From an uncultured Phycisphaerales bacterium (GTDB lineage Bacteria; Planctomycetota; Phycisphaerae; Tepidisphaerales; Tepidisphaeraceae): a stretch of DNA of 64,000 nucleotides. This document shows positions 1-64,000 of the stretch, piece after piece (within the stretch, counting starts at the first letter, position 1; every line of letters begins with the position of its first letter). A program made the position numbers and the translations under genes. Location of the stretch: NCBI GenBank assembly GCA_963755915.1, contig CAVWLP010000003.1, positions 992,001-1,056,000 on the forward strand. Direction: 5' to 3'. The notes beneath the pieces were generated by a model. It saw only the letters and a list, made by a program, of their open reading frames with translations. It ran no database searches and had not been told where the DNA came from.

Positions 1-13
1 CGCCATCCCTCCC

Positions 14-48
14 GCCCGCCTCGGCATAACCACCGCGGCGGGCTTTTT
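14..48 (+). terminator. Intrinsic terminator of an upstream gene outside the window
   Basis: GCCCGCC(14-20)...GGCGGGC(37-43) stem followed by TTTTT. Confidence 0.6.
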
Positions 49-161
49 AATTGATTGGTTTGCAACCACTTACAAACCGCCCCGCTTAGAAAGTCCCGCC
101 TGCTTTATACCCGCGCAGGCTCGCCTCCCGCCCCCGGTAGCTCCCCGCAAAGGAGATCACC

Positions 162-1592
162 ATGACACGAACAACGAAAAACACTCGCGGAAACAAGAGC
201 ATTCAACGCGGCGTCTTTAGCGCCCTGGAAAACCTGGAATCACGCCAGATGTTTTCCGCCCAGCCGTTTTCGATTTACACGGTTCCAATCGGCGGCGGCA
301 GCACGGAACTGGTCTGCCAAATGACAGCGTCGTCCCAGCAGATGTCCGTCGTCCGCAGCCCGGATGGAATTCAGTTCAACCTCAACGGCCAGGTCGACGA
401 CATCGCCGGCAACTTCGCCTATCTCTCAATCATCGCCCAGGGCGGCAACAACAGCATCGTCATCGGCCCCAACATGCTCACCCCCACGTGCGTCTGGGCC
501 GGCAACGGCGACGACGTCATCTCCACCGGCGCCAACAACGACGACCTCCGCGCCACCGGCGGCGACACCACCCTCGTCGCCATGGGCGGAACCGACAACC
601 AGCTCTTTGGCGGCTGGGGCTACACCAACATCTGGGAAACCGAAACCGGAAACTATTACTCCTACGGCTCCGGCCAAACCGTCGTCCACAACATCAATTC
701 GTTCATCAACACCGACGACACCACCCTCGACGGCGCGACGTTCAACGAGCCGCTAACCAATACCCAGTCTCCGCTGAATGATCCGGGTACGGCCAATGTT
801 TCCAACCTGCCGCTCTTTGGCAGCACCGGGCCGACCTATTACGACATCAACCAGGGCATGTGCGGCGACTGCTATTTCCTCTCCACGCTCTCCTCCGTGG
901 CCTTCCGGGATCCGCAGGCTATCCAAAACATGATTACGCCGCTTGGCGACGGGACGTATATGGTTGAATTCTTCAACAACGGCACGCCGGAATACGTTCG
1001 TGAGGACGGAATTCTGCCGACCGATTACGGCAACCTGGCCTACGCCGGCCTGGGCTCCGACGGCAGCACGTGGGTTGCCCTGACGGAAAAAGCCTGGGCG
1101 TATTTTGAGCCGGCCCAGAGCGGCGAGGCGCCCAGCTACGGCGCCATGGAAGGCGGCAATGCCGACCCGGTTTACGCGGCCCTGGGCGCTTCGAACATTC
1201 AGGGTACGTTTTACAATGGAGAGCAGTTGGGCTCTTCCGCCTTCGGCAATGAGACGAATTTTGTCGCGTGGGTCGCCTGGGAACTGAACCAGGGCAACGC
1301 GATCAGCATCGGGTTCGGTAACGGCGAACCAGACTCGCAGTCCGAGTTCTCGATCCCGGGAATTCTGTATAACAATCACGAGTATTCGCTGCTCGGCGAT
1401 TCGGTCAACAGCGTAGGCCAGGTGACCGGCTTCTGGGTGCGCAACCCCTGGGGCGTTGACCTCGAGGATTCCGACGGCAACCCTTACATGACCCCCACCG
1501 GCCACAACGATGGGACCGATGACGGAATGGTTTGGGTTTCGGTCGATCAGGCGTGGTCGGTTATGAGCGACATCGGCGCCGCGACGGTGTGA
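162..1592 (+). CDS. Calpain-like (peptidase C2) cysteine protease, probably extracellular
   Basis: Catalytic-triad motifs QGMCGDCYFL, NNHEYS, RNPWG; N-terminal planctomycete motif LENLESRQMFS; AAGGAG RBS. Confidence 0.85.
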   Translation: MTRTTKNTRGNKSIQRGVFSALENLESRQMFSAQPFSIYTVPIGGGSTELVCQMTASSQQMSVVRSPDGIQFNLNGQVDDIAGNFAYLSIIAQGGNNSIVIGPNMLTPTCVWAGNGDDVISTGANNDDLRATGGDTTLVAMGGTDNQLFGGWGYTNIWETETGNYYSYGSGQTVVHNINSFINTDDTTLDGATFNEPLTNTQSPLNDPGTANVSNLPLFGSTGPTYYDINQGMCGDCYFLSTLSSVAFRDPQAIQNMITPLGDGTYMVEFFNNGTPEYVREDGILPTDYGNLAYAGLGSDGSTWVALTEKAWAYFEPAQSGEAPSYGAMEGGNADPVYAALGASNIQGTFYNGEQLGSSAFGNETNFVAWVAWELNQGNAISIGFGNGEPDSQSEFSIPGILYNNHEYSLLGDSVNSVGQVTGFWVRNPWGVDLEDSDGNPYMTPTGHNDGTDDGMVWVSVDQAWSVMSDIGAATV

Positions 1593-1616
1593 ATGACGCT
1601 TCAATTTCGTGCAGGA

Positions 1617-1654
1617 AATCCTCCCCTGGCTTCGTCCGGGGGAGGATTGTTTTT
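1617..1654. terminator. Hairpin terminator between convergent calpain and pilC genes
   Basis: AATCCTCCCC...GGGGAGGATT stem followed by GTTTTT. Confidence 0.7.
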
Positions 1655-2879
1655 ACCTGACGATGACTTTGCTGATGGTGAAGATCGGCAGCATCAGGGC
1701 GAGCACGACGGTACCGATGATCGCTCCCATCACCCCAATCATGATCGGCTCGATGTAGCGGGTCATGTCGGCGATCGAATGCTTCAGCTCATCCTCGGCA
1801 TAGGCCGCCACCAGCTCCATCACCTGCGCCAGCTTTCCGCTTTTTTCGGCGCTGCTGAGCATCTGGGCGACCGATCGCGGGACCAGCGGATTAGCGAACA
1901 GCGGCTCGGAAAATTGCTTACCGGCCTGGATCTGCTTGGAAACTTCATCCCACAAATCGCGGTAGTAGGAATTCCTGGAAAGGTCGTGGGCGGTCTTCAC
2001 GCAATCGACGAGGCCCACGCCGCCCCCGGCCATTGTTCCCACCAGCCGCAGGCCGCGCGAGAGGTTTATCTTGCGAAACAGCGGACCAAAAAGGGGAATA
2101 TTCAGTTGCACAAAATCAAATATTCGAGCGCCCCTTGGATGGCGCAGGCCGAAAAACAGGCCCACCCCGACGGTTCCAAGCGTCATCAGGATAAAAGGCC
2201 ACTGAGTCACGATGAAACTGCTGATAGCCATGAGCACGATCGTCGGCCCAGGCAGCGCCGCCTTCTTCGCCGCGTAAATCGCGGTGAATTTTGGCAGAAC
2301 GAAGGTCAGCAGAAACGTCGTTGTCGACAGTGCGAAGCACATCATGATCGCGGGATACGTCAGCGCCCCGCGTACCCGGCGGATCGTTTCATGTTCATCG
2401 CGCAGGTAATTCGTCGCCCGCTGGAGGAGCTTAGCCATCATGCCGCTCTTTTCGCTGGCGCTGATCAGCGCCACAAAGAGCCGGGGAAACGCCCGCGGAT
2501 GCTTCAGCAGCGCCGAGCTGAAATCCGAACCCCCGTGCACCTCCTGGCAAACCTCCTGCACGATCCGCTTCACATTCGGCTTCTCCGCCTGCTGCCCGAT
2601 GCATTCGAGAGCTTCGCTGAGGGTAACGCCGGTGTCGACCATGATCGCAAGCTGCGTCGCGACGTGGATCAGGTCCTTGCGCGACATGCGAATGCCGCGG
2701 CCGCCGATCCTCGCTCCGGCGGCCCCGGCAGCCGCCACCGCGCCTGCCTGCCGGACGGACGTGGGATATTTTCCCTCCGCGCGGATCATCTGTGTCGCCT
2801 GCGCGAGCGAGTCCGCTACCATCGTCCCCGTGAGGGGAGCGCCGGTCTGATCGCGAGCGGAATAGGCAAACGTGGGCAT
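1653..2879 (-). CDS. pilC: T2SS/T4P inner-membrane platform protein GspF/PilC
   Basis: MPTFAYSARD start; QLAIMVDTG, ALTYP, AEKSGKL, IEPIMI, ALMLPIF motifs; two T2SSF repeats. Confidence 0.92.
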   Translation of the reverse strand: MPTFAYSARDQTGAPLTGTMVADSLAQATQMIRAEGKYPTSVRQAGAVAAAGAAGARIGGRGIRMSRKDLIHVATQLAIMVDTGVTLSEALECIGQQAEKPNVKRIVQEVCQEVHGGSDFSSALLKHPRAFPRLFVALISASEKSGMMAKLLQRATNYLRDEHETIRRVRGALTYPAIMMCFALSTTTFLLTFVLPKFTAIYAAKKAALPGPTIVLMAISSFIVTQWPFILMTLGTVGVGLFFGLRHPRGARIFDFVQLNIPLFGPLFRKINLSRGLRLVGTMAGGGVGLVDCVKTAHDLSRNSYYRDLWDEVSKQIQAGKQFSEPLFANPLVPRSVAQMLSSAEKSGKLAQVMELVAAYAEDELKHSIADMTRYIEPIMIGVMGAIIGTVVLALMLPIFTISKVIVR

Positions 2880-2902
2880 AAAACTCTCACACTCACTCTC
2901 AT

Positions 2903-3042
2903 CCCCTCTTTATCCCCTCTCCCAGTACTCTGGGAGAGGGTTAGGGTGAGGGCCTGAAAAAATCATCGGCGCGTTTGCGCGATCCTCATTTTTACTCCGC
3001 CCTCACCCCTGCCCTCTCCCAGGGTACTGGGAGAGGGGGTAA
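2903..3042. repeat. Inverted pair of GTAC-centred palindromic repeats (REP/REPIN-like)
   Basis: CCCCTCTCCCAGTACTCTGGGAGAGGGTTAGGGTGAGGGCC (to 2954) and an inverted copy CCCTCACCCCTGCCCTCTCCCAGGGTACTGGGAGAGGGGG (2999-3042). Confidence 0.85.
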
Positions 3043-4746
3043 TTACGCCGTTACGCGGTAAATTTCTTCAAGCGTCGTTATCCCGGCCTTTACCTTCTCC
3101 ATCCCATCGCCGCGCAGGGTAATCACTCCCTGCTTCTTGGCATGAGCGCGAAGATCGTTCAGTGTCGCCCCCTGGCTGATCAGTTCGATCATCTCGTCGT
3201 CCGGTACGAGCAGCTCATAAATCCCAATGCGCCCGGTGAATCCCAGATTCCTGCACTGCTGGCACCCTTTGGCCCTGAAGAGAGTGTCGATATTTCCCGC
3301 CAACCGCTCGATCTGCCGGCGCTCGTTGGGATTCGGCGTATACGACTCCTTGCAATGCTGACAGAGTTTTCGCACCAGCCGCTGCGCCATCACGCCGACA
3401 AGCGTCGCCCCAACCAGATAAGGCTCGGTGCCAAGGTTATATAGACGCGTAATCGCACCCGGCGCATCATTCGTATGCAGCGTGCTGAGCACCAGGTGCC
3501 CCGTGAGCGCGGCCTGCGTCGCCAGTTTCGATGTCTCCATATCACGGATTTCGCCCACCATCAAAATATCCGGATCCTGCCGAAGCAGCGACCGCAGCGC
3601 CCCGGCAAACGTAAACCCGGCCTTTTCATTCACCTGAAACTGGTTGACGCCCGTAAGCGCATATTCGATGGGGTCCTCGACCGTGCAGATGTTCACCTCG
3701 GCATTGTTCAATTCCTGGAGCGACGCATAGAGCGTCGTGCTCTTGCCCGACCCCGTCGGACCCGTCACCAGTACGATGCCGTTGGGCAGACTAATCAGCT
3801 TTCGCCACGCCTTCAGCGTGTCATATTCGAACCCCAGCTTTTCCAGATTCACCGAGGCCCGCTCGTTGTCGATTATGCGGATCACGACTTTTTCGCCATG
3901 CTTCGCGGGCATGGTCGAAACGCGCAGATCGACCGGCCGCTTCTCCATCATGACGTGAATGCCGCCGTCCTGCGGCAGGCGCCTCTCCGAAATATCCAGC
4001 CCCGCCATAATCTTGATTCGGCTTGCCACGGCGGCGTGCATCTGATGCGGCGGACGTAGCTTCTCGACCAGGCAACCGTCGATCCGATAGCGAATCCGCA
4101 AAAAATTGTCTCCCGGCTCCACGTGAACGTCGCTGGCCCCTTCTTTCACCGCGTTGTAGATGACGTAATTCACCAGCTTGATGACCGGCGAATCTCCTGC
4201 CGCCGCCTCCAGGTTTACAACGTCCTGAACCGGCTGCTCGATGACGTTGAATTCCTCCGGCTCAACCTCCTCGATAATGTCGTCGATGACGAAGACCTTG
4301 TCGTTGGGCAGGTAGGCCTGGAGCGTGCTCTTGATGTCGCGCACCGTCGCCGCGACCACCTGCACCTGGTAGCCGCTCAGACGCTCGATCTCTTCCAAAA
4401 GAAATACGTTCGCCGGCTCCGGAACCGCGATCGTCAACACGCCCTCGACCAGATAAAGCGGCAGAGTCTGATGCTTCTCGAGGAAATCCTTCGGCAAAAC
4501 CTGGATGACCTTCGGGTCCGCGATCTTGGGGCTCACCCGCGCGTAGGGCACGGAATAGGCCTGCGCCAGCGTTTCCACGATCTGGTCTTCCGTGCAGAAA
4601 TGCAGCTCGACCAGCACTTCCCCCAGCAGCTTTTGATGCCCCGTGCGCTTCTGCTCATCGAGGGCGCGCTCGAGCTGCGCCTGCTGGATCAATCCCTTGC
4701 CAATCAGGAGCTGCCCCAGAGGTTTTCGTTCCATCGTGGTAACCAT
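3043..4746 (-). CDS. pilB: T2SS/T4P assembly ATPase GspE/PilB with N-terminal MshEN-like domain
   Basis: Walker A GPTGSGKST; TVEDPIEY, LRQDPD, GEIRD, TGHLVLSTLHTN; Cys4 Zn motif; N-terminal LGQLL..KGLI...L..AL..Q. Confidence 0.93.
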   Translation of the reverse strand: MVTTMERKPLGQLLIGKGLIQQAQLERALDEQKRTGHQKLLGEVLVELHFCTEDQIVETLAQAYSVPYARVSPKIADPKVIQVLPKDFLEKHQTLPLYLVEGVLTIAVPEPANVFLLEEIERLSGYQVQVVAATVRDIKSTLQAYLPNDKVFVIDDIIEEVEPEEFNVIEQPVQDVVNLEAAAGDSPVIKLVNYVIYNAVKEGASDVHVEPGDNFLRIRYRIDGCLVEKLRPPHQMHAAVASRIKIMAGLDISERRLPQDGGIHVMMEKRPVDLRVSTMPAKHGEKVVIRIIDNERASVNLEKLGFEYDTLKAWRKLISLPNGIVLVTGPTGSGKSTTLYASLQELNNAEVNICTVEDPIEYALTGVNQFQVNEKAGFTFAGALRSLLRQDPDILMVGEIRDMETSKLATQAALTGHLVLSTLHTNDAPGAITRLYNLGTEPYLVGATLVGVMAQRLVRKLCQHCKESYTPNPNERRQIERLAGNIDTLFRAKGCQQCRNLGFTGRIGIYELLVPDDEMIELISQGATLNDLRAHAKKQGVITLRGDGMEKVKAGITTLEEIYRVTA

Positions 4747-4753
4747 GGGTGGC

Positions 4754-5092
4754 TCACCGCATCGTCTTCAGCGCCGTGGCAAGGTCGGCCTGGCACTCAA
4801 AATCGTGCGCCAGCCGGGTGATTTCCAGGATCTTCTTGCAGTTTTCGTCGAGGCTCACCAGTTTCAGCCGGCCGAACAGGTCTTCGCACCGCCGCTTGAT
4901 CCAGAGCAGGCCCTCCAGCCCATCGCTGTCGATGAATTCGCACTTTTGAAAATCGATGACGAAATCGACGATCTGACGCTGGTCGATCCTCTCCTCGATC
5001 GTTTTCTTCGCGTCAGCAACGGCAGGAGCCAGAAGCGCTTCGTGCACTTCGATCACGCAAACCTGGCTGTATTCTTCGCATTTGATGGGCAT
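4754..5092 (-). CDS. STAS-domain protein (anti-sigma factor antagonist-like)
   Basis: 112 aa with FVIDFQKCEFIDSDGLEGL and ILEITRL motifs. Confidence 0.85.
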   Translation of the reverse strand: MPIKCEEYSQVCVIEVHEALLAPAVADAKKTIEERIDQRQIVDFVIDFQKCEFIDSDGLEGLLWIKRRCEDLFGRLKLVSLDENCKKILEITRLAHDFECQADLATALKTMR

Positions 5093-5113
5093 TGGGCGGC
5101 GTCCTTCATCCCG

Positions 5114-6807
5114 TTACGAAGCGCAGCGGAGCGTCTGCTGCAACTCCCCAAGCTGCCGGACCCGCCCCGGATTCGCCGCCAATAGTTGCCGGAATTTCTC
5201 CGCCCCGATCCGCAGAAATGCTTCCGTGAGCGACGGGTCAAACTGGGTCCCCGAGCAGCGGCGGATTTCCGTCAGCGCCACTTCCAGCGGCAGCGCCTTG
5301 CGGTACGTCCGGTTGGATGTCATCGCGTCAAAGCAATCCGCCAGGCAGATGATCCGCCCCATCAGCGGAATGTCTTCGCCAATCAGGCCGCCGGGATATC
5401 CCTGCCCGTCATAGCGCTCGTGGTGATGCAGCACGCCGGGAATCAGGTCTGAAATCTGCTTGATGTCCTGGAGAATTTTTGCCCCGATCTGCGGGTGCTT
5501 TTTCATCTGCTCGAATTCTTCGGGCGTGAGGCGTCCGGTTTTCTGCAGCACGCTCTCGGGCACCCCGATCTTCCCCACGTCGTGCAGAAGCCCGGTCATG
5601 TAGGCCCGCTCGGCAAAGGCATCGCCGATGCCCGCTTCCACCGTCAGGTGCCGAGCCAGAAGGGCCACGCGTTCGCTGTGGCCGCAGGTGTACGCGTCCT
5701 TGGCGTCCACCGCGCTGGTCAGTGAGTGCAGCAGCCCCATCATCAGGCCGTGCACGTCTTCGAACAGCATCGCGTTTTCGAGATAGATCGCCGATTCGTT
5801 GGCGATCGAATTGAGCAGCTTAGCGTCCTGTGAATCGAAATCGCCGCCGCCTTTGTTGATGGCGAAGAGGCACCCCAAGATCGTCTCCTCGCGCTGCATG
5901 GGAACGGCCATGAGCTGATTGGCAAATTTCGCCAGCCAGTTCAGCGTTTTGTCGGCCGCCAGGTTATTCACCAGCAGGGGCCCCTTTCGTTCGCGCAGCC
6001 GCGGGATCAATTCCTGCGCCAGCCGCGGCACCGTTCCCGGGGGCAAGCTCATCGGTCCATACAGCACCGGCTCATGCCCGCGCAGCGCCCCGTCGCTCAG
6101 CGCCACACCCAGCCCCTGCACGCCCATCACCTCCAGCACGTCGAGGCAGGCCTGCTTGAAGAAATCATTCGCCGGACGGTTGATCCGCATTCCGCCGCTG
6201 ATCTGGTAGATCAGGCTCAGCTCTTCATACGTGTTGGCCAAATGCCCGGAAAGCGAATTCAGCTCGGTCGCCAGCCCGGAGAGCCGCATCTGGTCCTTGA
6301 GCATCGACCCGGCCATCCGCGCCTCGCGCTGAATCGCCTCGTCGCTGTACGGCACGAGCCCCTCGGCCTGCTGGCGCAGCCACGCCGCGTCCAGACCCAG
6401 CCGGCTGCACATCCGCAATACTTCTTCCGCCAGATTGAAATCCACGCTTCGCGCCGACAGCACCATGAAACCCAGAAGCTGCTTGCGCTCCACGCACGGA
6501 AATGCCGCGAAGACCACCCCCGGAAAACTGCTCCAGACCGTGATTGGCGAAGAGGCCGTCAGTTTTTTGAATTGATTGAGAAGCTCCGGCTCGGTGGGAT
6601 CGCCGTATTGCAGAAGCGGCAGAACATATCTCTGGAAAAACAGCGCCCCCTGGGCGTCGTGGTAGGTGACCGCGCCATCCTTGTCGAGCATCGCCAGGAA
6701 AAGCCCCGCGGCGCGAAAGCGCGATGCCAGGCTGTCCAGCACCGAGGCCGGGATCGCCGTTGCCGCGCGCCGGCCGGCTGCGACGGAGTTTGAATTTGCA
6801 GCGTCAT
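5114..6807 (-). CDS. GAF + HD-GYP cyclic-dinucleotide phosphodiesterase (probable frameshift near 6750)
   Basis: DAKDAYTCGHSERVA, LLHDVGKIG, HHERYDGQGYP, DCFDAM..RTYR; GAF-like LMAVPM..ILGCLFAINK; likely true ATG at 6807 is one frame off. Confidence 0.88.
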
Positions 6808-6919
6808 GTTCTCACTGCCTGGCGATAGGCTACTGCGGCGAACAATTCTTCCTGCGTTGTCTCTCTTCTCTCCCTTTAACCGCCCGATAATCCGGGCCCG
6901 TTCCCTGGGTCCCTCATCC

Positions 6920-7306
6920 TCAGGCGGCCGCTGCCGTTTCCGACAGCACCTCGTTTACCGTCGTCAGCAGGGCCCGTGGACTGAACGGCTTGCTCAACAT
7001 CCGCAAAATCCCGCTGTTCTGCGTGTCCTGCGGGTCGAGCTGGTATCCTCGCGCCGTCAGCATGATGGCCGGTATTCGCGCCGTCGACGGATCCTGCTTC
7101 AGCTTCCGGCACAATTCCAGGCCCGATAGCTGCGGCATGTGGTAATCCGTGATCAGCAAATCCGGATGTTCCGCGTTCGCGATCTCCAGCGCCTCCTGCC
7201 CGTCCGCGGCTGTTAAAACTTCGAAACCCGCGTTCCGCAGCTTCAGCGACACGACGTGCAGGATGTGGCTCTCGTCGTCGGCAACCAGAATTTTCTTCAT
7301 GGCCAT
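6920..7306 (-). CDS. Single-domain response regulator (CheY-like receiver)
   Basis: KKILVADDE, LLITDYHMP (phospho-Asp), MLTARG, SKPFSP. Confidence 0.9.
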   Translation of the reverse strand: MAMKKILVADDESHILHVVSLKLRNAGFEVLTAADGQEALEIANAEHPDLLITDYHMPQLSGLELCRKLKQDPSTARIPAIMLTARGYQLDPQDTQNSGILRMLSKPFSPRALLTTVNEVLSETAAAA

Positions 7307-7339
7307 CTCACTTCCCATGGGGCCACTTCCCCACATCCT

Positions 7340-8791
7340 TCAATCACACAAATCCAGCTCAAAGCCGAAGCAGCTTCCCTTTCCCACATGGCTCTCCACA
7401 AACATCCTTCCACGATGAACCGTCTCGATGATGTGCTTCACCAGCGACAGTCCCAACCCGGTGCCCTTGGCCATGTGGTTGTTGGCCTCGGCTCTGTAAA
7501 ACTTATCGAACACAAACGGCAGGTCCTTGGGTGGAATTCCGACTCCGGTGTCACTTATTCGAGCGATAACCTTTCTCTTCGCTTCATCGACCGTGGTCTG
7601 TACCGTGATCGTCCCCCGCTCCGGCGTGTATTTCACCGCGTTGCTGAGCAGGTTCAGCACCGCCTGGTAAAGCATGTCTTTATCCGCGTTCGTCTGATAA
7701 AAAGCGGGCGTAAGCTGCTCCACCAGGTTTATCTGCTTGAGCCGCGCCTGCGGGCTGATCACTTCCAGGGCCTCCTTGAGGATCACCATCAGGCTCTGCG
7801 GCTGCTTGTTAATCTGCACCAATCCGGATTCGATTCGCGAGATATTCAAAATGTTGTCAATCAGCCGGCTCAGGCGGTTGGCCTCGTTCTGGATGACCTC
7901 ATAAAACTCACGGGTGGTTTTTTCGTCATCGGCCTCACCGTCTATCAGCATCTCGACATACGCCTTGATGCTCGCCAGCGGTGTGCGCAGCTCGTGGCTG
8001 ACGCTCGACACGAAGTCGTTCTTCATCTCCGCGACTTCTTTTTCGCGCGTCATGTCATGCAGCACGGCCACCACGCCGGCCGGGGCATCGTTGTTGTCGG
8101 CGACGGCCGATAAGGTCACCTTGAATATCCGCTCTTCCCCCGGTCCCTTGATCTTGTGCTCGACGATCCGCCGGCCGGTCCGGCTGTTGCTCTGGCGCAT
8201 GTCGCGCACCATCTCCACCAGCTTTTCGTCGCGCAAAATCTCCTCGATCCGCGCCCGCCGCGACCGCTCCAGGTCAAACTGAAACGTCCGTGCCGCCGAT
8301 TCGTTCGCCAGAACCAGCTCGTCGAAAATGTCCGTCACCAGCACCGCATCCGAAATGCTGTAGATGATCGCCTGCGCGTGCTGCCGCTCGCTGGTCGCGA
8401 CCTTGAGCTGAATCTCCAGTTCCTTCATTTTCAGCACCGCGTCCGACATGCACTTTTCCGCCGCGTCGACCATCTCGTTCACCGCCGATATCAGCGGCCG
8501 AATCTCGTGGCTCTCGGTCTGGAGGCTGTTCAATCTCCCCTGCACGGTCATCCGGTGGATCGCTTCGATCAGCACCCGCGTGTTCCGGCGGAAACTCATG
8601 ATCGCCAGCAGCCCCGCGCCCCCCGCCGCCAGGAAGAGCACCGGCCCCAGCATCCCCAGGTCATACTTCCCGCTCACCAGCGCTTCGCGCACCGATCCCG
8701 CCGAGCAGAGCAACCCGCCCACCAGGCAGGTCACCATCAGCAGGGAAAGAATTCTTCCCGAGCGCACGATTGTGATCCTTTGAAAGCTCAT
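7340..8791 (-). CDS. Membrane PAS-domain sensor histidine kinase
   Basis: Two N-terminal hydrophobic segments; PAS-like DAVLVTD..NESA; H-box SHELRTPL; NLLSNAVKY, DTGVGI, GTGLGL. Confidence 0.92.
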   Translation of the reverse strand: MSFQRITIVRSGRILSLLMVTCLVGGLLCSAGSVREALVSGKYDLGMLGPVLFLAAGGAGLLAIMSFRRNTRVLIEAIHRMTVQGRLNSLQTESHEIRPLISAVNEMVDAAEKCMSDAVLKMKELEIQLKVATSERQHAQAIIYSISDAVLVTDIFDELVLANESAARTFQFDLERSRRARIEEILRDEKLVEMVRDMRQSNSRTGRRIVEHKIKGPGEERIFKVTLSAVADNNDAPAGVVAVLHDMTREKEVAEMKNDFVSSVSHELRTPLASIKAYVEMLIDGEADDEKTTREFYEVIQNEANRLSRLIDNILNISRIESGLVQINKQPQSLMVILKEALEVISPQARLKQINLVEQLTPAFYQTNADKDMLYQAVLNLLSNAVKYTPERGTITVQTTVDEAKRKVIARISDTGVGIPPKDLPFVFDKFYRAEANNHMAKGTGLGLSLVKHIIETVHRGRMFVESHVGKGSCFGFELDLCD

Positions 8792-9996
8792 CTCCCCTCA
8801 TCCAGGTTGGTCAGCAGTTGGCCCGCCATCTGGTCGCCCGGCTTCATCCGCAGCGCCTGCTGAAAGCAATCCGAAGCCTGCTCCTTGCGGCCCATCCGGT
8901 CCAGCGTCAAACCCACCATGCACAAGCTCACGGTATCGGATGGATCGAGCAGATTCGCCCGCGTGAACGACGCATACGCTTCGCTCACGTGGCTCTGCCG
9001 AAGCTCCACATATCCCAGCAGCAGATGCCCCTCGCTGCTCTTCTCATCCAGCGCCAGACCGTGCCGCAGCGCCAGCTCGGCCTGCCGCAGGCTGCTCGTC
9101 TGCAATTCCGCGCGCCCCAGCCCAAACCAAACGCCCGTCGAATCCGGGCTGATCTCCGAAGCCTCCTGAAACGTCACCACCGCCTCCGGCGCGTGCGCCG
9201 TCTGAAGCTGGCATTCCCCCAGCGTGATCATCAGATCGCTTCGATGGCCAAACTGCGGATCCGCGATCAGGTCCGACAGGATGCCGGCCGATTCCGAATA
9301 CTGATCGTTGAAAAACAGCGCCAGCGCCAGGTGCTCTTTGATCGTCTGATCGTCGCTCTCCAGAATCCCGGCGCGGCGAAACATCTCGATCGCCTCGGGA
9401 TATCTACCTTCCTGCATCAGCAGCAGGCCCACTTCATCGCGAATCTGCCCGCTGTGCTCGAAATACCCCATCCGCGACTGGAGCAGCGCCAGCGCCTGGT
9501 CCCGGCAATCCATCGAAACCAGCGTCTCCGCCTTCGCCAGCACATACGCCAGCTCTGCCGGATTCTTGGTGCAGGCTGACTGATAATACTCCAGCGCCTT
9601 CTCCGGCTGCTGCCAGCGCTGGTAGATCACCCCGCACAGATAATCCGCTTCCGCATTTGCCGGATCGAGCTTGCGCGTTTCCGTCAGTTCCCCCTCCGCC
9701 GGCTCCAGTTGCCCCGCCTCGATATAAAGCTTGGCTGAGAGAATATGCGCCGTCGTGCTCGCCGGCGTCATACGCAGGGCCTGGTCGATCGTCGCCCGGC
9801 TCTTCTCCAAATCCCCGTTCTTATATTGATCCGACGCCAGCCCGATCAGCACCGTCGACTGGGCATCATTCCAATCCTTCCGCGCCTGCTCTGTCGCTCC
9901 CGGACTCTTCGTCGTTGACGCACAACCCGCGACCAATGCCGCCGCAATTAAACTTGAAACAATTGCTTTCCACATAGTTACTCCAATGGCGCTCAA
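8788..9996 (-). CDS. TPR lipoprotein, candidate secretin pilotin (PilF/TadD-like)
   Basis: Lipobox LVAGC; multiple TPR-like helical repeats; directly downstream of the secretin. Start may be the ATG at ~9975. Confidence 0.75.
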   Translation of the reverse strand: MSAIGVTMWKAIVSSLIAAALVAGCASTTKSPGATEQARKDWNDAQSTVLIGLASDQYKNGDLEKSRATIDQALRMTPASTTAHILSAKLYIEAGQLEPAEGELTETRKLDPANAEADYLCGVIYQRWQQPEKALEYYQSACTKNPAELAYVLAKAETLVSMDCRDQALALLQSRMGYFEHSGQIRDEVGLLLMQEGRYPEAIEMFRRAGILESDDQTIKEHLALALFFNDQYSESAGILSDLIADPQFGHRSDLMITLGECQLQTAHAPEAVVTFQEASEISPDSTGVWFGLGRAELQTSSLRQAELALRHGLALDEKSSEGHLLLGYVELRQSHVSEAYASFTRANLLDPSDTVSLCMVGLTLDRMGRKEQASDCFQQALRMKPGDQMAGQLLTNLDEGR

Positions 9997-11955
9997 TCAA
10001 TGCCCGCTTGCCACAGCGATATTATTTTTCCGCGGCGCATCCGCCTGATCATCCGGTTTCGTCGCCGGCTGCGTCGCCGGGGGCACTTCGGTGTCCTCGA
10101 TGATCTGGTCCCGCACAAAATCCCGAATCGCCGAATTGTCCACATCCGTCACCACTTTCCCGGTGATCTTCTCTTTCAGATCGATGGCTTCCAGAAAATG
10201 CGGGTTCAGATTGATCGCGCAGTTCAGATGCCACAGCGCGACGTTGACGTTGGGGTGCGGCTTGTTCATTTCCGCGACCGCGTTCTCATACGCGGTCTCC
10301 GCCAGCCGCTCGCGCCCGTACCACATCATTCCCTTTCGCACGCCCACGCGCATTTTGTCGGCCTGCTTCAGCAGGTCTTCGCTCGCCGCGCTGAATTCCG
10401 AATCATCCTTAATGATGTGCGGCGTCAGCAGGATGATGACCTCCTGGCGAACAGTGCTGTCGGTCTTGCTGCGGAAAAGCGCGCCGATGAGCGGGAGATC
10501 GCCGAGAATCGGCACCTGGTTGCGCGAGGTCTGACTGTTTTCGCGGAACAGCCCGCCGATCACGATCGTGTTACCGTCCTTGATCATTACGTTGCTGGTG
10601 ACCTGCGTGGTGGTCTTGTCGGGCAAATTGTTGGTCACCGATCCGGATGAGTCCTCGGGGTGAATCTCCATCCGGATGAACCCGTCATCGCCGATGAATG
10701 GGCGAAAGCTCAGGATCGTTCCCGTGTTGAGGAACTGCACCGTTTGCGTTGAAGTCGTGGATGTGACAGTCGTCGTCTGATATCCGAGCTGTTGGCCAAC
10801 CTGCACTTCCCCGGCCTGCTTGTTGAGGACGAGCACCTTCGGGTTGGCCAGCACAGTGGCATCGGTGGCGCTTTCCAAAGCCGAGATGAAGACGCCCAGA
10901 TTGTTGTGAATGATGCCGATCTGAAGCCCACCCGGCGGAACCTGCGTGTCGTAATTTCCAGTGGTCCCGCCCGCGTATCCCTGTCCAACGATGCTGGCCG
11001 GGGTCGGTGTCCCGGCAACCGTCGTCCCCGTGGAAGTTGTCACGCTGTTCAAAATCGTGCTGGCCAGGGCGCTCGTCAGCGGCGTCCCCGATTCCATTAA
11101 CTGGTCGAAATTCACTCCGCCCATCAGCGAGAAATCGATGCCCAGCGAATTATTGTCGTTAAGTGTCGCTTCGAAAATCGTCGCTTCGACGAGAATCTGC
11201 TTGGGCCGAACGTCGGCTTCCTTAAGGATTTTGGCGACCTGATCGAGGCTGTCCGGGTAATCGCGCACCACCAGGATGTCGGCGCCCGACTCGCTGTTGC
11301 CGCCGGTGGGAACGCCTCCGCTGGAGGTTCCGGTGTCGCCGCTCACATCGCCCGTGTCGATCCCGGTGGTGGCGTCTTTCGTGGAGGATGCGATGGCGTC
11401 CGCGCTCAGCGCCGGCTTGATCAGGGCCAGTGCATCAGCAGCCGGAAGGTAGTGCAGCGTAAAGGTCCGCGTCAGCGCCTGCCGCTCGGCTTTCTCCCGC
11501 TCTTCCAGCTCCTTCTTCGTATAGACAAATACCAGGTTGCCCTTTTGTTTCCACACCATTCCGTTGGTATCGAGAATGGCATCCAGAGCCTGGGAAACCG
11601 TGACGTTGTTGAGATCCATCGCCGGCACGTTCCCCTGCACCTGCCGGCTGGGAATAATGCTGAGCTGCGCCTCATCCCCGATGATCCGCAGCACGTGGAT
11701 GATGCTGTCCTCATTGCCGATCTGAAGGCTGAACGTCCCCGCCTCCCCCGAAACCAGCTTCGATGGCGAATTGCTCGCCGCCGAAGAAGAATCCGCCGCA
11801 TTCGCCGCCGGCTCCGCGTCCCCAATCAGTTTCACGCTCGTGGAAGAATCGGAAGATCTGTCCGAACCGTCACCACCCGCAAAAACCACCGGACCGTAAT
11901 AAACGGACGCGGCAGCGAAAAAAAGAAGACCGACTGATCGGGTCCACTTGCGCAT
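9997..11955 (-). CDS. Secretin GspD/PilQ
   Basis: Signal peptide; QILVEATIFE, LANPKVLVLNKQAG, IVIGGLF, VPILGDLPLIGALFRS, IILLTPHII. Confidence 0.92.
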   Translation of the reverse strand: MRKWTRSVGLLFFAAASVYYGPVVFAGGDGSDRSSDSSTSVKLIGDAEPAANAADSSSAASNSPSKLVSGEAGTFSLQIGNEDSIIHVLRIIGDEAQLSIIPSRQVQGNVPAMDLNNVTVSQALDAILDTNGMVWKQKGNLVFVYTKKELEEREKAERQALTRTFTLHYLPAADALALIKPALSADAIASSTKDATTGIDTGDVSGDTGTSSGGVPTGGNSESGADILVVRDYPDSLDQVAKILKEADVRPKQILVEATIFEATLNDNNSLGIDFSLMGGVNFDQLMESGTPLTSALASTILNSVTTSTGTTVAGTPTPASIVGQGYAGGTTGNYDTQVPPGGLQIGIIHNNLGVFISALESATDATVLANPKVLVLNKQAGEVQVGQQLGYQTTTVTSTTSTQTVQFLNTGTILSFRPFIGDDGFIRMEIHPEDSSGSVTNNLPDKTTTQVTSNVMIKDGNTIVIGGLFRENSQTSRNQVPILGDLPLIGALFRSKTDSTVRQEVIILLTPHIIKDDSEFSAASEDLLKQADKMRVGVRKGMMWYGRERLAETAYENAVAEMNKPHPNVNVALWHLNCAINLNPHFLEAIDLKEKITGKVVTDVDNSAIRDFVRDQIIEDTEVPPATQPATKPDDQADAPRKNNIAVASGH

Positions 11956-11959
11956 AGTT

Positions 11960-12592
11960 TTAATCCATCATGAGGGCCAGCTTCACGCCCTCCCGCTCCA
12001 CGATCAGCCGCCGCGGCTGAATCTTCAGGACGTGAAAGCCCGCAACGCTGCTTCCTTCTCGCACCAACTGCCCGTTCACCATCGCACCGGGCGCGGCGCC
12101 AAGCACGATCGCCTCCAGCTTCAGCGCCTCCGCGGCTATCCGCACGTTATCGACCAGGATTTGCCGCTGCTCCTGTTGATCGGCTCGCGAAGCCATCGAC
12201 TTTTTAACAAGGTCCCAATAATTCGCCCCGCCGCTCGTATCCGTCCCCACCACCGACGCGTCCCGCGGATAAAAATCGAAAGGAACCGCAAAAGGGTTCC
12301 GCCCCAGCGTCCCGATCGGCGTGCGCGCCCACTGCTGCAGCGTCTGGCCGCCCAGCACGATCCGATGCGGCATCGGCGCCGTCACCGGCGCCTGGCTGAC
12401 CGTGAAAGGATTCCCCACCACTCCCGCATGCGCTGCCGCCGGGGAATGCGCGCCTAGCAGCAACCGGGCCCATACAATGATCATCACCAGCCCCAGCAAT
12501 CCCGCGGCTGAGCTCTTCCCCGGCGAGGCGCGCAGCGTCCCCATCATCTTTTCCCACTGCGATCCTGGAGCGGCCACTATCGCCATTCTCAT
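11960..12592 (-). CDS. Single-TM pilus accessory protein (PilP/GspB-like position)
   Basis: N-terminal TM; C-terminal LKLEAIV..AMVNGQLVREG beta domain; lies between pilO and secretin. Confidence 0.6.
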   Translation of the reverse strand: MRMAIVAAPGSQWEKMMGTLRASPGKSSAAGLLGLVMIIVWARLLLGAHSPAAAHAGVVGNPFTVSQAPVTAPMPHRIVLGGQTLQQWARTPIGTLGRNPFAVPFDFYPRDASVVGTDTSGGANYWDLVKKSMASRADQQEQRQILVDNVRIAAEALKLEAIVLGAAPGAMVNGQLVREGSSVAGFHVLKIQPRRLIVEREGVKLALMMD

Positions 12593-13152
12593 CCTTCCGA
12601 GTAATAAAGATCCATCAGCACTTCCACCTTCACCTTCCCCACCGAGTCATCCCCGGTGATGGAAAGGTTCTTCACCCGGGTCAGTCGGGACAGATCGTCC
12701 ATCTGCCTCAAAAATTCGAACACGCTCATGAAATCCCCGTTGAATTTCAGGCTGATCGGCAGCTCGTAAAACTGCTCGTCCTTCTTCGGCGTCCCCGGCC
12801 AGCTCACCGACCAGTCTTTCAAGTCGTCCCGCCGCGCCAGCTCCGCCATCTCGATCTGAAACTGCCCAAGGTCTCCCGGATTGGCCGGCAGCTTCTTGAA
12901 ATCCGCCAGCGTCGCCTTCAACCGGTTGATGTCCGATTGCACCTGCGGCAACGCCAGCGCCTGCGTCTGCACCTGCGTCAGCTCGCGCTCCTTCTGGGTG
13001 ATCCGCCCCACAAGGCTCTGCACTCGCCCCGTTTCTGGACGGAAAACCAGGCAATAAAACGCCACCGTCACCATCATCAACAGGCAAACCAGCGCCTGCT
13101 GAATCCGCGTGAACCACTGAATTTGTGTCCTCAATGACGGCATATCATCCAC
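12589..13152 (-). CDS. pilO: Type IV pilus protein PilO
   Basis: TM + coiled coil + FYELPISLKFNGDF...RLTRV ferredoxin-like fold; gene order M-N-O. Confidence 0.85.
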   Translation of the reverse strand: MDDMPSLRTQIQWFTRIQQALVCLLMMVTVAFYCLVFRPETGRVQSLVGRITQKERELTQVQTQALALPQVQSDINRLKATLADFKKLPANPGDLGQFQIEMAELARRDDLKDWSVSWPGTPKKDEQFYELPISLKFNGDFMSVFEFLRQMDDLSRLTRVKNLSITGDDSVGKVKVEVLMDLYYSEG

Positions 13153-13774
13153 CCGCCTGCTGATCCGTCAGGTCGATCCCGAACGAAATCTTGAAGTCCC
13201 GCATCATGTGCCCGTTCTGGTCCACGTCCTTCGTCGAAACCGATCCCTCCACGTAATTCGGAATCGTCGCCACCCGGATCATGAAATTCCCCAGCTCCAC
13301 GTCGTTGGGCGCGACGCCGTGCAGCGTCACCAGCAGCTCCCGGCTCTCCTGGATCTTCCCCCCAGCCGACAATGGGCCTGTCAGCGGACCAGCCATCGCG
13401 TGCGTCTGCGCCTGCGATTCCACCGTCATGTCCAGCAGCGCCATCTCCTTCGGCATCATCTGCTGAAGGGCGTCCATCAGCCGGGCCATCGGCAAATTCG
13501 GGCCCACGTGCGCCATCAGCTTCACCTGGTCCGACATCTGCGCCTTCAGCGATTCCAGCTCCGCCAGCAATTGCAGATCATGGTTCGATTGCGTCAGCTC
13601 CTTCTCACGCGTGCTCAGCAGCGTCTCCTTCCCCATCACGTTCCGCGCCGAGAGGATCATCCACAGGCTCAGCCCGAGGAATACAATAATCCCCAGCCAG
13701 GCCTCCATGAACAGAATCCGCCGCTTCTGCCGAAGCGTCGAATACCACGCGGGAAGGAATTCCATTTCACGCAT
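13145..13774 (-). CDS. pilN: Type IV pilus protein PilN
   Basis: N-terminal EMEFLP (INLLP-like), TM, coiled coil, VTLHGVA; start overlaps the pilM stop. Confidence 0.8.
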   Translation of the reverse strand: MREMEFLPAWYSTLRQKRRILFMEAWLGIIVFLGLSLWMILSARNVMGKETLLSTREKELTQSNHDLQLLAELESLKAQMSDQVKLMAHVGPNLPMARLMDALQQMMPKEMALLDMTVESQAQTHAMAGPLTGPLSAGGKIQESRELLVTLHGVAPNDVELGNFMIRVATIPNYVEGSVSTKDVDQNGHMMRDFKISFGIDLTDQQAGG

Positions 13775-14999
13775 TGAGGGCCTCCTGGGCCGTGGCAATC
13801 GTGATCACCGCCGGCTCTGCCGCCTTCTGAGGTTGTGCTGGTGCCGGCGCCTGGGCCGGAGGCGGCGCAGGCATCATTGAGCGCGGGGTACCGTCCTTCG
13901 GCGCAAATCTTCCGCTTGTACGCTTGAGTCCCAGCCCCATCGCAACCGCCCAATCCCCCGACGGTTGGCGATTATCAAACCCCGGCATCGTCGCGCAATC
14001 AACGCTCAAGAGCGGCCGCGACGGTTCCACCGGAATCCCCAGCACCGAGTGCAGCATCGCCAGCAGTTGCGGATCCCCGCCCTCTCCGCCGCTCAGGCGC
14101 ACCCTTAGCGGCCGCTGGCCGCGGAACGTCACCGAGTGGTACCGCAGGCACAGCGAAATCTCCCGCGCCAGGCTCTCCACCGTGCTCCGCGTCGCATCCA
14201 GAACCGCCAGCCGAACCGTATCCGGTCGCGCACCCTCCGGCTGATCGATCAATCGCCGCCGCAGCGCCCGCGCTTCGTCCGCCCGGACTCCCAGCTTGCG
14301 TGAAACCGCGGAATTGAAATCCGCGCCCCCCATCTCGATCGCCTTGAAAAAGCTGATGTCCCGCCCCTTCCCGATCAGAACCTGCGTGCACTTTGTCCCG
14401 ACGTCCACCAGCACGTGCACTTCCTGCTCATCTTCTTTCCGCCGCACGAACCGATCGATCGTGCGGTAAAGCGCACACGGCTCAACGTCGAGCGAATCCA
14501 GTAGCAGCCCGGTGCGATGAAGCTGTTCCACGAACCGGTCCACATCCGCATTCCGAGCCGCCAGCACCACTACTTCCTGCCGCACGTCCGTCCCCTGCCG
14601 GACTTCGCCGGCGACCAGGAACTCCACGTGTGCCTCCTGCGTATCAAACGGAAACGCCCCCCGCGATTCAAAATCAATCACCGTCGCCAGTTCCCCGGGC
14701 GGCATCGGTGGCAAACGAAGGTTCTTCACGTGCACGATATGCCGCGGAAGCGCCACCACCGCGCTGCGACCGTTGAATTGCCCGCCCCGCATCAGCTCCC
14801 GAATTGCCTGCGCCGCCTGCGGCGATATCAGCTCCGCCGCGTTCCCCTGACCCGCCGAGCTCGCCCCATCCAGCATCCGCCGGGCGGATGCATGCACCGC
14901 CAGACCGTTCTCGCGCACCTCCAGCTGCAACATCTTCACGCTGTCGTGACCGATGTCCACGCCGATCGGCTGAGTTTGCGGACGGTTCAGGCGAAACAT
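13767..14999 (-). CDS. pilM: Type IV pilus protein PilM (actin-like)
   Basis: IGVDIGHDSVKMLQL, VLVDVG, LSGGEG, AVAMGLGLK. Confidence 0.9.
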   Translation of the reverse strand: MFRLNRPQTQPIGVDIGHDSVKMLQLEVRENGLAVHASARRMLDGASSAGQGNAAELISPQAAQAIRELMRGGQFNGRSAVVALPRHIVHVKNLRLPPMPPGELATVIDFESRGAFPFDTQEAHVEFLVAGEVRQGTDVRQEVVVLAARNADVDRFVEQLHRTGLLLDSLDVEPCALYRTIDRFVRRKEDEQEVHVLVDVGTKCTQVLIGKGRDISFFKAIEMGGADFNSAVSRKLGVRADEARALRRRLIDQPEGARPDTVRLAVLDATRSTVESLAREISLCLRYHSVTFRGQRPLRVRLSGGEGGDPQLLAMLHSVLGIPVEPSRPLLSVDCATMPGFDNRQPSGDWAVAMGLGLKRTSGRFAPKDGTPRSMMPAPPPAQAPAPAQPQKAAEPAVITIATAQEALNA

Positions 15000-15014
15000 A
15001 TTCCTCCCAACAAT

Positions 15015-15572
15015 TCAATCAACCGTCAGGTCTCCCGTGTCCTTGGCTACCGAAATCGTCAGCGAATAATTCCCGCTGGTCAGCGTGATCGTCCCCGCCG
15101 CGCTCAGCGGCGTCAGCGCGCCCGCGTTAAACGAGTACGGAACCCCCGTCTCGTCAAACGCGATCGTGCTCTGCCCGTTGAAGCTCGCCGACGTCAGCGT
15201 CACCGACTGCGAAACATTGTTCGGGCCCTCCGAACCAAACGTCATCACGTAATCGTTCAGGTTAACCGGATGCTGAATCACCCGCTGCGGAGACATCGAG
15301 CTGTAAAGCCCATACTCCTGGCTGGAAATGTTGAAGCTCACATACTGCGTCGTTTGCGTCGAAATCGCCCGGTTCTGGGCGTACAGCAAATCCGCCATCA
15401 CCGTCCGCGCCGCTGCCCCCGTGCTCGACTGGTCCGTCGACGCCACCTGCGGCAAAACCACCGCCGACGCAATTCCCAATATCACGACGACGGCCAGCAC
15501 CTCTGGAAAGGTGAAAGCCCGAGCGCGCACGCCTGGTCTGCTATTTTGCTGTTTTGTTCCTGATGACATCAC
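15015..15572 (-). CDS. Minor (pseudo)pilin, GspH/FimT-like
   Basis: RA|FTFPEVLAVVVILG N-methyl motif; ADLLYAQNRAI; IAFDETG. Confidence 0.82.
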   Translation of the reverse strand: MMSSGTKQQNSRPGVRARAFTFPEVLAVVVILGIASAVVLPQVASTDQSSTGAAARTVMADLLYAQNRAISTQTTQYVSFNISSQEYGLYSSMSPQRVIQHPVNLNDYVMTFGSEGPNNVSQSVTLTSASFNGQSTIAFDETGVPYSFNAGALTPLSAAGTITLTSGNYSLTISVAKDTGDLTVD

Positions 15573-15595
15573 GCAACCTCGGTTGGCGACCGGGG

Positions 15596-15859
15596 TTATT
15601 TGCCGTCATTGTCATCGGGCTTTGCAACCACCACCTGTAGCTTCCCCGATTCGAAAACACTCTCCATTTTGTCCAGTTTATCGCCTATGCCTTTCAGTGT
15701 GTCGTTAGTGGATTTGAGCTGGTTGATCATCTCATCCCGCTGCGCCCCCGCATCCGGTATCTGCCCCTGGGCACGGTTTATCGGACCCCCAAACCACTGG
15801 TTCAGAATCATCACCACTTGCAGCACCAGCACCGTCGCAAGAACTCGATTCGTCGTCAT
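15596..15859 (-). CDS. Small exported coiled-coil protein inside the pilin cluster
   Basis: GGAGA RBS; hydrophobic N-terminus; AQGQIPDAGAQR; coiled coil; SGKLQV end. Confidence 0.65.
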   Translation of the reverse strand: MTTNRVLATVLVLQVVMILNQWFGGPINRAQGQIPDAGAQRDEMINQLKSTNDTLKGIGDKLDKMESVFESGKLQVVVAKPDDNDGK

Positions 15860-15893
15860 CGGAAATCTCCAAGCTTCTGGCGAAACAGTCCGT

Positions 15894-17162
15894 TCATTCA
15901 CTCCACGAAATAATCTTCACGCACGGCGTCGTATTCGAGCTCGCAAAATTCGGAATGTTCGTATACGCCGGGTTGTAAGTCACCGACATCTTCCCGCTGT
16001 AACTCGTAATCCCCCCTCCCGTCACCATCAGCGCCCCGTTGACGGTCAGGCTCGTCGCGCTGGTCGACGAAAGCCCCGTGATCCCACTGGTCACATAAAC
16101 CACCCCCGTCGCGTTCACCGATGCCGCGGACCCGTCCAGCGTCAATTTCGATCCCACCACGATCGCCGGATAGTTCGTCGTCAGCGTCGTCGTCACCGGC
16201 GTCACGTTCACCGCCGCGTTCACGGGCATCAGCGTCCCCGGCACAACCAACGTCCCATTAATCGTCAGCGCCTTGTTCACCGTCAGCGAACCCGTCGTAT
16301 AGTAAATCCCCAGCGGATTCGACGGCGTCGGCCCATACGAAATCGCCGAATTCACCGTCGCCCCCAACTGCGTCGCATTATATTGAACCCCCTGATACAC
16401 ATACGGCGCGGCAAAATTCGCCACCGTCCCCGAATTCGGCGAGGCCGGCGTCGTCGGCGCCCCCGAAACGCTCCCATTCGTCTGCACCGTCCCCAGGCTC
16501 ACAGAGCTCGCCTCGATATTCCCGCTCACAACCCCGCTCCCCAAAACGCCCCCCGTCGAAACCATCGCCGGCGAAGTCGAATTCGCGCTCGAAAACGTTT
16601 CCGACGCCGACAGCGTCACCGCGGTATTGAACGCCGCCGCCTGGTTGATCTGATAAGTGCTCCCCGCGCAAATCTCCGCGGTGATGGTCCGCGTCACCGC
16701 CCCACCCCCCATCGATGACCCCGACGATCCGATCGCCGTCACCGGAAAACACTCAACCCCATTTGCCCCGATCGCCGGCGCTCCCATCACGATCGTTACG
16801 CTCCCCGGAATCGTCGCCGCCGGCGAAGTTGTCGCGAACGTAATGTTGGAGGTCGTACTGTTAAAGAAATTCGCCGGCGCATCGTTTTGATTGAGAATAT
16901 AAAACATCGCCAGGTGAATCCCCGATTCCGCCTGCGCCTGCGCCGTCGCCGCTGCTACGGCATTCCCCGCCGCCGTCGCCTGCACCGCACTCCCCGACAG
17001 CATCGCATAAGCCAGTATCGTCGCCAGCGCCATCACCAAAACGACGAGCACCAGCGCAATCCCCTTCCGCCTCGCATATCCCCTCTTATCCCCTCTCCCA
17101 GTACTCTGGGAGAGGGTGAGGGTGAGGGCCGGAAAAGAAGTTTCTCGATTCGCTATGTTCAT
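15894..17162 (-). CDS. Minor pilin PilX/GspK-like with Ser/Thr-rich beta C-terminal domain
   Basis: RRKG|IALVLVVLVM (no Glu5); AQAQAESGIHLA; start coupled to the upstream stop (GGAG-TGA-GA-ATG). Confidence 0.8.
   Translation of the reverse strand: MNIANRETSFPALTLTLSQSTGRGDKRGYARRKGIALVLVVLVMALATILAYAMLSGSAVQATAAGNAVAAATAQAQAESGIHLAMFYILNQNDAPANFFNSTTSNITFATTSPAATIPGSVTIVMGAPAIGANGVECFPVTAIGSSGSSMGGGAVTRTITAEICAGSTYQINQAAAFNTAVTLSASETFSSANSTSPAMVSTGGVLGSGVVSGNIEASSVSLGTVQTNGSVSGAPTTPASPNSGTVANFAAPYVYQGVQYNATQLGATVNSAISYGPTPSNPLGIYYTTGSLTVNKALTINGTLVVPGTLMPVNAAVNVTPVTTTLTTNYPAIVVGSKLTLDGSAASVNATGVVYVTSGITGLSSTSATSLTVNGALMVTGGGITSYSGKMSVTYNPAYTNIPNFASSNTTPCVKIISWSE
17080..17130. repeat. GTAC palindromic repeat within the pilX-like leader
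   Basis: Near-identical to the 2903-2954 copy. Confidence 0.85.
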
Positions 17163-17164
17163 TC

Positions 17165-17938
17165 TCACTCCGGCTGCGTCGCCGCCGTCCTCACCGTCGT
17201 CGTGTTGTACAACGTCAAATTCGTCCCATCGCTCCTGGAAAACCCAATCGCATACTCCACCACCGGCAACTGCGTGCTCGTCCCCGCATTCCAGCTCGAA
17301 TTCACGTAAACCTGAAACCCGCTCACTTCCAGACAATCATTCACATTCGCCCCCGTTCCCGGCTCCGACCCCGGCCCCCCCAGCGACTGCTTGGCCACCC
17401 ACGATTCCCCTGGAAACGCAGCCACAAACGCCGCAAAATCGCTCTGCGACGTAAGCTGTTGCATCTGCGTCGGATCGCTCGACGAGGGCGCCGAATTCTC
17501 ATACAGCCAGATCGTCTCCGTCGTCGGGTCATACTCGATCAGCCCCATCTCCCCCAGGTAAGGATCCGTAATCGGCATTCCCGGCGTCTGAAGGCCGTAA
17601 TCCTGCCAGAAAAAAATCGACCCCGCCGTCGCCGGCGACCCCGAAATAGCCCCCGGCGCGTAATAACAAATATAATTCGCGTTCTGCAAAATCCTCTGAA
17701 TCCGCAGATACGTCTGATTCGCCTGCATCTGCGTCGAGCGCGTCAGATCCTGATCATCCCACCCCGCAGAAACCGCCGTCATGATCGCCGCCGCCCCCAT
17801 CATCACCAACGCCACAATCACCAGCCCGATGATCAGCTCAACGAGTAAAAACCCTGACCTTCTTGCTCCTCTTACCCCCTCGCCCGGTACTCCGGGAGAG
17901 GGCAGGGGTGAGGGCCGAAATCTACGGTTGAATCGCAT
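17165..17938 (-). CDS. Minor pilin PilW/GspJ-like
   Basis: RRSG|FLLVELIIGLVIV; ATG overlaps the upstream TAA (TAATG). Confidence 0.8.
   Translation of the reverse strand: MRFNRRFRPSPLPSPGVPGEGVRGARRSGFLLVELIIGLVIVALVMMGAAAIMTAVSAGWDDQDLTRSTQMQANQTYLRIQRILQNANYICYYAPGAISGSPATAGSIFFWQDYGLQTPGMPITDPYLGEMGLIEYDPTTETIWLYENSAPSSSDPTQMQQLTSQSDFAAFVAAFPGESWVAKQSLGGPGSEPGTGANVNDCLEVSGFQVYVNSSWNAGTSTQLPVVEYAIGFSRSDGTNLTLYNTTTVRTAATQPE
17868..17916. repeat. GTAC palindromic repeat within the pilW-like leader
   Basis: CCCCCTCGCCCGGTACTCCGGGAGAGGGCAGGGGTGAGGGCC. Confidence 0.85.
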
Positions 17939-18422
17939 TACTGCCTCGGAATCGGATACTGCGCCACAAACTCCGGCACCGAAATCTCCTCCCCATCCGG
18001 ACCCGTCACCAAAACCGTCACAATCCCAAAATTGCTCGCCGGCGTCGTCGCATCAATCGACGGTTGCGCCCCACGATCACCGTCACCCCACGCGAAAAAT
18101 TCTGCGAACTCGTCACATCCAGCGTCCCCCCCTCCAGCAGAGGCAACGCATTGCTCGAATCCGAATACCCATTAAACGCGCTGATGTTGGTATACGTGCT
18201 TCTCGCCCCGCTGCCGTTCCCCAGCGCATCCGACGACACAAACGGCTTGGCCACCACCTCGTCCATCAACTGCCGCGCCAGCGTCACCGCCGACGACGAT
18301 GCCGCGATCGCATCCCCCTGCTGATAGGACGATGACAACGCCCCCGCCACTCCGATCACCAGGATGACCAGAATCACCGACGCAACCAGACCCTCCAGCA
18401 GGGTAAAGCCGCGCCGCCGCAT
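17938..18422 (-). CDS. Minor pilin PilV/GspI-like (frameshift near 18065)
   Basis: MRRRG|FTLLEGLVAS; AVTLARQLMDEV; the alternative frame continues ...FGIVTVLVTGPDG...IPRQ* to TAA at 17938-17940. Confidence 0.75.
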
Positions 18423-18429
18423 CAATCGC

Positions 18430-18955
18430 TTAGTATTTTGAGTAGTCTGTTCCGGAACCATTATCGCTCACCACGTTCGCCACAAATTCCTGCGTCTGCG
18501 GCTTATAAATCCACCCCGTGGTTCCGTCGGCCTTGGGCATCGCCTGATTGTTCCCCACCATCTTGATCGTGCTTAATTGATTCAGCGGATCCACCGGCGC
18601 CTTCCCAAGATAAGGCCCATACGGATACATCGCGTTCGCCGATCGGCTCAAACGCAGGCTCACATCCGAGTACTGCGTCATCTGCGCCATGAACACATCC
18701 GGATTCGGCACCGAAGTCGGATCCCCCTCCGGATACCCCGGCGGAACATCCTGGTGCTGCGCCTTGAACACCGCGATCTGCGTCCTCAAATACTGAAGCT
18801 GGTCCGTCAGCAGGTTTAACCGGTCCTGCTGGCTCGCCACCGAAAATTGCGGAATCACCACCGTCGCCAGGATCCCCAGCACCAGCAGAATGATCACAAC
18901 CTCCACCAGCGTGAATCCGCGCACCCTCCCCCGCGCGTACGATCGACGCGCGCAT
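18430..18955 (-). CDS. GspG/PilA-like pilin paralog
   Basis: RG|FTLVEVVII; LRTQIAVFKAQH; YGPYL..PVDPLN; GWIY. Start uncertain: ATG 18955 is one frame off, and the TTG 19059 start would span a terminator. Confidence 0.78.
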
Positions 18956-19014
18956 ACCCAGCGATAATTGGGTGCCTCGCGGTTCACAGAGAGTCTCCTG
19001 AATCTCCCATCGGC

Positions 19015-19044
19015 AAAAAAAAGAAGGCGGTTGACACCGCCTTC
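19015..19044 (-). terminator. Intrinsic terminator downstream of the major pilin gene
   Basis: Minus strand GAAGGCGGT-GTCA-ACCGCCTTC followed by T8. Confidence 0.85.
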
Positions 19045-19094
19045 AATAACCCTGCTCAATTGTCACAAATTACGGGACCCGATGCGGATCAATC

Positions 19095-19607
19095 CTAATA
19101 GGCCACAAAAAGGCTCCCATTGATCGAACCGGCAATCGTCGTTCCCGTCGTATCCGTCCCGTAAATCAGCCCGCTTCCGCTGCCGCCGTTGTAGTCATAC
19201 ACAAATCCGGCGGCGGTATACCCATTCGGCGCCGTCGACGCGCTGGTCGAAACCGTCCCATCGTCCACGTCCGAGTTGCCGTTCATCGGATTCACAGGGA
19301 CCGCCTGCATATACGGCCCGTAACTCTGCGAAGGCACACCATACGACGTCGACCCAACCAGCGCACCCCAGTTCGTTCCACCGGTCCCAACCAGGTCCGG
19401 CAACGCATCGCCATGCTGCAACTTATAAAGCTGAATCTGGCTGCGAAGCGTTTGCAGTGTGCTCTGCAAGCTGCTCTCACGCGCGTTCTGGCTCGCGTTC
19501 GTGAATTGCGGGATCACGATCGCGGCAAGAATGCCGAGAATGATCACCACGATCAGAATTTCCACCAGCGTGAATCCCTGATGTGGCCTTGAGCGTTTGC
19601 GAATCAT
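19095..19607 (-). CDS. Major pilin/pseudopilin (GspG/PilA-like)
   Basis: HQG|FTLVEILIVVIILGILAAIVIPQF; GGAGG RBS; first gene of the cluster with its own terminator. Confidence 0.9.
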   Translation of the reverse strand: MIRKRSRPHQGFTLVEILIVVIILGILAAIVIPQFTNASQNARESSLQSTLQTLRSQIQLYKLQHGDALPDLVGTGGTNWGALVGSTSYGVPSQSYGPYMQAVPVNPMNGNSDVDDGTVSTSASTAPNGYTAAGFVYDYNGGSGSGLIYGTDTTGTTIAGSINGSLFVAY

Positions 19608-19742
19608 TGGTTCTTCCTCCCAAAATGCTCGTAACACAAGCGCTCATCGACCCGCTTTATTGAAGACTTAACGTGATAACCCCCGCACCAACCGCGCCCC
19701 CCGCAGCAGCCGCAAATCCCCCCACAATATCGGACCGCCGAA

Positions 19743-20648
19743 TTACTGTGCCTCTATTTCCAGGCTGATGTCCAGCGCTGCGGCCGAATGCGTCAGCGCC
19801 CCCACCGAAATCCGCTCCACCCCCGTCAAGGCTATCGGACGCGTCGTCTCCAGCGTCACGCCCCCCGACGCCTCCAGCACGATCTTCCCCTTCTTCCCCG
19901 CCCGATCCCGCAGCTCCACTGCCGTCTGCATTTTCGGGCAGTCCATATTATCCAGCAAAACCACCAGGTCCCCCTCCAGTTTGAGCACCTCCCGAAACTG
20001 CTCCAGACTCTCCACCTCCACCTCGATAAACCGGTCCCGGTTCTCCTTCCGCACCTCGGCAATCTTCTGTGACAAGACCCCCGCCAGCTCCTTGATCCCA
20101 ATCCCCGCGATATGGTTCTCCTTGATCAGCATCCCATCATAAAGCCCCATCCGATGGTTATGCCCCCCGCCGCATCTGACCGCATATTTATCCAGAGCCC
20201 TTAGCCCAGGCAGCGTCTTGCGCGTGTCATAAATTTTCGCGCTCGTCCCCTCCACGCGCCTGACAAACCGCGCCGTCAGCGTCGCCACCCCGCTCAAATG
20301 CTGCAAAAAATTTAGAATCACCCGCTCCGCCGCCAGCAGCGATCTCATCGGCCCTCGAATCCGCACCAGCGGCAAAGTCCGCGCATCGCTGAACCGCCCC
20401 TCCAGAATATCCACGTGAAACCCCGGGATCGTCTCCACCCTCAACCTCTCGTCATACACCCGGCAAATCATCTCCACCAGCGGCAACCCGCACGTCACCC
20501 CCACCTCTTTCTGCAACAGCGTCCCCACCCCAATCGTCTCTTCCGGAATCATGATCCGGCTGGTCACATCATCCCCCCCCAAATCCTCTCGCCGCGCAAG
20601 CTCTACGATCTCCCTCACCTCATCAAATTTCGGAAATGCCCAATTCAT
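19743..20648 (-). CDS. nadC: Nicotinate-nucleotide pyrophosphorylase (carboxylating)
   Basis: EDLGGDDVTS, AERVILNF, DTRKTLPGLR, NHRMGLYD, LLDNM, EASGG, ISVGALTHS. Confidence 0.95.
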   Translation of the reverse strand: MNWAFPKFDEVREIVELARREDLGGDDVTSRIMIPEETIGVGTLLQKEVGVTCGLPLVEMICRVYDERLRVETIPGFHVDILEGRFSDARTLPLVRIRGPMRSLLAAERVILNFLQHLSGVATLTARFVRRVEGTSAKIYDTRKTLPGLRALDKYAVRCGGGHNHRMGLYDGMLIKENHIAGIGIKELAGVLSQKIAEVRKENRDRFIEVEVESLEQFREVLKLEGDLVVLLDNMDCPKMQTAVELRDRAGKKGKIVLEASGGVTLETTRPIALTGVERISVGALTHSAAALDISLEIEAQ

Positions 20649-20700
20649 ATTGTCCCAGCACAAGATTCTAGCCCCGCGCACAATCTTCGTCGATATTCCG

Positions 20701-20731
20701 CTCGCAACCCGCAACTCGCAACTCGCAACTT
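20701..20731. repeat. Heptamer tandem repeat (CTCGCAA)x4
   Basis: ctcgcaa cccgcaa ctcgcaa ctcgcaa in the divergent intergenic region. Confidence 0.7.
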
Positions 20732-20760
20732 TCCCCGCTAATATCCACCCCGCACAATCT

Positions 20761-22272
20761 ATGTCCATCAAGTTCGAAATCTATCGCGACGGCGCCCGCG
20801 TCACCCAGTTCATTCCCGTCGCCCCCATGGCCATGGGACCCGAAAGCGTCCCCATGCCCTCCGAGATCCTCTTCAAGGACGGACAGCTCATCGTCAATCG
20901 CGCCGACGAGCACGCCCTCGGCGTCGCCCTTCTCTGGGACGTCCCCGGCATGGGAACGCTCCACCTCGAAACCACCCGCCTCCAGCATCGTGAAAATCCC
21001 TACAACCTCAACGTCGAGCTCGCCCGCGCCCGACTCATGAAAATCGTCCAGAAGCAGGAAGACTGGAACCTCTTCGATTTCCCCAAGGCCGAAAAATTCA
21101 TCCAGCGCTTCCGCGACAGCCAGAGCCTCCTCGCCGACGCCCTCGGCCTCCTCCACCAGCCCGCCGAGGCCGCCAAGCTCGCCGACCAGTCCCTCGCCAT
21201 GTCCATCGAGCTCTCCGAGCAGCTCGCCATGTTCCACGGCGAGCTCCTCATCAACCGCCGCCGACAGACCAACGCCTTCGTCAAGCACATCGTCGGCTGC
21301 CGAATCGACCCGGTCATCCAGAACCAAAAATACAAAGACACCCTCACCGGCAGCTTCGACTACGCCATCCTCCCTGTCCGCTGGAAACAGATTCAGCCCC
21401 AGGAACACACCTTCGACGCCGGCCCCGTCGACGAATGGGCCGACCTTCTTGCCAAGAAACGAATGCCCATCATTGCCGGCCCTCTCATCGACCTCACCGA
21501 GGGCGAAGTCCCCGACTGGATGTACATCTGGGAACACGACTTCGACACCCTCCGCGAGCTCGCCTACGAATACGTCCAGAAGGTCGTCACCCGCTACCGA
21601 AAATCCGTCGCCGTCTGGAACGTCTGTGCCGGCCTCCACACCAACAGCGTCTTCACCCTCAGCTTCGAGCAAATCATCGAGCTCACGCGCCTCCTCATCG
21701 CCCAAGTCAAAACGCTGCTCCCCTCCGCCCGCACCCTGGTCACCATCAAATACCCCTTCGGCGAGCACCACTCCCGCAGCCGATCCAGCGTCCCTCCCAT
21801 GCTCTACGCCGAAATGGTCGCCCAGGCCGGCATCAACTTCGAAGCCTTCGGCCTGGAATTCGAAATGGGCATCCCCGCCCCGGGAATGTTCACCCGCGAT
21901 CTCTTCCAGTTCAGCTCCATGCTGGACAAATTCTCCACCCTCGGCAGGCCACTCTTCCTGACGAGCCTCGCCGTCCCCGGCCGATCCACCCCCGACCCCC
22001 ACGATCGCTGGGAAGGGAAAATGGACCCCATCCTCGCCGGCAAATGGAAACGCCCTTGGGACCCCGAACTCCAGGCCGAATGGCTCTCCGCCGCCTATCG
22101 ATTGGCCCTCAGCAAGCCATACGTGGAATCCATCGCCTGGGGCAATCTCGCCGACATCAACCCCACTGTCCCCGCCGGCGGCGCCCTCGACGACATGCTC
22201 AAACCCAAGCCCGCCTTCAACAAGCTCCAGGAACTGCGCGAAAACTTCCGCGTCTGGCAGCGAAAAATCTAA
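20761..22272 (+). CDS. GH10 (xylanase)-fold protein lacking catalytic glutamates
   Basis: WKQIQPQE, GPLI..VPDW, VVTRY..VAVWNV, LGRPLFLTS, GGALDDMLKPKPAF; no signal peptide. Confidence 0.7.
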   Translation: MSIKFEIYRDGARVTQFIPVAPMAMGPESVPMPSEILFKDGQLIVNRADEHALGVALLWDVPGMGTLHLETTRLQHRENPYNLNVELARARLMKIVQKQEDWNLFDFPKAEKFIQRFRDSQSLLADALGLLHQPAEAAKLADQSLAMSIELSEQLAMFHGELLINRRRQTNAFVKHIVGCRIDPVIQNQKYKDTLTGSFDYAILPVRWKQIQPQEHTFDAGPVDEWADLLAKKRMPIIAGPLIDLTEGEVPDWMYIWEHDFDTLRELAYEYVQKVVTRYRKSVAVWNVCAGLHTNSVFTLSFEQIIELTRLLIAQVKTLLPSARTLVTIKYPFGEHHSRSRSSVPPMLYAEMVAQAGINFEAFGLEFEMGIPAPGMFTRDLFQFSSMLDKFSTLGRPLFLTSLAVPGRSTPDPHDRWEGKMDPILAGKWKRPWDPELQAEWLSAAYRLALSKPYVESIAWGNLADINPTVPAGGALDDMLKPKPAFNKLQELRENFRVWQRKI

Positions 22273-22281
22273 CCCACCCGC

Positions 22282-22641
22282 ATGAACTCCCAATCGCGCG
22301 GAGTGATCGTACTCGTTTCAATCCTGATCATAATTCTCACCCTCCGCCTGGCATTGAACCCCCAAACCACGAGTGACCGCCAGACGACCTCAGCCCCGCG
22401 CCAATGACTTAGCCGACCGCATCGACCCCAACACCGCCACAACCGCCGAGCTCTCCGCCATCCCCGACCTCGGCCCCAAGCGCGCCCAGGCCATCGTAGA
22501 TTTCCGTGAGAAATTCGCCCAGCGGCACCCCAACGCGTTCCCCTTCCATCGCGCATCCGACCTGGAACAAATCCCCGGCATAGGCCCCGCCACGGCTGAG
22601 AATTTACGCCCTATCTTCAATTCTTGCCGGCGCCGCAATAA
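22282..22641 (+). CDS. ComEA-like helix-hairpin-helix DNA-binding protein (two frameshifts)
   Basis: N-terminal TM; IDPNTAT.AELSAIPDLGPKRAQAIVDFR; DLEQIPGIGPAT; reconstructed end LRPYLQF. Confidence 0.75.
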
Positions 22642-22655
22642 TGGCACAACACTGA

Positions 22656-22928
22656 TCAAAGAGATTTCAGTAGCCTGTCGTACTCAGCATGCGTTCCAAG
22701 GAAAAACCACAGAATTTCCTCGTCCGTTTTTCGAATTCCGACCGCACGATACGAATCGGTAATCCGAACGGACCACAGTGGAAGCGCGGTACTCAATCGC
22801 TTGAATTGCAGCCCCGGATGCCAGGGGTCAACTTGGAACCGTCGATAAGCCTCGCGAGCGCGATCCTAGATTTCGCCCGGCAAGCGAGCGAAATCCCTTC
22901 GGAAAGTCGAATGGACACGTGAATTCAA
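22656..22928 (-). pseudogene. RelE/ParE-family toxin with in-frame TAG at codon 21
   Basis: Manual translation: MNSRVHSTFRRDFARLPGEI*DRAREAYRRFQVDPWHPGLQFKRL...WSVRITDSYRAVG...WFFLGTHAEYDRLL; absent from the ORF track. Confidence 0.8.
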
Positions 22929-23142
22929 AGCCGATCCGGATCCAGCGGTTCCGAAGCACCCCGGCATCATCCGCCAGCATCTTCTCCACAAATCCCTTCA
23001 GTTTCCCCTCATGCTCCGCGGTAGAGCCCGACCACTTTTCATCTTCTTCCAATTCCGCAAGCAGAAACCGCGCAAGCTGATCCTGTTTCGATTCAGGCAT
23101 CGCCCGCAACAGTTCGATTGCTTGCTCCATGAGTCGAGTCAT
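22925..23142 (-). CDS. Cognate antitoxin (one frameshift near 22960)
   Basis: MTRLMEQAIELLRAMPESKQDQLARFLLAELEEDEKW...SEPLDPDRL*; stop overlaps the toxin start (TTGA). Confidence 0.7.
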
Positions 23143-23261
23143 ACGCCCTAATTCTAGCACTTCAAACCCATCTTCGAAACCTTGGGCGCTCATCACAAAA
23201 TTCCCCGTTACCTCCCGCACCCCCGTGCCATCACCCCTTCAGCCAAACCAAAGGAGCCCCA

Positions 23262-23885
23262 ATGTCCAAACGCTTCGCAACCCTGCTTCTCGCCATCCTC
23301 CTGATCCCCACAATCTCGGCCTTCGCCCAGGACAACGGCGGCCCCGGCGGACCGCCCAACGACAACGGCCCCGTTGGACCAGGCGGCCCCCCCGACTTCG
23401 CCCAAATGCGCCAGCGCATGGAAGCCGCCCTCAAACAACGTCTCGGCGTCACCGACGACGAATGGGCCGTCCTCTCCCCCAAAATCCAAAAAGTCCGCCA
23501 ACTGCAAATGCAGCTCCGCCCCCCCCGACCTGACTTCGGCCCCGGCCCGCGCAACGGCCCCCCCGGCGCCGACCAGAACACAAACAACAATCAAGACCAA
23601 TCCCCCCCGCCGCCACCCGGCAGCCCCGACAACCAGGGCGGCCCCGGCGGCCCTCCCGGTCCTCCCGAAATGGCCAACTCGCCGGTCCAGAAAGCCGTCG
23701 ACCATCTCAACCAGCTCCTGCAAAAAAGTGATTCCTCCGACTCCGACATCCAATCCGCCTGCGACGCCGTTCGGCAGGCCCGCGCCACCGCAAAATCAGA
23801 ACTCTCCAAAGCCCAGGAAGATTTGAAGTCCGTCGTCACCCCGCGCCAGGAAGCCGTCCTGCTCGCGATGGGAATCCTCGAATAA
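23262..23885 (+). CDS. Secreted Pro/Gly-rich helical hypothetical protein (Spy/CpxP-like)
   Basis: Signal peptide AFA|Q; AAGGAG RBS; LGVTDDEW; VTPRQEAVL C-terminus. Confidence 0.7.
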   Translation: MSKRFATLLLAILLIPTISAFAQDNGGPGGPPNDNGPVGPGGPPDFAQMRQRMEAALKQRLGVTDDEWAVLSPKIQKVRQLQMQLRPPRPDFGPGPRNGPPGADQNTNNNQDQSPPPPPGSPDNQGGPGGPPGPPEMANSPVQKAVDHLNQLLQKSDSSDSDIQSACDAVRQARATAKSELSKAQEDLKSVVTPRQEAVLLAMGILE

Positions 23886-23923
23886 ACCCCAATCTCAGCA
23901 CCCACAGCTCCTCACATTCGAAA

Positions 23924-23950
23924 GCCCCCGCATGGCCATGCGGGGGCCTT
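23924..23950 (+). terminator. Palindromic hairpin, probable terminator
   Basis: GCCCCCGCATGGCCATGCGGGGGC perfect palindrome. Confidence 0.55.
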
Positions 23951-24162
23951 CCATTCTCGCGACCGCAACGACCCGACAAACCGAACACTTTTTCCGCGCA
24001 ATTTCCGTCCGCTCAGCCCCCACGCTCATAAACCCTTCGCCCACCAAGCGATTCAATAACAATTAAACTTAGCAATCACTAATCATATTTCAAAAAGTGT
24101 TCAGTTTTGTTCAGTTCTGTTCAGTCCCACCCCGTCCATCATCCCGGCTATAATCCCCCCAT

Positions 24163-26236
24163 ATGCCCAACTTCGAAGTCGTCAGCCCCTATCAGCCCCA
24201 GGGCGATCAGCCACAGGCCATCGACAAGCTCGCCGCCGGCATTCAGAGCGGCCAGCCCTTCCAGACCCTCATGGGCGTCACCGGCTCCGGCAAGACCTTC
24301 ACCATGGCCCACACCATCGCCCGTGTGAACCGGCCCACACTCGTCATCTCCCACAACAAAACCCTCGCCGCCCAGCTTTACCAGGAATTCAAGGATCTCT
24401 TTCCCCACAACGCTGTCGGCTATTTCGTCAGCTACTACGACTACTACCAGCCCGAAGCCTACATCCCCCAGCGCGACATCTACATCGAGAAAGACGCGAG
24501 CCGCAATGACGATCTCGACCGCCTGCGCCTGGCCGCCACCAGCAACCTCGTGAGCCGCAACGACGTGCTGCTCGTCGCCTCCGTCTCCTGCATCTTCGGC
24601 CTCGGCTCCCCCACCGACTACAAGGCCTCCGTCCTTCCGATCCGAGTCGGTGAAACCACCGACCGCGACGCCATGCTCCACAAGCTCATCGACCTCCAGT
24701 ACGCCCGCAACGACATCGACTTTAAGCGCGCCACTTTCCGCGTCCGCGGCGACGTGATCGAGCTCCACCCCTCCTACGAGGAATTCGCCTACCGGATCGA
24801 AATGTTCGGGGATGAGATCACCACCATCGAAGCTGTCAATCCTCTCACCGGCGAGGTGTTGCACAGCGAGTCGCAGATCTTCATCTACCCCGCCGTCCAC
24901 TACGTCATGCCCGAAGAGCGCGTCCAGGGCGCCGTCCAGTCGATCCGCGAAGAGCTCGACCAGCAGGTGATGCACCTGCGCGGCCAGGGCAAGCTCCTCG
25001 AAGCCCAGCGACTGCTGGCGCGAACCAAGTACGACCTGGAGATGATCCTGGAAGTCGGCTATTGCAGCGGGATCGAAAACTACAGCCGCCACCTCGACGG
25101 CCGCAAGCCCGGCGAAAAACCGTACACGCTGATCGACTATTTCCCGAAGGATTTCGTGCTGGTCATCGACGAATCGCACGTGACCATGCCGCAGATCCAC
25201 GCGATGTACAACGGCGACCGCCAGCGCAAGGAGGTGCTGGTCGAGCATGGCTTCCGCCTTCCCAGCGCGCTCGATAATCGCCCCCTGAAGTTCGAGGAAT
25301 TCGAAAAGATGTGGCACCAGGTGGTTTTCGTCTCGGCCACGCCCGGCAAATTTGAGCTTGAAAAAACCGGCGGCGAAATCGTCGAGCAGGTGATCCGCCC
25401 GACGGGGCTGGTGGACCCGGAAATCGTCGTGCATCCCGCCCAAGGGCAGGTGCCGCACCTGCTGGAACAGGTTCAGCGAGCGCGCCGCCCGCGGCGAGCG
25501 CGTTCTAGTCACCGCCCTCACCAAACGTCTCGCCGAAGACCTGAGCGCCTACATCCAGGAGGCCGGCATTCGCGGCCGCTACCTGCACAGCGAAATCGAA
25601 ACCATCGAGCGCGTCGAAATCCTCAACGACTTGCGCAAGGGCGAATTCGACGTGCTGGTGGGAATCAACCTCCTGCGCGAAGGTTTGGATTTGCCGGAGG
25701 TTTCGCTGGTGGCGATTCTGGATGCCGACAAGGCCGGCTTCCTGCGCAGCGAGACCTCGCTGATCCAAACCATCGGCCGGGCCGCGAGAAATTTGAATGC
25801 CCGGGTCATTCTCTATGCCGACAGCATCACGCCGGCAATGAAGCTTGCGATGGACGAAACCACCCGCCGGCGAGAGATCCAGCAGCGCTACAACGCCGAG
25901 CACGGCATCACCGCCCGCAGCGTCGAGAAGGCGATCCGCACCGGCATCGAATCCGAGGTGAAGGCCCGCCGGACGGCGCGGGAGATGATCCACGAAAGCG
26001 AAAAGCAGTTCGACCAGGGCGAGCTTATCCACCTGCTTGAGGAAGAAATGCTCGAAGCCGCCAAAAACCTGGAGTTCGAGCGCGCCGCCCAGCTTCGCGA
26101 CAAGATTAATGAGGTCAAAGGCGTCCCCACGATCCGCAGCACGCGGTCGTGGGACCCGGAAGTCACCGAATCCGATCAGCGCACGAAAATCTGGCGTCCC
26201 AAGAGCGCTGGCAAGCGCAAACGCACGGCGAAGTGA
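24163..26236 (+). CDS. uvrB: Excinuclease ABC subunit B (frameshift near 25477)
   Basis: [53 protein letters not shown]-terminal UVR motif FERAAQLRD. Confidence 0.95.
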
Positions 26237-26244
26237 AAGTTTCC

Positions 26245-26313
26245 ATTGCCTATTGCCCATTTCCTATTTGGGATGTGATTAAATTGGCAATAGGAAATTG
26301 GAAATTGGCAATT
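26245..26313. repeat. Inverted heptamer-array element
   Basis: ATTGCCT/ATTGCCC/ATTTCCT arm versus AATTGGC/AATAGGA/AATTGGA/AATTGGC arm. Confidence 0.65.
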
Positions 26314-26339
26314 CCTTTACCCGTTGCTAATCTGCCGAA

Positions 26340-27227
26340 ATGAACACGCCACTGTTAAAATCGTCGCTTCCGTTTCCCGTCCGGCGGGGGAAAGTCCGGG
26401 ATGTCTATGATCTCGGCGACTCGCTGCTCATCGTCGCCACCGATCGCATCAGCGCTTTCGACTGCGTGATGCCCAACGGGATTCCCGACAAGGGCAAAAT
26501 CCTGACTGCCCTCAGCCTCTTCTGGTTTGAAAAGTTTGCGGGCGATTTCGAGAACCATTTGATCGCGGCGGATGTCAAAAAGTATCCCGAGAAGCTCAAG
26601 CCCTTTGCCGAGCAGATTGAAGGCCGCTCGATGCACGTGACCAAGGCCGAGGTGATTCCCATCGAGTGCGTCGCCCGCGGCTATCTTGCCGGCTCCGGGT
26701 GGAAGGAATACCAGAAAACGCAAAAAGTCTGCGGCGTATCGCTGCCAAAAGGCCTGCGCCAATGCGATCGCCTTCCGGAGGCGATCTTCACGCCGGCGAC
26801 AAAGGAAGAATCCGGACACGACGTCAACATCAGCTTCGAGCAGACCGCCGAGCGCATCGGGCATGACATTACCGACGAGCTGAAGCGCCGCACCCTGCGG
26901 CTCTACTCCCTGGCCGCCGAACACGCCCTCAAATGCGGTGTCATCATCGCCGACACGAAATTCGAGTTCGGACGACTCCCTGGCGGAAAAATCATCCTCA
27001 TCGACGAGGTTCTGACCCCAGACAGCAGCCGATTCTGGCCGGCCGATCGGTATGAGCCGGGCCGAGATCAGGAAAGCTTTGATAAGCAATACGTCCGCAA
27101 TTACCTGGAGAAGGTTGATTGGGACAAGCAGCCGCCGGCGCCGGCATTGCCGGAAGACGTGGTCAAAGGAACACGCGAGAGGTATGTCGAGGCGTATCGC
27201 ATGTTGACGGGGAGATCGGGCTTTTAA
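26340..27227 (+). CDS. purC: SAICAR synthetase
   Basis: [55 protein letters not shown]. Confidence 0.96.
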
Positions 27228-27269
27228 GCACCGAACGCCGCCAAAGCATGCCAAATCGATGCTTTGCGC

Positions 27270-27608
27270 TCAGCACGCGATCGCGCGGTCGTTCGCATCC
27301 TGTGGCGGCTGAAACCGCGAGATCTTTCCCGAGGCCCGCAGCGGCGCATAGTGCATGAAATAATGCCACAGCAGGCAGGGATCGTTCACTTCCCGCAGAT
27401 AGAATTCGGAACAGAACCAGCGGTTCTCGTGTCCCATGGCGACTTCCCATCGCCGGGCAAAGTCGGCTGCGCCCCCGCTCTCAATATAATAGCGGATCAG
27501 GTGCTCTTCTTCGTGCACGTCGCGATTGCACATCCTATTGCAGAAATATCGATTTGTTTCACCCAAAGCCTCTTCGAGTTGCAGTTGAACACGGAAGATC
27601 GTGAGCAT
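27270..27608 (-). CDS. Small hypothetical protein with an internal duplicated motif
   Basis: GGAGG RBS before ATG 27608; NRYFC..RDV..L..YY and NRWFC..REV..L..YF. Confidence 0.55.
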   Translation of the reverse strand: MLTIFRVQLQLEEALGETNRYFCNRMCNRDVHEEEHLIRYYIESGGAADFARRWEVAMGHENRWFCSEFYLREVNDPCLLWHYFMHYAPLRASGKISRFQPPQDANDRAIAC

Positions 27609-27729
27609 GTAGCCCTCCACTGGATAACATTCTAATATTCAGGCAGCGCGAAGCAAACGACTGGAAGAGGGAATTTGCGGCGGGGAGCTGTTATCGGGCA
27701 TCGCGCAGTTAAAGGATGAGGACCGTATC

Positions 27730-28992
27730 ATGCCAGGAATGAAAGGCGCGAGTTTCCTGCGGATTTTGGCGGTTTTTTGGCTGGCAACATCCGCCGCGGC
27801 GGAGGACATCGACGGCGTGCAGCCCGCGGCACTCGATCAGCCGCGGATCAACCTGGTTGTGCGCCGCTCGGCCGGCGGCACTGTTCTGGCCTCGCAGGGG
27901 GGCGATTTCAATGTCGAGGCATTTTTGGATACCGGAGCCGGTTCGATCGATTTTTCGCCCAAAACGGCCCAGCAACTGGGGATTTCCCGTGAGACGATTG
28001 GTAAGACCGAAGCGAGATTTCAGGACGTGGGAGTCGGCGGCAACAGCGACTTCGCGGTGTCGGAGCCGATTTTCATTTCGCTCGCGCCGATGACGCCCAA
28101 TGTGGACGTGGAGCAGAAGGACGCGATCGCCATGACCTACGGCCAGACAACGGGCCCGGTTCGCGCCGAGATCGGTCCGATCACCAGCGGGATGGATTTT
28201 CTCACCGAGCTGGCGATGGGCGACCTGGACATCGCGGGCATGCCCGCGATGGCGGGAAAAATCGTGGTGATGGACCCGCGCGACGTAAATGCGATGACCG
28301 ACAAAATTCGCACGTTTGTTTACGATCCGAAAACCGTTCAGATCGGCCAGGTCCCGAAAACATCTGAGCATGTGAAGCTGACCTACGTTTCGTTCGCGGG
28401 CTTCACGAAAATTTCGCCCCCGACAGCACCAGGCCCGGTGATTGGCTGGAATCCGATGATCGGGCCAAATCCATTTGCGAATCGGGCCGATCGGACGCCC
28501 GGGATTTCCTGGACGCACGCGGGAAAATCGGGAACGGGCATGTGGCTGCTGGATACGGGTTCCGCGGTCTCGATGATTTCCCGCAAGAAGGCGGCCGAGC
28601 TGGGGATAACCTATGTGCCGGGAACGGATGGAACGGCGCAGCCGAAACTGAGCGCCGCTGCGGGCCAGAAACAATTCGTCATGACGGTAGGCGGCATCGG
28701 TGGCTCAAAAAAATCGGCGGGATTCTTTCTCGATCGCCTGGTGATTCCAACCATGGAAGGAAAGGGAATCGTTTTCGATCACGCCCCGGTTCTGGTCGCG
28801 GATATCACGGTGACGGATGCCAAGGGCAACGCCTTCACGCTCGACGGCGTGCTGGGGATGAATTTCCTGGTCGCCAGCGCCATGGTCGATGAGAACAGCG
28901 TCGTTCCCGACATCGGGCAGATGACCGCGGGGGCGTTCAAGTGGATCGTGATCGATCATCATGCGGGATGGCTCGGCGTGGAGAGAAACTAA
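27730..28992 (+). CDS. Secreted aspartic protease with two retropepsin-like DTG motifs
   Basis: Signal peptide; FLDTGA and LLDTGS; DGVLGMNFL. Confidence 0.75.
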   Translation: MPGMKGASFLRILAVFWLATSAAAEDIDGVQPAALDQPRINLVVRRSAGGTVLASQGGDFNVEAFLDTGAGSIDFSPKTAQQLGISRETIGKTEARFQDVGVGGNSDFAVSEPIFISLAPMTPNVDVEQKDAIAMTYGQTTGPVRAEIGPITSGMDFLTELAMGDLDIAGMPAMAGKIVVMDPRDVNAMTDKIRTFVYDPKTVQIGQVPKTSEHVKLTYVSFAGFTKISPPTAPGPVIGWNPMIGPNPFANRADRTPGISWTHAGKSGTGMWLLDTGSAVSMISRKKAAELGITYVPGTDGTAQPKLSAAAGQKQFVMTVGGIGGSKKSAGFFLDRLVIPTMEGKGIVFDHAPVLVADITVTDAKGNAFTLDGVLGMNFLVASAMVDENSVVPDIGQMTAGAFKWIVIDHHAGWLGVERN

Positions 28993-29099
28993 GGGCCAGT
29001 GGGATTGAATAATCTCAGCAGCCAAAAACAATAGCCCGTGCATATGATTATGAGACATCCGCCCAGCTTATGTGAGGCGGAGGAGGGACCGATTCGAAG

Positions 29100-30215
29100 A
29101 TGTCGGAGTACGTGGAAGCCAAACCTATGACGGCTTTTGTGGAATCGTGCGTGGAAACTGTTGCCGGGTCCGCCCAGGCGGCGCAGCGCCATGCGCAGAC
29201 GCCCTCCTTCCGCAAGTTGCTGAAGCTCCTCACTGACAAGAAAAACATCCTGATCACGACGCACCGCCACCCCGACCCCGACGCCCTGGCCAGCGCCTGG
29301 GCGCTGTGCCTCCTCCTCGGCGATAAATTGCCAGCGGCCGCCGTCACGATGTCGATTACCGACAAGCTTTCCGGCGGGATCAACGAAACATTCATCAAGC
29401 GCACGAACCTGAAGCTCGCTCCCTGGGACGAAGCCGCTCTGACGCAGTACGACGCGATCATCCTCACCGACGTGATGCCCGGCGCCGCCTCCAGCCCCTT
29501 GCCCGAGGGAATCACACCGCTGGCGGTGATCGATCATCACCGCTCGCGCCGCCGGCTGAAATGCCCGTTCACGGACATCCGCCCCGACGTCGGTGCTTCG
29601 ACCTCGATCATCTTCAGCTACTACATGGAAGTGGAGCAGCCGATCTCGCAGGACCTCGCGGCCTCGATGCTCTACGCCATCGAATCCGACCTCGCCGGCG
29701 CCGCCGGACAACCGGGCGAACTGGACAATATCGCCCTCTCCGGCCTGACTCTCCTGGCCGACACGCGCAAGCTCTACCAGATGCGCTACGTGGATCTGCC
29801 GCAGAGCTATTACATGTGCTACTGGAACGGCCTCTCCAATGCGACCTATTTCGAAAACGCGATCATGTCGCATCTGCCCGCATTCGATTCTCCCGAACAG
29901 CCCGCGATGATCGCCGATTTTTTGCTGCGCTTTGAGCCGGTCCAGTGGTCGCTGGTCACGGCCATGGACGGAACGCGACTGGTGATCAGCCTGCGGACCA
30001 GCAGCGGGAAGCTCTCCGCGGCCGACATGATCCGCCGGCTCCTGCGGGGCCAGGGCGAGGGGGGCGGCCATCGCACCAAGGCGGGTGGATTTATCCGGCT
30101 GGAGTCGGGAACCCCCGGCGAAATCGAACGCAAGCGTACTCTGCTGCGACGCCGCTACCTCAGGGCCCTGGGAATCAAGGCCACACCGGGAAAAAAGCTT
30201 ATCCCCAAAGAATAA
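29100..30215 (+). CDS. DHH/DHHA1 phosphoesterase (NrnA/Pde2-like)
   Basis: THRHPDPDAL, ILTD, IDHH, GGGH motifs. Confidence 0.88.
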   Translation: MSEYVEAKPMTAFVESCVETVAGSAQAAQRHAQTPSFRKLLKLLTDKKNILITTHRHPDPDALASAWALCLLLGDKLPAAAVTMSITDKLSGGINETFIKRTNLKLAPWDEAALTQYDAIILTDVMPGAASSPLPEGITPLAVIDHHRSRRRLKCPFTDIRPDVGASTSIIFSYYMEVEQPISQDLAASMLYAIESDLAGAAGQPGELDNIALSGLTLLADTRKLYQMRYVDLPQSYYMCYWNGLSNATYFENAIMSHLPAFDSPEQPAMIADFLLRFEPVQWSLVTAMDGTRLVISLRTSSGKLSAADMIRRLLRGQGEGGGHRTKAGGFIRLESGTPGEIERKRTLLRRRYLRALGIKATPGKKLIPKE

Positions 30216-30284
30216 CAGACGCGCACCACTCCCCGCCGAAGCTGGATTTTCTCTTGTGTTAACTGCATTTGCTGTCTAACTTAG

Positions 30285-30566
30285 ATGGGCAGTTCTTACG
30301 CAATGACGCCCAGCAAACCAGGCAAAGATCAGCTCGTTCTCATTCACGTCGAAGGCATGCATTGCCACAAGTGCGAGAACGCCATCACCAAGGCGATTTC
30401 CGCCAAGCTGGGGGTGCATGAAGTCGAGGTGGATTTCAACAGCAAACAGGCGTCGGTCCTGTTCGATCCCGGCTCGGTGAGCGTTGGAGAATTGATGACG
30501 GCCGTCAACGACGCGGGCTATCGTGCAATCTCGTTCAGCAAAGTGGCGGCGGAGTCGATGCAGTAA
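30285..30566 (+). CDS. Heavy-metal-associated domain protein (CopZ-like)
   Basis: VEGMHCHKC; DAGY. Confidence 0.85.
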   Translation: MGSSYAMTPSKPGKDQLVLIHVEGMHCHKCENAITKAISAKLGVHEVEVDFNSKQASVLFDPGSVSVGELMTAVNDAGYRAISFSKVAAESMQ

Positions 30567-30587
30567 AACTCATCGAATTCGAGAGCC

Positions 30588-31358
30588 CTATTCCACGACC
30601 TCGCCCTTCATCTGAGTATGCCCGGTCGGTGTCTGATGATCCCCCTGCATCGGTTCATCGGTCACGGCCAGCTTGACCGAAGCGTTCGAGGGGAGCGGCG
30701 GGATGGTTCCCAAAAGCGTGGCGGTTCCGGTTTCCCCGATATCGAACGTACCGGCCGGCAGCTTCTGGTCGTTGGAGATCAGCCACAGCTCGTAAGTTTT
30801 GCCTGGCTCGGCAGGCCGCATCCCGCAGGCAAAGAAGTACCACTTTTTCATATCGGGATCGAGGAAGACGTGACCCACGGCCCTGGGCTGCGCATCCCCC
30901 GAAAGCTCGGCGAATTCCATGTCGCCCAGATTATGTTTCACGGCGGATAGGTGACCCTGAGCCGAGATTAATTCCGCTTCGAGTGTCGAGATCGCCGTCA
31001 CGTCTCCCGGTGAATGCGGATTGGGGTTGGGCCAAAACTGACGCACGGTCAGCAGCGTAACGGCAACCGCAAGCACGGCAGCGACTGCCGCGGGAAGCAC
31101 AATCCGGTCCCACCCGCCGATGCGCATCCGCGATTCGCCATGAATTTCTGACAGGATTTTCGCCCTCAGACTCGCCGGTGGCTGCGCGGCGGGGAGAGCC
31201 AGTGAAAGCATCGCCAGCGTGGCTTGGGCTTCGGCGAGATAACCGGCGCACTGTGGGCAGCCGCTTGCAAGGTGCTGGCGCACCTCGGCCCACTCGGCCT
31301 CATCGAGCGTGCCGGCCGCCCAGAGCAGAATCTGATCTCGTCTTTCCCTACAGTCCAC
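30588..31358 (-). CDS. RskA-like anti-sigma factor with zinc-binding N-terminus
   Basis: HLASGCPQC; TM; YELWLI; AVTDEP. Confidence 0.85.
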   Translation of the reverse strand: MDCRERRDQILLWAAGTLDEAEWAEVRQHLASGCPQCAGYLAEAQATLAMLSLALPAAQPPASLRAKILSEIHGESRMRIGGWDRIVLPAAVAAVLAVAVTLLTVRQFWPNPNPHSPGDVTAISTLEAELISAQGHLSAVKHNLGDMEFAELSGDAQPRAVGHVFLDPDMKKWYFFACGMRPAEPGKTYELWLISNDQKLPAGTFDIGETGTATLLGTIPPLPSNASVKLAVTDEPMQGDHQTPTGHTQMKGEVVE

Positions 31359-31359
31359 T

Positions 31360-31910
31360 TTATTCCTTACGTAAGCAATCGCGCAGGCGGATTAGGCCCT
31401 GGCGAATATAAGTCTTTACGGTTCCCAGCGGTTTATTCAGTTTTTCCGCAATTTGCGTGTGGGTAAGCCCGTCGAAAAAGGCCAGTTCGACGGCCTGGCG
31501 ATATTCGAAATCAAGCTGCGCCAGTGCCGCCTGCACGCGGGTTGCGTTCTCGGAAATGGCGGCCGCCGAAGGGGGATCGACCACGGCCGCGGGAGCATCC
31601 ACCCCCACCGCCGATTCCATCCCGCGATTGCGCAACGCCAGCGAGCGCCGCCGGTCAATGGCACGGCTGCGCGCAGCGTCACAAGATAAGTCATCGGCGC
31701 ACCGCGGCCCGGGTCATATCGCTCGGCCCGGCGCCACAGCTCGATGAAAACATCCTCAACCAGTTCCTCAGCCTCCCCGCGATCGCGCAAAATCCGCAAA
31801 GCCAGGGTGAAAACCAAACCACCGTATCGGTCGTAGATTAGTCCGAGGGCCACGGAATCCCGAAGCTCGATGCGACGCATGAGATCGTAGTCGTCGGGGG
31901 CATCGGGCAT
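31360..31910 (-). CDS. ECF sigma factor, SigK-like (frameshift near 31670)
   Basis: [35 protein letters not shown]...LGTVKTYIR; adjacent to the anti-sigma gene. Confidence 0.85.
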
Positions 31911-31956
31911 GGAGCGAAGAATGGTAACGATTGGTTCGGGAAGTTGCGAGTCGCGA

Positions 31957-32609
31957 CTACTCGATGACAAGGCGCGGAATCAGTTGGTCGGAAAGCCGGA
32001 TCAATCGCTCGAATTCGATCTCGTCGAACGGGCGCGCCGTGAAGTCGAGGATGAGATGATTGCCGTCGAGCACCAGCGCGATGTCCGCCGGAAGCAGCGC
32101 GGGGATGGTCGATTCGGCCAGGGTTTTGGCGGCATGGGCGTCGCGGCCAAAGATCATGAATCGCTGGTTGGGCATGAGCGAGGGAAAGCTCGCGAGCGAA
32201 AACAGATCCACGACGCTCACCTCATGCGAAGTCGGACGCAGTGCGGTCGTGGGCCACGGAGCGGAAAGGTTTCGCAAAATGATGTTCCACGTGCGCGGCG
32301 AGGCGACCGCGGACGTGAGGCCGGCATTGGACGTTTGGACTTGCGCAAGGTGAGGGCCCGACCGGTGATCGCGGTCTGGACCCGCGTATTAAAAGATTTG
32401 AGCGGAGTAAACTCGGGCAAGTCCGCGGCACTGCCGACCAATCGCAGCTCCTGCGATCGGGCCCAGTCGGCCAGGGCAACAATCCGCCGCCTGCGGGTTT
32501 CGCGCCTTACCAGCATCGCGAAAACCCACATGCTCATCGCTAGAATAACCAGCAGGGTAACCAGGATGACGGGGGACGGCGGAATTACAGGAGACGGGAT
32601 TGAGGCCAC
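31957..32609 (-). CDS. Hypothetical single-TM protein (frameshifted)
   Basis: TM then RRRIVALADWAR; C-terminal part is in another frame (LILDFTARPFD). Confidence 0.5.
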
Positions 32610-32760
32610 GGCGCGGCATTGTAAGGACCGCCGATAATTTCCGCAGCATCACCCTTGCGAAAGGGGTGCGTGAATGATCCGAATGCTTGTCAGTTCAGCC
32701 GATCAATTTGCCCGACGATTTTTGACGATAACGGGGCGTCCTCGCCAGTACGGAAGACGC

Positions 32761-33171
32761 ATGGCCGATTTTTCGCAAATCGTCGAGGAAATGAAGACCC
32801 GCCACGACGTCCGCGTACGCCGCTGGCGAACGGGAATGAGCGGCAAAGCCTGGCGCGTCTACTACCACGACGGGCGGGTCATGAACTGGATCGAATCCCC
32901 CAAGCCCAAGACCCCCATCAGCCTGGCGATTTTCCTGCACGAAGTGGGGCATCACGTGATCGGCTTCGCCAGATATCGCAAGCGCTGCGAGGAGGAGTTC
33001 CACGTCTGGATGTGGGCCCTGAACGAAATGCGCCGGCATCAGGTTGAGCCGGACTATAAGGTACACCGTCGGGTCGAGCTTTCGATGCGCTATGCGGTGG
33101 GCAAGGCGATGCGCCGCGGCATCAAGGAAGTCCCAGAGCTGCTGCTGAAATACCTGCCCGATGCCGCATAA
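32761..33171 (+). CDS. HExxH zinc-metallopeptidase-like protein
   Basis: IFLHEVGHHVIG...CEEEF. Confidence 0.65.
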   Translation: MADFSQIVEEMKTRHDVRVRRWRTGMSGKAWRVYYHDGRVMNWIESPKPKTPISLAIFLHEVGHHVIGFARYRKRCEEEFHVWMWALNEMRRHQVEPDYKVHRRVELSMRYAVGKAMRRGIKEVPELLLKYLPDAA

Positions 33172-33203
33172 AAAAAGCCACGGGACGACGATCCCGTGGC
33201 TTT
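33171..33203. terminator. Bidirectional terminator
   Basis: AAAGCCACGGGA-loop-TCCCGTGGCTTT with an A-run on the left, between convergent genes. Confidence 0.8.
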
Positions 33204-33223
33204 GGGGTTGTGAATCAAATTTT

Positions 33224-34234
33224 TTACGCGGGAACAGCTTCCGCCAGACGCGCGACGCGTGATTCGGCAATCGCCCGGGACTCTTCTTCTGTCCGGGGGT
33301 TGATGCGAAGAACACCGTCTTCCATCACACTGCGAATCTTGGCCAGCGCCTTGTTCTGGATCTGCCGGACGCGCTCTTTGGTCACGCCGATGATCTTGCC
33401 AACTTCTTCAAGCGTCAGGGGCGATTCCTCTGCCTGCTTCCAGTTGAAGCGGCGGCGAATAACCGTCTGCTCGACGCTGGACAGGTCGGCGAGGTTTCGG
33501 TCGACGATCGCCTTGAGCTCATCAATGCAATCATCCTCGACCTGATCCCGCCGGCGGTCGGCCCAATCGCTCTGCTCCATTTCCGGCTCAAATTCCACCG
33601 GGAAACGGGTGCGATGCTTGGAAGCCTTCATCGCCGTCCGGCTGAAGGCCTTGAGAATCGCCCGGCAGGCATAGGTGCTGAACTTGAACCCTCGATCGAT
33701 CGAGAACTTGTCCACCGCACGGAGCAGGGCCATGTTCCCTTCGCTGACGATCTCGGCGAAATCGGTGTCACCCAGTCGGGTGCGCTTGGCCATCGCCAAC
33801 ACCAGGGCCAGGTTCGTCCGCACCAGGTATTCGCGGAAATGCTCGAGCTTGCGATGCCAATCGAGGAAGTCCCGCGCCATTGCCGCGGTCAACTCACCGG
33901 CGCGGATCTGCTTCTGCATCGCCGACAGGCGTTTCTTGCAGTAGTTGAACCGCAGGAACATCATCCGCTCTTCCGCGGCTTTCATGAGCTGCGGGGGAGT
34001 GCCGGACAGACTGCCGAGGTCGTCGCGCGTGGGCTGATACCAACTGGTCAGCGGCAGCTCGCGCTCGGCGTCCTCGGTGAAAAGTTCCTGCTCCACGTTC
34101 TTGCGACGGAACGTGGGGCTGTCCATGTAACTGAAATTTTCCTCAAGCACAGCCATCACCCGCTCGCGCAATTCACGCGGGACTGGGCTGCTTCGGCTCT
34201 GCTTTTTACCTTTCTTTTTCATCATAATGGCCAT
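33224..34234 (-). CDS. Sigma-70 family factor (RpoD/RpoS-like regions 2 and 4)
   Basis: NLALVLAMAKR, EGNMALLRAVDKF..RGFKFSTYA, LTLEEVGKIIGVTKERVRQIQ. Confidence 0.9.
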   Translation of the reverse strand: MAIMMKKKGKKQSRSSPVPRELRERVMAVLEENFSYMDSPTFRRKNVEQELFTEDAERELPLTSWYQPTRDDLGSLSGTPPQLMKAAEERMMFLRFNYCKKRLSAMQKQIRAGELTAAMARDFLDWHRKLEHFREYLVRTNLALVLAMAKRTRLGDTDFAEIVSEGNMALLRAVDKFSIDRGFKFSTYACRAILKAFSRTAMKASKHRTRFPVEFEPEMEQSDWADRRRDQVEDDCIDELKAIVDRNLADLSSVEQTVIRRRFNWKQAEESPLTLEEVGKIIGVTKERVRQIQNKALAKIRSVMEDGVLRINPRTEEESRAIAESRVARLAEAVPA

Positions 34235-34532
34235 CTGTGGCCTCCTATTCCTTCAAACGCGCAAACCCGAGTTATGTAGCAAACGGCGTTCGCGTCCCAC
34301 GAAAATTATTCACGTTTGTTTGGCGCAAATATACTTACGCATTCGGCGCGGATAATGTTCACGGGCTAACTACCGAAAGACGCGGCAGTAATGAGCGAAT
34401 CCCGCAGCGGTTTTCCGTCAAGCAAAGTCAAGTGGACACTTATCTCCGACCCGCGCCGATTAAAGTTTGCTCGTCAGGTTTTGGCAGAACCGCTATCCTC
34501 ACCTGCCAATACATGCACCAGGGCGAGGTTTG

Positions 34533-35121
34533 ATGCGGGAAAAAGTCTGTATCGGCGGCACGTTTAATCCTATTCATCATGGACACCTGATTTGCGCGGG
34601 CGGCAGCCGAGGCCGTTGGAGCCAAAACCGTGGTTGTTTTCCCGGCGGGCAGCCCCGCCCACAAGGCAGGGGAGGAGCAAATCGCACCGGCGAACGATCG
34701 CCTGGAAATGTGCCGCCTTGCTCTTTCCGCTAGGGCCGGATTCGAACTGGACGATCGAGAAATCAAACGCTCCGGCCCGACGTACACCATCGATACTGCT
34801 ACACAACTTAAGCGGCAGGGGTGGACCGACGTCCGCTGGATTATCGGGGCTGATATGGTCAATTTTCTTCCACACTGGCACGAAACTGACCGGTTGCTCG
34901 AGGAGGTCCAGTTTATTGTCATGGCCCGGCCAGGCTGGACGTTTGATTGGGACCGCCTGCCCAAGGCCGTGCAAAGATTGCGGGAAAATGTCGTCGAGGT
35001 GCCGCAGATCGACATCAGCGCCACGGAGATTCGCCGGCGGGTGAAGGCCGGTTTGCCGATTGATTATCTTTGCCCGCCTGAGGTGTGCCGGTATATCGAA
35101 GAGCGCGGGTTGTATCGATGA
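34533..35121 (+). CDS. nadD: Nicotinate-nucleotide adenylyltransferase (frameshift near 34597)
   Basis: GGTFNPIHHGHL, YTIDT, IIGAD, ISATEIR, YIEERGLY. Confidence 0.9.
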
Positions 35122-36428
35122 TCAATCACTATGACATCGCGTACGGCGTAGGGGTCGGGATTACCGCACCATTCTGGCTGGCGCATCCGAAAGCCCGCAA
35201 GAAGGTCATGCGAGCCTTCTCCCAGCGAATGGGATACACGCCGTCCAGGGATCTTTCCCGGCCCGGGATCATGATCCACGCGGTGAGCCTTGGGGAAATC
35301 AACGCGACGCGGGCGCTGATTGACCAGCTTCGGGCACGGCGGCCAGGAATCGACTTCATCGTCTCGGTCACGACCGAGACCGGCTTCGCCAGGGGAACTG
35401 AAATCTACGGCAACACCAGGGACGTTACGCTGGTGCGATATCCATTGGATTTCAGCTCGGCGGTCGATCGGATGCTGCTCGCGGTGCGGCCGGCCGTCGT
35501 GGCGCTTCTGGAACTGGAAGTCTGGCCGAATTTCGTGAAGAAATGCGCCCAGCGGAAGGTGCCGGTGGTCCTGATCAATGGGCGGATCACCGACGGGAGC
35601 TTCCGAAAATATCGTTTGGCCCAGCCGCTGGTGGGCTCGATGTTCGCCCGACTGACTCACGTGGCGGCACAGGATCAAACCTACGCGAAAAGGTTCACCG
35701 AGCTCGGGGTGCCGGCCACGCGGATCAGCATCACGGGCACAATGAAATTCGACACGGCTGCCGTCGCGGATCGGCTGCCGGGGCAGGAAGACCTCGCTGC
35801 GGCAGTCGGCCTCAAGCCGGGCGGCGAATTGATCTGGGTCTGCGGATCAACCGGCCCGGGCGAGGAAGAGATCGTCCTGACGGCATATGCTGAGCTGCTG
35901 AAACGCTTTCCCGGGCTGCGCCTGGTAATCGTTCCTCGGAAGCCGGAGCGATTCGATGAAGTCGCCCGGCTCATTCTCGATCGCGGGTTCAAACTTGTTC
36001 GCCGATCAAAACCGAATTCAACCGATGGCGCCGTGATTCTCGGAGATACCATCGGCGAACTGCGGAAATTCTACGCCCTGGCCGACGCGGTCTTCGTCGG
36101 CCGAAGCGTGGTAGACCTCGGCCATCGCCAGCATGGCAGCGACATGATCGAGCCCTCCGCCCTCGGCAAGCCGGTGGTCGTCGGCCCGTTCACCGGAAAC
36201 TTTGCGGAAGTCATGAACTGCTTCCGATCGGCCAGCGCCATGATTGAGATCAAATCGCCCGATGAACTAGCGGGCGCGATTGGCCAGTTCCTGCTGGATC
36301 GAGACCGATCTCGGCAATTGGGCTCGGCCGCCCGCGAGGTCGTCAAGGCAAACCAGGGGGCAACGGAGCGTCACGCCCGGCTGATTCTTGACACGCTGGA
36401 TTCCGTCTCCACCATGAGCCCGCGATGA
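35118..36428 (+). CDS. waaA: Kdo transferase
   Basis: HAVSLGE, YPLD, ELEVWPN, INGRI, GSTGPGEE, VPRKPERF, DTIGEL. Confidence 0.92.
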   Translation: MINHYDIAYGVGVGITAPFWLAHPKARKKVMRAFSQRMGYTPSRDLSRPGIMIHAVSLGEINATRALIDQLRARRPGIDFIVSVTTETGFARGTEIYGNTRDVTLVRYPLDFSSAVDRMLLAVRPAVVALLELEVWPNFVKKCAQRKVPVVLINGRITDGSFRKYRLAQPLVGSMFARLTHVAAQDQTYAKRFTELGVPATRISITGTMKFDTAAVADRLPGQEDLAAAVGLKPGGELIWVCGSTGPGEEEIVLTAYAELLKRFPGLRLVIVPRKPERFDEVARLILDRGFKLVRRSKPNSTDGAVILGDTIGELRKFYALADAVFVGRSVVDLGHRQHGSDMIEPSALGKPVVVGPFTGNFAEVMNCFRSASAMIEIKSPDELAGAIGQFLLDRDRSRQLGSAAREVVKANQGATERHARLILDTLDSVSTMSPR

Positions 36429-37216
36429 AGCTGATGAACCGGCTGGAGCGGAAGTTCGGAAAGTACGCGATCCCCAACGTGACGTTGGGCCTGATCGCGT
36501 TTCAGTGCCTCACCTTCGTGATGGCCCTGACGCAGCCGGAGTTTGTCGGGAAGCTCGTTCTCACGCATGACGCCCTGTTTGCCGGCGAGTGGTGGCGGGT
36601 GCTGACCGTGCTCCTGATGCCGCCCTCAACGGATCCGAGCTATCTCATTTTCATTCTCTTCGCGATTTATCTCTTCTACCTGTTTGGATCCGCGCTAGAG
36701 AACGAGTGGGGAATATTCCGCTACAACCTCTTCCTGCTCGTCGGTTATCTCGCGACCATTCTGGCGGCTCTGGTCCCCGGCGCGGTCATCACAAACCTTT
36801 ACCTGATGGAGTCGGTCTTCCTCGCTTTCGCGTGGCTCTTTCCTGAGTTCACGATTCGGATTTTCTTTTTTTTCCCAGTTCAGGTGAAATGGATCGGCCT
36901 GATTGCCTGGATCATGTTCCTCTTTCAATTCCTCAGCGGTAACTGGGCAACTAAAGCAGAAATCGCCGCAGGGGTTCTCAACTTCGGAATCTTCTTTCAC
37001 GCCGATATCTGGCAGCGGATTCGGGGCTATCCGCGGAAATATCGGAGCCGGATGGAGCAGGCGCGGGCGCGGGAAGCAAAGCCGCCGATGCACGTCTGTG
37101 CCGTTTGCGGCGTGACGGAGCAATCGGACCGGAAGATGGAATTCCGCTATTGCCCGCAGTGCACCGGAACCCCGGCGTATTGCATCAACCACATCAATAA
37201 CCATCAGCACAAGTGA
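36425..37216 (+). CDS. Rhomboid/Derlin-like membrane protein with C-terminal Zn-finger
   Basis: GEWWRVLT; ~6 TM; HVCAVCG..FRYCPQC..YCINHINNH; ATGA overlap with waaA. Confidence 0.7.
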   Translation: MKLMNRLERKFGKYAIPNVTLGLIAFQCLTFVMALTQPEFVGKLVLTHDALFAGEWWRVLTVLLMPPSTDPSYLIFILFAIYLFYLFGSALENEWGIFRYNLFLLVGYLATILAALVPGAVITNLYLMESVFLAFAWLFPEFTIRIFFFFPVQVKWIGLIAWIMFLFQFLSGNWATKAEIAAGVLNFGIFFHADIWQRIRGYPRKYRSRMEQARAREAKPPMHVCAVCGVTEQSDRKMEFRYCPQCTGTPAYCINHINNHQHK

Positions 37217-37220
37217 TTGG

Positions 37221-38168
37221 CTATTTCTGACAGTTGGGGCATTTGGGATCTTCGCAGGGCTCGACATGAGCCGTCGCGTTTGCCTGCTCTAGGGCGACTT
37301 CGATTTCGTGCTCGATGGCGCTGGCGATTTCATGCCCCTTCTCGATGCTCAAATGCTTCGGGATCATGATGTGGAAATCGACCCAGTGGTCGCGGCCTGT
37401 GTGCCGGAAACGGAGCTTGTGATAGCTGCATATTCGAGGCTCGCTGCCCGACGGGCCGAGATGGGCGTCGAGGATTTTCGAGAGAAACTGGCGGTCGGCG
37501 GGGTCCTGCTCGTCCATCAGTCCGGCGGCCGAGCGTTTCAACAGGGTGATCCCGAGAAACGCAATGTACACGGCGACAGCGAGAGCGGCGGCCGGATCGA
37601 TCCACTGCCAGCCGGTGAGCTTCACGAGGGCGATGGCGATGAGGACGGCCACGCTGTCGAAGGCATCGGTCATCAGGTGAATCCCTGCGGCCTCGAGGAC
37701 AATCGCCTTGTTTTTCTTGCCGCGATACCAGAGCCCGATTCCCAGCACGCCATTGACGAGCAGGGCGAAGCTGACGAGGACAATGCCGACGTCGAGTTTT
37801 ACGATCTGCGGCGGATGGCCGGCGAAGAATGAGGTGATGACCTTCCCGCCGATCAGGAGTCCGGCCAGGATAATTGACGAACCTTCGAGCCCGGCGGAGA
37901 CGAATTCAATTTTCCCATGGCCGTAGGGGTGGTCGACATCGGCGGGCCGATAGGAAAGGCGAATGGCGTAAACCGCGAAGGCGGCGGTGACTACGTTGGC
38001 CGTGTTCTCCAGGGCGTCGGAAAAGATTGCCTGGGAACCGGTTATGAAATAGGCGACCAGCTTGACGATCAGTAGAACTACGCCGACGGCGAGGGAGATT
38101 TTTGCCCAGCGCAGCTCGACCCCGAGGAGTTGCGGCTTGTTTCCGACCGTGCCATCGGTATTGGCCAT
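37221..38168 (-). CDS. Cation diffusion facilitator (FieF-like)
   Basis: SDALE, PADVDHPYGHGKIE, HLMTD, DFHI, AHVEP. Confidence 0.92.
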   Translation of the reverse strand: MANTDGTVGNKPQLLGVELRWAKISLAVGVVLLIVKLVAYFITGSQAIFSDALENTANVVTAAFAVYAIRLSYRPADVDHPYGHGKIEFVSAGLEGSSIILAGLLIGGKVITSFFAGHPPQIVKLDVGIVLVSFALLVNGVLGIGLWYRGKKNKAIVLEAAGIHLMTDAFDSVAVLIAIALVKLTGWQWIDPAAALAVAVYIAFLGITLLKRSAAGLMDEQDPADRQFLSKILDAHLGPSGSEPRICSYHKLRFRHTGRDHWVDFHIMIPKHLSIEKGHEIASAIEHEIEVALEQANATAHVEPCEDPKCPNCQK

Positions 38169-38358
38169 GGAACCTCAAAAACCGGGGGCGAAACCGGTGG
38201 GCGGGGATAGTAACAGGTTTTTCGGTTCTACCCCCAGCCCCTCTTTCCAATAAAAAAGCGAAGGTTAAACTGGTGTTGCTTGCGAAGTCATCTTTGCGCA
38301 AACCTAATAATGCGGTTATATGATTCATCCGACTAGCAATGGAGTACTCGGAGGTTAA

Positions 38359-38991
38359 ATGAGCCGACCCGGCATGGAAGGCCAAAGAGTGCGATCTTTG
38401 TCCTGGTTCCGCGAATGGGTTTTCGAGCAACTCGGTAGCATCCGCCATGAGAGGCGTGTGTCGGCTATTTGCCGAATTCTGTTCGAAAAGACCCTCCCCC
38501 TGCACGATCTGAATCGAAACGACCTGCGGCTTTTGAAGCTGGCAGCGTATCTGCATGACATTGGGCGATCGGTTAACAACAAGAATCACCCGGCCGAAGG
38601 CGCACGGATCATCCGGCGTGAGAGCGACTTGCCGCTGAAGAAGCGGCAGAGGCGGATGCTGGCGTACGTGGCGCTGCGGCATCGGGGTCGGGTGCCGGAT
38701 GCGAGCGAAGACCGGGCGCTGGGCCGCGTGAGCGATAAAGAGAGGGCCCGGCTGCTTCTGGCATTTCTTCGGGCGGCGGACACGCTGGACAGCCGGTGGC
38801 TGCCGGCGCCGGGGCTGAGCATTTCCCGGCGGGGGCAGAGATTGCGAATCGTCTGCTGGGCGCGGGGCGATGCCCAAGAGGCCCGGAGCATCTTTGGGCG
38901 GCGGAAGAAGTTTAAGCTGCTGGAAGAGATGCTCGACTGCCGGATCGAGGTCGCGGTGAAGGTTCGCCGGCGTATGCGGGCGGCGGCTTAG
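38359..38991 (+). CDS. Stand-alone HD-domain protein resembling the Ppx/GppA C-terminal domain
   Basis: HERRV, AAYLHDIG, HR, LRAADTLD. Confidence 0.7.
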   Translation: MSRPGMEGQRVRSLSWFREWVFEQLGSIRHERRVSAICRILFEKTLPLHDLNRNDLRLLKLAAYLHDIGRSVNNKNHPAEGARIIRRESDLPLKKRQRRMLAYVALRHRGRVPDASEDRALGRVSDKERARLLLAFLRAADTLDSRWLPAPGLSISRRGQRLRIVCWARGDAQEARSIFGRRKKFKLLEEMLDCRIEVAVKVRRRMRAAA

Positions 38992-39346
38992 AGCATCTGT
39001 TTCGTTTCACCCCCCACACTTCTGTGATTGCGACATCATATTTAGGTGAGTGAAATTCAAAATAAGTTAGTGGCTGCGAACAAATCGTTCCCGCGTTGTG
39101 GCGGGGGGTTTCGTCACCGTTGACGGTTTTGATAAATTCGAAAGAGCTGCCCCGGGGGTGTACGTGTTTTTTCCTGGATTGCGACGGGGTTGTTCGTCGT
39201 CTTTTTTTTGCCCCGTGGCGAGCGGCTTTTTGGCTGCTCCGGGTTCGTCGAAAATCATGCTCGTCTATATATAGGTGCGGGAGGTGTACGTTTTGGACGT
39301 ATTTTTGGATCTGGCGCGGATTTTTTTGAAATATTTGCGGGGGAAA

Positions 39347-39373
39347 CGCACCCCTGTGGGGTTGCGGCTAAAC
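39347..39373 (-). repeat. TTAG-type REP-like palindrome (copies at 63223-63249 and a degenerate one at 40679-40705)
   Basis: CGCACCCCTGYGGGGTTGCGGCTAAAC. Confidence 0.7.
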
Positions 39374-39402
39374 GGGGAGGGGAGCGCACTGGCTAAAAAA
39401 AC

Positions 39403-39430
39403 TTGACAGGAGTTCATCCAGAACTAGGAT
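39403..39430 (+). promoter_or_regulatory. Sigma70-type promoter
   Basis: TTGACA-N16-TAGGAT. Confidence 0.6.
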
Positions 39431-39551
39431 TAAGGCATTGATACCGTGGGCGTTACGCGCCCATGGGTTAATCGCCTGAGTTTCGAGGGTCTGGCGAGAT
39501 GTAAGAGCTGGTGCCGCCAGGGGTTGAATAGCGAAGTCCAAGGAGTAGCCT

Positions 39552-40432
39552 TTGAGTCCCCTTACTAAGTTGTTTGTCGCGTTGCTGGTGATCGTGTCGA
39601 TGTTGAACGCCGCAGCGATCGTGGTGTTCGTGAACGAGGTGCAGCCCCTCCAACCCGCTCTGGCTGCCGCCCAAGCCCGGTTGTCGGGGCGCAGGCCCAG
39701 GTGGATTCGGCCAACGCCGCCCGCGAGCATGCCGAGGGGATGTACAACGCGGAAGTGCAGCTGCATCAGAAGGATAACAGCGATAATCAGACGAAGCTGA
39801 CGGGGTCGGATTCTGACCTGAACAACGCCCGGGTGACGATTGCCCGGTTGCAGGCGGATAACACCAACCTTCAGTCGGCTTTGAACACGGCCAACAGCAA
39901 TGTTCAGCTTTCGACCTCGACGGCGAACAAGCTGCAGGAGCAGGTGACGGAGCTGCGGACGAGCAACGACGGGCTGGCGAAGCAGAACGAGGAATTTGGA
40001 CGGCGCACGGCGCAGCTCACCAGCGTCCTGGACAGCCTGCAGGCGAAGGACGAGGAGACGCAGGAGAACCTGGCGCAGGCGAAGGATGACAAGCAGAAGC
40101 TGGCGGCGGCACTGAAGGATCGGGGGTATGACCCGCAAATGATCCTCACCGCGCCAGCAGTGAACGCCGTGAGCGCGGCTTCGATTGAAGGCGTGGTTGC
40201 GGATAAGAGCGTTATCAACGGCAACACGTTTGTGACGATCAATGTGGGGAGCTCGCAGGGGGTGCAGCAGGGAATGAAGTTTTACGTGGTGAACGGGCCG
40301 GAATTTCTGGGGATCGTAACGATCGACACGGTTGATACGGATGACGCCATCGGGAAGCTCGAGGGCGCGCCGGATAAGGTGGCGTCGGTGCAGAAGGGTA
40401 ATGAGGTAAAGACGCAGCTTCGGGGGTCTTGA
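39552..40432 (+). CDS. Membrane-anchored coiled-coil protein with C-terminal beta domain (frameshift near 39690)
   Basis: AAGGAG RBS + TTG; TM; long coiled coil; INVGSSQGVQQGMKF. Confidence 0.7.
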
Positions 40433-40504
40433 AAGAGAGTTTAATTCCCCACGGCGGCGCCGTGGGCGTTCAGGGATGGAAGTGAAGGTTGATTGGAGTC
40501 GTTT

Positions 40505-40675
40505 ATGAGTCGTATCGCGACGGGTGATCGGCCGGTAATCGTTAAGCCTACGAACAATGTTTATACGGTTCTGGTGCTGGTGGCGTTGCTGGTAAACGTG
40601 ATCGCATTTTTGGTGGTGTTTCTGCGATACGCGATCGTTTTTGGGGCTAGCGCGAATATGTTTTCGACGCACTAA
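40505..40675 (+). CDS. Small single-TM protein
   Basis: GGAG RBS; NNVYTVLVLVALL. Confidence 0.6.
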   Translation: MSRIATGDRPVIVKPTNNVYTVLVLVALLVNVIAFLVVFLRYAIVFGASANMFSTH

Positions 40676-40714
40676 AGGCGCGCCCGCAAGCGGGGGTGGC
40701 TAAACAAGAGTGAG

Positions 40715-41359
40715 ATGCCGTTTCGATTACGCGATTGCCTGCCGTTTTCGGCGCGGGCGCCCTGAGAGATCGTGTTGCGGGGTTTAAATTTCTGGAAGTC
40801 GGTTCGCTTGTGGATGGGGAGCTGGAGCTGGTTGCGCCATCGGCGCAGTGGGTAGAGGCGGTGCTGGGGATCTGCCGGCATCCGGTATCGGTGCAAAAGT
40901 CGCCGGGGCTGGGGGAGACGACGCGGCAGAATATCGTGGAATTTTTGCGTAATTGTCCGGGGGGGCATCAAGCGGCGAATACGTGCGGGGGAACGGCGCC
41001 GGCGTATCATTTCTGGATGCACGATAAGAGCAATCCGGACCATCCGATAGCCGGGGGGCTGAATCTGCGGGTGGGGACGCAATATGACCTGGTGATGTTC
41101 AACGGGCAGGTGGGGTACATGGTTTATCCACCGGCGCGGGGGCGGCATTTCGCGGAGCGAGCGGTGCGGCTGCTGTTTCCGCTGGCGCGGCGGCATGGGA
41201 TCAACCCGCTGTGGATCACGTGCAACCCGGATAATTTTGCGTCGAGACGAACGTGCGAACGGCTGGGTGGGCAACTGGTGGAGATCGTTCCGGTGCCGAC
41301 GGAGAACGCGTTGTATGCGCGGGGAGCGGGAGAAATGCAGATATCGGATTGATTTGTAA
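40715..41359 (+). CDS. GNAT acetyltransferase (frameshifts near both ends)
   Basis: GQVGYMVYPPARGRHFA; ITCNPDNFASRRTCERLGG. Confidence 0.8.
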
Positions 41360-41564
41360 GTCCCTCGGCGGCGCTTTATTTTTATCCGGATTATTTCTTT
41401 TGGGGTATTCCGTTTAGCGAAGAATTTGGAGGGAGATTTTTATCGGTTGCGGTTTGGGTGACGAGGGGGACGCGGTGACTCGAATATCACGGGCGGTTGC
41501 GCTGGGAGGACACATGGCTGTCCTGGTGACGGTCGGGGCGTCCTTGAGGTGGAGACTCTATCTC

Positions 41565-41591
41565 CCGCGGGTGCAAGCACCCCGCGGCTTT
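41565..41591. terminator. Hairpin just downstream of the PEP-CTERM gene
   Basis: CCGCGGGTGC-AA-GCACCCGCGG. Confidence 0.5.
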
Positions 41592-41592
41592 G

Positions 41593-44500
41593 TTAGGGAG
41601 GACACTGTGGGGCGCGGCGGCGGCGGAGGGCGGCGAAACCTGCGAGGGTGAGGATGGCGGCGGTGGCGGGTTCGGGGACGTCGGCGAGCAAACCGTTGGC
41701 GGCGGCGAAGGCGTCGAGGGCGGCGAAATCGGCAGGGGTGACGTCGGCGGTGTTGGAATCGCCCTGACCGAAATTGGAGGCGAGGGCCGCGAAGTCCGTC
41801 CCGTTGACAGAGCCGCCGTAGAAGAAATTGCCTTGGTCCCAGTTGGTGGATCCGAGTCCGAAATTGGCGGCGAGGATTGAGAAGTCGGATCCGTTGACGA
41901 CGCCGTCGAGGTTGGCGTCGCCGAGGAGGGTCCATTTGACCTCGATTTGGCCGGAAGTAAGGCCCGAGACGATGCCGTCGGCGCCGTCGGCATAACCAAG
42001 CCCGTAGTTGCTTCCTGAATACAACTGGGATGACGCTATGCCGGGGCCGTCCCAATATCCGTTCGCGTAGGCAGAAATGATGTATGACTGTATCGTCGCG
42101 ATCGGATCGGAACCCGATCCATAATTAAGGATGATCTCGTTGTTGGTAATGTTGAAGTAGGCGTTGGCGGCTATGGTCAGGGAAGAGAGGGTCACAGTAC
42201 CAATGTTAAGGTTGAGCTCCGCCGTTCCCGCGTTGACGGCGAGGCTGGTGTTGTTGGGGAGAGCGCCGGGACGCCGAAGATCAGCTGGCCGCCGTTTAAG
42301 GTGGTGCCGCCGGTGTAAGTGTTGATGGTGTTCAGTGTGAGAGTAGCGGTGCCATATTTGGCAAGCGCGGTTGTACCGATGATACCGCCGGTTCCAGTGA
42401 TTGTGTAATTGCCGTTGGAGTTGTTAACGCAGACGGTACCGGGCGAGACCTGGGTGTTGAGGGTGACGTTGTAGTTGCCGTTGTTATTGTCGTTGAAATC
42501 GACGTTAGCGCCGTTGGTGTACTTGGTTGCGGAGACGCCGTCGGTCCAGTTGGCGTTGTTGTTGACGTCCCAGGAGGTTCCGTTGCCGGAGAGGCCGGCG
42601 TTGTCCCAGTTGAGGATGGGGATGCCGGTGGAATCGACGGGGGCGGTTTGTGAGCTGCCGTTGATGTAGGTGTAATCGTCCCAGCCGGTGACGGAAGGCG
42701 CCGCGGAGGTATTGGTGATTTCCATGCGGAGGGCGTCGTACATGACGCCGTCGGTGTGGGAGCTGACACCGAAGGTGAATTCATTATCGGTGCCGACGGC
42801 GCTGAGGTCAGAGGTGGGAAATTGAAATGCGGCCCACTGATAGAAGCCTGAGTCGCCGCTGCGGACCATGGGATCGTCGGGGGAGAAATTGTTGTAGCTC
42901 CATGTTTCGGAGTGTCCGTTGAGGGTGACGACGAGGCTGGCGTCGAGCGCGACGAGTCCGACGGAGAGGACGACGTATTGACCCTGGGCGTCCTGAGCGG
43001 CAGTGGTTTCGAAGTGAACCTGCCAGGCGGAGCCGTGATAGTTGGCGGGGCCACCGGCGGCGGTGACATAGGAAGGGGCTTCGCTGTTGTATTCATCCGT
43101 GGAGTTGTTGGCGGAATCGTAGAGAGGGGGATCGAATGTTTCCCACTGATTTGCGATCCAGTCGTTGGGGTTGTTGGTTGCGGGTTCGGCGACGCCGTTG
43201 ATGACGGTGGCGGTGGCGTTGTAGGAGACGTAACCGGGGGTGCCGAGGGCTTGTTCTTCGGCCCAGTAGTTGTAGGCGCCGTAGTATTGGCGTTGATCTG
43301 CGCCGGAGGCGTTGTGGCCGTTCATGAATTCGTTGGAGGAACGATTGGGCGTGCCGATGGTCCAGATGGGGGCGTAGTTTGAGAAGTTTTCGGGCATAAA
43401 CTTGACGTTTTGGGGGACGGTGACCTGCCCGGCGACGACCTGCACCCCATCCACGCGAGTTTCGCCCCACTGGCCAAGCTGGTAGAGCGTCATCCGGTAG
43501 GTGCCCGGGACGACGTTGTTGATGTCGACGTTACCGTTCTGGGAAACCTGCCCCCAATACTGGTATCCCTGCGTCGACTCCTGCATGTTCACGCCTGGCT
43601 CGGAAAGAACAACGGTGTTGTTGTCGATGTTGGAGCTCCAGCCGGCGGTGGAGGTGGCATTGATCTGGACGCTGCCGCGGTTAGCGGTGTTAACGTAACC
43701 GCTGGCGGCCAGTTCGGTGTCTGTGTTGAATTCCGACTGATCGTTGGAAATATTGTCAATCGCGTTTTGGTTGATTTGCGCGGCCGTGGTGCCGGTGATC
43801 GACGAGATCGTAAATGCGTAAGGTCCAAAGAGCTTGGTTGTATTCACATCCGGGGTCGGATAATACCCATATCCTGGATAGGCTCCCGTGCCATAGCCGT
43901 TGGTACTATCAATTCCGTAGTGATCCGAGAGAAACTCCATGTTAAGAATGCCGGGATCGGTCCAGGCCAGTTCCTGCTTGGTGGGTCCTCCCGTGAGGGT
44001 GTCGGGAGCCGTATCAACTTCGGTGACGGCGTAGTTTGAGCCGTACATCGTTTCGGCTTGATAGAACTGGCTGTAGACGGAGTAGTCGTACTTGGTGAAG
44101 AAGTTGGTTCCGTTGTCTCCGGCGACGCCGGTGCCGGTGAGGTCGTAGGTGACGTTTTGGACCTGGCGTTCGGCATTGGCGGTGGCGGTGGCAAAACCAG
44201 AAGTTGTGCTGGGGACCGGGGAGGTGGTCACGGGGGCGAGGTTATTTGGGCCCGTGTCGATCTGATAGAGGTTTGGGAAAAGGCTGGTATTTGAACGAAA
44301 AAGGAACTGGCCCTGACCGACGCTTAGGCCTTCTACCGTGCCGTTGGGTTCAGTGACGGTGGTAGGATCAGTGGCCGAGTGATTCAGTACCTCGTAGCAG
44401 TAAATGGTCGGGTCATTGGCGAAGAGGACATAGTGAAATGCGTAGGTAATCGGGTTAACGCTTGTGCCGGTCGAGGCGACGTTTGTCCAGACATCGACAT

Positions 44501-44837
44501 AGCTATTGTCCGGGCCAACCTGCGCGTTAAACGTCTGGGGCCCCGAACCGAAGGGCGTTCCGGCGAACTCTTGATTCAAGCTTCCGTCGGTCCCACCACC
44601 GGGGTTTAGGAGGTTGGTGCCATTGCCCAAAGAAATGGAGTCTATTTCTTCGCCCTGAGGATCAAAAGTTGCGTTGATAAGACCGTTCGATATCTGCCAG
44701 TTGGTATTGCTATTCTCGACCAGCGTAACTTGTCCCTGCGCTTCAGCCGACAGAGCGGCCGCCACTCCCGCCGAAACTGCCATTAAAATTGCCCGATTTT
44801 GACGACGCCGGGGACCCCCTGAGCAGGCACAACTCAT
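41593..44837 (-). CDS. Rhamnogalacturonan lyase (PL4)-like + autotransporter-type beta repeat + dockerin-like + PEP-CTERM (frameshift near 42270)
   Basis: TKYDYS, GGPTKQEL, SDHYG, GYQYW, NVVPGTY, IWTIGTPNRS, VMYDALRME; LAKYGTATLTL..NTYTGGTT; GDANLDGVVNGSDF; VPEPATAAILTLAGFAALRRRR. Confidence 0.82.
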
Positions 44838-44950
44838 TTTCCGCTCCTCGTCCGCTATTTCACAGATTTTCAAACCCAATTACCGCAATTGCCAGCATCT
44901 TCCGCGATGGTGTGCCAATGTCAAGAGAATTCTGGAAAAACAGGGGGGAA

Positions 44951-47145
44951 TCAGGCTATTTTGCGAGGTTTTAGGGAGGCGATGAGGTTGGCAAGGAGGC
45001 TGATAATTCCGCCGACTACCACAAGAACGGCGGAAAATGCCCAGGCGCGCCAGGTGATGGCGTCGGAGGGGTCGTAGGAGATTTGAGCGACGGGCTCGGG
45101 GGCGGTGGCCGCGGGGGACGCGGCTTGAGCGACAACGAGGGGTGCGGATGGGGGCGTGGGGACATGGGGAGGTGCGGTGTGGAGGACGATGTTTTGATCA
45201 CCGCTGCGGACGGAGGAGCGGCTGTAGCCGCGCTGGGGGGCGTAGTTATAGAAGGCGGTGAGGCGGTCGCCGGTGACGACGGTGCAAGTGAATTTTCCGT
45301 TGCCGTCGGTGGTCATGCTGTTGTATCCGGTGCGTGGGCCGTCGACGTAGATTCGCATACCGACGACGGGCTGGTTGTCGGCGTTGAGGAGGACGCCGGC
45401 GATGGAGGAATCGCGCTTGTAGAGGGTGATGTCGCGCGGGGTGAGGGTTTGGCCGGGGGTTGGGCGCAGCTCGGCGGTTTCGGTTTCGCCGTAGCCGTTG
45501 CGGGAGACGTCGACGTAATAGATGGCGTCGGGCCAGAGGTCGGCGATGGTGTAGTTTCCCTTGTCGTCGGAGAGGCCGCTGTCCTGCTCCATCGAGTAGC
45601 GACCGGTGCGGACGATGAGGCTGATCTGCGCGGCGGGGATGGGGTGGTTCTGGGAATCGATGACACGGCCGGTGATGGTGGCGAGGACGCCTTTTTCGAG
45701 CTGGATGGTGATGTCGCCGGGGGCGGAGCGATTGACGGCGAGGGCCTTTGAAGTGGCGAGGTCGCCGGAGCGGGCGCGAAGCTGGACGCGGCCGGTGCGC
45801 TGCATGGGGAGGGTGTGGAAGAGCCCATCGGGGCCGGTGGTGAAGGACAGGTGCTGGTACATGGGGATTTCATCGGAGGAGACGAAGACGCTGGCGCCGG
45901 CGACGGGATTTCCGTCGGGGTCGAGGACCTTGCCGACGAGGGGGGCCATGAGGACGCGCGGGAGGCGGAACTGAATGGCTTCGGAGGCGCCGCCTTGCTG
46001 GATGGTGACGTTTTTGTTGTCGGGGCTGGGTCGTGCGAAGCCGGGGGCGGGGGTGTCGGACATTATGTAGACGTTTTGCTCGCCGGGGACGACGCGGGCG
46101 GTGAAAGTGCCGGTGGCGTCGGTCTGAACCTGCTGGACGGAAGCGCTGTCGCGGGGATGGGCGGGTCCGTAGATGCCGAGGGGAACGCCCGGGACGGGCT
46201 GGCTGTTGTCGGCGGCGACGACGGTTCCGGTGAGGATGACGCCGGGGATGAGGGAAAGATCGACGCCGGACTTGGCCTGGCCGGCGGTGAGGGCGAGATT
46301 TTCGACGGCCTGGGCGGTGAATGTTTTTTCCAGGCTTGAGTCGGGGTGAAGGGAGATGTCGAAGCGGCCGGGGCGGAGCTGGTTTATCGTGTAGGAGCCA
46401 TCGGCGGCGGTGAGGGCGTTGGCGTAGCCGTAGTCGGAGGATTGGCAATCGATGGCGATTCCGGGGGCGGGCTTGCCGGTGGTGGAGTAGGTGACGTGGC
46501 CGGAAATCGTGGCGGCGGGCAAGAGGTGGATGGGATCGGCTTTGGTCTGGGGGGAGCTGCCGAGCATTTGCTCGTCCTGGTCGGAGAGCATGGCGTATTT
46601 GGGGTCGGTGACGATGAGATCGACGGTGGAGGATTGGGCGAGGCCGGGGATCGTGCATTGGCCGTTGGAATCGGTGACGGCGGAGATAGGGGAGTTAAAG
46701 GGCTGGGGGATGGAGAGATTGGTGAGGCCACCGGAGATTTGGGAGAAGGACATGGTGAAGAGGCTGATCGGAACGCCGGGGGCGGGTTTGTTGTCGGGGC
46801 CAATGAATGTCAGGAGGAGGTCGGTGCGCGGGTGGAGAGAGATTTTGGGATTGGTGCCGCCCTGGAGGAGGACGGCGCCGGCGCCGAAGGAGTCGGCGGT
46901 GGCGAAGAGTTCAGTGGCGTCGGGGACGGCATTGAAGAAATGGAAATCGCCGTTGTCGTCGGTGCGGGTGGTTGGGGCGTCGATTTTCGGGCCGGATTGG
47001 GGGCGCTGGTGGATTTGATGAGATAGACGGCGGCGTTTTTGACGGGCTTGCCGTCGGGGGAGAGGACTTTGCCGGAGTAGTCGGCGGCAAAACAGGCGGA
47101 TGCAAGGGTGAAGATTGCGAGGATGGAGCAGAAAAGGTGTTTCAC
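44951..47145 (-). CDS. Secreted, C-terminally anchored protein with carboxypeptidase-regulatory-like repeats (frameshift near 47017)
   Basis: Signal peptide; repeated [14 protein letters not shown] / TD..G.F units; C-terminal TM. Confidence 0.75.
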
Positions 47146-47246
47146 GTTTCCTCATTTCCCCTCCGGTGGTACGCGGGACGCGGTCCTCAAGGGAGGGCAA
47201 GGGTGGGTGATGAGTATATTCGCCGTTGTGGGGATACAATAGGGTG

Positions 47247-48476
47247 ATGCCATTCAGTGCGATTCCGGAAATATTGGATGAGCTGCGGGCCGGGAAGATG
47301 GTCGTTCTCGTGGATGATGAGGACCGGGAGAACGAGGGGGACCTGGTGATGGCGGCGGAGAAGGTGACGCCGGCGGCGATTAATTTCATGGTGACGCATG
47401 CGCGGGGGCTGATCTGTCTGCCGCTGACGGCGGAGCGATGCGATCGGCTGCAGCTTCATGCGCAATCGGATCGGAATACGGCTCGGCTGGGGACGGCGTT
47501 TACGGTGACAGTGGACGCGCATCCGCGGTTTGGGGTGACGACAGGGGTGTCGGCGAAGGACCGGGCGACGACGATTCAGGTGGCGATCGCGGAGGATGCG
47601 CAGCCACAGGATTTGCTGCGGCCGGGGCATATCAATCCGCTGCGGACGCGGGAGGGGGGCGTGCTGGTGCGGGCGGGGCAGACGGAGGGGTCGGTGGACC
47701 TGGCGAATCTGGCGGGAATGAAGCCGGCGGCGGTGATCTGCGAAGTGATGCGCGAAGACGGAGAGATGGCGCGGCGGCCGGAGCTGGAAGAGTTTTGCGC
47801 CAAGCATGGTTTGAAGATGTGCTCGATTGCGGACCTGATCAGCTATCGGCTGAAGCGCGAGCAGTTCGTGCGGCGGATTGAGAGCGTGGCGCTGCCGACG
47901 AGGTGGGGGACGTTTCAACTGCATGCGTATCAGAGCGCGATCGATCCGCAGCCGCATTTGGCGCTGTGTAAGGGGGGCGTGGGTGATCTGGACAGCGAGG
48001 GGAAGCCGATTGTGCATGAGGAGCCGGTGCTGGTGCGGGTGCATAGCGAGTGTTTGACGGGGGATGTTTTTGGGAGCGCGCGGTGCGACTGCGGGCCGCA
48101 GCTTTCGGCGGCGATGCAGATGATCGAGCATGAAGGGAAGGGGGCGCTGGTTTATCTTCGGCAGGAGGGGCGGGGGATTGGGCTGGCGAATAAGCTGCAT
48201 GCTTATGCGCTGCAGGAGAAGGGGCTGGATACCGTGGAGGCGAATCAGCGGCTTGGTCTACCCGTTGATAAGCGGGATTATGGGATTGGGAGCCAGATTC
48301 TTCGGGACCTGGGGCTGCGGAAGATTCGGATCATGACGAACAATCCGAAGAAGATTTATGGGATTGAGGGGTATGGGTTGACTGTGGTGGAGGAGGTGCC
48401 GATTCGGATTGAGCCTGGGGAGCATAATCGGGAGTATCTGGCGACGAAGAAGGAGAAGATGGGGCATAAGTTGTGA
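47247..48476 (+). CDS. ribBA: Bifunctional DHBP synthase / GTP cyclohydrolase II
   Basis: [46 protein letters not shown]. Confidence 0.96.
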
Positions 48477-48558
48477 ATGCCGATTGCCGATTGGCAATTG
48501 CCGAATGAAAAGGCGAGCGATTCTGCCTCTCATCCCCGCCCCCGGTACTCCGGGGGAG
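48476..48558. repeat. Heptamer array (ATTGCCG)n plus truncated GTAC palindrome
   Basis: atgccg attgccg attggca attgccg...ccccgcccccggtactccgggggag. Confidence 0.7.
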
Positions 48559-48614
48559 TGATGACGCACAAGCAGTACGATAGAGGAAACCAGCGATGGA
48601 AAGACGAGGTGTAA
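48558..48614 (+). pseudogene. C-terminal remnant of a HigB-type toxin
   Basis: In-frame VMTHKQYDRGNQRWKDEV* overlapping the antitoxin start; resembles the HigB C-terminal TH.EYD...WK motif. Confidence 0.6.
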
Positions 48615-49063
48615 AAATTCCCCAGGCGATCAAAGCGCTGCCAGAGTCCTATCTCGACTTGCTGGCCGAATTTCCCCTCCGCCCAATCACGACAGGAAAG
48701 GAATACGAGCGAGCCGTTAAAATTGTTCACCGGCTCGCATTGCGCGAGGGCAAGCTTGACCGTGGCGAGGAATCATTCCTGGAAGTTCTGGAAACATTGG
48801 TCGAGCGCTACGACGAGTCGCACCATCCGATGAACACCGACGACGTTTCTCCCACCGAGGTTCTGCGGATGCGGGTGGAGCAGGCCGGGATGAGCGTGAC
48901 GGATTTGGGGAAATTGCTGGGGAGCAAGAGCGCGGCTTCGGAACTGCTGAGCGGGAAACGCAAGGAGCCGAGCAAGTCGCAAATTGCGAAGTTGTGCGCG
49001 AGGTTCAAGGTCGATGCGGGAGTATTTCTGCAAGCGGCAACGTCGCCGGCAAATGCGGCGTAG
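48596..49063 (+). CDS. HigA-like HTH antitoxin
   Basis: FPLRPI..EYERA, LETLVERYD, HTH LGSKSAASELLSGKR, LCARFKV. Confidence 0.85.
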   Translation: MERRGVKIPQAIKALPESYLDLLAEFPLRPITTGKEYERAVKIVHRLALREGKLDRGEESFLEVLETLVERYDESHHPMNTDDVSPTEVLRMRVEQAGMSVTDLGKLLGSKSAASELLSGKRKEPSKSQIAKLCARFKVDAGVFLQAATSPANAA

Positions 49064-49263
49064 ACCGGGGTGTGCGATTCGATTGGCGGATGACGGCTTG
49101 ATCGCGATCCGGCTTTGGGCATGGGTTTGGAGATTCGATTGGATAATTGGCTAGCGCCGGATCCAATATATGAGTTTCGCGCTTTGAAATCCGCCGGTGG
49201 GGACACCGGCGGCACTTGGCGCGGGACGGGAAAGCGCCTTGCAAACAAGGCGGCTACACGAAA

Positions 49264-51603
49264 TTAATCCATTTGGTAGCGCATTTCCACCTGAGGGCCG
49301 ACGACTCTGACGGTCATGTCGTGGGCGATGTCGGAATACATGGGATCGGCGGTGGCGCTGCCCCAGGCGAGGGCGAATTGCTCGAGCTGGGTTTCGGCGT
49401 GCATTTTTTCGCTGACGCCCAGGACTACCTCGTTGGCTTTCAGATCGCGGGCGGCGGTGGCGATGGCGAAGAGGGGGTTGTTGGTCGGTAATACGACGGG
49501 GTGAACTTCCTTGCCGACTTGCTCGGCGATGGTGACGATTTTGGTCAGCAGATCGCGGTCGCTTTCGTCGACGCTGGTTTCCTGGGGGGTTACGCCGAAG
49601 GTGCGGGCGGGGAGTACCTTGCAGGTGACGACGACGACGTCGCGCTGGGTGGTGTCGACTTCCTGGAGAATGCGCTGGAGGACGGGGAGACTGTGCGGGC
49701 CGCGGGCGGCGATGACGACGGGCTTGGGATGTTTGAGGCCGAGGGCTTCGATGGAGACGCCGTCGCGGAGCGCTCGTTGAATTGCTCGAGATGCTCGTGC
49801 TTTCCGCCGTGGCGGCGATGGGAGATTTTTTCGACGATGAGGAAGACGATGAGGAAGGCGACGGTGAACCCGACGCCCCAGATGGTGGCGGTTTTCTTGG
49901 TGAGGAGGTTGATCAGGGCGGTGCTGGCGAGGATGAGGAAGACGGCGAAGATTCCGATGGGGAGATCGAGCTCGCGTTCCTTGGTGCGTTTGTGGATGTT
50001 GAAGCGGGACGCGGTATTGGCGCGGCGAGCGGTCCTTTAAGCGGAGGAAGGCCATGGACATGGTCATGAAGACGAAGGACCAGATGACGCCGAAGGCGTA
50101 GGCTTCGCCGAGGGTGTCGACGTCGCCGGAGCTGGCGACGATGACGATCGAGCTGCATGATGGCGATGAGGTTGATGAGCCGATGGGTGGTTCCGAAGCG
50201 TTTGTGGGGATGCTGGAACCACGGGGTGAGGACGCCATCTTCGGCGAGGCGATTGAGGACGCCGTTGGAGCCGACCATGCTGGTGTTGACGGCGCCGGCG
50301 AGGATGAGGAAGCCGACGATGACGACGAAACATTCCATAATGATTTTGAGGAGGGAGGGCCCGGCGAGGTATTGGACGAGGCCGTTGATGAGGTTATCGC
50401 GATATCCGCCGTTGTCGCGCTGGACGTGGTGATCGGCGTCGAGCATGACGAGCTGGGTGGTTTTGTCGAGGTGTTCTTCGCCTTTGTTGTCGAACCAGCG
50501 ATCAAGTCGGTAGCCCCAGTCGTGGGGATGCTGGGCGTCGTGCTGGCGGAGGTAATCGACTTCGACGTAGTCTTTGCCGGCTGAACTTGGCGGGGTGATC
50601 CGTTCTGGACGACCATGGTCATGACGCGTTTGCCGTCGGGGATGATGAAGATGGCGAAGAAGCTGATGAGGCTCGTAAGGAGCATGGAGTAGAGGAAGAT
50701 GACGAATCCGGCGCGGAGGAGATTTTTGAGCTTGGGGGCTTCGATTTCGCGATTGACCTGGGCGAGGGATTCTTCACCGCTCATGGCGAGAAGCGTGTGG
50801 CCGAAGGCGATGAGAATGCCGAGGGCGCCGACGATGCGGGGGAAATCTTCGAGCCAGCCTTTGGAGGATTCGTTGCCACCGATGCCGGAATCGGTGAAGA
50901 CGGGATGGAGTGGCGGAGCGGAGCAACGGGAGATGGTGCATGAAGATGGTGAGGATGCTCCAGCCGATGATGAGGACGCCCATGACGGTGGTGAGCTGCA
51001 TGATGCGGAGGGCTTTGTCGCAGGATTCGTGGATTCCGACGATGTTGACGCGCCAGAAGTAGATGGTGATGAAGATGGCGAGGACGACCGTGCCGGCGTT
51101 GATGAGGTGCTGGGTTCGGCTCCGCTGGTCACGATGGGCGGGTGACCGATGTGGCGGAGGAAGACGTTCATCATGTCGACGAAGAGGCCGAGCATGTACT
51201 GGCCGGCGGAGACGGCGCTGATGGGGCCGGTGAGGATGTAATCGAACATGAGGGCGCTGACGGAGAGCTTGGCGAGGCCGCCGCCGATGGCGCCTTTGAC
51301 GACGCGGTAGACGCCGCCGCGGGTGAACATGGTGCAGCTTTCGACGTAGACGGCGCGGACGGCGTAGCTGAAGAGCATGACACCGAGGATGAACCAGGGG
51401 GCGGCCTTGCCGATGGCCTGCTCGGAGATCCCGCCGATGTAGTAGGCGGTGGAGGCGAGGTCGCAAAGGACGATAGCGGCGGCGCGCCAGAAGCTGATGA
51501 AGGCGAGGGCGACGCTGGAGACGACGAGGACGTTGATGGCCTTTCGCTGGCCGGTGTCGGGGAGCTGGGCGAAATCGAAATCACTGGTAGGGACTTGTGC
51601 CAT
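49264..51603 (-). CDS. APC-superfamily transporter, YdaO/KimA-like, with C-terminal USP-like domain (multiple frameshifts)
   Basis: DLASTAYY, GGVYRVVK, DYILTGPISAVSA, MSGEESLAQV, AYAFGVIWSF; cytoplasmic tail ANEVVLGVS. Confidence 0.8.
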   Translation of the reverse strand: MAQVPTSDFDFAQLPDTGQRKAINVLVVSSVALAFISFWRAAAIVLCDLASTAYYIGGISEQAIGKAAPWFILGVMLFSYAVRAVYVESCTMFTRGGVYRVVKGAIGGGLAKLSVSALMFDYILTGPISAVSAGQYMLGLFVDMMNVFLRHIGHPPIVTSGAEPSTSSTPARSSSPSSSPSTSGASTSSESTNPATKPSASCSSPPSWASSSSAGASSPSSCTISRCSAPPLHPVFTDSGIGGNESSKGWLEDFPRIVGALGILIAFGHTLLAMSGEESLAQVNREIEAPKLKNLLRAGFVIFLYSMLLTSLISFFAIFIIPDGKRVMTMVVQNGSPRQVQPAKTTSKSITSASTTPSIPTTGATDLIAGSTTKAKNTSTKPPSSSCSTPITTSSATTADIAITSSTASSNTSPGPPSSKSLWNVSSSSSASSSSPAPSTPAWSAPTASSIASPKMASSPRGSSIPTNASEPPIGSSTSSPSCSSIVIVASSGDVDTLGEAYAFGVIWSFVFMTMSMAFLRLKDRSPRQYRVPLQHPQTHQGTRARSPHRNLRRLPHPRQHRPDQPPHQENRHHLGRRVHRRLPHRLPHRRKNLPSPPRRKARASRAIQRALRDGVSIEALGLKHPKPVVIAARGPHSLPVLQRILQEVDTTQRDVVVVTCKVLPARTFGVTPQETSVDESDRDLLTKIVTIAEQVGKEVHPVVLPTNNPLFAIATAARDLKANEVVLGVSEKMHAETQLEQFALAWGSATADPMYSDIAHDMTVRVVGPQVEMRYQMD

Positions 51604-51762
51604 GGGAATTCTGCAATCCTTTGGGTCTAGGTCGGCAATGCAAAATGCAAGCCGACGGTGCGCAGGGCGGACCGCGATCGGATCAGGAGCGAGCGAGTTA
51701 GCAAAGGGGGGAACGCTTCAAGTGGGGTGGCTGATGAGGCCGTGTGAACCCAAGCGTAATTT

Positions 51763-52005
51763 CCCTTTCAGAGGCCGACGGGGTTAGCTGACGGGCTGGG
51801 CGCAGAAAGTCGCCCTCGGTATTGCCGAACCGATTCGCCCCTGCCGGGTGGGTTGGAGGCGGAAACAAGTCGCTGCGAGCACCGAACCGCTCGGGCCGCC
51901 GCTTCGTTTCCGTAAACCATCCCATCAGGCTGCACGAGGCACTCGCCCCGTGATGGGTTCCCCGCGCGATGGATTTCTCCAAAGCTTAGGCGGATTACGA
52001 AGGGG
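51763..52005 (-). ncRNA. c-di-AMP (ydaO-yuaA) riboswitch with large insertion
   Basis: Minus strand ...GCGGGGAACCCA...GGGGCGAAUC...AGGGCGAC...GCCCAGCCCGUCAGCUAACCCCGUCGGC; P1 CCCUUC/GAAAGGG; upstream of a ydaO-like gene. Confidence 0.82.
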
Positions 52006-52008
52006 GGT

Positions 52009-52035
52009 AGGATAGATTTTTGGGGGGGAAGTCAA
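52009..52035 (-). promoter_or_regulatory. Promoter for the riboswitch leader
   Basis: TTGACT-N15-TATCCT (spacer contains homopolymers) directly 5' of P1. Confidence 0.5.
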
Positions 52036-52154
52036 GGAATGTTTTGGTGGGGACCTTGGGTACAAAAGGTAACAGTCGGCAACAATTTGGGGGGATTGGG
52101 GGGAGTGGGAAATTCGAACTCGAAATTCGAATGCTTGAAACGGGGAGGCAGGCG

Positions 52155-53768
52155 TTATGGATGTTGTTGGCTCGGTGCGGCTTTTTTGGGTGGGCAATCT
52201 CGGTGCTCGCCGAGTAGGCGGAAGGAGAGCTTTTCGACTCGGAAACAGAGGGGGTTGGCTTTTGGGGCGATGGCGTTGGCGGCGTTGGACTCGATTTCGC
52301 ATCGCATCGGCTGGCAGGATTCCAAGGGGATGTTAAGGGTGATTTCCTGACGGACGATGCAGCCGTTCCAGGGCTGTGAACTCATCGCGCGGTCCTGAGG
52401 GACGCAATATTGGAGCATTCGCTGCCAGCTTCCGAAGCAGTCTGTCCATGGGGGCGACAAGGGAGGCATGTCGGAGGGAGTGAAGCGGGCGGTGACGTCG
52501 GGGGCGGTTCCGGTGCCCGGGACGATTTGGAGGTTGATGGTTCCGTCTGGGTGGCGATCCATTTGTGCGTGTTGGGGGACGTGCATGGGGATGTTTTCGG
52601 CGAGCAATCTGGCGGCGAGGGCGTAGAGGGGGCCGGCGATTGTGATCGTCAGAAACTGGATTCCCCGTTTGCCTGAGACGGGGTCGTAGACGTGAATGCG
52701 CCAGTTGGATTGGATCGGACTTCTGAATAGTTTGCGCAGGGGGCCAAGACATCGGGGGCCGAAGTGGCCGTGGCGGAAGGTGAGAAAGGTGAAGAGGGCG
52801 TAGCGGCCCTCGGGGCCGAGGCGTTGCAATTGCAGGGGACGATCGACAAAACCTTCGACTGATTGGGCGTCGACGAGATAGTTTACGTAGATCACGTCGG
52901 TGATGTCGCTGTCCATTGGGAGAGCGGGAATGAGGCCGACGAGTGCGCGGGCGACACGGCTGTTGGCGAGAAGATTCCAGGACCAGGGGAGCAAACCGGT
53001 GGCGGGATAGCGGGCGAGGGCGTGGCGGCCGTAGGAGGTGACGGGCCGGCGGCGAAGTAAGACGATTTCAGTGATGCTGGCGAGCCAGATCATTAAAAAG
53101 ACGAATCCGATGGCGTTGCCGGCACCGACGACTGCGGTGAGCCATGGTGGGCGGGTGAATGAAGCGGGAAGGAGTGCGACGACGGTTGCGATTGCGAACA
53201 TGGGCCAGACGGAGGATGAGATCCAGGTGAGGCGGCGAGACCACATTCCGGAAGCGGCGAAGGACCAGGTCCAGCCGAGAGCGGCGAGGACGTATCCGAG
53301 GGTGGCGAGGCCGGCCATGCGATAGAAAATTCGGGATTCGAGAGCGGCGTAGCTTGTAAAGTCGAGAAGCGATATCGCGTGGCGGGCGGCGGCGGGTCCG
53401 TCATATACCCACAGGAATTGGCCGCTGAGATCGGCAGTGTTGGCGGCGGCGGTGACGATGAAGGTGAGGATGGCGGGTAGTTTGGGGATCCAAGGGGAGC
53501 AGCAGAGGGCGAGGGCCAAAATCAGATCGGAGATTGCGGTGACTTGCCAGGGAATCCATCCGAGCCGCCAGATGTAGGGGTGTTGTGCGACATAGCGTGC
53601 GCGGTCGGCGAGGTTTTGGGAGAGGCCGCCGGGCACGCCGGGGAGGAGGGGGAGCATGGCAATCATGGCGGCGCCGTGGGCGATGAGGGTGAAGAGGAGG
53701 GCCCATTCGAGGAATTGGGCGGCCATTTGTGGGGCGGGTTGTTGGGGGGTTAGAGCGGGAGAGTCCAT
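52155..53768 (-). CDS. Membrane protein fused to a DUF2071/YqjF-like domain
   Basis: ~6 TM N-terminal half; VIYVNYLVD..QSNWRIHV..GIQF C-terminal domain. Confidence 0.65.
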   Translation of the reverse strand: MDSPALTPQQPAPQMAAQFLEWALLFTLIAHGAAMIAMLPLLPGVPGGLSQNLADRARYVAQHPYIWRLGWIPWQVTAISDLILALALCCSPWIPKLPAILTFIVTAAANTADLSGQFLWVYDGPAAARHAISLLDFTSYAALESRIFYRMAGLATLGYVLAALGWTWSFAASGMWSRRLTWISSSVWPMFAIATVVALLPASFTRPPWLTAVVGAGNAIGFVFLMIWLASITEIVLLRRRPVTSYGRHALARYPATGLLPWSWNLLANSRVARALVGLIPALPMDSDITDVIYVNYLVDAQSVEGFVDRPLQLQRLGPEGRYALFTFLTFRHGHFGPRCLGPLRKLFRSPIQSNWRIHVYDPVSGKRGIQFLTITIAGPLYALAARLLAENIPMHVPQHAQMDRHPDGTINLQIVPGTGTAPDVTARFTPSDMPPLSPPWTDCFGSWQRMLQYCVPQDRAMSSQPWNGCIVRQEITLNIPLESCQPMRCEIESNAANAIAPKANPLCFRVEKLSFRLLGEHRDCPPKKAAPSQQHP

Positions 53769-53831
53769 AGTTTGTTTTTCGGCGAAAAGTGGGGGAGGGG
53801 ATTATTGGCGGAGGAAATAGGCGGGGGGAAT

Positions 53832-53857
53832 CGGCGAGCAAGCTCGCCGGCTACACG
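53832..53857 (-). repeat. GTAG-type REP (identical copy at 60648-60673)
   Basis: Minus strand CGTGTAG-CCGGCGAGC-TT-GCTCGCCG. Confidence 0.8.
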
Positions 53858-53870
53858 GGGGAGTGGGGGC

Positions 53871-55805
53871 TTAATGTATTTCAGGAGAATGGTGATCTGC
53901 GGTTGGGGTTTGGCGGTAGATGAGCATGTCGCCGTAGTCGAGGATTTGCGTGGTGTTTTGGGAGGGGAATTGAAGGGTGGTGTTGGTGTCGATGAGGAGG
54001 TGGAGGGTGGAGGAATTATCGATCGTACATTCGGCTTTTTTGGTGATGTAATAGACGGTGTGGGGCGGGGCGGTGGGGTCGGAGGTGATGACAACGCGGG
54101 TATCATCGACGTGCCGGTAGGACATGAAGGAGTAGTTGAGGCGGCTGTCGCGCTTAAAGAAGAGTTCCTGGGGTTTGAGGGGTTTATGGGTGACGGGGTC
54201 GAGGAACGTGGTTCGGTACCAGAGGTAGAAGAAGGTGGGCTCCTGGACGCTGGCGCTGGTGATGACGGTGTCGCCTGGGCGGAGGAGGGGCTGGAGAAAT
54301 TCGGCAGCGACGGCGGCTTCGGGGAATTGGGAATAGACCTGTGCGGGATAAGAGGCGATATAGCGGGTAGCGAGGGTCGCGGCGGCGAGGAAGAGTGAAG
54401 CGAGGAGAACGGGACGAACGGGTCGGCCGACCAGGTCGAGCAGGAGGGTGAAGCCTGCGTCGGCGAGGAGGATGAAGATGGGGACGAGGAAAATCCAGGT
54501 GCGCGGGAAGGGGATGCGGTGTTGGGCGAAGAGAATGACGGCGGAGCCGAGGAGGGTGAGGGGGAGGAGGAGAAACATGGGCCATTGGCGGCGGACGGCG
54601 GAGGCGAAGAAACCGGCGAGGAGAAAGAAGGCGAAGACGGCGAGGGTTGCCGGTGGGATGTGGTCGGTGATGGTGATGAAGGTGTCGCGCAGGTGTGAGG
54701 TGAGTTGATGCAGAAAATCGTTGAAAGGCTGGGGTTTTACGAAAGTGTTGTGGACGATGCCTTGGAATCCGTTGGAGACGATGACGACAGGGGTGTAGAA
54801 GAGAGCGGTGAAGGCGAAGGTTAGGCCGGCGAACGGGGCGGCGAAGTGGAGGAGGATGGAGCGGAGGGTCCAGGCGCGCGTCAGTAACAGAGCGGCGATC
54901 CAGGTGAAGAGGCCGGCGACCATGAAGAGCATGGAGGGCATGGTGAGGAGGCCGAGGGCGGAGGCGAGGGAGATGAGGGCGAGGAGCGGGGGTGTGGGGT
55001 TGGTGAGGTAGTGTAAGCCGAGGAGGACGAGGAGGAGGGTCAGGAGGACGACGAGGGAGTAGCCGCGTCCGTTGGCGGAATAGAGGATGAGGAAGGGCCA
55101 GATGGCGAGTGCGGCGGCGGAGAAGTAGCCGGAGGGGGCAGGTTTGAAGGCGCGGGATAGCTTGAAAATGAGGGGGGTAGAGAAGAGGCCGCAGAGGAAA
55201 GCGGGTAGGCGGGCGGCGAAGGGGGAGTCGCCGAGGATGGACATGGAGATTTTTTCGAGGAGGGTGTTGAGGACGTGATTGTTGGGGACGAAATATTCGA
55301 GGATGAACGGGAATGGGGAGAGGACCTGGAAGAAGGTTCCAGCTTCGTCGCATTTCATGGGTGCGGCGAGGTAATAGGCGCGGGCGGCGGCGCCGATGAG
55401 CAACGCGATCAAGAGGCAGAGGGTGCCGGTTTGGGGAAGTAGACCAGCGTTCAGGCGGGCGCGGAGCATTTTGACGGCGGCGCGCGGGGCGGCGAGGAGG
55501 TGGGCGGCGAGGATGGGGAGGAGCGGGGAGCCAGATCGGATGCAGAGATAGCTGATGAGGGCGAGGAGCTCGGAGGAGATTCCGTAGAAGAGGCCGAGTT
55601 GGAAGAGGCCGGGGGAGCGTTTGGACCAGAGGGGGGAGTGATGGAGGCCGTTGAGGAGGGCGAGATGAATTTTCGGGGGGGTTAGGGCGAAGAATGCGAG
55701 ACCGAGGAGGGAGAGGAGGATTGGTTCGAGGAGGAATCGGTTGCGGGGGATAGAAGCGGCGGCCTGGAGTTGGTCGGTTTGCGTCGTGAAACCTGGCGCG
55801 CCCAT
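53871..55805 (-). CDS. GT-C fold (GT39/PMT-2-like) membrane glycosyltransferase
   Basis: CDEAGT, PNNHVL, ARLPAFLCG, YSANGRGYSL; ~13 TM. Confidence 0.78.
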   Translation of the reverse strand: MGAPGFTTQTDQLQAAASIPRNRFLLEPILLSLLGLAFFALTPPKIHLALLNGLHHSPLWSKRSPGLFQLGLFYGISSELLALISYLCIRSGSPLLPILAAHLLAAPRAAVKMLRARLNAGLLPQTGTLCLLIALLIGAAARAYYLAAPMKCDEAGTFFQVLSPFPFILEYFVPNNHVLNTLLEKISMSILGDSPFAARLPAFLCGLFSTPLIFKLSRAFKPAPSGYFSAAALAIWPFLILYSANGRGYSLVVLLTLLLVLLGLHYLTNPTPPLLALISLASALGLLTMPSMLFMVAGLFTWIAALLLTRAWTLRSILLHFAAPFAGLTFAFTALFYTPVVIVSNGFQGIVHNTFVKPQPFNDFLHQLTSHLRDTFITITDHIPPATLAVFAFFLLAGFFASAVRRQWPMFLLLPLTLLGSAVILFAQHRIPFPRTWIFLVPIFILLADAGFTLLLDLVGRPVRPVLLASLFLAAATLATRYIASYPAQVYSQFPEAAVAAEFLQPLLRPGDTVITSASVQEPTFFYLWYRTTFLDPVTHKPLKPQELFFKRDSRLNYSFMSYRHVDDTRVVITSDPTAPPHTVYYITKKAECTIDNSSTLHLLIDTNTTLQFPSQNTTQILDYGDMLIYRQTPTADHHSPEIH

Positions 55806-55951
55806 GTGGGAATCCCTGAAGTGAATCACGCGGCAGCGCGTGATTGGGGGGATTATACATGGGACCGGGGGGCGGGCAATAAATTTGCGGTGAGGCATGG
55901 GAGTGCTGGGGGGGATGCTGGGGGATGGAAAATAAGTAAGATGGCTGGGAC

Positions 55952-56962
55952 ATGAGTGAGAAAAAATTGAGAGCGGGAGTGATTGGTTGTGGTCGGATGG
56001 GGCGGCTGCATGCGCGGGTTTATTCGCAAATGCAGCAGGTTTCGGTGATGGGGGTTTTTGATGCGGATGGGGAGGCGGCTGCGGGAGTGGCGGATGAGTT
56101 TGGGGTGCCGCATCGAAAGACGCTGGAGGAATTGCTCTCGAATGTCGATGCGGTCACCATCGCGGTTCCTACGAAATTTCATTTGAGCATTGCGGAGCAG
56201 TGTCTGAGCCGGAAGATCGCTTGTTTGATTGAAAAGCCGCTGGCGAAGGATGTGACGGAGGGGCAGCGGATCGTGGAGCTGGCGAAAGAGAACGGGACGA
56301 CGGTGCAGGTGGGGCATATCGAGCGGTTTAATCCGGCGATCCGGGCGATGTCGCGGTTGAAGATCGAGCCGAGGTTTCTGGAGGTGACGCGGATCAGCCC
56401 GATGACGTTTCGGAGCATCGATGTAGGCGTGGTGCTGGACATGATGATCCATGACATCGACATCGTGCTGTGGCTGGCGAATTCGAAGGTAACGAAGGTC
56501 GATGCGATCGGGGTGAGCGTGATCGGGGACGTTGAAGATATCTGCAATGCGCGACTGACGTTTGAGAACGGGTGCGTGGCAAACCTGACGGCGAGCCGGC
56601 TGGCGATGCGGACGGATCGGCGGCTGCGGGTGTTCAGCCCGGATGCGTATGTTTCGATCGATTATCAGAAGCGGCATGGGACGGTGATTCGCAAGGGAGG
56701 GAATATCGACGCGGTGCGGGAGGCGGTGGCGAAGATCCGGAGCGGGGAAGTGGAGGATCTGTCGCAGCTTGATTACAAGAGTTTGGTGCATTTTGAGGAA
56801 TTGCCGATTGACGATGTGGAGCCGCTGAGGGCGGAGCTGGATTCGTTTGTGGAGGCGGTGAGGGGGAGGAGCAGGCCGCTGGTTACGGCGGAGGATGGGC
56901 TGCACGCGGTGGAGGTGGCGGCGCGGATTGTGGGGATGATTGGGGCTAGGACGTTGGGGTGA
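55952..56962 (+). CDS. Gfo/Idh/MocA oxidoreductase (GnnA-like)
   Basis: GCGRMG, IEKPLA, GHIERFNPA, DMMIHDID. Confidence 0.88.
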   Translation: MSEKKLRAGVIGCGRMGRLHARVYSQMQQVSVMGVFDADGEAAAGVADEFGVPHRKTLEELLSNVDAVTIAVPTKFHLSIAEQCLSRKIACLIEKPLAKDVTEGQRIVELAKENGTTVQVGHIERFNPAIRAMSRLKIEPRFLEVTRISPMTFRSIDVGVVLDMMIHDIDIVLWLANSKVTKVDAIGVSVIGDVEDICNARLTFENGCVANLTASRLAMRTDRRLRVFSPDAYVSIDYQKRHGTVIRKGGNIDAVREAVAKIRSGEVEDLSQLDYKSLVHFEELPIDDVEPLRAELDSFVEAVRGRSRPLVTAEDGLHAVEVAARIVGMIGARTLG

Positions 56963-56966
56963 GCAA

Positions 56967-57047
56967 GATTGCCGATTGCCGATTGCCAATTGCTGAATTA
57001 AAGGCGACCCCCTCCCCTGCCCTCCCCCGGGGTACCGGGGGCGGGGG
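56967..57047. repeat. Heptamer array plus GTAC palindrome between convergent genes
   Basis: attgccg attgccg attgcca attgctg...ccctcccccggggtaccgggggcggggg. Confidence 0.75.
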
Positions 57048-57070
57048 AAATTCAAAATCCCGTCCCGTTT

Positions 57071-58527
57071 TTATTCCTTAGACCATTGGGTGTAATTCTG
57101 CATGGCCATGTCTACGACCATGTCGATGTTGCGGTCGACTTGGTCTGGGTCGGTGGGTTGGACGATGTCTTCCATTTGTAGTTTTCGCATTTCTTCGTCG
57201 CGGCGTTGCTGGATCTGGAGGTCGCGGAGGTGGCGGGTGATGGTGTCCTGGACCTTTCGGTCGGCGAAGGCCTTGGTGCCGCCGGTGTCGCGGATGAGGA
57301 CTTTGAAGATGAAGTAGGCGTCGTGGTCGGCGATGACGTCGCTGATCTGACCGACGGGGGTTTTCCAGACGGCGTCTTCGACGTTGGTGAGGACGAAGGT
57401 GTTGGGCTTGATGACGATCTGGCCGCCGTTGCCCTGGTCGCCGACGGCGCCGGGGAGATCGTTGTCGGTTCGGCCGTACTCGGCGAAGTCTTCGCCGGCG
57501 AGGGCGCGGGCGCGGATTTTTTGGAGCTTGGCTTTGGCGGCGTCCTCGTCGCCGTTGAGCTTGTCGGGGTCGGATTCGATGAGAATGATGCTGGCCTGGG
57601 CGGGGGTGGTGAATTCGTCGATGTGGGCGGCGTAGTAGTTGCGTTCGTCATCGGCGGTGATGTCGACCTGGGGGTAGATTTTTCGGATGAGATAGAGGCG
57701 GTAGAGCCACTGGTGGTATTGGTCTTCCTCCTCGTCCTGGAAGCTTTCGCCGAATTGCTGGGCGCGGAGGCGAGCGACCTGTTCGGCGCCACCGACTTCG
57801 GCGACCTCGTGCTGCGCCCAGAGGCTGGTGAGCTGGCGGGCGAGCTGGATGTCCTTGGGGTCGAGGCTGCGTTCGGCGGCGGCGGCGGCGAGCTCGTCGT
57901 CGGTGAGGTTTTTGATGGTTCGTTCGATTTCGACGCGAGCGGCTTCCTGGAAGTCGGCGCGGTCCATTTCCTTGGCGTGCTTGCGGAGGGCGCTGGAGGC
58001 GAGGCGGAGGACCTTATCGGCGTAGATGGGATTGCCGTTGACGACGAGGACTACGCCGCCGAGGGTCATGTACTGGTCAGTTTCAAGGGAGGAGATTGGA
58101 GAGGGGTTGGTGGTGGGGACGGGAGGGCCGAGGGCGGAAGGGAGGGTGGTGGGGATTGAGGAGATGGGTGGGAGTTCGCCGACGGTGACGGGGGTTGCGG
58201 TTGAGGAGAAGGCGGAGACGTAGGGTGGAGCGTTGGATTGGCGCGGGCGTCGGGGAGGGAGGGGATTACGCCGGGCTGGTCGAGGGGGGCGATGGGGTTG
58301 GCGCCTGTGGGGGCGTGGCGGGCGTAGAATTCCTGGCTGGAGATTTGCTGGGGGCCGTTGGAGGAGCAGGAGGAAAGGCAAATCAGCGCTGTCAGAAGCA
58401 GGATGTTTGGGAGCGAGTGCAAGCCGAAGTATTTGACTGTGATTTTTTTCAGGCCCTCACCCCTACCCTCTCCCAGAGTACTGGGCGAGGGGGTAAGAGG
58501 GGGAAGTCTTTTGGGGGAATTAAACAC
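57071..58527 (-). CDS. SurA/PpiC-type peptidyl-prolyl isomerase lipoprotein (frameshifts in the Pro-rich linker)
   Basis: Lipobox LSSC; VVNGNPI; AGEDFAEY; VGQISDVI..YFIFKV. Confidence 0.75.
58452..58503. repeat. GTAC palindromic repeat at the 5' end of the SurA-like gene
   Basis: GGCCCTCACCCCTACCCTCTCCCAGAGTACTGGGCGAGGGGGTAAGAGG. Confidence 0.85.
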
Positions 58528-58536
58528 AGTCCTATT

Positions 58537-59328
58537 CTATCGCGCTGGTTGGGTTGCGGCGATGCGGGATTGCCAATCGTTGTCGGAATCGAATTGGACG
58601 GCGCCGTGGGCGAGGGCCCAGGGGACGAAGCCGTCGGGGGGGTTGCGGCAGGCCTGGATGTTGGCCATGAGGATGGATTGGATGGATTTCCAGTTGGAAA
58701 GATTGCTTAAGTCGGCGTTACGGAGATCGGCCTTGTCGAGGATACAGGCGGTGAAGTCGGCGCCGGCGAGGGTGGCGCCGTTGAAGTCGGCGTTGGTGAA
58801 GTCGGATTGGGCGAATTGAGCATTGCGGAGGTCGGCGGCGCGGAGGTTGGTGTAGATGAGGGTGGAGAGAGGGGCGATGGCGCTCTTGAGGTTGGATCCG
58901 CGCATGTCGGCGCCGCTGAGATTGGAGCGGGCGAGGCGGGCGCCGGGGATTTGGAGGTTGTGGAGGAAGGCGTCGGTGAGGTCGACGCCGACGAGATCGA
59001 CGTTGTCGGCGTTGAGGTCTTGCAGGGCGTCGATGCGGCCACCGCTGCCGCCCTTGCCCTGGGCGGAGTTGATGACCTGCCAGGCCTGGAAATGTTTTTG
59101 CTCGCGGCGGTCGTGGGAGCCGGCGAAGTAAAAGATGACACCGACGAGGATGCTGAGGGTGCCGCAGTATTCGAGGACTTCGAGGAAGACCCACCGTCCG
59201 AGGAACCAGGCGGCCCATTCGGAGAGCCATTCTACGGCGAGGAAGGGGAGGAGGAGGCGGTATCGGACGCGGTAGCGGTATTGCGCCCAGGGGGAGGGAC
59301 GGTGAGGCTCTTTGAAGACGTAGGGCAT
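58537..59328 (-). CDS. Membrane-anchored pentapeptide-repeat protein
   Basis: TM; AWQVI..GSGGRIDAL; A(D/N)L repeats. Confidence 0.85.
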   Translation of the reverse strand: MPYVFKEPHRPSPWAQYRYRVRYRLLLPFLAVEWLSEWAAWFLGRWVFLEVLEYCGTLSILVGVIFYFAGSHDRREQKHFQAWQVINSAQGKGGSGGRIDALQDLNADNVDLVGVDLTDAFLHNLQIPGARLARSNLSGADMRGSNLKSAIAPLSTLIYTNLRAADLRNAQFAQSDFTNADFNGATLAGADFTACILDKADLRNADLSNLSNWKSIQSILMANIQACRNPPDGFVPWALAHGAVQFDSDNDWQSRIAATQPAR

Positions 59329-59338
59329 GGCGCTGAAG

Positions 59339-59481
59339 CGAAATTCGAAACTCGAAATTCGAATGACGAATCAAATTCGAAATTCGAATGACGAAACATG
59401 GAGCGGGAACATCGCGATTATTGTTTCGAATTTTGGTCATTCGAGTTTGATTCGTCATTCGAATTTCGGGTTTCGAGTTTC
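59339..59481. repeat. Inverted heptamer-array element (TTCGAAA/TGACGAA)
   Basis: aaactcgaaattcgaatgacgaatcaaattcgaa...ttcgagtttgattcgtcattcgaatttcgggtttcgagttt; half copy at ~52110-52133. Confidence 0.8.
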
Positions 59482-59486
59482 CAGCC

Positions 59487-60614
59487 TCAACCTCTCATGG
59501 TTTCGGGGTCCAGTCCTTGCTCATGGCACCATCTTTGGTATTCGATGGGCGAAATCTCGCTGGGTTTGATTTCGCTGCGGCCGCCCCAGAAGACGTTGGT
59601 GTAGGAGACGGGGATTCCTTCTTTGGCGAGATGGTCGTCGATGGCTTGTTTGTGGGCGAGGAGGAGGTCTTTGTCGGTGCCGTGGGCGACGCCCATGACG
59701 TTGACGTTGTTGAATTCGGGGCCGCCTTCGCGCCAGTAGGCGTGGGTCATGATGTGGAAGCGGCCGACCTGTTTGCCGGCGTCGATTTCGCGGCCGGGGG
59801 GGACGGCCCAGTGGAAGAGGGCGTTGAAGCGGGTGACGCGCTGGCCGTCGGCGAGAGGTTTAACGTGTTCGAGGAAGGTGGAGAAGCGGCCGATGACGCC
59901 GTGGCGATTCAAATCGTCGGCGACCTGGTAGAATTCTTCGGGGGAGACACCGGCCTCGGCGGCGCGGGGGGTCCAGAGGTCGGTGGAGATTTCTTCGGGG
60001 GTGAATTCGCGCTTGAGGGCGACGAGGACGCGCCATTGGAGGTCGGTGAGGTGGACGATGCCGGTTTCGATGACGTCGGCGGGCTCGTCGGCTTTGCTGC
60101 CGGGCTCGATGCCGCGGCGGCGGACGTGGCCTACGCCGAGGACGAAGAGGCGTTTGGCGGGCATGAGCTTGAATTGCTCGGCGCCGGTGCGAATGCAGAG
60201 GTGGCGGCAGTGGGCGTCCATGGAGAAGCCCTGGGGGACTTTGAGGGTGGTCCAGAGGCGGTATTTGCTGCCGGCGACGGCGGAGTCGGTGCTGCGGATG
60301 ACGACGTGGCCGGAGAAGGGGTCTTGCTGGAACATCCAGTCGAAGGCGGAATTCAGTTTTTCGGGGGGGACGACCCAGGCGACGAGGGCGCCTTGGGCGA
60401 GGTTGGTGGCCAAGAGGGTTTGGCGGACGCGGCGGATGATGCCGGCGCGGAGCATGGCGGAGATGCGGTCGATGATTGTGTTGGGGTCGAGGGCGGTTTC
60501 TTTGGCGATTTGGGCGATGGGGTTGGGGGAGAAGCCGGGGATTCGATCCTCGGAGATTTCGAGGATTTTGGCGTTGATGGGGTCATTCAGAGAGGTTGGG
60601 ATGGTTTGGGTCAT
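59487..60614 (-). CDS. Fused AhbA/AhbB (NirDL/GH)-like Lrp/AsnC-fold protein, siroheme decarboxylase-like
   Basis: Two HTH+RAM halves; GIIRRV, ALVAWVV, GHVVIR; GVIGRF, NALFHWAV, THAYWR. Confidence 0.65.
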   Translation of the reverse strand: MTQTIPTSLNDPINAKILEISEDRIPGFSPNPIAQIAKETALDPNTIIDRISAMLRAGIIRRVRQTLLATNLAQGALVAWVVPPEKLNSAFDWMFQQDPFSGHVVIRSTDSAVAGSKYRLWTTLKVPQGFSMDAHCRHLCIRTGAEQFKLMPAKRLFVLGVGHVRRRGIEPGSKADEPADVIETGIVHLTDLQWRVLVALKREFTPEEISTDLWTPRAAEAGVSPEEFYQVADDLNRHGVIGRFSTFLEHVKPLADGQRVTRFNALFHWAVPPGREIDAGKQVGRFHIMTHAYWREGGPEFNNVNVMGVAHGTDKDLLLAHKQAIDDHLAKEGIPVSYTNVFWGGRSEIKPSEISPIEYQRWCHEQGLDPETMRG

Positions 60615-60777
60615 ATTTGGTTGCGGCGAGGCTTTTGGTGTTCGTCACGGCGAGCAAGCTCGCCGGCTACACGGACTATCCGCGTACACGGGTTTTGTTG
60701 ATCTCGGCGGGGGATTATGTAATCATAATTGTTTGAAGATGTCACGCCGCCGAGAGTGAAATCACGCGAGGAAACTG

Positions 60778-63219
60778 ATGTACGAACCGAGCACACAGGG
60801 TGAACCGTCGCCCGAAGCAAATGACCCGGAACAGGCGCAACCGCTGATTATTACGTTGCCGGATGATCCGGCGTCGAAGAAGGATTGGTATTTGTGGGCG
60901 GCGGTGCTGGGGCTGGTGGCGCTGGTGGCTTTTTGGCCGGCGATTGATGGGACGTCGTTTTTGTGGGACGACGATCAGTACGTTACGCAGAACAAGGCGT
61001 TGGATGATGCGGCGGGGCTGAGGGATATCTGGAAGATTCCGCCGGGGACGGTTCAGTATTATCCGCTGAGCTTTACCGTGCTGTGGGTGGAGCATCAGTT
61101 CTGGGGGGATAACCCGATGGGGTATCGGGTCGTGAGCCTGGTGTTGCACGCGGGGGCGGCGGTGGTGCTGTGGCGGCTGCTGCGGAGGCTGCGGCTGCCG
61201 GGGGCGTGGGCGGCGGCGGCGATCTGGGCGGTGCACCCGATGCAGGCGGAATCGGTGTGCTGGATCAGCGAATGTAAGAATGTGCTGAGCGGGTTTCTGG
61301 CAATTTCGGCGGCGGTGTTTTATCTGGAATATGCGGGGCTGTGCGATCCGGAGTCTGCGGAGAGGGTTTGGAAACTGACGGAGGACTGGCAGGCATATCT
61401 GATTGCGCTCGTGCTTTTTGTGCTGGCGGTGCTGGCGAAGACGGCGGTGGTTTTTGCGCCGATCGCGGTGCTGGCGGTTTTGTGGTGGAAGAAGAGGTTG
61501 AATGTTGCGCGGCGCTGGCGGTGGTGCCGATGCTGATTGTGGGGATTGGGCTTTCGCTGGTGACTTCGTATTTGGAGACGGATCCTGAGGGGAAGATTCG
61601 GGCGTCGGGATCGGAGTGGCGGTTTTCGTTTTTGCAGCGGGTTTTGATTTCGGGGAGGGATGTCTGGTTTTACATCGGGAAGCTGCTGGCGCCGATTCAT
61701 CAGTCGTTTGTTTATCCGCGGGAGGTGCCGGACGTGCATGATGGGGTGCAGTGGGCGTTTGCGATCGCGGCGGCGGCGATTTTGGCGGGGCTGGCGTTGT
61801 CGGTGAAGCGGATTGGGCGCGGGCCGGTTACGGCGGTGATTTGCTATCTGGCGCTGCTGTTTCCGGCGCTGGGATTTTTTGATGTGTATCCGTTCCGGTT
61901 TTCGTTCGTGGCGGATCACTTTCAGTACCTGGCGGGGATTCCGATTGTGGTGGCGGGGGTTTGGGTGGTGGCGTGGATATTGAGGCCGCTGTGGCAGAGG
62001 GGGGCGACTGGCGAGGCGGCGAAGCCGTCGGCGGCGATAGCGGTGCTGGCTTCGGCGCTGCTGGTTGTGCTGGGGGCGACTTCGTGGATTCGGGCGACGG
62101 TTTTCGAGGAGCCGGAGAATCTTTGGCAGGACACGGTGGAGAAGAATCCAGAGAGCTGGCTGGCGACTTACAGCCTGGCGAAGGTGAAGCAGGCGGATGC
62201 GAGCGAAGGGTTTGACGATGCGGCGCGGATTGCGGAGCAGAATGACGTCAATGACTCGCAGCTTGCGGCGAAGGATGCGCTGAGCCTGCTGGATGATTCG
62301 GATCATCTGCTGAACGAGACGCTGGCGAATCCTTCATCGCCGGATGATGTGAGGTATAAGGCGCTGGACCAGTTTGCGGAGAATGACATCACGCGGATGA
62401 GGACGCCGGATGCGAATGCGGCGGCGCTGCTGGAGGAGGCGGAGAATAAGTTGAAGGCGGCGCTGACGTATGAGGAGGCGCAGAACGATCCGCTGCCGTA
62501 TTACACGCTGGGGATAGTGGAATTGAACCGGCGCAGGAACTGGAGAAGAGGCTGGGGGCGGCGACGCGGGGGTCGGAGGTGAAGACGGTTGGGAAGGCGA
62601 CGACGCGGCCGTTTACGGCGCGGGAGCAGGAGGTTGTGGATCTGCTGAAGGCAGCGCGAGACGAGTTCCGCAAGGCGGGGGAGATCGCGGAGGCGCAGAA
62701 GGATTCACCGACGATCAGCCCGGAGGGGCGCAAGTGAGGCCGCTGGCGGCGCTGCAGACGGGGAACATCGACTGGTCGATGGCGCAGATGGCGCAGGAGC
62801 ATGGGAATAAGAGGATGGAAAACGAATTTAGCATGGATGCGCAGAGCGATTATGAGCTGGCGGTGAAGCTGAATCCGGACGATCCGGACAGCCGGTATAA
62901 GCTGGCGGTGGCGATGGAGAACCTGGGGCATTTCGCGGATGCGCGGGAGGAGCTGATGGTGATTTTGCGGGACCTGAATCATTACGATGCGCGGGCGTAT
63001 AACGAGATCGGACGAGTGATCCTGGAGAGCGGGCCGACGAACATGGAAGAGATGGATGCGGCGATCGAGTCGTTCCGGGACGCGATTCAGTTGAATCCGA
63101 ACCTGGCGGAGGCGCAGAGGAATCTGGCGCTGGCGTTGAAGATGAAGGCGGGGGCACATGCGACGACGCAGATGAGTGCGACGGCGCCGTCGGTGAAGGG
63201 GATGGCGACGAGACCCTAA
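60778..63219 (+). CDS. TMTC-like GT-C protein with C-terminal TPRs (frameshifts near 61515, 62530 and 62725)
   Basis: WDDDQYV, QYYPL, HPMQAESVCWISE.KNVL, FVADHFQYL, LWQDT..KNP, TPR-like C-terminus. Confidence 0.8.
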
Positions 63220-63262
63220 ACGCGCACCCCTGCGGGGTTGCGGCTAAACATGATAGGGTGAA

Positions 63263-64000
63263 ATGGTTCGGCAAATTGTTCAGGTTGCGGGGCTGATTGC
63301 GATTTCTTTGATCGCGTATTTTCCGGCGCTGGGGAATGGGTTTATCTGGGATGATGACCGGTATATCGAGCAGAATTATCAGCTTCATTCGCCGGGGGGA
63401 TTGGAGCGGATTTGGACGCGGCCGCTGAGCGCGGAGCCGCAGTATTATCCGGTGACGCATACGTCGCTTTGGGTGGAATATCATTTGTGGGGGGCGAAGC
63501 CGCTGGGGTATCACCTGGATAATATTCTGCTGCACGCGCTGGGGGCGGTGATTTTGTGGAGGATTTTGCTGAGGCTGGAGATCGCGGGGGCGTGGGTGGC
63601 GGCGGCGGTTTGGGCGGTGCATCCGTTGCAGGTGGAATCGGTGGCTTGGGCGACGGAGAGAAAGAATGTATTGAGTGGGGTTTTGTATTTTTTGGCGGGG
63701 TGGGCGTATTTGCGATCCCGAGATTTCTGGTGTCCGACCCCCTCCCCTGCCCTCCCCCGGAGTACCGGGGGCGGGGGTTTGATGTTGTGGTATGTCGCGA
63801 GTTTGGTGCTTTTCATTGCGGCGTTGCTGACGAAATCGGTGACTTCTACGTTGCCTGCTGCGATTTTGATTTTGTGTTGGTGGAAGAGGGGGAGGATTTC
63901 TGTCCGGGATTTTTGTCTGTGGTTCCGATGCTGATTCTTGGGGGGGCGATGGGGAGTCTTACGGGTTGGATGGAGAAGCATGTGGTGGGGGCAATGGGGG
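63263..64000 (+). CDS. Second TMTC-like GT-C paralog (partial, runs off the window)
   Basis: WDDDRYI, QYYPV, HPLQVESVAWATERKNVL. Confidence 0.8.
63735..63777. repeat. GTAC palindromic repeat in frame within the TMTC-like gene
   Basis: Differs at about one position from 57005-57047; encodes PTPSPALPRSTGGG. Confidence 0.85.

What the first reader, a model, noticed from the sequence alone, without database searches (positions are those of the whole stretch)
17080..17916. Palindromic repeats inserted in frame into the cleavable leaders of two adjacent prepilins
Seen: the ~50-bp GTAC-centred palindrome that is intergenic at 2903-3042 lies between the start codon and the G|F or G|I cleavage site of both the PilW-like gene (RPSPLPSPGVPGEGVRG) and the PilX-like gene (ALTLTLSQSTGRGDKRG). 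The two copies are read in different frames with no stop. Both start codons are coupled to the upstream stop (TAATG; GGAG-TGA-GA-ATG), and pilW has no alternative start after the repeat. Known: prepilin peptidase removes the leader, and Rickettsia palindromic elements (RPEs) insert in frame in genes. Inference: disposable leader peptides act as a safe harbour for a mobile repeat, and the strong mRNA hairpin just after the start may lower minor-pilin translation.
Basis: partly seen in the sequence, partly recalled or inferred. Interest (0 to 1): 0.78.

Follow-up and report, generated by a model that had tools for sequence, protein, structure and literature searches.

The report
Palindromic repeats translated inside prepilin leaders
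Two neighbouring minor-pilin genes of a soil planctomycete each carry a copy of a genome-wide palindromic repeat, in frame, inside the N-terminal leader that is cut off before pilus assembly; this is a tidy new case of a known habit of such repeats, not a new kind of system.

Summary
A GTAC-centred palindrome of about 50 nt (231 nhmmer hits in the 6.6-Mb genome) lies in frame between the start codon and the G|F or G|I cleavage site of a GspJ/PilW-like and a GspK/PilX-like prepilin.

Congeneric orthologs lacking it have 10-18-aa leaders that open with the same residues (MRFN..., MN.NR...). The upstream ATGs are therefore ancestral and the repeat sits inside the leader. The sister species has both insertions in frame. 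Public metagenome contigs confirm the sequence and show that the nearby pilV-like frameshift is an assembly error.

Between the two species the mature parts are under purifying selection (dN/dS 0.17 and 0.32), while the leaders drift (1.26 and 0.71).

The "safe harbour" idea is only partly supported. The same repeat sits in frame in valyl-tRNA synthetase, a PMT_2 glycosyltransferase and other genes, as Rickettsia palindromic elements and intragenic REPs do. Enrichment in prepilin leaders is weak: 5 of 73, crude p = 0.005, or 0.10 for the three strong copies. In other species of the genus the PilW-like leader hosts a second dispersed palindrome family in frame. Two further families lie at the same gene junction, but their translation is not forced.

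Any hairpin effect on translation is untested.

The parts
17868..17919 (-). Repeat copy inside the PilW/GspJ-like leader. It encodes ...FRPSPLPSPGVPGEGVRG...
   Evidence: nhmmer E 1.1e-15. RNA hairpin -25.6 kcal/mol, z -1.15. X1 contig matches 17452-17895 with no gap.
17081..17133 (-). Repeat copy inside the PilX/GspK-like leader. It encodes ...FPALTLTLSQSTGRGDKRG...
   Evidence: nhmmer E 6.1e-13. RNA hairpin -31.7 kcal/mol, z -3.5, 0 of 200 shuffles as stable. X1 contig matches 16800-17136 with no gap.
17852..17938 (-). 29-codon leader of the PilW/GspJ-like prepilin, from the ATG to Gly-1
   Evidence: Sequence. MRFN start shared with [T/C]TG-RFN... orthologs. dN/dS 1.26 against G001.
17165..17851 (-). 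Mature PilW/GspJ-like minor prepilin (FLLVELIIG...) plus stop codon
   Evidence: Orthologs in 13 other genomes at E<=1e-39. Weak NCBIfam N-terminal hits only, no Pfam hit. dN/dS 0.169.
17061..17162 (-). 34-codon leader of the PilX/GspK-like prepilin, from the ATG to Gly-1
   Evidence: Sequence. MN.NR start shared with orthologs. dN/dS 0.71.
15894..17060 (-). Mature PilX/GspK-like minor prepilin (IALVLVV..., no Glu5) plus stop codon
   Evidence: NCBIfam T2SS_GspK, 31 bits (below the cut-off of 130), residues 33-95 on profile positions 2-64. Orthologs. dN/dS 0.319.
17938..18461 (-). PilV/GspI-like prepilin. It appears frameshifted in the window, but one C is missing behind 18068. The true stop TAA overlaps the pilW ATG (TAATG).
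   Evidence: N_methyl and PilV hits. Extra C in contigs of X1, X5 and X6. The other frame reads on to the TAA.
2906..3044 (.). Intergenic inverted doublet of the same repeat (2906-2957 minus, 2999-3044 plus), REPIN-like
   Evidence: nhmmer E 1.8e-13 for each copy. Lies between two minus-strand ORFs. 19 of 20 adjacent pairs genome-wide are inverted.
58449..58501 (+). Another strong copy, in open frame with the 5' end of a lipoprotein-like minus-strand ORF. A GTG start after the repeat is available, so translation is not forced.
   Evidence: nhmmer E 7e-16. Context.

Best explanation
A dispersed, GC-rich, GTAC-centred palindromic element of about 50-57 nt has colonised this genome. Its consensus is TCAAGGCCCTCACCCCAGCCCTCTCCCGGAGTACCGGGAGAGGGGGTAAGAGGGG. 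It is REP/REPIN-like in organisation and RPE-like in behaviour.

Because it is stop-free in four to five of its six frames, copies that land in frame in tolerant parts of genes survive. Two such copies landed before the split of G000 and its sister species G001. They sit in the leader-coding segments of two translationally coupled minor prepilin genes, one GspJ/PilW-like and one GspK/PilX-like. This lengthened ancestral leaders of about 10-15 aa to 29 and 34 aa.

The copies are translated from the ancestral ATGs as part of the class III signal peptide. They lie upstream of the retained RR(S/K)G cleavage context. They are presumably removed with the leader by the prepilin peptidase, so the mature pilins are unchanged and the insertion is effectively neutral.

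Shown: the in-frame position, ancestry of the starts, persistence in two species, neutral drift of the leader against constraint on the mature part, and in-frame copies in other genes.

Inferred: cleavage of the long leaders, neutrality, and the mode of mobilisation.
For: - Family size and structure: 231 hits; 19 of 20 adjacent pairs are inverted doublets.
- pilW has no start codon between the repeat and G|F.
- Orthologs without the repeat begin the same way. PilW-like: TTG/CTG-RFN(F/S)(F/S)RRRG|F in G009, G004 and G012. PilX-like: MNANRPIRPSSRRRG|IAL in G010, MSTNRP... in G003, MKPNRP... in G008.
- G001 carries both insertions in frame: MVRCNFGIQPPPLPSPGVPGAGVRGARRSG|F and MMMGKCETTCVPAPTLTLPRSTRGGGKRGNARRSG|I.
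- Contigs from other studies (X5, X6; a strain about 94% alike) show the repeat in both leaders. Their extra letters at 17851-17861 sum to 6, which keeps the frame.
- dN/dS, mature against leader: 0.169 against 1.26 for pilW, 0.319 against 0.71 for pilX.
- A Peptidase_A24 gene is present, 75.5 bits.
- In-frame copies elsewhere: a doublet in ValRS just before the KMSKS loop in G000 and in the short-read genome G004, with one recognisable arm left in G001; a G000-only insertion splitting the PMT_2 domain, absent in G001 and 9 other congeners; 11 of 231 by a strict coding-frame test.
Against: - No protein or RNA evidence shows that the long leaders are made or cleaved.
- The window comes from an assembly with indel errors. 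One is proven at 18068, and the genome scores 81% complete with 3 contigs.
- The stretch 17896-17938 of the pilW leader is confirmed only by the window and by G001, itself an error-prone assembly. No unique contig spans it.
- For pilX, in-frame ATT, CTG and GTG codons at or just after the cleavage site could in principle start a leaderless protein.
- The G001 pilX gene is split into two frames further downstream.
- My coding-frame classifier mis-assigned both pilin copies and missed ValRS, so the census is rough.
Confidence: 0.75

Rival explanations
1. The hairpins are selected, not merely tolerated. In an operon whose genes overlap stop-to-start, the leader-coding segment is the only place for a REP-type RNA element. 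Such an element could punctuate mRNA decay or damp translation of the downstream minor pilins and so set their stoichiometry.
For: - The pilV-pilW junction or leader carries dispersed palindromes of different families in different species. The GTAC family is in G000 and G001. The CGCCCACGGC...GCCGTGGG family sits in frame in G008 and G003 (24-57 exact copies per genome, 0 in controls). A low-copy TCTCTGCGCC... family abuts the start in G009, G004 and G012. A heptamer palindrome occurs in G020 (115 matches, 0 in control).
- The T-to-C change in the left arm of the G001 pilW copy is matched by A-to-G in the right arm (sequences).
- The pilX copy folds at -31.7 kcal/mol, z -3.5. In the 131-nt fold the GGAG upstream of the ATG is paired.
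Against: - The leaders drift neutrally.
- The pilX leader has no insertion in 12 of the 14 genus orthologs read.
- The pilW hairpin is no more stable than shuffles (z -1.15). The stems start 25-34 nt after the ATG, outside the initiation footprint.
- The paired change in G001 may be conversion from the CCCTCCCCC...GGGGAGGGG subfamily seen.
- The junction was chosen post hoc.
Confidence: 0.15
2. The repeats are intercistronic and untranslated. The real starts lie downstream, and the long upstream open frames are by-products of a stop-poor repeat.
For: - Most copies near 5' ends in this genome do have a start right after the repeat, for example C2:2991575 (MAYLLGIDVGTSG...), C2:127733 and C2:4508730.
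- The passages read from Di Nocera et al. 2013 (PMC3733652) say many N-terminal REPs are probably extragenic.
- For pilX, an out-of-frame ATG exists at about 17077.
Against: - pilW has no in-frame start of any usual kind before G|F. The next GTG lies inside the hydrophobic helix, after F1 and E5.
- The first residues are conserved with repeat-free orthologs.
- The X1 contig shows no indel across 16800-17136.
- The frame is preserved in G001 and in the X5/X6 strain.
Confidence: 0.06
3. The insertions inactivated the two genes, or they are assembly artefacts. On this view the locus is decaying or mis-assembled.
For: - There is a proven one-base assembly error 130 nt upstream, at 18068.
- Short-read contigs break at the repeats and make chimeric joints between the two copies (table 5).
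- G001 pilX is split into two frames.
Against: - The mature parts are under purifying selection: dN/dS 0.169 over 226 codons and 0.319 over 185 codons.
- Both ORFs are intact in G000.
- The repeats are present at both sites in contigs from two other studies.
Confidence: 0.04

Closest known systems
Rickettsia palindromic elements (RPE) and intragenic REPs (Di Nocera et al. 2013, PMC3733652; abstract and passages read)
   Same: - A dispersed short palindrome found both between genes and in frame inside genes, including a tRNA synthetase. The paper reports REPs in tRNA synthetases of other species.
- Inserts of about 17-30 aa; dimers occur.
- The paper notes that many copies lie at ORF N-termini, and that R. 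conorii proteins with N-terminal RPE-1 are expressed.
   Different: - The sequence is unrelated as far as I can see. The consensus has no GTAG or CGTC tag (read).
- The host is a Tepidisphaerales-type planctomycete (record titles).
- For pilW the N-terminal copy is demonstrably inside the translated region. Both copies lie in segments that are removed after translation, a location not found in the searches.
REP / REPIN elements mobilised by RAYT transposases
   Same: - A GC-rich hairpin in hundreds of copies.
- 19 of 20 adjacent pairs are inverted doublets, with spacers mostly 16-42 nt.
- Copies sit mostly between genes or at gene ends.
- The genome encodes two Y1_Tnp homologues, one of which resembles RAYT.
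   Different: - About 50 nt rather than 20-40 nt.
- Neither Y1 gene is flanked by this repeat. Within 15 kb there are no family hits (E<=1e-3) around one gene and only two weak ones, 9.5 and 12 kb away, around the other. The --max scans 2.5 kb each side gave only a chance-level fragment (E 8.8).
- The RAYT-like ORF scores 56.8 bits, below the cut-off of 80.
- No tetranucleotide tag.
Enterobacterial small mobile sequences and MITEs found intragenically (Delihas 2007 PMC2759123; 2011 PMC3184786; search listings and abstracts only)
   Same: Small non-autonomous repeats that carry open frames and occur inside genes, adding peptides.
   Different: No terminal inverted repeats with target-site duplication could be defined here. 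The G000/G001 filled-versus-empty comparison in the PMT_2 gene gave a net +54 nt but fuzzy borders.
Long leaders of type IVb prepilins
   Same: Leaders of about 25-30 aa are processed by prepilin peptidases (from my own knowledge, not from a call). The 29- and 34-aa leaders here fall in or near that range and keep basic residues and Gly at -1.
   Different: Here the length comes from a recent repeat insertion into a short leader of a minor pilin or pseudopilin. It is not a conserved family trait: orthologs have 10-18 aa.

Membership tests
In-frame palindromic repeats of the RPE / intragenic-REP kind | Dispersed multicopy palindrome | tested here: met
   231 nhmmer hits, 109 of them at E<1e-8. 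Hairpin of -26 to -32 kcal/mol.
In-frame palindromic repeats of the RPE / intragenic-REP kind | Copies inside bona fide genes that keep the reading frame, with homology on both sides | tested here: met
   ValRS alignment. PMT_2 and ketoacyl-synthase alignments. Pfam domains in 10 of 11 spanning ORFs scanned, lying on both sides of the repeat or across it in most. 11 of 231 by the strict frame test.
In-frame palindromic repeats of the RPE / intragenic-REP kind | Sequence relationship to described RPE or GTAG/CGTC REP families | tested here: not met
   The consensus contains neither GTAG nor CGTC at an end. No Rfam family reaches its gathering score. No direct comparison with RPE sequences was made.
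REP/REPIN with RAYT | Inverted doublets at a fixed short spacing | tested here: met
   20 adjacent pairs under 150 bp, 19 in inverted (-+) orientation. Spacers cluster at 16-22 and 31-42 nt.
REP/REPIN with RAYT | A cognate RAYT gene flanked by the repeat | tested here: not met
   Two Y1_Tnp hits (57.4 and 30.5 bits). Neither is flanked by the repeat: within 15 kb there is no family hit around one gene and only two weak hits, 9.5 and 12 kb away, around the other; the --max scans 2.5 kb each side gave only E 8.8. REP_Tyr_transpos scores 56.8 bits, below the cut-off of 80.
MITE | Terminal inverted repeats plus target-site duplication, seen at filled-versus-empty sites | tested here: inconclusive
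   The PMT_2 site is filled in G000 and empty in G001. Net difference 54 nt, but the flanks have diverged and no duplication could be read.
Class III (prepilin) signal peptide | Gly or Ala at -1, hydrophobic +1, Glu at +5, then a hydrophobic helix | tested here: met
   pilW-like: G|FLLVELIIGLVIV. The pilX-like protein has G|IALVLVV without Glu5, as in the GspK profile it weakly matches. In this genome's 72 motif ORFs, -1 is Gly or Ala.
Class III (prepilin) signal peptide | Cleavage by a prepilin peptidase | not testable with these tools
   A Peptidase_A24 gene exists (75.5 bits). Processing of the 29- and 34-aa leaders is inferred.
GspJ/PilW and GspK/PilX minor pilins | Match to the curated family models above their cut-offs | tested here: not met
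   No Pfam hit for either protein. NCBIfam T2SS_GspK scores 31 bits against a cut-off of 130. PpdC-like and Verru_Chthon C score about 19 bits. The names rest on gene order (GspG/H-like, PilV-like, these two, GspH-like, PilM), on size and on the N-termini.

The most novel reading that the evidence does not exclude
In tightly coupled pilin or pseudopilin operons, the disposable leader-coding segments may act as surrogate intergenic regions. They would repeatedly capture, and perhaps keep under selection, REP-type hairpins from several unrelated palindrome families. That would give the cell an intra-operon handle on mRNA decay or on translation of the minor pilins without touching the mature proteins. 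The pilV-pilW junction of this genus, occupied by up to four different palindrome families in different species, would be the first example.
Probability: 0.15. Interest if true: 0.65.

Novelty: new member of a known kind. Interest (0 to 1): 0.42.

Why it matters
The locus settles, for one clear case, a question that earlier surveys left open: whether palindromic repeats at the N-termini of ORFs are translated or merely lie upstream of the true start.

For pilW the answer is firm. The start and first residues are ancestral and there is no downstream start. For pilX the same ortholog evidence applies, though in-frame ATT, CTG and GTG codons at the cleavage site leave a small doubt. In both genes the encoded peptide lies in a segment that is discarded.

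This has practical use for annotating Planctomycetota. Gene callers may trim or misplace such starts, and repeat-encoded peptides such as PSPLPSPGVPGEG or ALTPTLSRSTGRGG recur in predicted proteins.

It also shows that an RPE-like habit exists in free-living soil Tepidisphaerales. That habit is in-frame palindromes in essential genes such as ValRS. If the hairpins proved to be selected at operon junctions, it would link REP biology to pilin stoichiometry.

Tried and rejected
- Crude codon-usage gene caller. It missed pilW and pilV, so I replaced it with a hexamer frame model. That model is 97.8% correct on 60-codon windows, but training and test data were the same.
- Script error and a minus-strand coordinate bug, both fixed.
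- Coordinate slip, corrected.
- Target-site duplication. The G000/G001 DNA alignment at the PMT_2 site gave no clean borders.
- RAYT association. Neither Y1 gene is flanked by the repeat.
- Ortholog of the third repeat-bearing prepilin (DUF1559 protein at C2:1687937). 0 of 5 congeners matched at E<=1e-60, so its ancestral leader could not be read.
- Rfam. Only three sub-threshold miRNA or sRNA look-alikes.
- Generalisation scan. The pattern GTAC-arm plus FTLVEL codons matched in 2 of 41 genomes of the family. It was not normalised for each genome's repeat load, so it is weak evidence either way.
- Metagenome contigs. No unique contig spans 17896-17953 or 17137-17151, because contigs break at the repeats.
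- Literature. Searches found no paper placing a REP-like repeat in a prepilin leader or signal peptide. The supplements of PMC3733652 (its list of intragenic REPs) were not opened and could hold such a case.
Full report
**What is in the sequence**

The genes of the finding lie on the minus strand. ORF 17165..17938 begins MRFNRRFRPSPLPSPGVPGEGVRGARRSG|FLLVELIIGLVIV. From the ATG at 17162, ORF 15894..17162 begins MNIANRETSFPALTLTLSQSTGRGDKRGYARRKG|IALVLVVLVMAL.

I built a profile from 72 seed copies and ran it over the whole genome (G000: 6.63 Mb, 3 contigs, 59% G+C). It gives 231 hits at E<=1e-3, of which 109 are at E<1e-8. Its consensus is TCAAGGCCCTCACCCCAGCCCTCTCCCGGAGTACCGGGAGAGGGGGTAAGAGGGG.

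In the window the hits are:
- 17868-17919 and 17081-17133, inside the two leaders;
- 2906-2957 and 2999-3044, an inverted doublet that fills the gap between two minus-strand ORFs;
- 58449-58501;
- two weak copies at 57011-57052 and 63742-63784.

**Are the repeats really translated?**

For the PilW-like gene, the in-frame codons between the repeat and G|F are GTA AGA GGA GCA AGA AGG TCA GGG. None is a start codon of any usual kind. The next GTG lies inside the hydrophobic helix.

The stronger argument comes from orthologs (24 of 41 related genomes match; 14 loci, G000 included, at E<=1e-39). PilW-like leaders without this repeat read as follows:
- G010: MRKLFVTQSQTTSHAKRG|F
- G011: MRQMFVTQLEKGSKRG|F
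- G009: TTG-RFNFFRRRG|F
- G004 and G012: CTG-RFNSSRRRG|F

The last group shares the opening [A/T/C]TG CGN TTC AAY (MRFN) with G000.

PilX-like leaders in repeat-free congeners read MNANRPIRPSSRRRG|IAL (G010), MSTNRPIRALSRRRG|IAL (G003), MKPNRPTRDWSRRGG|IAL (G008) and MNTQFPIRNRSRRRG|IAL (G011). The G000 start MNIANR... is therefore the ancestral one. The repeat lies between it and the retained ARRKG|I.

The sister species G001 has 93% amino-acid identity in PilW. It has both insertions in frame, with diverged repeat sequence and a one-codon indel.

**Is the assembly trustworthy here?**

G000 scores only 81% complete with 3 contigs, and G001 66% with 5. That is typical of assemblies with indel errors. 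One error is proven: contigs of X1, X5 and X6, the 3 runs that cover the place (X2 does not), have an extra C behind 18068. This repairs the apparent frameshift of the PilV-like gene and makes its TAA overlap the pilW ATG (TAATG).

Across the finding itself:
- An X1 contig matches 16800-17136 with no gap. This covers the pilX cleavage site and the whole repeat.
- Another X1 contig matches 17452-17895 with no gap.
- Contigs from two other studies (X5, X6; a strain about 94% alike) show the repeat at both sites. Their extra letters at 17851-17861 sum to six, which keeps the frame.
- The stretch 17896-17938 rests on the window and on G001 only. It matches the family consensus in length.

**Are the genes alive?**

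Between G000 and G001, dN/dS is 0.169 for the mature PilW-like part (226 codons) and 1.26 for its leader (29 codons). It is 0.319 for the first 185 mature PilX-like codons and 0.71 for its leader (34 codons).

The mature proteins are constrained and the leaders drift. This fits a translated but disposable segment. A Peptidase_A24 gene is present. Cleavage itself is inferred.

**What the repeat is**

Twenty pairs of copies lie within 150 bp of each other. Nineteen of these are inverted, with spacers mostly 16-42 nt, which is REPIN-like.

By a hexamer frame model, the 231 copies divide as follows:
- 80 have no coding sequence on either side;
- 61 follow a gene;
- 49 precede one;
- 30 lie between two coding regions;
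- 11 lie in frame inside one.

The last figure is a lower bound. The model mis-assigned both pilin copies and missed ValRS.

Pfam scans and ortholog alignments confirm real in-frame insertions:
- A doublet in valyl-tRNA synthetase between ...MLGMYNMG and GIPFHHVYIH, just before the KMSKS loop. It is present in G000 and in the short-read genome G004; in G001 only one arm is still recognisable. G003 and G010 carry a different insert at the same spot.
- A G000-only insertion that splits the PMT_2 domain, absent from G001 and from 9 other congeners.
- An insertion in a ketoacyl synthase.
- Two GT41 paralogs with a copy at the same linker, an ABC ATPase, a GluQRS-like protein and an M19 dipeptidase.

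The element is stop-free in most frames. Two copies read in different frames are therefore expected, not remarkable.

Two Y1-transposase homologues exist, one of them RAYT-like, but neither is flanked by this repeat. No target duplication could be read. Mobilisation remains open.

**Is the leader a preferred harbour?**

In G000, 5 of 73 prepilin-type genes carry the family in or next to the leader. The 73 are 72 motif ORFs plus the PilX-like gene. The five are the two of the finding, a DUF1559 protein at C2:1687937 (where the repeat abuts A|FTLVELL), and two with degenerate copies.

I compared this with 75 copy-and-orientation cases that abut coding sequence, among about 4,848 crude genes. The odds ratio is 4.9 (Fisher p = 0.005). 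With the three strong copies only it is 2.8 (p = 0.10). The test is post hoc and the gene set is crude. A pattern scan found the arrangement in only 2 of 41 genomes of the family, and in G059 a GTG start follows the repeat.

On the other hand, the PilW-like leader or the junction before it hosts other dispersed palindromes in other species:
- CGCCCACGGC...GCCGTGGG sits in frame in G008 and G003. It has 24-57 exact copies in each of five genomes and 0 in the reversed controls.
- A low-copy TCTCTGCGCC... family abuts the start in G009, G004 and G012. It has 4-13 copies against 0-6 in controls, so this is weak.
- A heptamer palindrome occurs in G020, with 115 matches and 0 in the control. A TTG start inside it makes translation of the whole element uncertain.

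The site is clearly tolerant and repeatedly hit. Whether it is selected is open.

**Hairpin effect**

The pilX copy folds at -31.7 kcal/mol (z -3.5). The pilW copy folds at -25.6 kcal/mol (z -1.15), no better than shuffles. The stems begin about 34 and 25 nt after the A of the ATG. Any effect on translation is untested.

**Comparison with what is known**

In-frame intragenic REPs and RPEs are described in Di Nocera et al. 2013 (PMC3733652; abstract and passages read). This includes N-terminal copies whose translation is doubtful, and copies in tRNA synthetases. Intragenic small mobile sequences are described by Delihas (listings and abstracts only).

Five literature searches found nothing on such repeats in prepilin leaders or signal peptides. 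I did not open the supplements of PMC3733652.

I therefore file this as a new member of a known kind with a neat, well-resolved location. It is not a new system.

One ortholog row (G014) comes from an unpublished genome.

Noticed in passing
window 18060-18075 (PilV-like gene 17938-18461, minus strand): Apparent frameshift. Contigs of X1, X5 and X6 all have one more C behind 18068, so this is an assembly indel error and the gene is intact. The genome probably holds more such errors (81% complete with 3 contigs).
   Followed up: yes
G000 C2:1763112-1766129 (L028), minus strand: Valyl-tRNA synthetase carries an inverted doublet of the repeat in frame just before the KMSKS loop. The doublet is also in G004 (one arm in G001). 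G003 and G010 have a different insert (PPQSGGL...SPPLCGGS) at the same spot.
   Followed up: partly
G000 C2:3010815 (L029) and C3:436858: Two TPR/GT41 glycosyltransferase paralogs carry a copy of the repeat at the same linker position, before ...RLRIGY(L/V)SP.... Either the insertion predates the duplication or the site was hit twice.
   Followed up: no
G000 C3:1125007-1125798 (L045): RAYT-like Y1 transposase ORF (HWH...YQGRF; REP_Tyr_transpos 56.8 bits, below cut-off). Short sequences encoding TGTQL lie on both sides. They may be its own REP, and they differ from the GTAC palindrome.
   Followed up: partly
window about 20700-20730 (C3:1012711-1012728): A copy of a second kind of repeat, built of TTGCGAG heptamers in inverted arrays (read as LATRNSQLAT / ELRVAS). 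It lies at the 5' end of ORF 20551..22272. The family has 10 matches in G000, 67 in G001 and 115 in G020.
   Followed up: partly
G000 C2:1687889-1687937 (L033): A DUF1559 / H-X9-DG prepilin whose repeat copy directly abuts the mature N-terminus (…GEGEKA|FTLVELLVV). The repeat's own 3' end supplies the -1 Ala and -2 Lys. No close ortholog was found in 5 congeners.
   Followed up: partly
G000 C2:3481505 and C2:3486360: Two prepilin-type ORFs with no start codon within 70 codons of the cleavage site. Their upstream open frames share a motif RGLRP.(L/F)RGVPPAAVR. One of them has 12 genome-wide blastn hits, so this may be another repeat in a leader.
   Followed up: no
L128: One exact match to the repeat core lies in a MAG labelled Bacillota, among otherwise planctomycete records. 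Possibly a binning contaminant.
   Followed up: no
G000 C2:2588039: A prepilin-type ORF is preceded in the same open frame by a PEP-CTERM-like motif (PEPGGVALVAIGVLGVMRRKR). The 36 blastn hits of its leader region probably reflect that motif's paralogs.
   Followed up: no

Follow-up and report, generated by a model that had tools for sequence, protein, structure and literature searches.

The locus described here lies on the reverse strand of the window, by which we mean the whole 64 kb stretch of DNA that was analysed, and comprises a promoter-like element, a c-di-AMP riboswitch candidate carrying a long insert, two further leader structures and a gene for an APC-family permease. The promoter-like element consists of the hexamers TTGACT (52030–52035) and TATCCT (52009–52014) with a 15 nt spacer between them, and the predicted transcript start falls near 52002. 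The riboswitch match occupies the 5′ leader (51758–52002) and ends 155 nt before the permease ATG (51601–51603), which is itself preceded by the ribosome-binding site AAAGGA (51617–51622). With these signals the permease gene extends from 49264 to 51622, and its frame is open over 779 codons (49264–51603). Neighbouring features are an HTH_3 protein encoded on the forward strand and convergent with the permease (48596–49063), a reverse-strand frame with a sub-threshold DUF2071 match (52155–53768) and a reverse-strand PMT_2 glycosyltransferase-like frame (53871–55898), none of which displays an evident link to the riboswitch. A strict consensus scan of the leader returned no promoter, the element being missed because of its 15 nt spacer; orthologues carry the same hexamers with a 16 nt spacer. 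Contigs designated X1 and X5 contain one extra base at 52021, in a homopolymer run inside the promoter spacer (52015–52029), and the shorter spacer of the window is probably an indel error of the assembly.

The permease product matched PF13520 (AA_permease_2) with 78.6 bits over residues 36–141 only, against 157.9 bits for an intact 780 aa orthologue (P0002, genome G010). For this orthologue no NCBIfam model was found and Pfam gave AA_permease_2 only. Close homologues are publicly named ‘APC family permease’ or ‘amino acid transporter’, with one name adding UspA, and the atlas neighbours of the protein were likewise APC permeases, some with a Usp domain. Its closest relatives (72–100 % identity) were mostly assigned to Tepidisphaeraceae, and some to Phycisphaerales or Planctomycetota. 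Searches of the PDB with the single sequence and with a 22-sequence profile identified no relative at E ≤ 0.01; at E ≤ 10 the sole sequence returned was the K+ transporter KimA (6S3K; E 0.028, 16.1 bits), a match that we treat as a hint and not as a finding. Three internal Ser/Thr/Pro-rich stretches of the window permease read like the wrong frame when set against the 780 aa orthologue. Comparison with X1, X5 and X14 contigs revealed single-base indels at 49764, 50003/50005, 50146/50148, 50582, 50929 and 51114, and these sites form the boundaries of the three odd stretches. Given an assembly of three contigs with 81 % completeness, the indels probably represent assembly errors rather than a broken gene.

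Classification of the leader element was obtained with cmscan, which aligned 51758–52002 (reverse strand) to RF00379, the c-di-AMP riboswitch family, over model positions 1–134 with 58.7 bits (E 4.8e-11). The gathering score of this family is 38 bits, and no other Rfam family exceeded its cut-off within the window. The consensus nested helices were all formed in the alignment, namely an outer helix, the long-range helix GCGGGG/CCCCGU and an inner GGG/CCC helix enclosing two hairpins. From the 5′ end, the short outer-helix strand CGCC (51989–51992) precedes the first aptamer hairpin (51966–51985; GC..UGGA-GAAA-UCCA..GC), which was found by both cmscan and folding. GCGGGG and the core AACCCA follow (51954–51965; invariant in 15 of 15 orthologues), the partner CCCCGU of the former lying at 51778–51783. 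The core strand GGGGCGAAUC (51832–51841) is invariant but for one A. The two hairpins of the 3′ half occupy 51817–51832 and 51798–51815 (51798–51832 together). All three core strands (ACCCA, GGGGYGAAUC and CCCGUCAGCUAACC) were present, aligned at posterior probability ‘*’ and invariant in 15 orthologues, and the core strings quoted in the original prediction were likewise all located in the sequence and the alignment. The window copy does show some departures from the consensus: its outer helix comprises just three standard pairs and a C-C mismatch, and non-standard pairs were marked in its first hairpin.

Complementarity sufficient for a 5 bp pseudoknot was also present, between a loop CUUUC (51805–51809) and a 3′ strand GAAAG (51765–51769), and extends to 6 bp in most orthologues. 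The 5′ strand was assigned by analogy with the crystallized RNA as printed in PMC5393176, whilst the 3′ strand was read from the sequence and is invariant in orthologues. Both strands being invariant, covariation is absent. Over its full 245 nt the element had an unremarkable folding energy (z −1.13; 31 of 200 shuffles folded at least as well), so that support for the structure comes from the comparative data and not from thermodynamics.

Riboswitches of the RF00379 class bind two c-di-AMP molecules, and a search of the genome identified a domain of diadenylate cyclases (PF02457) with 123 bits. Membership of RF00379 is established at the level of sequence and model, the score lying well over the cut-off across the full model as the original prediction of a c-di-AMP riboswitch had proposed; binding of c-di-AMP by this aptamer we infer. 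Taking the evidence together, we consider it likely that 51758–52002 is a genuine ydaO/kimA-class c-di-AMP riboswitch belonging to the 5′ leader of the APC-family permease, and that its insert is a peripheral structural elaboration.

Downstream of the aptamer, folding and covariation analysis identified a stem-loop that is a candidate switching element (51703–51768). It is closed by AAAGGG (51763–51768) and CCCUUU (51703–51708), encloses the helix ACGCUU/AAGCGU and a covarying tip hairpin, and was present in every orthologue. Changes on both sides were seen in two of its 14 predicted pairs; the outer helices are nearly invariant, and for this reason covariation neither supports nor refutes them. 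Its 5′ strand AAAGGG overlaps the pseudoknot strand GAAAG, which suggests how a switch might operate. Ligand binding would lock GAAAG into the pseudoknot with loop CUUUC, and as the pseudoknot and the AAAGGG/CCCUUU helix would be mutually exclusive, the locked strand would stop the stem-loop from closing. Permease expression would then drop with c-di-AMP, as the analogy with the rest of the class suggests, through either translation or Rho-type termination. A scan of the leader found no canonical intrinsic terminator. Constrained folding in which GAAAG was kept unpaired was attempted for 17 orthologous leaders, five of which had no locatable start codon or anchor motif; in the 12 that were folded, the ribosome-binding site did not respond consistently. 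Pairing of CCCCCCUUU as an anti-Shine–Dalgarno strand was also considered and rejected, the strand being complementary to AAAGGA in the window copy and limited to GGG/CCC pairing in most orthologues.

The original prediction had envisaged translational control through a hairpin GUCGGC...GCCGAC whose strand might alternatively pair with the 3′ end of the aptamer. This hairpin does exist just upstream of the ribosome-binding site (51631–51656) and a hairpin is kept there in orthologues, but their stems (e.g. GCGCGC, CGAUUUGC) are unrelated in sequence and cannot pair with their own aptamer 3′ strands. The pairing is therefore not conserved and the proposed switch was abandoned, whilst translational control in general is possible. 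The hairpin and its orthologues often hold a palindrome-like UUGCA-UUUU-UGCAA, which on DNA could equally be an inverted repeat bound by a protein.

A long insert occupies the place where the RF00379 consensus has a tiny hairpin. Here the cmscan alignment left 100 letters unaligned, against five in the consensus, between the core strands ending in GGGGAACCCA and beginning with GGGGCGAAUC. Delimited by the core strands AACCCA and GGGGCGAAUC, the insert measures 112 nt (51842–51953); the prediction of an insertion at this place was correct, and its extent, given there as about 105 nt at 51855–51953, had to be revised. The insert consists of an unpaired U, a first hairpin, the dinucleotide CA, a second hairpin and an unpaired A, and we labelled the hairpins P3a and P3b for the purposes of this report. 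P3a (51933–51952) has an 8 bp stem and a GAGU loop. It was present in all 24 family sequences examined, with 100 % of alignment cells paired and three of eight pairs changing on both sides. P3b (51843–51930) is an irregular, rod-like hairpin of 88 nt, supported by covariation and by its folding on its own, as P3b segments folded alone gave a single long hairpin in 15 of 15 orthologues. Its basal helix showed both-sided changes in four of five pairs.

Covariation was assessed over 21 pairs, comprising P3a, the five pairs at the base of P3b and two helices near its tip, in two alignments. The first contained 15 orthologous leaders, taken from the genome itself, 11 other genomes of the genus, G013, G020 and the unpublished G014; these were drawn from RF00379 loci and 13 further regions, and all precede the same permease gene. 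In this set 94.6 % of cells were paired, against 33–49 % when the 3′ partners were slid by one to three columns. Nine of the 21 pairs changed on both sides, and the covariation score was reached by none of 500 shuffles. The second alignment held 24 sequences without G014 and was aligned to the model and so leans towards it; it gave 94.3 % paired cells against 37–49 % for slid partners, again with both-sided changes in nine of 21 pairs (39 cells). RNAalifold applied to a plain MAFFT alignment recovered P3a and the tip of P3b, and did not recover the variable middle. Covariation in relatives thus bears out the proposal of a nested structured domain, and on these comparative sequence data the insert is a real, conserved domain with a defined secondary structure.

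Individual helices proposed from the single sequence met with mixed outcomes. GGAAAC/GUUUCC is paired in the minimum-energy fold. The suggested CCCAUCA/UGAUGGG helix is not the one that relatives maintain, since they pair UGAUGGG with the 3′ strand of P3b and do so with compensation, for example GAUGGGG with CCUCAUC in G002 and GAUGGGA with UCUCAUC in G010. Similarly, the tip helix kept by relatives is CCGA/UCGG, in place of the suggested CGAGC/GCUCG. We infer that P3a and P3b extend outwards from the aptamer without disturbing the core that binds the ligand, as peripheral hairpins. They would then be structural elaborations that perhaps assist folding, and not a second sensor.

The riboswitch is widespread among relatives. 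Of 41 related genomes 26 had an RF00379 match, and within the family 23 of 24 genomes did. Apart from G012, which gave no match, each of the 12 other genomes of the genus has this leader ahead of the same permease (11 of 12). A model made from the insert and the core strands on either side of it matched 43 of 141 family genomes, representing 22 of 76 genera. Applied to 79 loci encoding permease relatives, it gave 28 matches, all of which carried the labels Tepidisphaeraceae, Tepidisphaerales, Phycisphaerales, Planctomycetota or Humisphaera. Amongst 20 permease loci from outside the family, RF00379 was present upstream of the gene in two, a Pirellulales and a Planctomycetia record, each with a match of 157 nt and 22–23 nt at the insert site; no such match was found in Acidobacteriota, Bdellovibrionales or the other records scanned in this set.

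Length at the insert site varied from 7 to 116 nt across the RF00379 matches of relatives, counting the 31 of 33 that were parsed correctly and leaving out one that was mis-parsed and one that was not parsed. No hairpin was present at the site in one of these 31, one hairpin in seven and two hairpins in 23, and none had more than two. P3b alone ranges from about 50 to about 90 nt within the family. Matches with 7–30 nt at the site scored 60–97 bits, these naturally short relatives standing in for a re-scoring of the sequence with its insert deleted. This length continuum indicates that the site is a tolerated point of expansion, and by sequence comparison the lineage of the window would represent its long end. 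The variability of the site within the class is suggested by our own survey together with one crystallization construct as printed. L025 (G023:C22:35578–35859), from another genus of the family, has a 282 nt RF00379 match in which an even longer element of about 125 nt fills this site and the 3′ half of the riboswitch contains another insert. In L038 (G008), about 24 nt (CAACGCCCAGCCCGUCAGCUAACU) are tandemly repeated inside the 3′ half of the aptamer, which may be an assembly artefact or a real duplication.

One portion of the insert departs from this pattern of free variation. The tip of P3b (CCGAGCGGUUCGG; 51882–51894, reverse strand) is conserved in sequence, has a covarying GCG/CGC helix on its flanks and was present in 17 of the 24 sequences from the family. 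Across these 17, the tip CCGAR-YGG-UUCGG, the flanking GCGN/NCGC helix and the internal loop are almost invariant, forming a stretch of about 25–30 nt, whilst the remainder of P3b changes freely with compensation. The flanking helix shows a G-C to U-A exchange. Sequences bearing the tip belong to genera g1, g9, g39 and g83, and in the first alignment also to g3, the latter resting on the unpublished G014. Exactly these 17 sequences also have GAGU as their P3a loop, the other seven having UUGU or CUGU. A purely passive spacer does not explain a near-invariant tip and GAGU loop across several genera. One alternative is that the insert is a functional module, in which the P3b tip, with or without the GAGU loop, docks on the leader or binds a protein or small molecule, and so tunes folding, ligand response or RNA stability in what would be a composite riboswitch.

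We nevertheless regard this reading of the insert as unlikely. The conservation of the tip against compensatory variation in the lower P3b stems and the confinement of GAGU to tip-bearing sequences both speak for it, but kin share the tip and the GAGU loop, so that their co-occurrence follows phylogeny and provides no independent evidence. Sister genera do not carry the tip, the insert has no match to an Rfam family, and no covarying complementary partner was found for either loop. The tip loop GYGGU could pair with an ACCGC of the 5′ leader, yet its change to AUGGU in G009 is uncompensated. A T-loop or kink-turn at the tip fits neither the G-C to U-A exchange, which pairs the first GCGN with NCGC, nor the letters of the internal loop, which vary and are not G-A. 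Pairing of a self-complementary GGCC or GGCGCC beside the tip with the 3′ strand of the outer helix was noted in two sub-lineages only and was judged coincidental. The narrower proposal that the P3b tip and GAGU loop are a functional add-on, maybe a protein docking site or tertiary contact, appears improbable to us. Were it true, this planctomycete clade would possess a composite c-di-AMP riboswitch, of a kind not described in the class, that takes in a further regulatory signal or folds with different kinetics.

Far less probable is that the insert provides an alternative fold, in which the true core faces competition from a pseudo-core, be it GGGGCGAG of P3a, the second copy of AACCCA or a pseudo-5′ half inside the insert, acting as a built-in anti-aptamer or second aptamer. 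This idea derives from the motif AACCCA..GGGGCGA, which the original prediction described as a duplicated core and which does occur twice in the window (0.09 matches expected; none of 100 shuffles reached two). The motif was held by 40 of 155 fetched loci but occurred twice in only two of them (L001 and L058), both of which are the window's own locus, and the second motif was absent from every orthologue. The repetition is thus real without being a duplicated core, and by sequence comparison the double motif is a peculiarity of the window's genome. The second AACCCA (51849–51854) forms part of the 3′ strand of P3b and is replaced by CAUCCCG, AACCUCA and others in orthologues. The first GGGGCGA corresponds to stem and loop of P3a and becomes GAGGCGA in four of 15 aligned sequences, with a compensating C-to-U change in the partner strand, as would be expected of a plain hairpin.

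Two further observations seemed to favour such a competing fold. A whole-genome search threaded the entire RF00379 model onto the 3′ 150 nt (51758–51907) with 45.8 bits, but this is 13 bits below the full alignment at 58.7 bits and its 5′ half has no CCCCGU partner, so we rejected it as the true fold and regard it as a by-product of the search window used for the genome. By inspection, the GCGGGG that precedes AACCCA could also pair with the P3a 3′ strand; however, the local tetraloop hairpin is far more favourable than this long-loop pairing, which was rejected as the main fold. Scanned on its own (51840–51960), the insert matched no Rfam family, the best E values being 4.8 and 5.8 (8–10 bits against cut-offs of about 53), and together with the continuum of insert lengths among relatives this result argues against the second sensor that had been suggested.

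The authenticity of the insert was supported by contigs matching the window. An X5 DNA contig spans 51479–52133 with all four of its gaps upstream of 52002 and no indel within the riboswitch, and an X1 contig covers 51681–51979 with no differences. RNA-library contigs, which are no proof of transcription, comprised one from X11 covering 51689–51982 with two substitutions and no gap, and two from X14, derived from a relative, spanning 51584–51889 and 51835–52028. P3b is single-copy in the genome, other matches in a BLAST-type search being no longer than 19 nt with E values of at least 0.5. Occurrences of the tip 13-mer in the genome numbered four, against one for a control, two of the four being a palindromic variant. 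Two features of the contigs were set aside. One X5 contig skips from 51819 to 51923 and was considered as an insert-free allele, but the skip would also remove a core strand, the intervening letters are not known, only one contig shows it and it looks like a divergent relative. The end of the X11 RNA contig at 51689 was considered as a hint of termination; an X1 DNA contig ends close by at 51681, indicating that the ends reflect a conserved island and not a transcript end. The single-base indel errors nearby and the low completeness of the three-contig assembly (81 %) notwithstanding, the idea that the insert arose through faulty assembly, or through the recent arrival of a mobile or repeat element, is largely refuted and has next to no probability, as contigs from four runs of four studies carry it indel-free and exclude misassembly, the lack of a second genomic copy of P3b excludes recent mobile insertion, and the same architecture is shared by all but one of the 12 other genomes of the genus and extends to additional genera.

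With the insert viewed as a peripheral elaboration of a c-di-AMP riboswitch, the window copy can be compared with known systems. The prototype of RF00379 is the leader of Bacillus subtilis ydaO (also known as kimA). Our sequence shares with the ydaO/yuaA leader family the core strands, the nested helices, the loop/3′-tail pseudoknot and the position ahead of a transporter gene. It differs in having no canonical intrinsic terminator and a soil planctomycete as host, and in bearing 112 nt with two hairpins at a site where the consensus has a 2 bp hairpin with about five loop positions. Tandem or composite riboswitches, for example the tandem glycine aptamers, have more than one structured domain per leader in the form of two recognizable aptamers. 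In contrast, the inner domain described here has no match to a known aptamer and is much shorter in relatives. The crystallized 108 nt ydaO aptamer (PDB 4QLM/4QLN), as printed in PMC5393176, contains the core strands GGGGGACCCA, GGGGGCGAAUC and CCCGUCAGCUAACC and the loop/3′-tail complementarity. In that printed construct ACCCA is directly followed by GGGGGCGAAUC with nothing at the site that holds 112 nt in the window copy, which indicates that an RNA of this class can bind its ligand with no residues at the site.

A paralogous c-di-AMP riboswitch in the same genome, which we label class B (L002; G000:C2:2769483–2769656, reverse strand), scored 37.2 bits, just under the cut-off, and its orthologues in the genus scored 51–55 bits. 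The frame downstream of L002 encodes 137 aa and looks damaged. Class B riboswitches have the same two-hairpin layout at the same site, with 58–73 nt in 11 copies, but their second hairpin is short and has no conserved tip, their 3′ half carries an extra hairpin, and the aptamer is followed by a compact hairpin with a U-run.

Our literature search found no description of the c-di-AMP riboswitch class in Planctomycetota or of a long-insert variant, with the reservation that figures and supplementary alignments of the primary papers may already show such inserts. These data document predicted c-di-AMP riboswitch control of an APC-family permease for Tepidisphaeraceae, and indicate that over 100 nt of conserved structure can be accommodated where the halves of the pseudo-symmetric aptamer join, a tolerance useful for annotating riboswitch ‘inserts’ and for choosing sites for aptamer engineering. 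Apart from the expansion and its tip, the riboswitch is much as its well-known class would lead one to expect. In sum, the window copy belongs to a known class of riboswitches and carries a probably peripheral expansion that is specific to its lineage and supported by covariation.
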